Below are positions 1-24,044 of a DNA stretch of 24,044 nt, piece by piece. The DNA is from a virus (Duplodnaviria > Caudoviricetes): IMG/VR virus record IMGVR_UViG_3300033145_000910, positions 1 through 24,044 of that record; one strand, written 5' to 3'. The translations under genes were made by a program, and so were the position numbers. The notes below the pieces were generated by a model that was given only the letters and a program-made list of their open reading frames with translations, did not search any database and was not told the DNA's origin. Each line of letters opens with the position of its first letter. Within the stretch, counting starts at the first letter, position 1.

Positions 1-749
1 AGGGCGTTTTTGCCCCATATCCGGCTGTAGCTTACAGACGACTCAGCAGTGCCCTCAGGAGAAGTGGTGTAAATTGCACGCCCGATTAACACTTTGTCGA
101 ACTCCGTCAGGGCCTTGAATAGGTCAACGGTAACCTGTCCCCGCTGGGTGTACTTGATCAGGTCGATCAGGTCCGGGTGCCATTTTAGCTTCAGCCAGAC
201 CTGTTTGCCCATGACGAAGACGTTGGGCTCCCGGCCGATAAGTGCCTCTACCGTATCCTTGTAGTCGTCGATATCGGTCAAAGGGCTGGAGTTGGCATAG
301 TCTGACCACTGGGTAAAGTCCGCCCCGCCAGTTTTGTCTGTGCCCCAAACGCCGGTGGTAAAGAAGTCAGTTGCAAAAGCAACTTCCCGGCGCATCTGGA
401 GCTTATCCGTCACCCATTCGGTTGCGTCTCGGTCGAGGTTGAACGGCGCATCAGCGTTCTTCCTGGTCTCGTCGTCAATTTCCTTCCTGATCGAATACCG
501 GTCGCAGAAGTATTTGGCAGTAGTTGTCACCTTCCAACCGCCGCCGGCAGACTTGGTGCCGGGCGCGCGCAGCTTGGCCTCATCCCGGAACCAGTGAGAC
601 TGATCATACTGCGGGGCGATGTCGGACTGCTTATTCACCTCTACGATCGGGAATATCTGGTCAGCGATATATTCGGGGTTTTTGTAGGCAATGGAAATGT
701 TGGTCAGCAGTTGGTCTATATGCAATGTGCTTGCTACAGGGTTAGGCAT
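1..749 (-). CDS. Major capsid protein (HK97-fold, Phage_cap_E-like), 3' end outside the window
   Basis: Absent from the ORF track; translated by hand from ATG at 749 (RBS AAGGAGTG): MPNPVASTLHIDQLLTNISIAYKNPEYIADQIFPIVEVNKQSD...WSDYANSSPLTDI...HPDLIDLIKYT...IWGKNAL, open to the edge. It follows the scaffold and DUF2190 genes. Confidence 0.85.
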   Translation of the reverse strand, partial: MPNPVASTLHIDQLLTNISIAYKNPEYIADQIFPIVEVNKQSDIAPQYDQSHWFRDEAKLRAPGTKSAGGGWKVTTTAKYFCDRYSIRKEIDDETRKNADAPFNLDRDATEWVTDKLQMRREVAFATDFFTTGVWGTDKTGGADFTQWSDYANSSPLTDIDDYKDTVEALIGREPNVFVMGKQVWLKLKWHPDLIDLIKYTQRGQVTVDLFKALTEFDKVLIGRAIYTTSPEGTAESSVSYSRIWGKNA

Positions 750-782
750 TACTAATCACTCCTTTTTTTTCTGATTGCTAAA

Positions 783-1172
783 TCAAGCCGTACTCAGAGT
801 AAACGGCCCGGTCAGCAGGACACGGATAACCGTGCCGTCGGCAGACGAGGCATCAAGTGCAAAACCAACAATAAAATCTTTGTCGGCTGACTTTTTAACG
901 GCCTTGCCACTTGCGTCAGTGCCGACGTAGTCCCAAACGCCAATGCTGGTGCTAGAACCGTCAGATACAACCTTACTAACACCGAGCACTCTCACTTGCG
1001 CCGCATGGCCTGCCGTAGGTTTATTCTGCAGCACACCGATTGGTTTGTCCCCCACGTTATTGCAGACATCTACTTGGTCAGCGGCGTTCAGTTTAACGAA
1101 GTGATACTGTTTCGCGCTCAGGTCATTTCCAGCCTTTGCGCTGGTGTCAAAAACAGCCATCTCGGTTGCCAT
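783..1172 (-). CDS. DUF2190-like capsid cement/decoration protein
   Basis: 129 aa, Gly/Ala-rich beta protein (QYHFVKL...PIGVLQNKP...VGFALDAS..DGTVIRVLL); strong RBS GGAGGT; lies between scaffold and capsid. Confidence 0.7.
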   Translation of the reverse strand: MATEMAVFDTSAKAGNDLSAKQYHFVKLNAADQVDVCNNVGDKPIGVLQNKPTAGHAAQVRVLGVSKVVSDGSSTSIGVWDYVGTDASGKAVKKSADKDFIVGFALDASSADGTVIRVLLTGPFTLSTA

Positions 1173-1187
1173 TAGTCATCTACCTCC

Positions 1188-2066
1188 TTAAATCTTGACC
1201 GCAGTCTCTTTGCGGTACTGTTCGTATAGTTGCGGATTTTCGGCCAGCACTTTTGCCAGCGCATCCATCCTGCTCAAGTTGGCATCTTTCTGCACCAGCC
1301 CGGCTGCCATGGCCTCAACCTTGGCTACAGCGGAGTCGCCAGCAGAAGTTCCACCACGGCCAATTTCAGCGTATAGTGCACCTTTCTCGATAGCCTCATT
1401 AGCCGCCTTCAACACACCTTCGAGTTTGGAGTACTCTTCCGGCGCTTTCTCAGCCAGGTTCTTCAGCACCAGGCCAAATTCTTCCGGCTTGACCGGCAGA
1501 TTGGTAAACTCGTCAGCGGCCTTCTGGATAAATTCCTTGCGAAGTTGCTTGTCGCGCTCTTCCTTGAGTACCCTCTCAAGCTCTTCGGCTTTTTTGACGG
1601 CTTCCTGCTGCTCTTTCCAGAGAGCTTCTACGGCTGGGCGGACTTCCTCAGGAATGCCGGAAAAGTCCCAACTGCCGTCCTCTTTCTTTGTCGGTGCAGG
1701 ATAACCGTACTTTTTCTTCTTGTCCTCTCCCTCGTCTTTCTTCTCCTTAGCTTTCTCGGTCGGTGCCGGATAGCCGTAGCCGGCCAATTCAGCCAAGGTC
1801 TTCATGATGTCTTTAGGCAGTTCGTCCTTATATGCGTTGAGCAGCCGTAAAGCTCCTTTTACGGCGTTCTGTGCCTTACCGGACAGCTTAGCTGCCTTCA
1901 GAACTTCTTCGACCTTCTGTTCGTCATCAAGTTCGGTTTCTAAAACAGCTTTCAGGATTTCTTCCATAGGTGAATCATCCTCCTTAAAAATTAAAAAGCG
2001 CTTTTTGTTAGCGCCCTTTGGTACTAAACTCACTTCTACAGCGTCCAAGTCTTTCAGTCTGTTCAC
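1188..2066 (-). CDS. Capsid scaffolding protein with an N-terminal XkdF/S78-like EVSLV segment
   Basis: N-terminus LKDLDAVEVSLVPKGANKKRFLIFK followed by acidic coiled coil; YGYPAPT occurs twice; located between protease and capsid. Confidence 0.7.
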   Translation of the reverse strand: MNRLKDLDAVEVSLVPKGANKKRFLIFKEDDSPMEEILKAVLETELDDEQKVEEVLKAAKLSGKAQNAVKGALRLLNAYKDELPKDIMKTLAELAGYGYPAPTEKAKEKKDEGEDKKKKYGYPAPTKKEDGSWDFSGIPEEVRPAVEALWKEQQEAVKKAEELERVLKEERDKQLRKEFIQKAADEFTNLPVKPEEFGLVLKNLAEKAPEEYSKLEGVLKAANEAIEKGALYAEIGRGGTSAGDSAVAKVEAMAAGLVQKDANLSRMDALAKVLAENPQLYEQYRKETAVKI

Positions 2067-2069
2067 ACG

Positions 2070-3374
2070 TTATGCCACCTCCTCACGAATCCCAAAGCCC
2101 CCGACACTAAAGCCGGTGTATTCACCTTTCTTGACAGCATTCCAGAGTCTGTCATCGGAGATATGCACTCCAAGTATCCAGCTTCCTTTCTTCACTTTTT
2201 GCCCGCCCCATTCAAAGTCCATCGGAGCGATGTAGCTCTCTACGACCTCGGCTTTCGCTTTTTTGCTGTGCCTGTCGCCGACAATCCTGGACTTTACCAA
2301 AAAACGGTGAGCCGCTTTTTCGATTTCATCAGCGGAAATAATATCACCCTGGCTGTCTACAGTGTCAGGCTCCAGAACCACTCCATAAACTAGCCTTTGT
2401 TCCTCATCTGCTTTGAGTATTGCGGCGTGGTACTCTTTAGTTATTTTGCCAGACTGCACGTTAATTTTTTGTGGTTTGCCTCCTTCTTTTGGGTTACGCC
2501 AAATTAACCATCTCTGTCCCTTCCGCTTCAGTTCGCTTATGACATCAGCAAGTTCGCGCTTCTCAGCATACGGCGTCTGGTCTTCCGGCTTGTCAATCAG
2601 CCAGACCCTGCGCCCACCGGCAACTGGCGCATACTCAATCAAAAATCTGCCCTTGAGTTTTTCGCCGTGCAGGAACAGCTCCAGCATATGCTCACGCCAG
2701 ACGCCGATCTCATAGGTGCCATGGTCAATGGCGAAAAACTTACTGTATTTCTCACTCGTAGCTCCTACCTCACCCGGCTCGGTTACCATCGGCTTATCAA
2801 CGCCTACATTCAGCCAGGCTTTAGGCATGGACAACTTGAACTGTCCTTGCAGGTTATCATCCTTAGGTAGAGTTATTAGCCTGTCGCCACCTGCTTTCCG
2901 GTTTTCCTCGGTCGTGCCCAGGAACACACTGAAGCCCCACAATTCGCCATCGGCTTCAAATCTGAGATCGCCATGAAGCGAGTGGTTGGTCTTTAGAAGC
3001 TCATTCTCAAGCCCGCGCCAGTGGTGGTGATACACAAAACGCCCCTTGCCATCGGGCGGATACATCTTGTGCCAGTTCTCTTTCCAGAACTTCTCCGCTA
3101 TTTCAGCCCTAGTGTCGCCTTCTTCGCCCAGGCGATCAGCTTTTTTCACTTGCTCTAAAGCCCGCTTAATCTGCTTTATCTTACGGGCCACCTCGCCACT
3201 GTCCCCAAACCGCCGTACCGCCGCCGGATGCGGCAAAACGAAATCCGCCCGGTCTCCCAGAGCGGATTTGGCAGTCTGGCCTAACGCGACTATGATCTGT
3301 GGGTTGGCCTTGTCTAATTCACCAAACAGCCAGTCGCGCCATTCTTCTATCTCCTGCTCGTTAGGCTCCCTCAC
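2070..3374 (-). CDS. C-terminal part of the polyprotein: UDG C-half, LigD-type 3'-phosphoesterase-like domain, XkdF-type prohead serine protease
   Basis: UDG: REPNEQEI..L..E....PQIIVALG...HPAAVRR. PE-like: FVYHHH...HGDLRFE...IDHGTY...LHGEKLKGRF...WLIDK. XkdF: LVYGVVLEPDTVDSQGD..SADEIEKAAHRF...VVESYIAP...KKGSW...GEYTGFSVGG. Confidence 0.8.
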   Translation of the reverse strand: MREPNEQEIEEWRDWLFGELDKANPQIIVALGQTAKSALGDRADFVLPHPAAVRRFGDSGEVARKIKQIKRALEQVKKADRLGEEGDTRAEIAEKFWKENWHKMYPPDGKGRFVYHHHWRGLENELLKTNHSLHGDLRFEADGELWGFSVFLGTTEENRKAGGDRLITLPKDDNLQGQFKLSMPKAWLNVGVDKPMVTEPGEVGATSEKYSKFFAIDHGTYEIGVWREHMLELFLHGEKLKGRFLIEYAPVAGGRRVWLIDKPEDQTPYAEKRELADVISELKRKGQRWLIWRNPKEGGKPQKINVQSGKITKEYHAAILKADEEQRLVYGVVLEPDTVDSQGDIISADEIEKAAHRFLVKSRIVGDRHSKKAKAEVVESYIAPMDFEWGGQKVKKGSWILGVHISDDRLWNAVKKGEYTGFSVGGFGIREEVA

Positions 3375-5698
3375 CCTGCCTCTATCGGGCCAAGCGGTTT
3401 AAGGTAAAGTTCCTTGAACGTCTCTCCGCTAGGACCTGTAAACGGCTCTCCTCTGGCCGCTTCAACTCTGCCGGGAGAAGCACCCACGAAAGCTAGTTTT
3501 GCGTTTTTAGGTCCCCGACTGGGAACTATGTCTTGTGTCGATTTCTGAAGCACTTGGCCGCGTTTTGCTATGTCTATAGCTTGCGCGGCAGTGTATGGAG
3601 TTTTGCGCGTTTTATCCACATCAACCACGCGGGCACCGAGCCAGGCAAGTTCTTTCTTTTCCTCATCCGGGATAAGTTCCAAAACTTCAACTGTTAGCAC
3701 ATTCCCTTTATTTGCATCGATGGATGTTGAAAATGTTTTACCTAGATTGATATACGTCTTGCCGTTAAGTTCTGCCGTGTTCTCCCAATTCATACCAACG
3801 CTTGGAAGTAGCCCGCCCCAATAGTTGTATGCACCGGCTTTCGTTTTTTGTTTATCGAGAACGATAACTTTTAACTCGATAATTCTTTTTACTTTACTCC
3901 ATTCATCTGTAGCCCCGTCCAGTTCATACTTCCCGCTAGCCGTCTTTGCCACAAGCCCTTCCGAGTGATCCTGATTGAATGCCCACCGAGCAGCAACCTT
4001 GAGTTCCTTCAAATTGTTGCACCATTTGATTTGGGTAATGGCAAAATTTTTCTTGCCTTTCAAGTACTTGTTAAAGAACTGTTCCAGTTTTTCCCTGCGT
4101 TCTTTAAATGGCTTTTCGTGCAAGTCCTCATTCCAATAAGGTATATCAAATACAGTTAAGGTTGGCACTTCGTTTTCAGCAAACTCTGGCTTTTCTCGAT
4201 TAAACTTCATCAAATCAGGCCTTGGCACTCGTTTGCCATTGCGAAACATTCCTAAATCACAATCTAGAATAAAATCATCATCTATTTTTTCAAGCACAGC
4301 TTTTATTTCAGGGAATTTATGCAATTGGTCTTTGCCAAGCTGGCCTTCAAACCAAAGTTCAACGCGAGAACCGTCTTTCTGCACTATGGAGCGGAAGCCG
4401 TTTTCCTTGGCTTCTACATCGAACGGGACTTTACCTTTGCCCCATTTCTCCCAAAGCTCATCGACTGTATATAGCTCCGTATACAGCGCCACTTGGGGCT
4501 TCGGCGGAGTAAACTTCTCGAACGGTGCAAGCCTCGCTTTAGTCACCGTTTCTGGCTTGCGGAGCACGCCCCGCACGTACACCAGATCGCCGCCTTTGAC
4601 TTCCTCCAGCTTTTCAACCTCAAATTTTGGCCTGCCCTCCAGTAGATCGTCTTGAGTCCAGAAGGCAAAACTCGACTTATTCCAGTAGCTTACATGCCCT
4701 GGATGATTGAAGGCCCCTTCTCCCTTAGTGCTCGGTACCTCGAAGACGAATTTGCCGCCGGGCTTCAGCACTCGGTGGATTTCGGCCATGATCCGCTCCT
4801 TATCGCTCAAATGCTCAAGCACATGATTAGCTCTGATTTCGTCTGCGCTGTTATCAGGATAGGGTATGCCTTGTTCTAAATCGTGTACTACATCTACCTG
4901 TGGACTGGGTTCTTTATCTAATCCCACGTATCCCTCAGGCTTAGCGTTGCCACAACCCAGATCCAACTTCAATGCTTCGCCTTTAATTATCTCCCGCTTA
5001 AACTTCTGCTTCCGCCTCAACACTAAATCAAAGATGGGCAGGTGATCCCCATGTGGTCCAGTCGGCCCGTCGATATAATGAAGTAGACCCTTCTTTTCAG
5101 GGTCAAGCACCTTCCGCACCGGCAACCACACGTTCTGCGCCTGTACTAAGAAATTGTCTCCGCTTTCGTCCCGGTCAGCACGGAATAACACATCTATGTC
5201 TTCTGGCTCCTCTTTATCGATGGCTGCAGAACCCACCACGCAGACAAAGTTGGGCACCACAACAACTTCTTCTGGAAGTTGGGCCAGTTTTGCTTCGATG
5301 CTCTGAGCCTTCTTCACATCGCGCAGCTTCTTCGTTTCCTGTGCCAGTTCGCTGTCCTCGTCATACTGAAAGCCCCGGCGGTCGAACTCTTCCATGACCC
5401 ATACGGAGGCGTTTATTATCTCTTCGGTCGGGTCCTTGCGCTTCTTGGCCGCACTATACCACTGGTGGAGTCGTCTCCACGCGTTCAGTACTTCTTCATC
5501 CGGTGCGTCCTTTAGTTTATCAGGACGCATCTCGGTTAGAGCCATCTTCTCCAAGAAGGACGGCTCTTCCGGCTCGCGCCAGCGGGCTTTGCCACCTGCC
5601 ACTGGCATGGCGGCCTGATGTATAACTTTCCAAGCCCAGTCCGGCAGTATCTCTTTAGCTTTTTCTAGAGCTATCTCAAGATACTCTTTGCTTGGCAT
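3371..5698 (-). CDS. N-terminal part of the polyprotein: helical domain, Pol-beta-like NTase, SAM methyltransferase, ATP-dependent DNA ligase, UDG N-half
   Basis: Likely start is ATG 5698 (TAATG overlap with the MuF stop, RBS GAGGA). Motifs: VVGSA...EDIDVLF (~5233); LDLGCG...HDLEQGIPY...HVLEHL...RVLKPGG (~4970-4750); KENGFR, FILDCD, VFDIPY, EGLVAK, WSKVK (ligase, ~4410-3890); GPKNAKLAFVGASPG..E...GEPFTGPSG (UDG, ~3515-3425). Confidence 0.8.
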   Translation of the reverse strand: MPSKEYLEIALEKAKEILPDWAWKVIHQAAMPVAGGKARWREPEEPSFLEKMALTEMRPDKLKDAPDEEVLNAWRRLHQWYSAAKKRKDPTEEIINASVWVMEEFDRRGFQYDEDSELAQETKKLRDVKKAQSIEAKLAQLPEEVVVVPNFVCVVGSAAIDKEEPEDIDVLFRADRDESGDNFLVQAQNVWLPVRKVLDPEKKGLLHYIDGPTGPHGDHLPIFDLVLRRKQKFKREIIKGEALKLDLGCGNAKPEGYVGLDKEPSPQVDVVHDLEQGIPYPDNSADEIRANHVLEHLSDKERIMAEIHRVLKPGGKFVFEVPSTKGEGAFNHPGHVSYWNKSSFAFWTQDDLLEGRPKFEVEKLEEVKGGDLVYVRGVLRKPETVTKARLAPFEKFTPPKPQVALYTELYTVDELWEKWGKGKVPFDVEAKENGFRSIVQKDGSRVELWFEGQLGKDQLHKFPEIKAVLEKIDDDFILDCDLGMFRNGKRVPRPDLMKFNREKPEFAENEVPTLTVFDIPYWNEDLHEKPFKERREKLEQFFNKYLKGKKNFAITQIKWCNNLKELKVAARWAFNQDHSEGLVAKTASGKYELDGATDEWSKVKRIIELKVIVLDKQKTKAGAYNYWGGLLPSVGMNWENTAELNGKTYINLGKTFSTSIDANKGNVLTVEVLELIPDEEKKELAWLGARVVDVDKTRKTPYTAAQAIDIAKRGQVLQKSTQDIVPSRGPKNAKLAFVGASPGRVEAARGEPFTGPSGETFKELYLKPLGPIEAG

Positions 5699-6582
5699 TA
5701 TAGATTCCTCACTTCCACTAATCCACACGCGCATCTACAATTAACATGAATAGGAGGATGCATTTTCGGTCCATAAGGCGTATCGAACGACGCATTAATC
5801 GACTTCCGCTGCCCATCAATCGACAAGCATTGGGGGCACCTTCTGTCGTCCGGGGTTGTGATATACTCCTTCATAAAATTAGCTGGTAGCAAACCTTTAT
5901 CTTTCGCATCTAACCAGGCCAAGTGCTGGCCAGCATTGCTTGCGGTCAATGTTTCTGTACGGGCTATGGTCTCAGCCCTGTCCCGCAACAGCCTCTCAGC
6001 ATAAGCCTCTGCCCGTTTATCGGCCTCGGCTCTACTAATCCCATCCTCAATCAACCTTCGCCTAAAGTTCTCTACTGCCCGGCTTTGGCGCTCCGTCAGC
6101 CCTATGTGCTGCCTTATCTTCTTCGCCTGCTCGTACGGGTGGCCGCCTTCCTCAAATGCCTGGCGGACTATAGCCCGTATTGCCTGGCGGCTTTCTTCCG
6201 TAACCTGCGTGATCAGCTCACCCGTGTGCTGGTTTATAAACTCAACCGCCCTGGGGTTGAGCAGGTCAAATCGAAGCTCCGCTTTCAGTTTTTCGCCCAG
6301 CCTCCGGGCGGTGGCTTTTCCCACTACTATGCCTAGCCCCGCGCCGAACACAGCCCAGTCAATCATGTTTTCTACACTAGCCAGGTCATTATTTTCCAAC
6401 GCCTCCGCCATCCTGGAAACAACAACCTCCGCTTGGGTCGCCGCTACCGCCATCAAGAAAGCCTTTTTTGTTCTGTTTAGCTTGCTATCAGCCACCCTAT
6501 GCAGCAGCTTCCATTCGGGGTCTTTCGGGTTGACAGCTTTCAAAATATACTGTTTCGGTGGCCTCGATCTGAAATACATCAT
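5698..6582 (-). CDS. Phage Mu F / SPP1 gp7-like minor head (head morphogenesis) protein
   Basis: RAETIARTE...KEYITTPDDRRCPQC...HPPIHVNCRC signature; directly after the portal. Confidence 0.9.
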   Translation of the reverse strand: MMYFRSRPPKQYILKAVNPKDPEWKLLHRVADSKLNRTKKAFLMAVAATQAEVVVSRMAEALENNDLASVENMIDWAVFGAGLGIVVGKATARRLGEKLKAELRFDLLNPRAVEFINQHTGELITQVTEESRQAIRAIVRQAFEEGGHPYEQAKKIRQHIGLTERQSRAVENFRRRLIEDGISRAEADKRAEAYAERLLRDRAETIARTETLTASNAGQHLAWLDAKDKGLLPANFMKEYITTPDDRRCPQCLSIDGQRKSINASFDTPYGPKMHPPIHVNCRCACGLVEVRNL

Positions 6583-7862
6583 TCTTCCTCCACACCCCTA
6601 CTCGGCAGGTTGGCAACTTCGAGTAAATATTTCTCGAGTTCTTTATTGGGAAATAATGGCATACCAGCCCCGCTAAGCCGTTGGATAAATTCCCCAAGTT
6701 CGCTTAATTCTACGCTCTCAATGTCACCGTGGCGAAGCTCAGGATAATTCTCAACCTTAAAATCGTTCAACTTGAACAGTCTCGGCACCGCGTGCGTGTT
6801 AAACACGTCCTCAATCTCGTCCAGGAAAGCGCCGATGGCCATAGCAAACAGGTTAGTTTTGGAACTTGCCAAAGCATAACTCCCGACCTTCTGCGTCCCC
6901 AACATGATGAAGTCTGCCAACACCGTCTGCGCTATCTGCGTATTGTAACGTTGAATAATTGTACTAGTGTCGAACTGCCGCCTGCCCCCGGTGGAAAGCA
7001 GCTGAATATCATACAACTTGTTTCCTCTTTCATCGTAGAGCAGCGGCATAACCACGCCTTCCTGCTGGTCGCGACGGATTTTGGTCACCAGGTCTTTAAA
7101 TTTTTGCAGGGCTGTTCTTTCTTCATTCGTCTGTGGACTAGCCACATTCGGCGGCACCCAGACCACGGGCAATCCGGCCAGGTCGCGCTCGACGCCGATA
7201 CCTTCGATAGTTTCGACGTTCTTTTTAAAATAGAAAGGCCTATAGCAATTCCTGAGTATGCTTCTGCCTTCCGGCGATCCTTTGGTCGCCTCTGTCCTAA
7301 AAAGCAGCGACTTTTCTATCGGGATTTCCCTGATTTTGTAATCCGGCGGCGCGCTTTGCCGCATAGCTTGTATGCCGCCTTCCTCGTCGAAAATCCACTC
7401 GACCAGCGTCTCCTGCGCCCGTATGGGGAGTTTGCGCCAGCCTATTCTATGATCAGCGTATTTACTGCGCCGCGAGGGGTCCCGACTATCTCCCTCTCTC
7501 CGTTTGTAGACTATTTCATGCCAGGACCACCCGAAAACCAGCATAGACAGAACTTCGCTGATTGTATCTTGCCAAGACATGGACATGTCATAAAGACAGG
7601 ATTCGAGGAACGCTGTCGCTTCCCTGTCAGCATTGCTGCTACCTGCCGCTTCTACTCGCCATGCAACCTGACGACAGAGCATCTTTATTGCGAATAAAAT
7701 AGCACCTATGATCGGATCGTTGTCCCGCATTTCTTTGTAGACCCGAATAGCTTTGGTTCCCTGGAGCTCAGGCAGCCATTCCTCGGCAATGTAGCCGCCC
7801 CAGCGGGAAAGCCCGGATGAGCCTAGCTCCAACATTATCTCTTTTCTTGTCAGTTCAGACAT
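6579..7862 (-). CDS. Portal protein (DUF935 / Mu gp29-like)
   Basis: EMRDNDPII, LSMLVFGWSWHEIVYK, GSPEGRSILR, GIGVERDLAGLP, GSYALAS; follows TerL. Confidence 0.88.
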   Translation of the reverse strand: MSELTRKEIMLELGSSGLSRWGGYIAEEWLPELQGTKAIRVYKEMRDNDPIIGAILFAIKMLCRQVAWRVEAAGSSNADREATAFLESCLYDMSMSWQDTISEVLSMLVFGWSWHEIVYKRREGDSRDPSRRSKYADHRIGWRKLPIRAQETLVEWIFDEEGGIQAMRQSAPPDYKIREIPIEKSLLFRTEATKGSPEGRSILRNCYRPFYFKKNVETIEGIGVERDLAGLPVVWVPPNVASPQTNEERTALQKFKDLVTKIRRDQQEGVVMPLLYDERGNKLYDIQLLSTGGRRQFDTSTIIQRYNTQIAQTVLADFIMLGTQKVGSYALASSKTNLFAMAIGAFLDEIEDVFNTHAVPRLFKLNDFKVENYPELRHGDIESVELSELGEFIQRLSGAGMPLFPNKELEKYLLEVANLPSRGVEEE

Positions 7863-7865
7863 ATG

Positions 7866-9227
7866 CTATCGCCTCCAAATGCTTCTGCCGTCAATGCCGG
7901 TAGGAGCTAGAACGGGCACAGTGGACATGCTCAACTGAAGAAATGCGCCGCTCACAGCGTCCACCATGTCATCGTGCGCCCCGTTCGGGAATGCTTCGGC
8001 CTCATCAAGGAAATCGTTCACCCACGTTCCCCTGACCAGTTTTATATTGCCCGCCTCCGCCTGCGAGCTGACGGGATTGGCACGTGTCTCTTTGTCTCCG
8101 GTAGTCTTAACCCCGTAAAAAACAAAACCGGCCAGAATGTTCCGCCGGTAGTGATCGATTATGCTTTTGCCGCTTGACCCTGGTTCCTGCTCCATGCATA
8201 TTGTCACCCCGCGCCCGTCCAGCTGGGCCGTCTGTTTTACCAAAGCCTCCACGCCCGCCGGGGTCGTTCTCGTCCTCTTTATATCGACAATGTAGTAAAT
8301 TCCCTGTTTGCTCCGCCCGACCAAGGCCCCGGCAGTCCAGTCCGGGTCTTTTCCTTTCTTCGGTTCCGTTGCTGCTAAGTCCCAGTAACGCACAAGTTTT
8401 ATGTCGGCAGGAGCGGCGTCCACTATCCCGAACCACTCGCGCTTAAACTTGTTTCCGTCCTGCCGCGCCGACCAGTCACCGTTCAACAGCTGTCTTCTCG
8501 TGGCTGGATCAAGCTGCATTAGACTGGATATATACTCATCTTGATCAAGGTATGGGTTGTCCTCCAGCCTCGCAGGAATGAAAGGCCGGTTTTTCTCCGG
8601 CCCCTCAACGATGAACCTCTGTTTTACCCATTCATGCCCCTCGCCGCCAGGGTTAGATGCGGCCCTCATCCTAAGCGGCACTTTTGCGTTTTTTAGCCGG
8701 CGCAGGCGGCTGAATAGATACTTATACTGACCCTCGGTAAACTGGGTTAATTCATCAAATGCTATATATTGAAATTCTGATGATTGGTAGCGATACTTAT
8801 CCTTCTCGGTCTCTAGGTAACCAAACGTCAAAGTGGCGCCGCTGGGGAATATCCACGTTTTCTCTTTATCATTCCACTTTGCCGCCGTCCCAGAAAGCCA
8901 TTCGGCAGCGCGATCCATTAAAGCGCCGGGTAAAGCTAGGTCCGTATAAGTTCTCCTTAGTATCAAAGCGGAATAACCCGGTACTTCTACATATTGAAGA
9001 GCAGCCATAAGCAAGGCATTACTTTTACCGCCGCCAGCACTACCTCCATAGAACGCTTCCTTGTGCGGTAATAGAAGAAACTTAGCTTGTTTTGTGGTAG
9101 GATCATGTGGTATCCAGGGATTTTCTAGAATCGTTACCCGCATCAAAGCTCGATAGTATGCTTCGTCCAGACAAATCCCGGTAGATGTCTGCGTACTGTT
9201 CGATTCGGTAAGTAATGTCGTGCTCAT
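7866..9227 (-). CDS. terL: Terminase large subunit (Terminase_6 ATPase plus RNase H-like nuclease)
   Basis: Walker A YGGSAGGGKS, Walker B YIAFDELTQF, ASNPGGEGHEWVK, nuclease motifs YWDLAAT and HDDMVDAVSGA; RBS GAGGTG upstream of ATG 9227. Confidence 0.95.
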   Translation of the reverse strand: MSTTLLTESNSTQTSTGICLDEAYYRALMRVTILENPWIPHDPTTKQAKFLLLPHKEAFYGGSAGGGKSNALLMAALQYVEVPGYSALILRRTYTDLALPGALMDRAAEWLSGTAAKWNDKEKTWIFPSGATLTFGYLETEKDKYRYQSSEFQYIAFDELTQFTEGQYKYLFSRLRRLKNAKVPLRMRAASNPGGEGHEWVKQRFIVEGPEKNRPFIPARLEDNPYLDQDEYISSLMQLDPATRRQLLNGDWSARQDGNKFKREWFGIVDAAPADIKLVRYWDLAATEPKKGKDPDWTAGALVGRSKQGIYYIVDIKRTRTTPAGVEALVKQTAQLDGRGVTICMEQEPGSSGKSIIDHYRRNILAGFVFYGVKTTGDKETRANPVSSQAEAGNIKLVRGTWVNDFLDEAEAFPNGAHDDMVDAVSGAFLQLSMSTVPVLAPTGIDGRSIWRR

Positions 9228-9684
9228 ACTTATTATTCACCTCTGGCCGGGCCGTAGGCTTGCCGGAAAGAAGCTGCGCGTCCTGAATACCGTAGTGCAT
9301 AGCACCAACCACAGCCCGGAGCCAAGCAGCACTATCACGATCTTTGATACCAGGATTAGCCATGAACCGACGGGTCTCTTTTACCCCATCCTCTGCCAGA
9401 GCGTATAACTCATCAACTATTCCTTTAAGGCGATCAGTAATATATTCTCCGGCCTCAGCCACGGCCTGCTTAAATACCTGTTCCTTTAGTTCCCGTAGTT
9501 TTTGGGTCTCCTGCTGCGTTTCACCGTTGCGTTGCATCTGACCATTGCGCTGCGCTTGGCGGTGAAGCCAGCAGCGTATCGTGCCTGCAGAAATCCCCGT
9601 TGCTCTAGCTGCCTCAGCCGCCCCAAGTTTTTCGGCTATTGCCAACGCCTTCTGTTTCTCTCCTTCCGTCCACTTCGTTGCCAT
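9103..9684 (-). CDS. terS: Terminase small subunit (N-terminal HTH)
   Basis: HTH GAAEAARATGISAGTIRCW followed by coiled coil; immediately upstream of and overlapping TerL. Confidence 0.75.
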   Translation of the reverse strand: MATKWTEGEKQKALAIAEKLGAAEAARATGISAGTIRCWLHRQAQRNGQMQRNGETQQETQKLRELKEQVFKQAVAEAGEYITDRLKGIVDELYALAEDGVKETRRFMANPGIKDRDSAAWLRAVVGAMHYGIQDAQLLSGKPTARPEVNNKYEHDITYRIEQYADIYRDLSGRSILSSFDAGNDSRKSLDTT

Positions 9685-9702
9685 TTTATCACCGCCAAAT
9701 CA

Positions 9703-9726
9703 CAAAAAGCCGCCTCCCGGACGGCC
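9703..9726 (-). terminator. Rho-independent terminator after the PLMP-DUF559 gene
   Basis: Minus strand GGCCGTC-CGGGA-GGCGGCT followed by a T run, directly after the TGA stop. Confidence 0.6.
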
Positions 9727-10617
9727 TCAAAATTTCACAGCACGTTCTTCGATAATCTTATTTCTAATTCTTTCCCATGCTTTTTTATCTCTTAGGATAT
9801 AGTTACTAGGCAACCGCCCGTTATTTTTCTCCCGTTCTCTCTGCATCATTTTCTTAATCGCCCGTATTGCTGGCACTATTTGTTTTATATTCAATTCAAC
9901 AAACTCAGTTGGAATTCTTATAACTTCCCATCCTTCGCCTAATTCGTTTAGAACATCTTCATCAAAAGCGATATCTTTATCTTTTTTGTACTGATGTAAC
10001 CAGCCATCTATCTCTAAAACTATTTTTTCACCCTCTAAAAGAAAATCCACCTGATGCCCACCAACTTTTCTTTGGCACTCCGCTGGAATACCTACTCTTT
10101 TCAACTCCATCATGACAACCATTTCATAAGCACTATCAAATACTGAAGGATTTTCCTCTATTATTTTATTTACTTCTTCGCTAGAAACTTTGTAGTCATA
10201 TATGTTAACTGGAAATTGTTGTCTTTCTAGTATTAACAATGCTCTATCAAGCATCATCCTAGCGCGTACCCTTAAATAAGTTTGCAAATCCTCATTCCGT
10301 TGCTTTTCATATTCCTCTAAGCAAGAACTGCACCAATGTCTTTTGCTTAAGTCCTCGCATTTCTCTTCCTTTCCACAAGCCCAACACCTAGTTCGTTCTG
10401 AATTCTTTTCGTAGCTTTTATTGAAAGCTTCTGTACGTGTTTCCGTAGTTAGTTTGATCGCAAAGTCCCCATCCCACGTTTTAAATTTCTTAGCTACCTT
10501 CGCTTTTAATAATTTTCTCGCCCGTGCTGGCGTTGTAGGAGTAAGTTCTAAACCATACTTTGAAAATACCCTCACAGTATGTCTTATCTTGTAACTATAT
10601 TCCTTCCTTGCCGACAT
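9727..10617 (-). CDS. PLMP/RRXRR-domain, zinc-finger, DUF559/Vsr-like PD-(D/E)XK endonuclease fusion (AT-rich)
   Basis: VRVFSKYGLELTPTTPARARKLLKAKVAK...FAIKL resembles the IscB N-terminal PLMP/RRXRR domain; CWACG...CSSC; DSAYE...QRKVGGHQVDFLL...VLEIDGWLH...GWEVIRI is DUF559-like. Confidence 0.7.
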   Translation of the reverse strand: MSARKEYSYKIRHTVRVFSKYGLELTPTTPARARKLLKAKVAKKFKTWDGDFAIKLTTETRTEAFNKSYEKNSERTRCWACGKEEKCEDLSKRHWCSSCLEEYEKQRNEDLQTYLRVRARMMLDRALLILERQQFPVNIYDYKVSSEEVNKIIEENPSVFDSAYEMVVMMELKRVGIPAECQRKVGGHQVDFLLEGEKIVLEIDGWLHQYKKDKDIAFDEDVLNELGEGWEVIRIPTEFVELNIKQIVPAIRAIKKMMQREREKNNGRLPSNYILRDKKAWERIRNKIIEERAVKF

Positions 10618-10622
10618 ACGGC

Positions 10623-10664
10623 CTCTCCTCCTAAAGAGAGTTAAAGGGGTATATACTACCCCTT
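10623..10664 (-). promoter_or_regulatory. Two leader hairpins, one covering the RBS of the PLMP-DUF559 gene
   Basis: Minus strand AAGGGGTA-GTATA-TACCCCTT, then CTCTC-TTTAGGAG-GAGAG overlapping the GGAGGAG RBS. Confidence 0.4.
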
Positions 10665-10763
10665 ATCTTACCATTTCACCATTATTAAGTTTTTGCCAGC
10701 TTTATTATATTAAAAAGATCTACCTTTTTTTATCTCCGAAAAAAATATTTTCTCTTTTAATAA

Positions 10764-11009
10764 TTAATCATCGGAATAATACTCATACTGAAGCCGATAA
10801 TAAGTAGCCAAATTCTTCCTTAACTCTTTAATAAACTCCTCATCAATAGTTCCATTATCGTTCAGCGGGTATTCTATATCACATCTTTTACATACTGCAT
10901 GCCATCTTCCGTCTTTAAAGCAAAACTCGTTACCTAGAGGTCCAAAGCAGTTAATGCACCTCAAAGCAAGGAGATCTGCCCATATTGAAAAGTTAAACAC
11001 CATGATCAC
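10764..11009 (-). CDS. Small zinc-ribbon hypothetical protein (AT-rich)
   Basis: CINC...CKRC; start is GTG 11009 or ATG 11003. Confidence 0.5.
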   Translation of the reverse strand: MIMVFNFSIWADLLALRCINCFGPLGNEFCFKDGRWHAVCKRCDIEYPLNDNGTIDEEFIKELRKNLATYYRLQYEYYSDD

Positions 11010-11031
11010 CCAAAAAGTTTTTTCCGCACCA

Positions 11032-11061
11032 GCAGGAAAATTCGATCTTTCTGTCGAAGTA
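11032..11061 (+). promoter_or_regulatory. Sigma-H-like promoter
   Basis: GCAGGAAAA-N12-GTCGAAGTA versus the Bacillus sigH consensus RNAGGAWWW-N11-12-RNNGAATWW (one mismatch). Confidence 0.4.
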
Positions 11062-11067
11062 TTTCTT

Positions 11068-11084
11068 TGCCGCCGGAGGCGGCA
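11068..11084. terminator. GC hairpin, possible terminator
   Basis: TGCCGCC-GGA-GGCGGCA, followed on the plus strand by TAATTTATTT; lies just after the stop of 11089..11340. Confidence 0.45.
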
Positions 11085-11088
11085 TAAT

Positions 11089-11340
11089 TTATTTATCTGG
11101 CCTTTTCTTTTTGGTGGAAATATTTTCTTTTTCTTCCTGATACTGACACTCCGTTCCTAAAACATACCTGCCATCATCGAGTTTTATTATTGTTACGCCA
11201 GGGCTTTCTCTATCGTCTCTAACAAGCGTACCCCCAATCATTTTATCAGCATTATAATTAAAACACACCCAACACCTTCTACCCAAAAACCTACCTTGCG
11301 CTGGAAACTTGTTGTAGTCTATGTTCTTGTGTACTCCCAT
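11089..11340 (-). CDS. Phage hypothetical protein
   Basis: 83 aa, strong RBS AGGAGG; FPAQG...VRDDRESPG..IIKLDDGRYVLGTECQY. Confidence 0.7.
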   Translation of the reverse strand: MGVHKNIDYNKFPAQGRFLGRRCWVCFNYNADKMIGGTLVRDDRESPGVTIIKLDDGRYVLGTECQYQEEKENISTKKKRPDK

Positions 11341-11890
11341 TTTCTATCCTCCTGTCTTCTTCCCGATTTAATAATCCCTTCTTCGCTGCAAGTCTTGCCG
11401 CATAATCCAAAATCCTGCCCCACCACTCCGAAAACACCGACGGGCTTTCGATCCAAACGTCCTCCTGTTGCTTCTTCGCTCGTTTCGCCACCGCCTCACA
11501 ATATTTATGCTGCACATACGGTATCCAAGCCGGTCTGCCCCGGTAACGTCCGGTCCCGATGCGCCCGCGCCTTGCCGTCGCTTCGCGCCTGAATTGCAAG
11601 ACAAGCCGCAGCTTCCACGGCAGCCGCCTTTCTACTTCCTCCACAAGCGCAAGCCATTCCTCCGTCTCCCGCAAGTCAGCGAGTTTTTGGCCTTTGCGCC
11701 CGGTCGGATCGCCAATCTGGTTTCTGCTCCCGGACGGCGTGTCAGGCAGTGCCGGCGGTAAAGAATGCAATATTTCTTCCCGCTTCTGCTCATATTCCCT
11801 TTTGCGCTCGTGGTAATGCAGCAGCCAGCCGGCCACTATGCGGTTGTCCCTCGCCTTTTCCTCGTCCAGCGGAATTTCGCCCTTTGGCAC
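11291..11890 (-). CDS. ArpU/RinA-like late transcriptional activator
   Basis: WLLHYHERKREY...GDPTGRKG..L......WLALVEEVERRL; typical position between early genes and terminase; RBS GGAGGT. Confidence 0.65.
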   Translation of the reverse strand: MPKGEIPLDEEKARDNRIVAGWLLHYHERKREYEQKREEILHSLPPALPDTPSGSRNQIGDPTGRKGQKLADLRETEEWLALVEEVERRLPWKLRLVLQFRREATARRGRIGTGRYRGRPAWIPYVQHKYCEAVAKRAKKQQEDVWIESPSVFSEWWGRILDYAARLAAKKGLLNREEDRRIENGSTQEHRLQQVSSAR

Positions 11891-11902
11891 ACACCTACCT
11901 CC

Positions 11903-12076
11903 TCAGCCTGGAAGCCACAACAACCCGGCCCTTCCGGACTTCGGCCGTTCTTCCATAATCTTCTTCCAGTTTTCAAAAGACATGTCCTCGACCTGGTTGC
12001 CGGCGCGCAAGTATTTTTCAACCAACCACCTGAGTTCGGGCTGTTTCCAGATTACATATTCCGCTACGGTTATCAT
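11903..12076 (-). CDS. Small hypothetical protein (57 aa, not in the ORF track)
   Basis: MITVAEYVIWKQPELRWLVEKYLRAGNQVEDMSFENWKKIMEERPKSGRAGLLWLPG fills the gap in the operon. Confidence 0.5.
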   Translation of the reverse strand: MITVAEYVIWKQPELRWLVEKYLRAGNQVEDMSFENWKKIMEERPKSGRAGLLWLPG

Positions 12077-12138
12077 TTTCCTGTCGAAATCAGCCTCCCC
12101 GAACGGCTACTTTCAACACCCCCAGCAGCTGTCACATC

Positions 12139-12375
12139 CTAAACCTCCTTTACCGTTGCTTTGTAGGTAGTGCCAAGATCATTAGGATAAGCCACGAGTT
12201 TGAGCTGCTTGGGATTTGACATCGTTACGATTTCGTGTTCATAAACTGTCACAGTCCCACCCACTTTCTTGACTAACAACCAAGCAAGAACAAGCAGTTC
12301 GTCCCGCTGTTTTTCAACCTCGTGGAGCTCGCGTTTTAGTTCACTATTTTCCTTTGTTTGTTTCATAACCATCAC
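12139..12375 (-). CDS. Hypothetical protein
   Basis: 78 aa with RBS GAGGTG; co-directional with the operon. Confidence 0.6.
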   Translation of the reverse strand: MMVMKQTKENSELKRELHEVEKQRDELLVLAWLLVKKVGGTVTVYEHEIVTMSNPKQLKLVAYPNDLGTTYKATVKEV

Positions 12376-12403
12376 CTCAGTTACGTTTAATCTTTTGGTA
12401 CTA

Positions 12404-12826
12404 TCAGTACTTCTTCGCAGGCGAGGTGCTTCCGCCTACGGTCCTAATTGCTATTTCCACGCGCGGCGGGTCTCCGTACCTTTTCCGCAGCGTTTTCTGG
12501 ACAATCCTGCTGTCGTTCGTAAATATAAGCCCTTCCAGCGCGTCCGAAACGCTCTTGCATAAATTTGTAAGATCCGGCTTAGTGTCGGGGTACATATGCT
12601 TCTTCGGCCTCGACTTGGGCCGCAGCAGGTAAAATGTCGCTTCCAGTTCAAGCGGCCCATCCAGCAGTTTCTCCGGCCTATGATCCAGCGACTGTATTCT
12701 GATGCTTTCTTCCCAATTAGCCGTTTTTTTGGGGGTGTACGACTTCACAGTCCCGTTTGGCAGGCGGACCGTCCTGGCCCGCGCCTTTGGAACAGGCTGG
12801 CCGTATACCGTGAACTTAATTTCCAT
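12404..12826 (-). CDS. rusA: RusA-family Holliday junction resolvase
   Basis: GQPVPKARAR...YTPKKT...KPDLTNLCKSVSDALEGLIFTNDSRIV...PRVEI; likely start ATG 12826. Confidence 0.88.
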   Translation of the reverse strand: MEIKFTVYGQPVPKARARTVRLPNGTVKSYTPKKTANWEESIRIQSLDHRPEKLLDGPLELEATFYLLRPKSRPKKHMYPDTKPDLTNLCKSVSDALEGLIFTNDSRIVQKTLRKRYGDPPRVEIAIRTVGGSTSPAKKY

Positions 12827-13040
12827 TCGCCGCCCCGCCTTTGCGATCAACGTATCGCAGGTAGTTTCTATACAGGCGCATGAACTCTCCTATATCCCGG
12901 CGCCGCTGGTATGCCTCCGCTATCAGCAGGCACCGAAAGAAGTCGAGCACGACCTCGCACTGCCCGCGCGTCAATGCCCTTCGCATGTGCACCAAAGGTC
13001 CAGGGCGGCCGTATCTTACACGCGCTTTTTGTTCCGGCAT
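12816..13040 (-). CDS. Hypothetical protein
   Basis: 74 aa; ATG overlaps the upstream TGA (TGATG) and the 3' end overlaps the rusA start. Confidence 0.55.
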   Translation of the reverse strand: MPEQKARVRYGRPGPLVHMRRALTRGQCEVVLDFFRCLLIAEAYQRRRDIGEFMRLYRNYLRYVDRKGGAANGN

Positions 13041-13174
13041 CAGCTAGCCTTCAACTCCTTCCACCTGAAAACCCCGAACCCGCCGTTGCGCCACTGGCCC
13101 AATCCCTTCAGCCTGCCGTAATCCAGAATTGTTTTTATGATTTTTATGGTGACCTCGCTTCGCAACACTTCGAT
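13040..13174 (-). pseudogene. C-terminal remnant (44 codons) of a RAMP/Cas7-like (Vipr-like) gene
   Basis: Hand translation IEVLRSEVTIKIIKTILDYGRLKGLGQWRNGGFGVFRWKELKAS*. GLGxxRxGGFGxF is the RAMP glycine-rich loop. The strong RBS AAGGAGGG (13188-13181) is followed by ATC rather than ATG, consistent with an internal deletion. Confidence 0.7.
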
Positions 13175-13191
13175 AAACTGCCCTCCTTTGT

Positions 13192-13787
13192 TTTGCTATG
13201 CCTCGCCTTTACCTTGCTTCGCAGTACTCCGCCTTCGCTTTGCTTCGCCGCGCGCTACGCCGCCGCTCAACTCTGCTGCGCAATGCCACAGCTCAGCTTT
13301 GCTCTGCCTTCGCATAGCCAAGCTATGCTCTCGCCATACATTGCCCTGCTATGCCCCAGCTTTGCTGCGCGAAGTTTCGCCGCCCATGCTTTGCAGCGCC
13401 ACGCTGTGCCAATGCCGCGCCGTGCTTCGCCGTGCCACGCAACGTAACGCTAAGCCGTTGCTGACCAGCGCCTGCCCTGCCGTCGCAAAGCCTCGCAGCG
13501 CTACACCCTCGCCACGCATTGCCGTGCTACGCCTTCGCCACACAGCGCCCTGCCACGCCACTGCCATGCTATGCTACGCCATTGCCCAGTACCACTGCTC
13601 TACGCCGCTACGCAACGCCCTTGCTTCTGCACTGCGCTTTGCTACGCCCTGCGCCTCGCCATACTGCGCTTTTGCCTCGCAATGCCCTACTATGCATTGC
13701 CTTCACATAGCTACGCTGTGCCTTGCCCCTACCATGCCGCACAATGTCTAAGCTACCATGTATTACTCCGCCGCCGCTACATTGCCG
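13192..13787 (-). repeat. Non-coding pentameric (G/A/T)GY-NN array, candidate guide-RNA array
   Basis: Minus strand parses as, for example, GGC-gt AGC-ac GGC-aa TGC-gt GGC-gag | GGT-gt AGC-gc TGC-ga GGC-tt TGC-gac. Roughly 100 units, and no credible protein in any frame. Confidence 0.8.
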
Positions 13788-13983
13788 AAATGTCCAAGTA
13801 ATTCCCGCACCTGGGGCACGCCAGCGTGTCTGTCGGCCCGGTCGCCTTGTACCCGCACCTGCCGCACACCAGCCGGACGCCGTCCGGCACAAAAGGTTGG
13901 CTTTCGCGGTCTTTCTTCACCGCATACCATGCTAGCAACGCGATTATAGCTACGGCGATTGCGGTGATTATCGTCTTAAACAT
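13777..13983 (-). CDS. Small membrane-anchored zinc-ribbon protein (68 aa)
   Basis: Own RBS GGAGGTG and ATG 13983; N-terminal hydrophobic helix, CGRC...CPRC. It is joined to DUF5131 in the ORF track only because of an upstream frameshift. Confidence 0.7.
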   Translation of the reverse strand: MFKTIITAIAVAIIALLAWYAVKKDRESQPFVPDGVRLVCGRCGYKATGPTDTLACPRCGNYLDISAM

Positions 13984-14952
13984 CAATCCACCTCCCCCGC
14001 GCAATCTGCCACGATGCAGGCATTCGGCATCTCGTTCCACTCTCGCCCGTCCAGCAGGCGACCGGCTTTCTTCCGACCAACACGATGCATTGGACAATAA
14101 CCTTCTAAGGGATCGTAAAACACATACGTAAGCATACTCATCATCTGGGAGCACTAGCTCTGGATTGTATTCCCATTGTTCTCGGGGAAACCACTGCCCC
14201 CAATTTTTGAAGAAAAACGGCACGCCTGACTCCTGGCACTGATCACGAAGGCTCCGAATCCAATCCGGGTGACATGGCCTAGCGCCGGGACCTGTTTCGC
14301 CGCCACAGATGATCCAATCTATCCTTTGCAACGGTTCCAACTCCTTATCAAATCCGTCCCTTAGCCAATGTTCACCGGTAAGTGCATTTACATAACGCGC
14401 TTCATCAATCGTTATTTGGGTTAAATTCACAGCAGACAACATAGGCTCCACCGAAACGAACCTCACCGCCGCCGGTATTTGAAGCAGTATCGGGATGCGC
14501 TCATCGGCGGTCTGCTGGTTTTCTGCAGTTACGCCGATCCATACGTTGTCAGGCCATATCTCGTCAATCGGCCATGCTTTCGCCATTGCTGCAGCATCTG
14601 TCCATGCTAGCATTCGCTCTGGCCTTTTTGTGAGCACCAAGAATAAGTGCTGGCTGGCGTTCCTCATGACCATCCATACTTCGTTTATAAACTTGCCCGG
14701 CACATCCGGGTGAAAAAGGTCTGACATGCTACAAACGAACACCCGCCGTGGCTTTCGCCACCGCAACGGCTCCTCCAGCCGTTCCGGGTGCAACGTCACC
14801 CGAAACGGATCGTCTTTCGGATAGCCATGCCGCCCGGCTAACCTCTTGGCAAACTGTTTGGCATAGCAGTTCTCGCACCCTTCACTTACAGGCGTGCAAC
14901 CCGTAACAGGATTCCAAGTATAATCCGTCCACTCAATTTTGGATTTACCCAT
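13983..14952 (-). pseudogene. DUF5131 (phage Gp37/Gp68, radical-SAM-like) gene, frameshifted near 14130
   Basis: SKIEWTDYTWNPVTGCTPVSEGCENCYA, FVCSMSDLFH, LTKRPER, IICGGETGPGARP. The usual tail MHRVGRKKAGRLLDGREWNEMP...* lies in another frame, ending at TGA 13985-13983. Confidence 0.8.
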
Positions 14953-14981
14953 GCATATAAGCCCCTCCTTCCTTTTGTCGG

Positions 14982-15263
14982 CTAGAACGTGTTATTATAG
15001 CTGCCTTTTGATTCAACAATTAGCCGCACCTTTACGTTTTTCGGCATACTTTCCAAGAACTCTGTAAATCTCCCTAAAGGCAATTCATGCCACTCATCAA
15101 ATTCAATTCCAAAGTATTTGCAAGCAGCATCCGACAAAATATAAATTAAACTAACTAAATTGCCGCAACTTATTTCGGTTTCGATGCTGGTGGCAAGTTT
15201 GTCGGCGGTAACAGCTCCAGCCAAAAACTTTATGTTGGCTATAGAGTTGGATTGATTACTCAT
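14982..15263 (-). CDS. Hypothetical protein
   Basis: Likely start ATG 15263 after RBS GGGAGGTG; 93 aa. Confidence 0.6.
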   Translation of the reverse strand: MSNQSNSIANIKFLAGAVTADKLATSIETEISCGNLVSLIYILSDAACKYFGIEFDEWHELPLGRFTEFLESMPKNVKVRLIVESKGSYNNTF

Positions 15264-15504
15264 TGGATAGCGCACCTCCCTTCTTTGGTATAAACCCTTC
15301 GCAGTTCCAGACCATATCCGGGTCTCGCACCTGCTTGTCCATCCTGGCACACTCGTCTCTCTCCGGGTTCGTCGGCATAAACCAGCACTCCCGGCAGCAT
15401 TTAGGGCGGAGCTCGAAGCCGGTCCAGTAGAAGTATTTTCTGAAACGTTCCCTCTCGGCTCTCTCGGCCTGTTCCATTTCGTGGATCGTCATGTTACTGC
15501 TCAA
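15256..15504 (-). CDS. Small Cys-rich hypothetical protein
   Basis: CCRECWF...ECAR...WNCEGF; overlaps both neighbours. Confidence 0.55.
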   Translation of the reverse strand: MSSNMTIHEMEQAERAERERFRKYFYWTGFELRPKCCRECWFMPTNPERDECARMDKQVRDPDMVWNCEGFIPKKGGALSNE

Positions 15505-15653
15505 AGCTCATCCCCCTGCTCCTTATTTTCAATCGGCTCGTACGTTCGTTTGAAAATGTCATCCTTGCAGAAGTACTGTTCGCCCTTGACTCCAGTGATC
15601 AGCCAGTCGCCTGGTTGGCCCTGCATAGCACCTTCAAGCGTCTTGACTGTCAT
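15501..15653 (-). pseudogene. PGDYG-like phage protein lacking its N-terminus
   Basis: Hand translation (LTRP)MTVKTLEGAMQGQPGDWLITGVKGEQYFCKDDIFKRTYEPI...; the usual leading (Y/F)RKKPVVIEA segment is absent. Confidence 0.6.
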
Positions 15654-15949
15654 CGGCCTGGTAAGCGGTTTCGCCTCCTGCTCTCACGAGCCATCTTTCG
15701 CCTGTGCTTCCGCTTTTTGGCGGCCCACCTGGATAACCTGCCGCCGGAGGTTAAGCTCACATGGGCCTCGTCCTTGCCAGCCAGCTTCTTTTCGGCCGCA
15801 TTTTCCAGTTCTTTAGGAACTGACTGATACCCCAAGGCGTACATACGCTTTTTCATTTTCATAGCTTCTTCTGTGGTCTCTAGCTCTCCAAACAACTTAC
15901 GAGCCGTCTCACTATCTAACTTTAGAAGGTGTCCGGTGTCTGGATTCAC
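15650..15949 (-). CDS. Hypothetical protein with a basic C-terminus
   Basis: MNPDTGHL...KMARESRRRNR; RBS GGGAGGGA. Confidence 0.65.
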   Translation of the reverse strand: MNPDTGHLLKLDSETARKLFGELETTEEAMKMKKRMYALGYQSVPKELENAAEKKLAGKDEAHVSLTSGGRLSRWAAKKRKHRRKMARESRRRNRLPGR

Positions 15950-16121
15950 TTATATCCCTCCCAGTTTTCGGCATTGTATGCTGTTTTCGGTAAAATTGAC
16001 ATCTAAACAAGGGGTTGACCTGTCTATCTTTACCGCCCGTATACTCTTTGTTGCAACAGTACAAATAACCATTATGCCTATATCTATGCGCGCAGTTTTC
16101 GCATCGTTTACGTGGCTTCAT
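15912..16121 (-). CDS. Small Cys-rich hypothetical protein
   Basis: Likely ATG 16121: MKPRKRCENCAH...YCC...CQFY. Confidence 0.45.
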   Translation of the reverse strand: MKPRKRCENCAHRYRHNGYLYCCNKEYTGGKDRQVNPLFRCQFYRKQHTMPKTGRDISESRHRTPSKVR

Positions 16122-16275
16122 ATTCCACCAAAACCCGGCGCACCTCCTTCTGGACGGGGTAGATGTCACACCTTCGCCCCTCGCACAGCGAAAAAGGGCA
16201 GTCGCTCCTACATTTGAGCGCAAAGTAATCGCTGACTTCCTGCTCTGTCAATTCGTAGATTGTCATCTTGTCCAC
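16108..16275 (-). CDS. Small Cys-containing hypothetical protein (55 aa, not in the ORF track)
   Basis: RBS GGGAGG then GTG: MDKMTIYELTEQEVSDYFALKCRSDCPFSLCEGRRCDIYPVQKEVRRVLVEYEAT. Confidence 0.55.
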   Translation of the reverse strand: MDKMTIYELTEQEVSDYFALKCRSDCPFSLCEGRRCDIYPVQKEVRRVLVEYEAT

Positions 16276-16309
16276 CGTCTGCCTCCCTCCTCCGCCAGTT
16301 TCCTCTCAG

Positions 16310-16723
16310 TTACCCCCGGCAGGCTGTCTCTTCTAGAAATTCGCACACTTTTTCAACAACCTTCTCTATCGTTCCATCCTGCGCGTTACTCCTGCCTTCC
16401 AGGTATTTCCTTACCAACCTCCTGTTCAGCCTGCGCGGTATTTCGCCGCGCATTGCGGCTGCGTAGTACCCCCAGGCGTAATAATAATAGTAAACCCCTC
16501 CAGGCGAGGCCAACTCCGACGGCATTTCTTCAACCTCGGCCTGCCATTCCCACCAGATTTTGTCTTTGTACGGCTGGACGGGCGCTTTGAACACTTTTAT
16601 TTCACCCACGGGCCGGCAGCCTTTTTTGGATATTTGTATCTTTGCGTTGCGTTTCGCTTTTTCCAGGGTACTTGTTATCGCCCGGCCCTGGAGGTAGAGT
16701 TTTTCTTTGTTGGCACTTGACAT
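16310..16723 (-). CDS. Hypothetical protein
   Basis: 137 aa open frame co-directional with the operon; Tyr-rich run YYYYYAWGYY. Confidence 0.55.
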   Translation of the reverse strand: MSSANKEKLYLQGRAITSTLEKAKRNAKIQISKKGCRPVGEIKVFKAPVQPYKDKIWWEWQAEVEEMPSELASPGGVYYYYYAWGYYAAAMRGEIPRRLNRRLVRKYLEGRSNAQDGTIEKVVEKVCEFLEETACRG

Positions 16724-16759
16724 GTCTATCAGCTCTTTTCCAAAATCTAGAATTTTTAA

Positions 16760-16980
16760 ACTTGTTAAGATTTGCTGAAAGTGGGGTTAAGAAAACTGAT
16801 CTTCCAGGTATGGCGTTAAGAATTTGTTAAGATTCTTCATGCTTTGGAGTCCTTGAAAAATCAAGGAAAATCCAAGTTTCTTAACATGTTAAGATTTGAT
16901 AAGAAAATTTATTAAGAAAAAGTTGTTTCTTAACAACTTTTCTTAATATATATAGTTAAGATTAAGAATTAAGAAAGTAT
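16760..16980. repeat. Putative phage replication origin (AT-rich TTAAGA iterons and palindromes)
   Basis: About 12 TTAAGA/TCTTAA copies in both orientations; palindrome TCTTAACATGTTAAGA; inverted pair TTAAGAAAAAGTTG/CAACTTTTCTTAA; directly downstream of the helicase-wHTH gene. Confidence 0.7.
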
Positions 16981-17003
16981 TTTCCAAATCAGTTATTTTG
17001 TTG

Positions 17004-18320
17004 CTAAAAGGGAATTTTGTCGTCCTCTGACGTTTCTTTAGACGGAAACGGCACGACATTATGCGCTACAAGCGCCCACTTGCCCCGCGCAATGTTCAAA
17101 ACCTTGCCGCGTTTTTTCAGTCGATTCAGTATCACCCAAACACTATTCACTGTCGTTCCTGTTTCTTCTGCCAGTTCTTTTGCTGAAACCGGCCCTTTTG
17201 ACATTATTTCGCAGAACGTTTCCTCAAGGGCTTTTTCTTCGGTAACAATATCTTCCGCTTGCGTCACGGAAATCGCTATTTTGTCCTCATTAAATTGCAG
17301 CTTCAGGCCGAATGGGTGCGGCTTCTGGAACAAATTCGTTTTTCTGCAGAAAATCCCGATAGATATTTCATTGTCGCTCACAGTTTCTTGCGGCCTTAGC
17401 TCCCACGTTGCTCGCGGAAGGTTCTCAAAGTATATGCTCCCGATAGGCAAGCGGTGCTGTTTCCCGTCCCGCCGCTCGCCCTTCGTCACGTGGGTAAGAA
17501 TTATGGTGGCCGCGTTTACAGGGGCATATATTTTCCGCAGGGCATTGAAAAACTGCACAGCCAGCTCTGCGCTCTGTATATCCCCGCCGCACGCAGGCCC
17601 GGCGCTGTCTATTATGATCAGGCCAATGTCGTTTTTGATAACGTCCCCGGCAATGTCTGACGCTTCCTCGACCAAAGGCAGGATGCAACGCCTGTAAAAA
17701 GGTAGCTTTATTTTCTGTTTAGTTTTTTCTTCCAGGTGCCGAGCCAGAAAAGAGGCCCGGCGCTCTGCTTCTTCCATATCCACTTCCCAGTCACAGTAGA
17801 GAACGTTTTTTCCAGCAATTGGCTTGTCCATGAACAGTAGCCCGTTCTGCACCAGCAGAGCGAAGTAGAGCGCTATCATTGTTTTACCTGAAGCACCGGG
17901 CCCGTACCAGAGCACAGGCAGCCTTTCCAGGATTACCGGCCATACGAGGAATTTCGGGTCAGACGCGGGAACTAGGCCCAGCTGTTTAGCCTCGGCAGTC
18001 TGTTCCTCCCTCTCAGTCACTTCCCGGCACATGTCCTCAACTATAGCGTCCCAGTTTATATCCTCCCGGTCCAGCCTGGATGCGAGTGCATTCGCAAGCT
18101 CCCTCCTGCTCCTGACGGCAACGAGGTTAAGCTGGCCCTGGTGCAGCTGCATCTGCCTGTTGTTCAGCAAATGCGCCGTTATTTTGACACGCGCAGTTAC
18201 CCTGCCGTCTTTATGCTGTTTAACCCTGTCCACGTGAGCTGTAACCGCCTCGCCGCTTGCCAGCGGCCAATCAATCAGGTATTTTCCGGCAACCTGTTCA
18301 ACTCTGTATCTACCGGCCAA
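17004..18320 (-). CDS. RecA-like AAA_25 replicative helicase/ATPase with a C-terminal winged HTH
   Basis: Walker A YGPGASGKT, VLYCDWE, Walker B IIIDS, ILTHVTK, PIGS; wHTH SAKELAEETGTTVNSVWVILNRLKKRG; acidic tail EDDKIPF. Confidence 0.85.
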   Translation of the reverse strand: MAGRYRVEQVAGKYLIDWPLASGEAVTAHVDRVKQHKDGRVTARVKITAHLLNNRQMQLHQGQLNLVAVRSRRELANALASRLDREDINWDAIVEDMCREVTEREEQTAEAKQLGLVPASDPKFLVWPVILERLPVLWYGPGASGKTMIALYFALLVQNGLLFMDKPIAGKNVLYCDWEVDMEEAERRASFLARHLEEKTKQKIKLPFYRRCILPLVEEASDIAGDVIKNDIGLIIIDSAGPACGGDIQSAELAVQFFNALRKIYAPVNAATIILTHVTKGERRDGKQHRLPIGSIYFENLPRATWELRPQETVSDNEISIGIFCRKTNLFQKPHPFGLKLQFNEDKIAISVTQAEDIVTEEKALEETFCEIMSKGPVSAKELAEETGTTVNSVWVILNRLKKRGKVLNIARGKWALVAHNVVPFPSKETSEDDKIPF

Positions 18321-18562
18321 GGCTTAGCCCTCCGTTGCGGCACTCGTGGTAACGGCGTTGTTTTTGACTGCAGTATTCGCTTGAATATTTTATCTAGCAC
18401 CATCCTCAGACGCGCGACTTCTTTTGTCAACTCTTTCAATCGTTCAGCCTCTTCGTTTTTGTCGCTCCAGTATCGGGGCGAGGGGTAAGGAGTCAGCCCT
18501 ATATCGTAGTAATAATCGCGCCATGTGTCCGACACAGGAAAATCAATGAAATCTTCTCGCAT
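18275..18562 (-). CDS. Hypothetical protein
   Basis: 95 aa, RBS AAGGAGG. Confidence 0.6.
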   Translation of the reverse strand: MREDFIDFPVSDTWRDYYYDIGLTPYPSPRYWSDKNEEAERLKELTKEVARLRMVLDKIFKRILQSKTTPLPRVPQRRAKPWPVDTELNRLPENT

Positions 18563-18565
18563 CAG

Positions 18566-18736
18566 CTATCCTCCTTTTTTAGGCGAATTTCTCTCAAACT
18601 CGCCAAGCGCTTCCAGCATCTGCAGCTCCTGTAGCACCGTGCCGGCGGTGACAATGCCCAGACTGTACTGGTACAGCGCGAATTCCAGACGTTTTAGGTG
18701 AACGCGTTTCCATTTTCTTATCAGCTTCTTGTCTAT
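18566..18736 (-). CDS. Small hypothetical protein, apparently with an ATA start
   Basis: ATA overlaps the upstream TAG; IDKKLIRKWKRVHLKRLEFALYQYSLG...SPKKGG (56 aa) fills the operon gap. Confidence 0.4.
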   Translation of the reverse strand: MDKKLIRKWKRVHLKRLEFALYQYSLGIVTAGTVLQELQMLEALGEFERNSPKKGG

Positions 18737-18921
18737 CGCGCCGCCCTCGCTTTTTTCAACAACGTTCCTTTCAATATCCTCAACTTCCCGGAGTATTTGT
18801 TGACTATGTGTATCTCCCCCGGCATGTTTTTGACCACCAGCCAGTTGTCAGGGTTAAGCCTGCACCTGGCTATGAGCCTTTTCTGCGCCAGCGTCGGGCG
18901 CTTGCCGTTTTTCAAGCCCAT
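18733..18921 (-). CDS. DUF6906-like small phage protein
   Basis: KNGKRPTLAQK......LNPDNWLVVK pattern, common in Firmicutes phages. Confidence 0.65.
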   Translation of the reverse strand: MGLKNGKRPTLAQKRLIARCRLNPDNWLVVKNMPGEIHIVNKYSGKLRILKGTLLKKARAAR

Positions 18922-19069
18922 ACCTCCTTCTAAGCTCTTTTTCTAACCTGTGCGCTATATGGCTCTGCTTGATTATACGCGGATCATCCAAGCCGTGCTT
19001 CCACGCTAGATCGATAAGCATTCTTTTCTCGCGCTGAAAAAGCATCCATAAGTACTCGAATCCGGACAA
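18854..19069 (-). CDS. Spo0E-like (aspartyl-phosphate phosphatase-like) small protein
   Basis: EKRMLIDLAWKHGLDDPRIIKQSHIAHRL resembles the Spo0E helix-GL-x-x-P-helix; the SQELD motif is degenerate (SHIAH). Confidence 0.45.
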   Translation of the reverse strand: MSGFEYLWMLFQREKRMLIDLAWKHGLDDPRIIKQSHIAHRLEKELRRRYGLEKRQAPDAGAEKAHSQVQA

Positions 19070-19131
19070 AAGGGAACACCCCTTTCGCTTCGCTGTGACA
19101 AGTATTTACGGAAACACCTCCAGCCCTGCCG

Positions 19132-20049
19132 TCAAGCAGGGCCAGAGGCGCTGTCTTCTGTTTCCGGTTCCCACGCGTCGCCTGGAGTCCAGGTTTCTTC
19201 GCCGTTTTTAAGTTTGTTCAAGTATTTAATCAGGTCGCTTGCTTCATCTTTCGTCAAATCCTTGCTGGCGTTTTTGTTATATCTTTCCTGCATAATTGCC
19301 GTCATTGTGTCTTTGTCTAAGTCGAGTTCTTTCGCCATCGTGAAAAGCTTTTCCAGCTGCTTTTCGGTTGCCGGGGTAAAACCTTTCGGTTGGGGTTTCT
19401 TTTGTGCTGCTTCTTCTTCCTGGTGGTTTTGCGTTATGTGGACGGGTTCCTGGTTGAGCTGCGATGTGTCGACCGGCATTTCTTCTGGTGAGTACATCCC
19501 TTGAAATTCCTGCGGCATGGCTTCCCGCAGCGCTTGAACAAGCGCTACCTTGCGTATCATAGTCGCAGGCATTTCTCGCCAGTTTCGCATGATTTCTCCT
19601 CTACTGTTATAGCGCTGGTATTCACTCAGCGATACTGTTACCTCCAGCGGTATACTCCAGTCCTGCCTGTGGACCCGCGCCCACCCGCCTATAAGTTCCT
19701 CGCCAGGCGCAACAAACGCGCCTGGCCTTTGTTCAATACCCTGTTTTGTCTGCACGATAACGCCGGCTTCCCAGCCCTTGCAGATCTGTTTAGCAGCAGC
19801 CCTTTTAGTGAAGGTTTCTTTTCCGGTCACAATGGTTGCTGGGCTATCGCCGAATTTAATTAGGTATGCTTCTCTCAGGAACGGATTTAAGCGCTGGTAC
19901 TTACATAATGCCAGGAACATCATCATTTCCTGGTCCGTAACCCTATCCGCATCACCTGAAACCAGGTACCGTTTTACAATTTCTGGAGACAGGGTTATCT
20001 CACCATGCTCAGTTTCATATTTGACCAGCATTTTGCCGTTCTTAGCCAT
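19132..20049 (-). CDS. bet: Bet/RecT-family single-strand annealing recombinase
   Basis: FLALCKYQRLNPFLREAYLIKF, GGWARVHR, WREMPATMIRKVALVQALREAMP..FQGMYSPEEM. Confidence 0.92.
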   Translation of the reverse strand: MAKNGKMLVKYETEHGEITLSPEIVKRYLVSGDADRVTDQEMMMFLALCKYQRLNPFLREAYLIKFGDSPATIVTGKETFTKRAAAKQICKGWEAGVIVQTKQGIEQRPGAFVAPGEELIGGWARVHRQDWSIPLEVTVSLSEYQRYNSRGEIMRNWREMPATMIRKVALVQALREAMPQEFQGMYSPEEMPVDTSQLNQEPVHITQNHQEEEAAQKKPQPKGFTPATEKQLEKLFTMAKELDLDKDTMTAIMQERYNKNASKDLTKDEASDLIKYLNKLKNGEETWTPGDAWEPETEDSASGPA

Positions 20050-20051
20050 TG

Positions 20052-20972
20052 TTAGCCCTCCTTAACTTCCAGCACCTGGTAGGTGCTGACCTTGATTAGC
20101 TTTGCCAGCACATCCGCCGGCAACTCTTTCCGAGCAAGTTTTGTATCAAACCTCTCGCTCCTGCGCTCTTTCACCTGCACCAGCCACCGCCCGGCCTGGA
20201 CGGGACCGCCGCTGGCTTCTTTAAGGAGCCTAGCCTTGACTTCGTTCCTAAATTCCTCTAGGGCTTTAATTTCCTCGTTCAATTCTTGAAGCGTTTCTAC
20301 AGTTACGATCAGGTCGCTCCGGTCCGTTACCTCCGGCTTTGCCTTTTTATAATCAGGATGGCAATGGTAAGTATACGGGCACCAGGGCGGCCTACAATTC
20401 CACGCCGTTTCAGGCGTATATGGCGGTGGAATTTCCCGCTTTTCTTCAATAGCTACAATCAAGTCTCGGAGGAAATCTATTTGGGATTCAACGAAATTTT
20501 TGGAAAGTTCAATCTGCTCAAAATAATGGTCCCACATGCGGTTTCTTGGCGTTTCCTTGTTCCGGGCCACCAGGTAACCTCTTTCGAGTCCTGTTGCGGC
20601 CAGGTATAATTGCACTTGCGCATAATACTGTGGATGGGCTTTCTTTACGCCTTTCTCCTGCAGTTCCTGGAAACCCCTAGCAGCCAGACATTTTGCTTCC
20701 AGTAGTATCTTTTCTCCTTTTGCGTTTACTCCAACAGCGTCAATGTGTCCGGCAACAACATCAAACTTGACTTCTTTTTGTTTATCGGCTATTGTGTACG
20801 GCGCCCCCGGAAGATTCCGTGCCGCCCACTCCAGTATGCTCGCTTCATGGATACGTCCTTCCTCGAATGCCCTTTCGCTTCCCTCCCACGGCGGCAGGCC
20901 TTCCACTCCCCAAGCCTCCAATTGGAGGCGGCGGGGACACGCCCCCGCCTGTGATATGCGGATATATGTCAC
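20052..20972 (-). CDS. Cas4/YqaJ-like PD-(D/E)XK exonuclease (Bet partner)
   Basis: SQAGACPRR, GRIHE, GHIDA, LEAK, YYAQVQLYL, and C-terminal CxxxxCPYxxxC Fe-S-type cysteines. Confidence 0.85.
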   Translation of the reverse strand: MTYIRISQAGACPRRLQLEAWGVEGLPPWEGSERAFEEGRIHEASILEWAARNLPGAPYTIADKQKEVKFDVVAGHIDAVGVNAKGEKILLEAKCLAARGFQELQEKGVKKAHPQYYAQVQLYLAATGLERGYLVARNKETPRNRMWDHYFEQIELSKNFVESQIDFLRDLIVAIEEKREIPPPYTPETAWNCRPPWCPYTYHCHPDYKKAKPEVTDRSDLIVTVETLQELNEEIKALEEFRNEVKARLLKEASGGPVQAGRWLVQVKERRSERFDTKLARKELPADVLAKLIKVSTYQVLEVKEG

Positions 20973-20987
20973 TGTTCTTTCCTCCTC

Positions 20988-21251
20988 CTAATCCCGCTTT
21001 AACTCTGGTTCCGGCGGAACCGGTTTAGGCGGCGCCAAGGGCTCGCCGTCCAGCAATAAGAACGTGTCCACAGGCTCTAACTCGATGTGGACGCGCAACA
21101 GCATGCGTTTGAAATCTTCTTTCATGTCCTCCAAACTCAAGGCACGCCGGAAAATGCTATCAAGGGTTTGGCCGTTCAGCGCGAACGTCCACTTGCTAAC
21201 ATCCACTTCGCACAATCCTTCCAACACTATACAGTTGTTTTTTGCTGACAT
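20988..21251 (-). CDS. Hypothetical protein
   Basis: 87 aa, RBS AAGGAG. Confidence 0.6.
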   Translation of the reverse strand: MSAKNNCIVLEGLCEVDVSKWTFALNGQTLDSIFRRALSLEDMKEDFKRMLLRVHIELEPVDTFLLLDGEPLAPPKPVPPEPELKRD

Positions 21252-21341
21252 ATATGTTACACTCCTTTTAGGTGGGTTTTGTTTGCCGGCTTTAGTCGCC
21301 GGCTTTTTCTTTACCCTCGGCTTTTACCAGGGCGTTATTCA

Positions 21342-22046
21342 TTAATCGCCGGCTTTTTTCTCTCCAGTGATAATCTCTAGCAATTGTACGCGTGAGGCGC
21401 GGATTTTTCCGCCTGTGTTAAGCGGAACGCATACGCCTGCCAGCCACTCCCACCAAATGAGGCACTTCCAGATTGGGAGGTTGTCTGCATTGTTCTTCAA
21501 AACCCAATCTAGCGTACCTACATTGATGCCGCAGGCACATTCTAGCGTAACGTCATAATTAACTACTTCCTTTATGACTGCGCCAGGTTCGATCTTCCAG
21601 GATGGATTAGGACTATAGGCGCTGCCAAATGTTTTGTACACTACCACTCCTTCTGGGGCAGACTCAAAATTATTAAGAATGTAGTCAACAGGGTCAACCA
21701 ACCCCTGCACACCAGAGAGGTCTGCTTCCCGCAGGTTTGCTCCCCGGAGGTTTGCTCCCCGGAGGTCTGCTCTCCGCAGAACTGCCCCCTGGAGGTCTGC
21801 TCTCTCCAGGTCTGCTCTCCGCAGGTTTGCTTTCCACAACTTTGCTCCCCGCAGGTCTGCTCCTTTCAGGTTTGCTCCCCGCAGGTCTGCTCCTTCCAGG
21901 TTTGCTCCCCGCAGGTCTGCTCCTTCCAGGTTTGCTCCCCGCAGGTCTGCTCCCCGAAGATCTGCTCCTCGGAGATCTGCCCGTTCGCCTCCTACTTCGT
22001 CGCTAAGCCACTTCGCGTGTTTTTCTAGAATGGCGGCTATGTCCAT
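21342..22046 (-). CDS. Pentapeptide-repeat protein
   Basis: LEKHAKWL...GERADLRGADLRGA..., about 18 A(D/N)Lxx repeats, then a globular C-terminal domain (ECACGIN). Confidence 0.92.
   Translation of the reverse strand: MDIAAILEKHAKWLSDEVGGERADLRGADLRGADLRGANLEGADLRGANLEGADLRGANLKGADLRGAKLWKANLRRADLERADLQGAVLRRADLRGANLRGANLREADLSGVQGLVDPVDYILNNFESAPEGVVVYKTFGSAYSPNPSWKIEPGAVIKEVVNYDVTLECACGINVGTLDWVLKNNADNLPIWKCLIWWEWLAGVCVPLNTGGKIRASRVQLLEIITGEKKAGD
21717..21982 (-). repeat. 15/30-bp coding tandem repeats of the pentapeptide domain
   Basis: Repeated AGGTTTGCTCCCCGCAGGTCTGCTCC units, in frame. Confidence 0.85.
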
Positions 22047-22071
22047 TTTAGCCCTCCTTTTTGCCGTCTAT

Positions 22072-22254
22072 TTAGTACGCTACCGTCTTCAATAGGTACA
22101 GCCACGGCAACGCCGCTAGAAGCACTCCCGCCAGCAGCATCAGAACCACCAGCGGCACGCATTTGTACCAGCGCCATACCAGCCGGCGTCTGGGCAGCAC
22201 GTCCTCGTGGCGGGCGGCGAGTTTATAGCCGTTGGCTTCTGTCGCCCACTTCAT
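22072..22254 (-). CDS. Small membrane protein
   Basis: 60 aa with a C-terminal hydrophobic helix; RBS AAGGAGGTG. Confidence 0.6.
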   Translation of the reverse strand: MKWATEANGYKLAARHEDVLPRRRLVWRWYKCVPLVVLMLLAGVLLAALPWLYLLKTVAY

Positions 22255-22619
22255 TTTTTCGCACCTCCTTTCCTCTCCACCTCGACCATCTTTTTGCCTT
22301 CGTAGCCGTCCACTATGTCCCGCCCGCCTTCTAATATAAGCCGGACGTAGCCGACGTAAGGCCGCCGTAGTACTTCGACGACCTTTTTCCCGTTTATGCG
22401 GTCGTCAATGCGGACCTGTTCGATTTTGACGGTTTCTTTTTTTCTGCACTTCTCTACTTCAACCACCTTTTCTCCTTCGTAGCCGTCTATGACATCCCGT
22501 CCGCCTTCCAGGATCAGCCGGACGTAGCCGACGTAAGGCCGCCGTAGTACTTCGACGACCTTTTTCCCGTTTATGCGGTCGTCAATGCGGACCTGTTCGA
22601 TTTTGACGGTTTCTTTCAT
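22251..22619 (-). CDS. Hypothetical protein made of a tandem 59-aa duplication
   Basis: KETVKIEQVRIDDRINGKKVVEVLRRPYVGYVRLILEGGRD occurs twice, period 177 bp. Confidence 0.7.
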   Translation of the reverse strand: MKETVKIEQVRIDDRINGKKVVEVLRRPYVGYVRLILEGGRDVIDGYEGEKVVEVEKCRKKETVKIEQVRIDDRINGKKVVEVLRRPYVGYVRLILEGGRDIVDGYEGKKMVEVERKGGAKK

Positions 22620-22795
22620 GGGTTTGCCTCCTCCCCTATATCTCTATCCCAATCTATGCTTCTTGCCAGAATCCTCGCCAGCCGGCCAAATAACTCATCC
22701 GGATTTTCCGGAAGGATGTCCAGAATTTCTTCTTTTTCAGCAACCAGGCCGGTCGGCGTGCGCCTGGCTGTTGCTTTGAGGAGTGCTACTTGCAT
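22616..22795 (-). CDS. Small hypothetical protein (59 aa, not in the ORF track)
   Basis: MQVALLKATARRTPTGLVAEKEEILDILPENPDELFGRLARILARSIDWDRDIGEEANP; ATGA overlap with the next gene. Confidence 0.6.
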   Translation of the reverse strand: MQVALLKATARRTPTGLVAEKEEILDILPENPDELFGRLARILARSIDWDRDIGEEANP

Positions 22796-22827
22796 GGTTA
22801 TTGCCCCTGCTTCAAAACAAAACCCCG

Positions 22828-23070
22828 CTAACCCACGTCCGAATGGACATGGGTAGGGGGCTGTTGGTCAAAAAAGTCTTCTTGTTGCACAAAAACTGGC
22901 TTTATCCCCAACGCTTCACAAAATTTATCAATTGTATCTTCATTCCACCTTCTACGACCTCTTAAAAGGTCGATGCAGTACATATAGCTGTACCCTGTTT
23001 TATGAGCAATGTCAGTTATTTTGTAATTCTTTTCTTTTATTTTTTTTCTAACAACTTCAGTAAAGTTCAT
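22828..23070 (-). CDS. Cro-like XRE HTH regulator
   Basis: Likely ATG 23070; ITDIAHKTGYSYMYCIDLLRGRRRWNEDTIDKFCEALGI; divergent from the repressor. Confidence 0.85.
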   Translation of the reverse strand: MNFTEVVRKKIKEKNYKITDIAHKTGYSYMYCIDLLRGRRRWNEDTIDKFCEALGIKPVFVQQEDFFDQQPPTHVHSDVG

Positions 23071-23079
23071 GTTTATCAC

Positions 23080-23175
23080 TAGGCAATTAACATAGATTAG
23101 AAACAATTATAGATGGTTTTCCTTTTAATTCGGCTATTTGCATAGTTTTTCTTTAAAATTAGGCACATTGCTAAT
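23080..23175. promoter_or_regulatory. Lysis/lysogeny switch region with three operator-like imperfect repeats
   Basis: TAGGCAATTAACATAG (23080), TCGGCTATTTGCATAG (23130), TAGGCACATTGCTAAT (23160) in the AT-rich region between divergent HTH genes. Confidence 0.5.
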
Positions 23176-23251
23176 TGCATAAATTTCTTATTTACTGTAA
23201 ATTAATATTTGCTGATAGCATAATGAAAATAGAAGGGAGGAGGGAATAATT

Positions 23252-23609
23252 TTGACCCGTATAAGAGAATTAAGAAAACAGAAGAATATTAGCGTTGAAA
23301 AACTAGCGGAGATATTGGATATATCTGTTCCTTATATGTATGACATTGAGAAAGGGAGAAGAAGGCTCCACGAAGATCTGATAGAAAAACTTTGTGAAGT
23401 TTTTAATGTCTCAGCAGACTATCTCCTCGGTCGACATCCCGCTAACGGAAGCCGATTTGGAGGAGATAATTAAGACGTACCCCGAACTTAACCTTTTCGG
23501 CGAACCTTTAGATGAAGGTGCAAGGGACGACCTGCTCAAGATTATTCAAACAACGTGGGGGATAATAAGGCAGAAGAAAAAAAGGCCTGAACAGGCCCGA
23601 GAGAAGTGA
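23252..23609 (+). pseudogene. CI/ImmR-like XRE repressor, frameshifted near 23432
   Basis: HTH RIRELRKQKNISVEKLAEILDIS..YMYDIEKGRR...VSADYLLGR; the typical C-domain DIPLTEADLEEII...LFGEPLDEGARDDLL continues in the +1 frame to TGA 23609. Confidence 0.75.
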
Positions 23610-23615
23610 TACCTA

Positions 23616-24044
23616 ATGTTATTATACTCCAAAGCTAGAGAATTAGCCAGGCGGTTCGGCAGCCCGGAGGAAGCGGCGGAAAATATGGGAATCACCATTA
23701 TAAAAATACCGCTCAAATCAATAAAAGGAGCCGCCCTAAGCCTGGGAGAAACAAAAATTATTTTTGTTGGCAGCGACCTTCCCTACCTGGAGCGCCAGTT
23801 TGTCATCGGCCACGAGTTAGGCCATTTTTATTTACACCCCTCGACGAATTTCGTCTTTATTCTCCAGAACACCTTCTTCCACGATAAGCACGAATACCAG
23901 GCCAACCGGTTTTCCTGCGAACTCATGCTAGGTGAAAAAGCTGAAGAACATAAGTATCTAATTTCGGAAGTGTGTTCTAAAAGGAAACTGAATAAGCTGG
24001 CAGAGTTTATCTCATTCGCGCTGGAGGGCGAGACATGGATGCCG
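23616..24044 (+). CDS. immA: ImmA/IrrE-family metallopeptidase (anti-repressor), runs off the window
   Basis: Hand translation from ATG 23616: ...ERQFVIGHELGHFYLH...HEYQANRFSCELML; HExxH plus ExxANxF; follows the repressor. Confidence 0.88.
   Translation, partial: MLLYSKARELARRFGSPEEAAENMGITIIKIPLKSIKGAALSLGETKIIFVGSDLPYLERQFVIGHELGHFYLHPSTNFVFILQNTFFHDKHEYQANRFSCELMLGEKAEEHKYLISEVCSKRKLNKLAEFISFALEGETWMP

Follow-up and report, generated by a model that had tools for sequence, protein, structure and literature searches.

An enzyme-cassette gene ending in an XkdF prohead protease, split by a deletion in one tailed-phage copy

Results

Layout of the locus

The window, the whole 24,044-nucleotide stretch of viral DNA analysed here, carries on its (-) strand the gene order MuF, ORF1, ORF2, scaffold, with the polyprotein ORFs between MuF and scaffold (Table 1). 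The longest form of ORF1 spans 3371-5734(-) and counts 787 aa from its first ATG; the start is probably at 5698, which is preceded by a GAGG-type ribosome site. ORF2 begins with a GTG that overlaps the ORF1 stop as GTGA. Across the two ORFs the modules run helical 1, helical 2, nucleotidyltransferase (NTase), SAM methyltransferase (MTase), ligase, OB, uracil-DNA glycosylase (UDG), phosphoesterase (PE) and XkdF protease. The NTase, MTase, ligase, UDG, PE and XkdF calls made between MuF and scaffold in the original prediction stand.

Table 1. Features of the polyprotein gene and its neighbours, in window coordinates, 5' to 3' along the coding strand
Feature	Position	Strand	Basis or remark
MuF head morphogenesis gene, upstream neighbour	5698..6582	-	Pfam PF04233 3e-15
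ORF1, 5' part of polyprotein gene	3371..5698	-	775 aa from ATG 5698
N-terminal helical module 1	5561..5698	-	model
Helical hairpin module 2	5339..5539	-	weak T4 endonuclease V-like hint
Predicted cut signal VKKA (helical 2 / NTase)	5303..5317	-	seam motif
Minimal Pol-beta-superfamily nucleotidyltransferase	5006..5281	-	GS at 5228-5233, DxD at 5192-5200
Predicted cut signal IIKG (NTase / MTase)	4976..4990	-	seam motif
Class I SAM methyltransferase, Methyltransf_11 type	4556..4969	-	Pfam Methyltransf_11 1e-12
Predicted cut signal VTKA (MTase / ligase)	4532..4546	-	seam motif
ATP-dependent ligase adenylation domain	3860..4525	-	motif I KxNGxR at 4391-4408; motif III Asp for Glu
Probable OB domain of ligase	3545..3859	-	LigD model span; exchanged together with ligase
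Predicted cut signal LQKS (OB / UDG)	3536..3550	-	seam motif
UDG N-terminal half	3389..3526	-	GASPG at 3470-3484; Pfam UDG profile 1-40
Deletion junction; new TGA overlaps GTG of ORF2	3371..3389	-	52-nt deletion
ORF2, 3' part of polyprotein gene	2070..3374	-	434 aa
UDG C-terminal half	3159..3374	-	HP motif at 3225-3230; Pfam UDG profile 61-125
Predicted cut signal VKKA (UDG / PE)	3135..3149	-	seam motif
LigD-type phosphoesterase fold with insertions	2463..3119	-	fold match; 24-nt in-frame deletion at about 3010
Predicted cut signals ITKE and ILKA (PE / protease)	2406..2444	-	seam motif
XkdF prohead protease, His/Ser half	2085..2405	-	His in 2265-2276, Ser in 2097-2114
Scaffold gene	1188..2066	-	five hydrophobic-x-K-A sites
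Scaffold first 34 residues, EVSLV peptide predicted to complete protease	1965..2066	-	complex model

The gene is interrupted in this copy

In the original prediction the modules were spread over two abutting ORFs. Alignment with relatives showed that the ORFs meet, at about 3388, where a deletion of 52 nt has shifted the frame within UDG. The missing 52 nt were present in 9/9 aligned loci, and a relative with 81% DNA identity to the window (L001) has one uninterrupted ORF. The alignment indicates that ORF1 and ORF2 are a single gene, broken here by the deletion. The 1,200-aa chain therefore cannot be produced from this copy, in which UDG is left without its central strand. A programmed frameshift joining the two ORFs was rejected because the 52 nt include the conserved Asn strand, which is physically missing. 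In this copy the PE-protease half can be made only by re-initiation at the GTG, and ORF1 is no longer covalently joined to the protease. Besides the 52-nt deletion, which may be genuine or an assembly product, the window shows the in-frame deletion within PE and what looks like a frameshift in DUF5131, a pattern that fits either decay or assembly error. The 52-nt deletion junction was found in neither of the two sequence collections searched, and a search with a gapped pattern for the intact allele gave no match. As the window copy is damaged, tests are better made on L001 or another intact relative.

Most relatives are fused chains with exchangeable cassettes

A survey of homolog architectures, proposed beforehand as a check, found fusion to be common: 50/67 relatives are one chain ending in XkdF, and in most loci long enough to judge the gene lies between MuF or portal and the scaffold-cement-capsid genes. 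The predicted fusion is upheld in relatives, in a fixed head-operon position; the ~1200-aa protein cannot be made from the window copy. At 50% identity the family comprises 212 representatives (PE profile, E<=1e-30). A GTDB scan yielded only two loci, one in Bacillota and one in a Dehalococcoidales MAG, and none of 50,697 GenBank phage records held 80% of the chain; no cultured carrier was found among them.

Module content was patchy. Of 108 PE-anchored chains of at least 600 aa, 75 carry ligase, 80 NTase, 30 UDG and 17 the methyltransferase; ligase was absent from 33/108 and XkdF from 39/108. Cassettes are swapped at the seams, with Dam-type methylases, metallo-beta-lactamase (MBL) folds, anti-CBASS Acb1, 2H, GNAT and HNH found in relatives (of 32 long relatives, 3 carry Acb1 and 3 carry 2H). 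The idea that the modules form an obligate repair pathway is not borne out by this patchy presence of ligase, NTase, UDG and methyltransferase and by the anti-CBASS, 2H, Dam-type and MBL cassettes elsewhere.

N-terminal modules, nucleotidyltransferase and methyltransferase

Helical module 1 occurs in 53/78 complete chains; no family match was found for it. Helical module 2 matched the Pyr_excise profile weakly (6/46 members, best 3.7e-5). A T4 endonuclease V fold for module 2 was not confirmed, there being no PDB profile match and no such fold among the matches listed.

The NTP_transf_2 profile matched the NTase of 11/37 relatives (best 2.7e-6), NTP_transf_2 and Polbeta being the best families. 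The hG[GS]...DxD motif is conserved in relatives (G 100/100, S 98/100, both D 100/100); for the third acidic residue, His occupies the expected strand in 82/100 and a later Asp is found in 84/100. The structure model folded only partly, with no fold match listed, and a profile search of the PDB gave nothing significant. Family X DNA polymerases such as Pol beta comprise a palm plus fingers and thumb, about 300 aa or more. The predicted Pol-beta-type NTase keeps its GS/DxD motif and superfamily, but at ~100 aa it is a minimal NTase, too small for a gap-filling Pol X. Of 450 methyltransferase matches, the 120 listed contained no clue to the substrate.

The ligase carries a variant active site

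The Pfam ligase match was strong (2e-20; 73.8 bits against a cut-off of 26.2), and the best PDB matches were DNA ligases. Across relatives, motif I Lys (99/99), motif IV Glu (99/99) and motif V Lys (97/99) are retained. Where canonical ligases have Asp in motif I and Glu in motif III, the window has Asn and Asp, and only 27/99 ligases keep the canonical pair; Asn replaces the motif I Asp in 70/99. This Asp is described as essential for later ligation steps in several ligases (PMC1807946). The predicted OB-fold region has indirect support: the LigD ligase model covers residues 438-706, reaching this region, but there was no stand-alone OB profile match, and a profile search of the PDB with it gave nothing significant.

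A class I methyltransferase accompanies 63/70 Asn/Lys-type ligases and 0/27 canonical ones (counts that exclude 3 spurious matches of 18-23% identity). This pairing would be expected of Pnkp-Hen1-like RNA repair, in which PE would heal RNA 3' ends, the Asn-type ligase seal them and the methyltransferase mark the junction. In a quick tree, however, the Asn-type ligases fall on one side of one branch (support 94), so the association amounts to a single event. The ligase moreover resembles DNA rather than RNA ligases, no Hen1 structure was among the methyltransferase matches listed, and UDG and Dam-type cargo indicate DNA. We consider RNA repair quite improbable.

UDG and phosphoesterase

Family 4 UDGs carry motif A GE(A/G)PG and four Fe-S cysteines. 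The intact UDG of L001 best matched TIGR03914 (1e-22) and TIGR00758 (2e-16), both below cut-off. In relatives the catalytic positions are largely kept (Glu/Asp 63/63, central Asn 51/63, motif B His 60/63); the domain is intact there and broken in the window. The motif A consensus is GASP, and the 4Fe-4S cysteine set is absent (0 Cys in 38/58, never 4). The deviant KENGFR and GASPG noticed in the original prediction are real, but they are family traits rather than private mutations.

For PE, Pfam LigD_N scored 4e-4, below cut-off; all Foldseek PDB matches at E<=0.001 (7/7) were LigD PE structures. The metal triad His/His/Asp plus Arg (His42/His48/Asp50/Arg52 of LigD) is kept in 98-99/99. The positions that we take to be those of LigD His84 and Tyr88, by a positional alignment, are Gln in 81/99 (Met in the window) and Trp in 99/99. 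LigD PE is reported to need both His84 and Tyr88 (PMC8656161). The ligase active site is remodelled across the whole family, as the PE site appears to be.

A lysine signature marks the module seams

The motif [VILM]xK[ASGQEDT] (hydrophobic-x-Lys), chosen after viewing the first data set, exceeded there the maximum of 500 shuffles at 8/10 junction types. In 40 held-out loci, fetched after the motif was fixed, it was found at 116/139 seams (shuffle mean 45.7, max 62), and in 133 further representatives at 194/293 (shuffle mean 86.9, max 107), the relatives in these counts being kin. It was at chance at the ligase|OB joint (11/63, 4/26, 13/78) and weak at NT|ligase seams of distant chains (14/32, shuffle max 15). 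At the helical 1|2 seam it was missing (0/26), K followed by L/M/I/V/A-type residues being found there. Motif density was 3.2 per 100 aa at seams and 0.15-1.1 inside catalytic modules, as expected if whole domains are released. Inserted cassettes are bordered by the motif. HK97 capsid protein is cleaved at K103/S104 (PMC10275583). The predicted processing of the chain thus has sequence evidence in the seam motif.

The chain might instead stay uncut as one tethered machine, the lysine motifs being linker or recombination remnants. Processing is so far a prediction, and lysine-rich linkers yield chance matches, as the shuffle mean for the held-out loci illustrates. The enrichment, however, lies far beyond shuffles in two held-out sets, and the motif is missing at the ligase|OB joint and flanks insertions. 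An uncut chain is highly improbable in our judgement.

The protease and its predicted completion by the scaffold protein

XkdF matched PF14550 at 3e-34 (118 bits, cut-off 24), and BFVD fold matches agreed; the profile search found no solved structure. The His and Ser that we take to be catalytic, by assignment from S78 proteases, are kept in 92/93 and 93/93. An EVSLV peptide opens the scaffold gene in 55/71 loci with a protease, and in three distinct relatives peptide and protease lie within one ORF. The modelled complex of protease and scaffold peptide scored 0.70 against 0.10 for the best control; the pass mark was reached by 116/157 solved complexes and 2/215 mismatches. Across runs contacts agreed to at least 68%, partner pLDDT was at least 55, and the catalytic Ser touched the peptide. 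Since the modelled partners are halves of a split domain, the pass may reflect likeness to solved proteases. The scaffold gene thus probably opens with the last strands of the protease, whose binding the model supports; this suggests that in the prohead the chain is loaded and the protease switched on. A need for the ribosome to read from protease through into scaffold was rejected: close relatives have the two genes in matching frames, L009 and L010 do not. Nested protease-scaffold genes, without cargo, are described in a preprint on HFTV1.

Discussion

The intact form of the gene encodes a chain of enzyme cassettes with an XkdF prohead protease at its end. We propose that the protease half docks on the strands that open the scaffold protein, and that the chain is thereby probably loaded into the prohead. 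Cutting would likely follow lysine at the cassette seams, inside the capsid; the freed enzymes might then be ejected with the genome, DNA ends or nicks being cleaned and sealed and host defences blunted. That ligase-OB and PE act on DNA is suggested by the DNA ligase matches, the LigD fold of PE, and the UDG and Dam-type cargo. We consider the chances evenly balanced that the gene, split here, encodes a virion cargo polyprotein that processes itself, has a core able to heal and seal DNA ends, and is ejected with the genome. A bolder form, for a family widespread in bacterial and archaeal viruses, is somewhat unlikely: with the protease divided between cargo chain and scaffold, scaffold binding would both load the cargo and trigger Lys-specific cutting only in the prohead, and a pre-packaged, Ku-free kit (a new Asn-type ligase, remodelled PE) would reseal incoming genomes cut by restriction or CRISPR, alongside swappable anti-defence cassettes.

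Loading and cutting could instead serve unrelated counter-defence effectors rather than a repair set. The NTase would then modify protein or tRNA, PE hydrolyse a nucleotide signal or other adduct, the UDG fold merely bind DNA, and the Asn-type ligase do something other than nick sealing. Patchy module content, the Acb1, 2H, GNAT, HNH, MBL and Dam-type cassettes and the remodelled ligase and PE sites are in line with this, and minimal NTases of polyvalent proteins have been proposed to modify proteins (Iyer 2017, PMC5512222). Against it, NTase, ligase-OB and PE keep their order together even in ANMV-1, an archaeal virus; LigD pairs a ligase with PE in the same way; and a minority of ligases retain the canonical D/E motifs. 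We regard unrelated effectors as unlikely, though a serious possibility.

The action of the enzymes could also be limited to the producing cell, where they would treat DNA under packaging (nick sealing, uracil removal, methylation) and then be degraded like scaffold, the lysine sites serving disposal. The late-operon gene and the similar sites in the scaffold protein are compatible with this. The scarcity of the motif inside catalytic modules is rather what release of whole domains predicts, and anti-CBASS and Dam-type cargo would be most useful at entry. Action in the producing cell alone thus seems improbable.

If the end-heal-and-seal reading is true, a ligase and an end-healing enzyme carried in the virion would directly oppose DNA-cutting immunity ahead of any phage gene expression. 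It would offer a rule for the enzyme cargo of small tailed phages, namely a predicted cut after hydrophobic-x-Lys at seams and a protease completed by scaffold. Unknown cassettes between seams are candidate anti-defence proteins, Acb1 having already been found there. Both the Asn-type ligase and the Lys/Gln/Trp phosphoesterase vary naturally at positions considered essential.

Comparison with known systems

LigD and archaeal NHEJ ligase, PE and polymerase proteins (PDB 3N9B, 3P43, 3P4H, 5DMP; PMC8656161, PMC3082917) share the ATP-dependent ligase and the PE fold. The phage chain differs in having a minimal NTase in place of the AEP polymerase, large insertions in PE with apparent Gln/Trp at the His84/Tyr88 positions, and a fusion to a head protease from which it is probably cut apart. 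Neither AEP polymerase nor Ku was found in the 24 window ORFs scanned or in ORF1/ORF2. The archaeal virus protein of ANMV-1 (AJP62006.1, annotated as an ATP-dependent DNA ligase) has the order NTase-ligase-OB-PE directly after a portal-type gene; it differs in lacking XkdF, UDG and methyltransferase and in having canonical ligase motifs. Family 4 UDG and UdgX gave the best UDG profile matches and share the largely kept catalytic residues, whereas motif A, the cysteine set and the break in the window copy set the phage domain apart.

XkdF/S78 prohead proteases with a single fused cargo are known from the Lactococcus ul36-group and Rhizobium RHph_Y1_11 ('DNA methyltransferase/prohead protease'). 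Their XkdF domains share 41-44% identity with the relative that served as query, and the HK97 protease, as described, cuts after Lys. The chains studied here differ in carrying four to eight cassettes and in having, in most loci, the protease's last strands on the scaffold gene.

A close precedent in design is offered by phage polyvalent proteins that end in an assemblin-like peptidase (Iyer et al. 2017, PMC5512222), which share many unrelated enzyme domains per chain, late-operon position, the C-terminal peptidase and proposed packaging and processing. The main text of that paper, as covered here, does not use 'glycosylase', and its ligase passage deals with RNA ligases and 2H domains; neither an NTase-DNA ligase-PE-XkdF architecture nor a lysine seam code nor complementation by the scaffold was found in it, though its figures or FTP supplements may hold the architecture. 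Nor was a description of this architecture found in the titles and passages of the literature searched, which comprised sources other than subscription journals and the FTP supplements. Relatives carry at least two disparate activities per polypeptide (the window copy being split), and the gene lies among virion and late genes. We conclude that the family is a variant of the known polyvalent proteins.

ORF1 and ORF2 almost certainly form one gene

The original prediction read the MuF-to-scaffold interval as two abutting ORFs. Among 7,994 scored candidates 69 matched; with self and six weak partial matches left out, P0002-P0063 were retained as relative proteins and five locus ORFs were added (n = 67). 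A single chain runs through to XkdF in 50/67 of these relatives, bearing out the predicted fusion. The ORF boundary did not hold up: it is a 52-nt frameshifting deletion, the missing bases being present in 9/9 loci aligned at the junction, and it takes out the strand of the uracil-DNA-glycosylase-like module (UDG) that bears the conserved Asn. We conclude with near certainty that ORF1 and ORF2 are one gene, broken in the window copy; the break may be real decay or an assembly error. In the close relative L003 the UDG is disrupted by a separate event, a duplication of 11 nt, and the polyprotein genes of L004 and L024 are broken at other places. The L003 duplication leaves a second ORF, UDG-PE-XkdF (PE, LigD-type phosphoesterase), like the window's. 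The typical C-terminal stretch of DUF5131 presumably sits in another frame in the window.

Positions of features in the window and in two relatives
Feature	Position	Strand	Remarks
ORF1	3371-5734	(-)	probable start 5698
ORF2	2070-3374	(-)	overlaps ORF1 end as GTGA
52-nt gap	3388		exact versus L002 and versus L003
24-nt in-frame PE deletion	about 3010	(-)	relative to L001, L006, L016 and others; in insertion loop between first two metal histidines
Helical 1/helical 2 seam	5540-5554	(-)	EK[LMIV]A-type motif, almost invariant
DUF559/Vsr-like nuclease with fused RRXRR N-terminal region	9727-10617	(-)	adjoins small terminase-like HTH gene
Long low-complexity ORFs	12911-13751	(+)	without family match; the actual gene here is presumably on the minus strand
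DUF5131 gene	13777-14952	(-)	apparent frameshift near 14.1 kb; listed ORF continues into small downstream gene
Pentapeptide-repeat protein	21342-22046	(-)	
122-aa protein	22251-22619	(-)	two near-identical ~60-aa repeats
L003, UDG containing the 11-nt duplication	10190-10480		
ANMV-1 'DNA ligase' (L022, KP703175.1)	3200-5800		NTase-ligase-OB-PE plus apparent second degenerate PE

The window is an entire contig, whose minus strand carries terminase, portal, MuF, ORF1 and ORF2, scaffold, cement and major capsid genes; the segment looks like that of a temperate tailed phage. Close relatives bore the source labels Clostridia and Bacillota. Among relatives, the cement ORF of L007, L008, L009, L010 and L014 and the portal ORF of L009 and L066 are also longer by 100-500 aa, which suggests further cargo fusions within the same operon.

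Module identity and active sites

With Pfam, ORF1 matched methyltransferase, ATP-dependent ligase and UDG positions 1-40; ORF2 matched UDG positions 61-125 and XkdF, and LigD_N weakly. The OB region was tentatively assigned from a LigD model covering residues 438-706. The predicted PE stood: a profile from 48 relatives matched five PDB sequences, every one a LigD-type PE, and in structure comparison of the confident model (pLDDT 89.9) 7/7 matches at E ≤ 0.001 were LigD PE. Profile and model together thus make the assignment firm. The Pol-beta-type nucleotidyltransferase (NTase) was upheld by sequence, NTP_transf_2 being matched in 11/37 relatives and the G and DxD being invariant (100/100), with further backing from language-model neighbours, but not as a Pol X member; the module is only ~100 residues long, and structure comparison of its model found no fold match.

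The ligase Lys and motif IV Glu are each kept in 99/99 chains, and the motif I/III pairs are N/D (57), D/E (27), N/N (12), K/D (2) and N/A (1). In a quick tree one branch (support 94) sets the Asn-type ligases apart from the others. In several ligases the motif I Asp is not needed for adenylation and is required later (PMC1807946); nick sealing by the window's Asn-type ligase is therefore uncertain. A class I methyltransferase accompanies 63/70 Asn/Lys-type ligases and 0/27 canonical ones (three spurious matches removed, two truncated chains excluded), a pairing that is one event only. The UDG family retains Glu/Asp, Asn and His, with a GASP motif and without the cysteine set.

The PE metal triad and Arg are kept in 98-99/99. 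The positions that we take, by positional alignment, for His84 and Tyr88 are Gln and Trp. These substitutions stand beside an invariant Lys; the window has Met where 81/99 have Gln. Both His84 and Tyr88 matter in LigD PE (PMC8656161, PMC3082917).

Modules are exchanged as cassettes

Close relatives swap modules: P0005 and the intact close relative L001 are 77-91% identical in most modules, and 42% in the ligase and 49% in the OB. Modules counted in 78 complete chains, a query-biased set found with ORF1 or family patterns, were PE 77, NTase 73, ligase 71, UDG 52 and methyltransferase 47; 108 PE-anchored chains had NTase 80, ligase 75, XkdF 69, UDG 30 and methyltransferase 17. The archaeal virus ANMV-1 carries NTase-ligase-OB-PE downstream of a portal-type gene; its upstream 'MutT-like hydrolase' matches the HI1409 portal-type family. 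The polyprotein is thus no artefact of this one contig: it is real, and it is widespread.

Dam-type methylases, metallo-beta-lactamase (MBL) folds and several unnamed modules are among the cassettes found inserted. The 32 long chains chosen by length out of 133 representatives held MBL in at least 10, Dam-type in at least six, Acb1 (anti-CBASS) and 2H in at least three each, and HNH and GNAT in at least one each, all lower bounds, as for some chains only the best five families were counted. Unnamed 80-250-aa cassettes lie between seam motifs in P0008-P0011, P0030, P0056, P0004, P0043, P0049, P0050 and P0061, and in L007 (928-1050 aa); by eye they are Cys-rich, zinc-finger-like or ASCH-like, and they are candidate new anti-defence proteins. 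In inserts of P0060, P0061, P0059 and P0034, some cassettes open right after the seam lysine with a leader, either short and rich in His (HLPG..HDQ..HG) or of an FNPYHD..GRF form; these leaders may be packaging or ejection tags. In P0062 an intein-like (Hint) start, seen by eye, breaks into the PE domain at residues 388-442.

A lysine motif marks the module seams

Module linkers bear the motif hydrophobic-x-Lys-small. In the first set it exceeded all 500 shuffles at 8/10 junction types, the exceptions being ligase/OB (11/63) and helical 1/helical 2 (2/40). Because the motif was picked after viewing these data, it was retested on later-fetched loci: 40 dereplicated loci carried it at 116/139 seams (shuffle mean 45.7, maximum 62; ligase/OB 4/26), and 133 further representatives at 194/293 (shuffle maximum 107; NTase/ligase weak, 14/32), counts that exclude linkers >45 residues and include kin that are not independent. 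The HK97 capsid protein is cleaved at K103/S104 (PMC10275583) and the SPN3US protease cleaves after AxE (PMC10052503); short P3-P1 codes are thus normal for prohead proteases. Processing of the chain at lysines inside the prohead is predicted and likely. The EK[LMIV]A-type motif at the helical 1/helical 2 seam was present in 26/26 held-out chains, and many chains start exactly there; cleavage may occur at this seam too, with another type of P1' residue.

The XkdF half and the scaffold start

The scaffold gene opens with an EVSLV peptide, itself ending in another hydrophobic-x-Lys, in 55/71 protease-bearing loci (44/66 scaffold ORFs by a stricter pattern). Peptide and protease share one ORF in L018, L081 and L074/L075, PHROG 3017 matches both pieces, and in P0216 XkdF continues into the C-terminal part of Peptidase_S78. 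A model of the protease-peptide complex scored 0.70 (best of three controls, 0.10), passing a mark attained by 116/157 solved complexes and 2/215 mismatches, although the partners are halves of one domain and the pass may reflect likeness to solved proteases. Runs shared at least 68% of contacts with partner pLDDT of at least 55, and in the model the invariant Ser110 contacts peptide residues 12-13. We infer from sequence and model that scaffold binding would recruit the chain and complete the protease.

Comparison with known systems

The literature searched, in which PMC5512222 was covered by sections of its text, gave no description of an NTase-ligase-PE-XkdF architecture. By the features they fail to show, the NTase is not a Pol X member and the UDG not a family 4 member; the chain shares the ligase and PE pairing with LigD but is by the same measure not a LigD. 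Its enzymes would be ejected with the genome and serve DNA end repair, a role to which we give about even chances. XkdF, along with effectors that are fused to head peptidases, is mentioned in related papers (PMC7824862, PMC9503650). The chain would work in the manner of the polyvalent proteins described by Iyer 2017 (PMC5512222), at whose C-termini assemblin-like peptidases were noted, and it agrees with them in both respects that can be tested.
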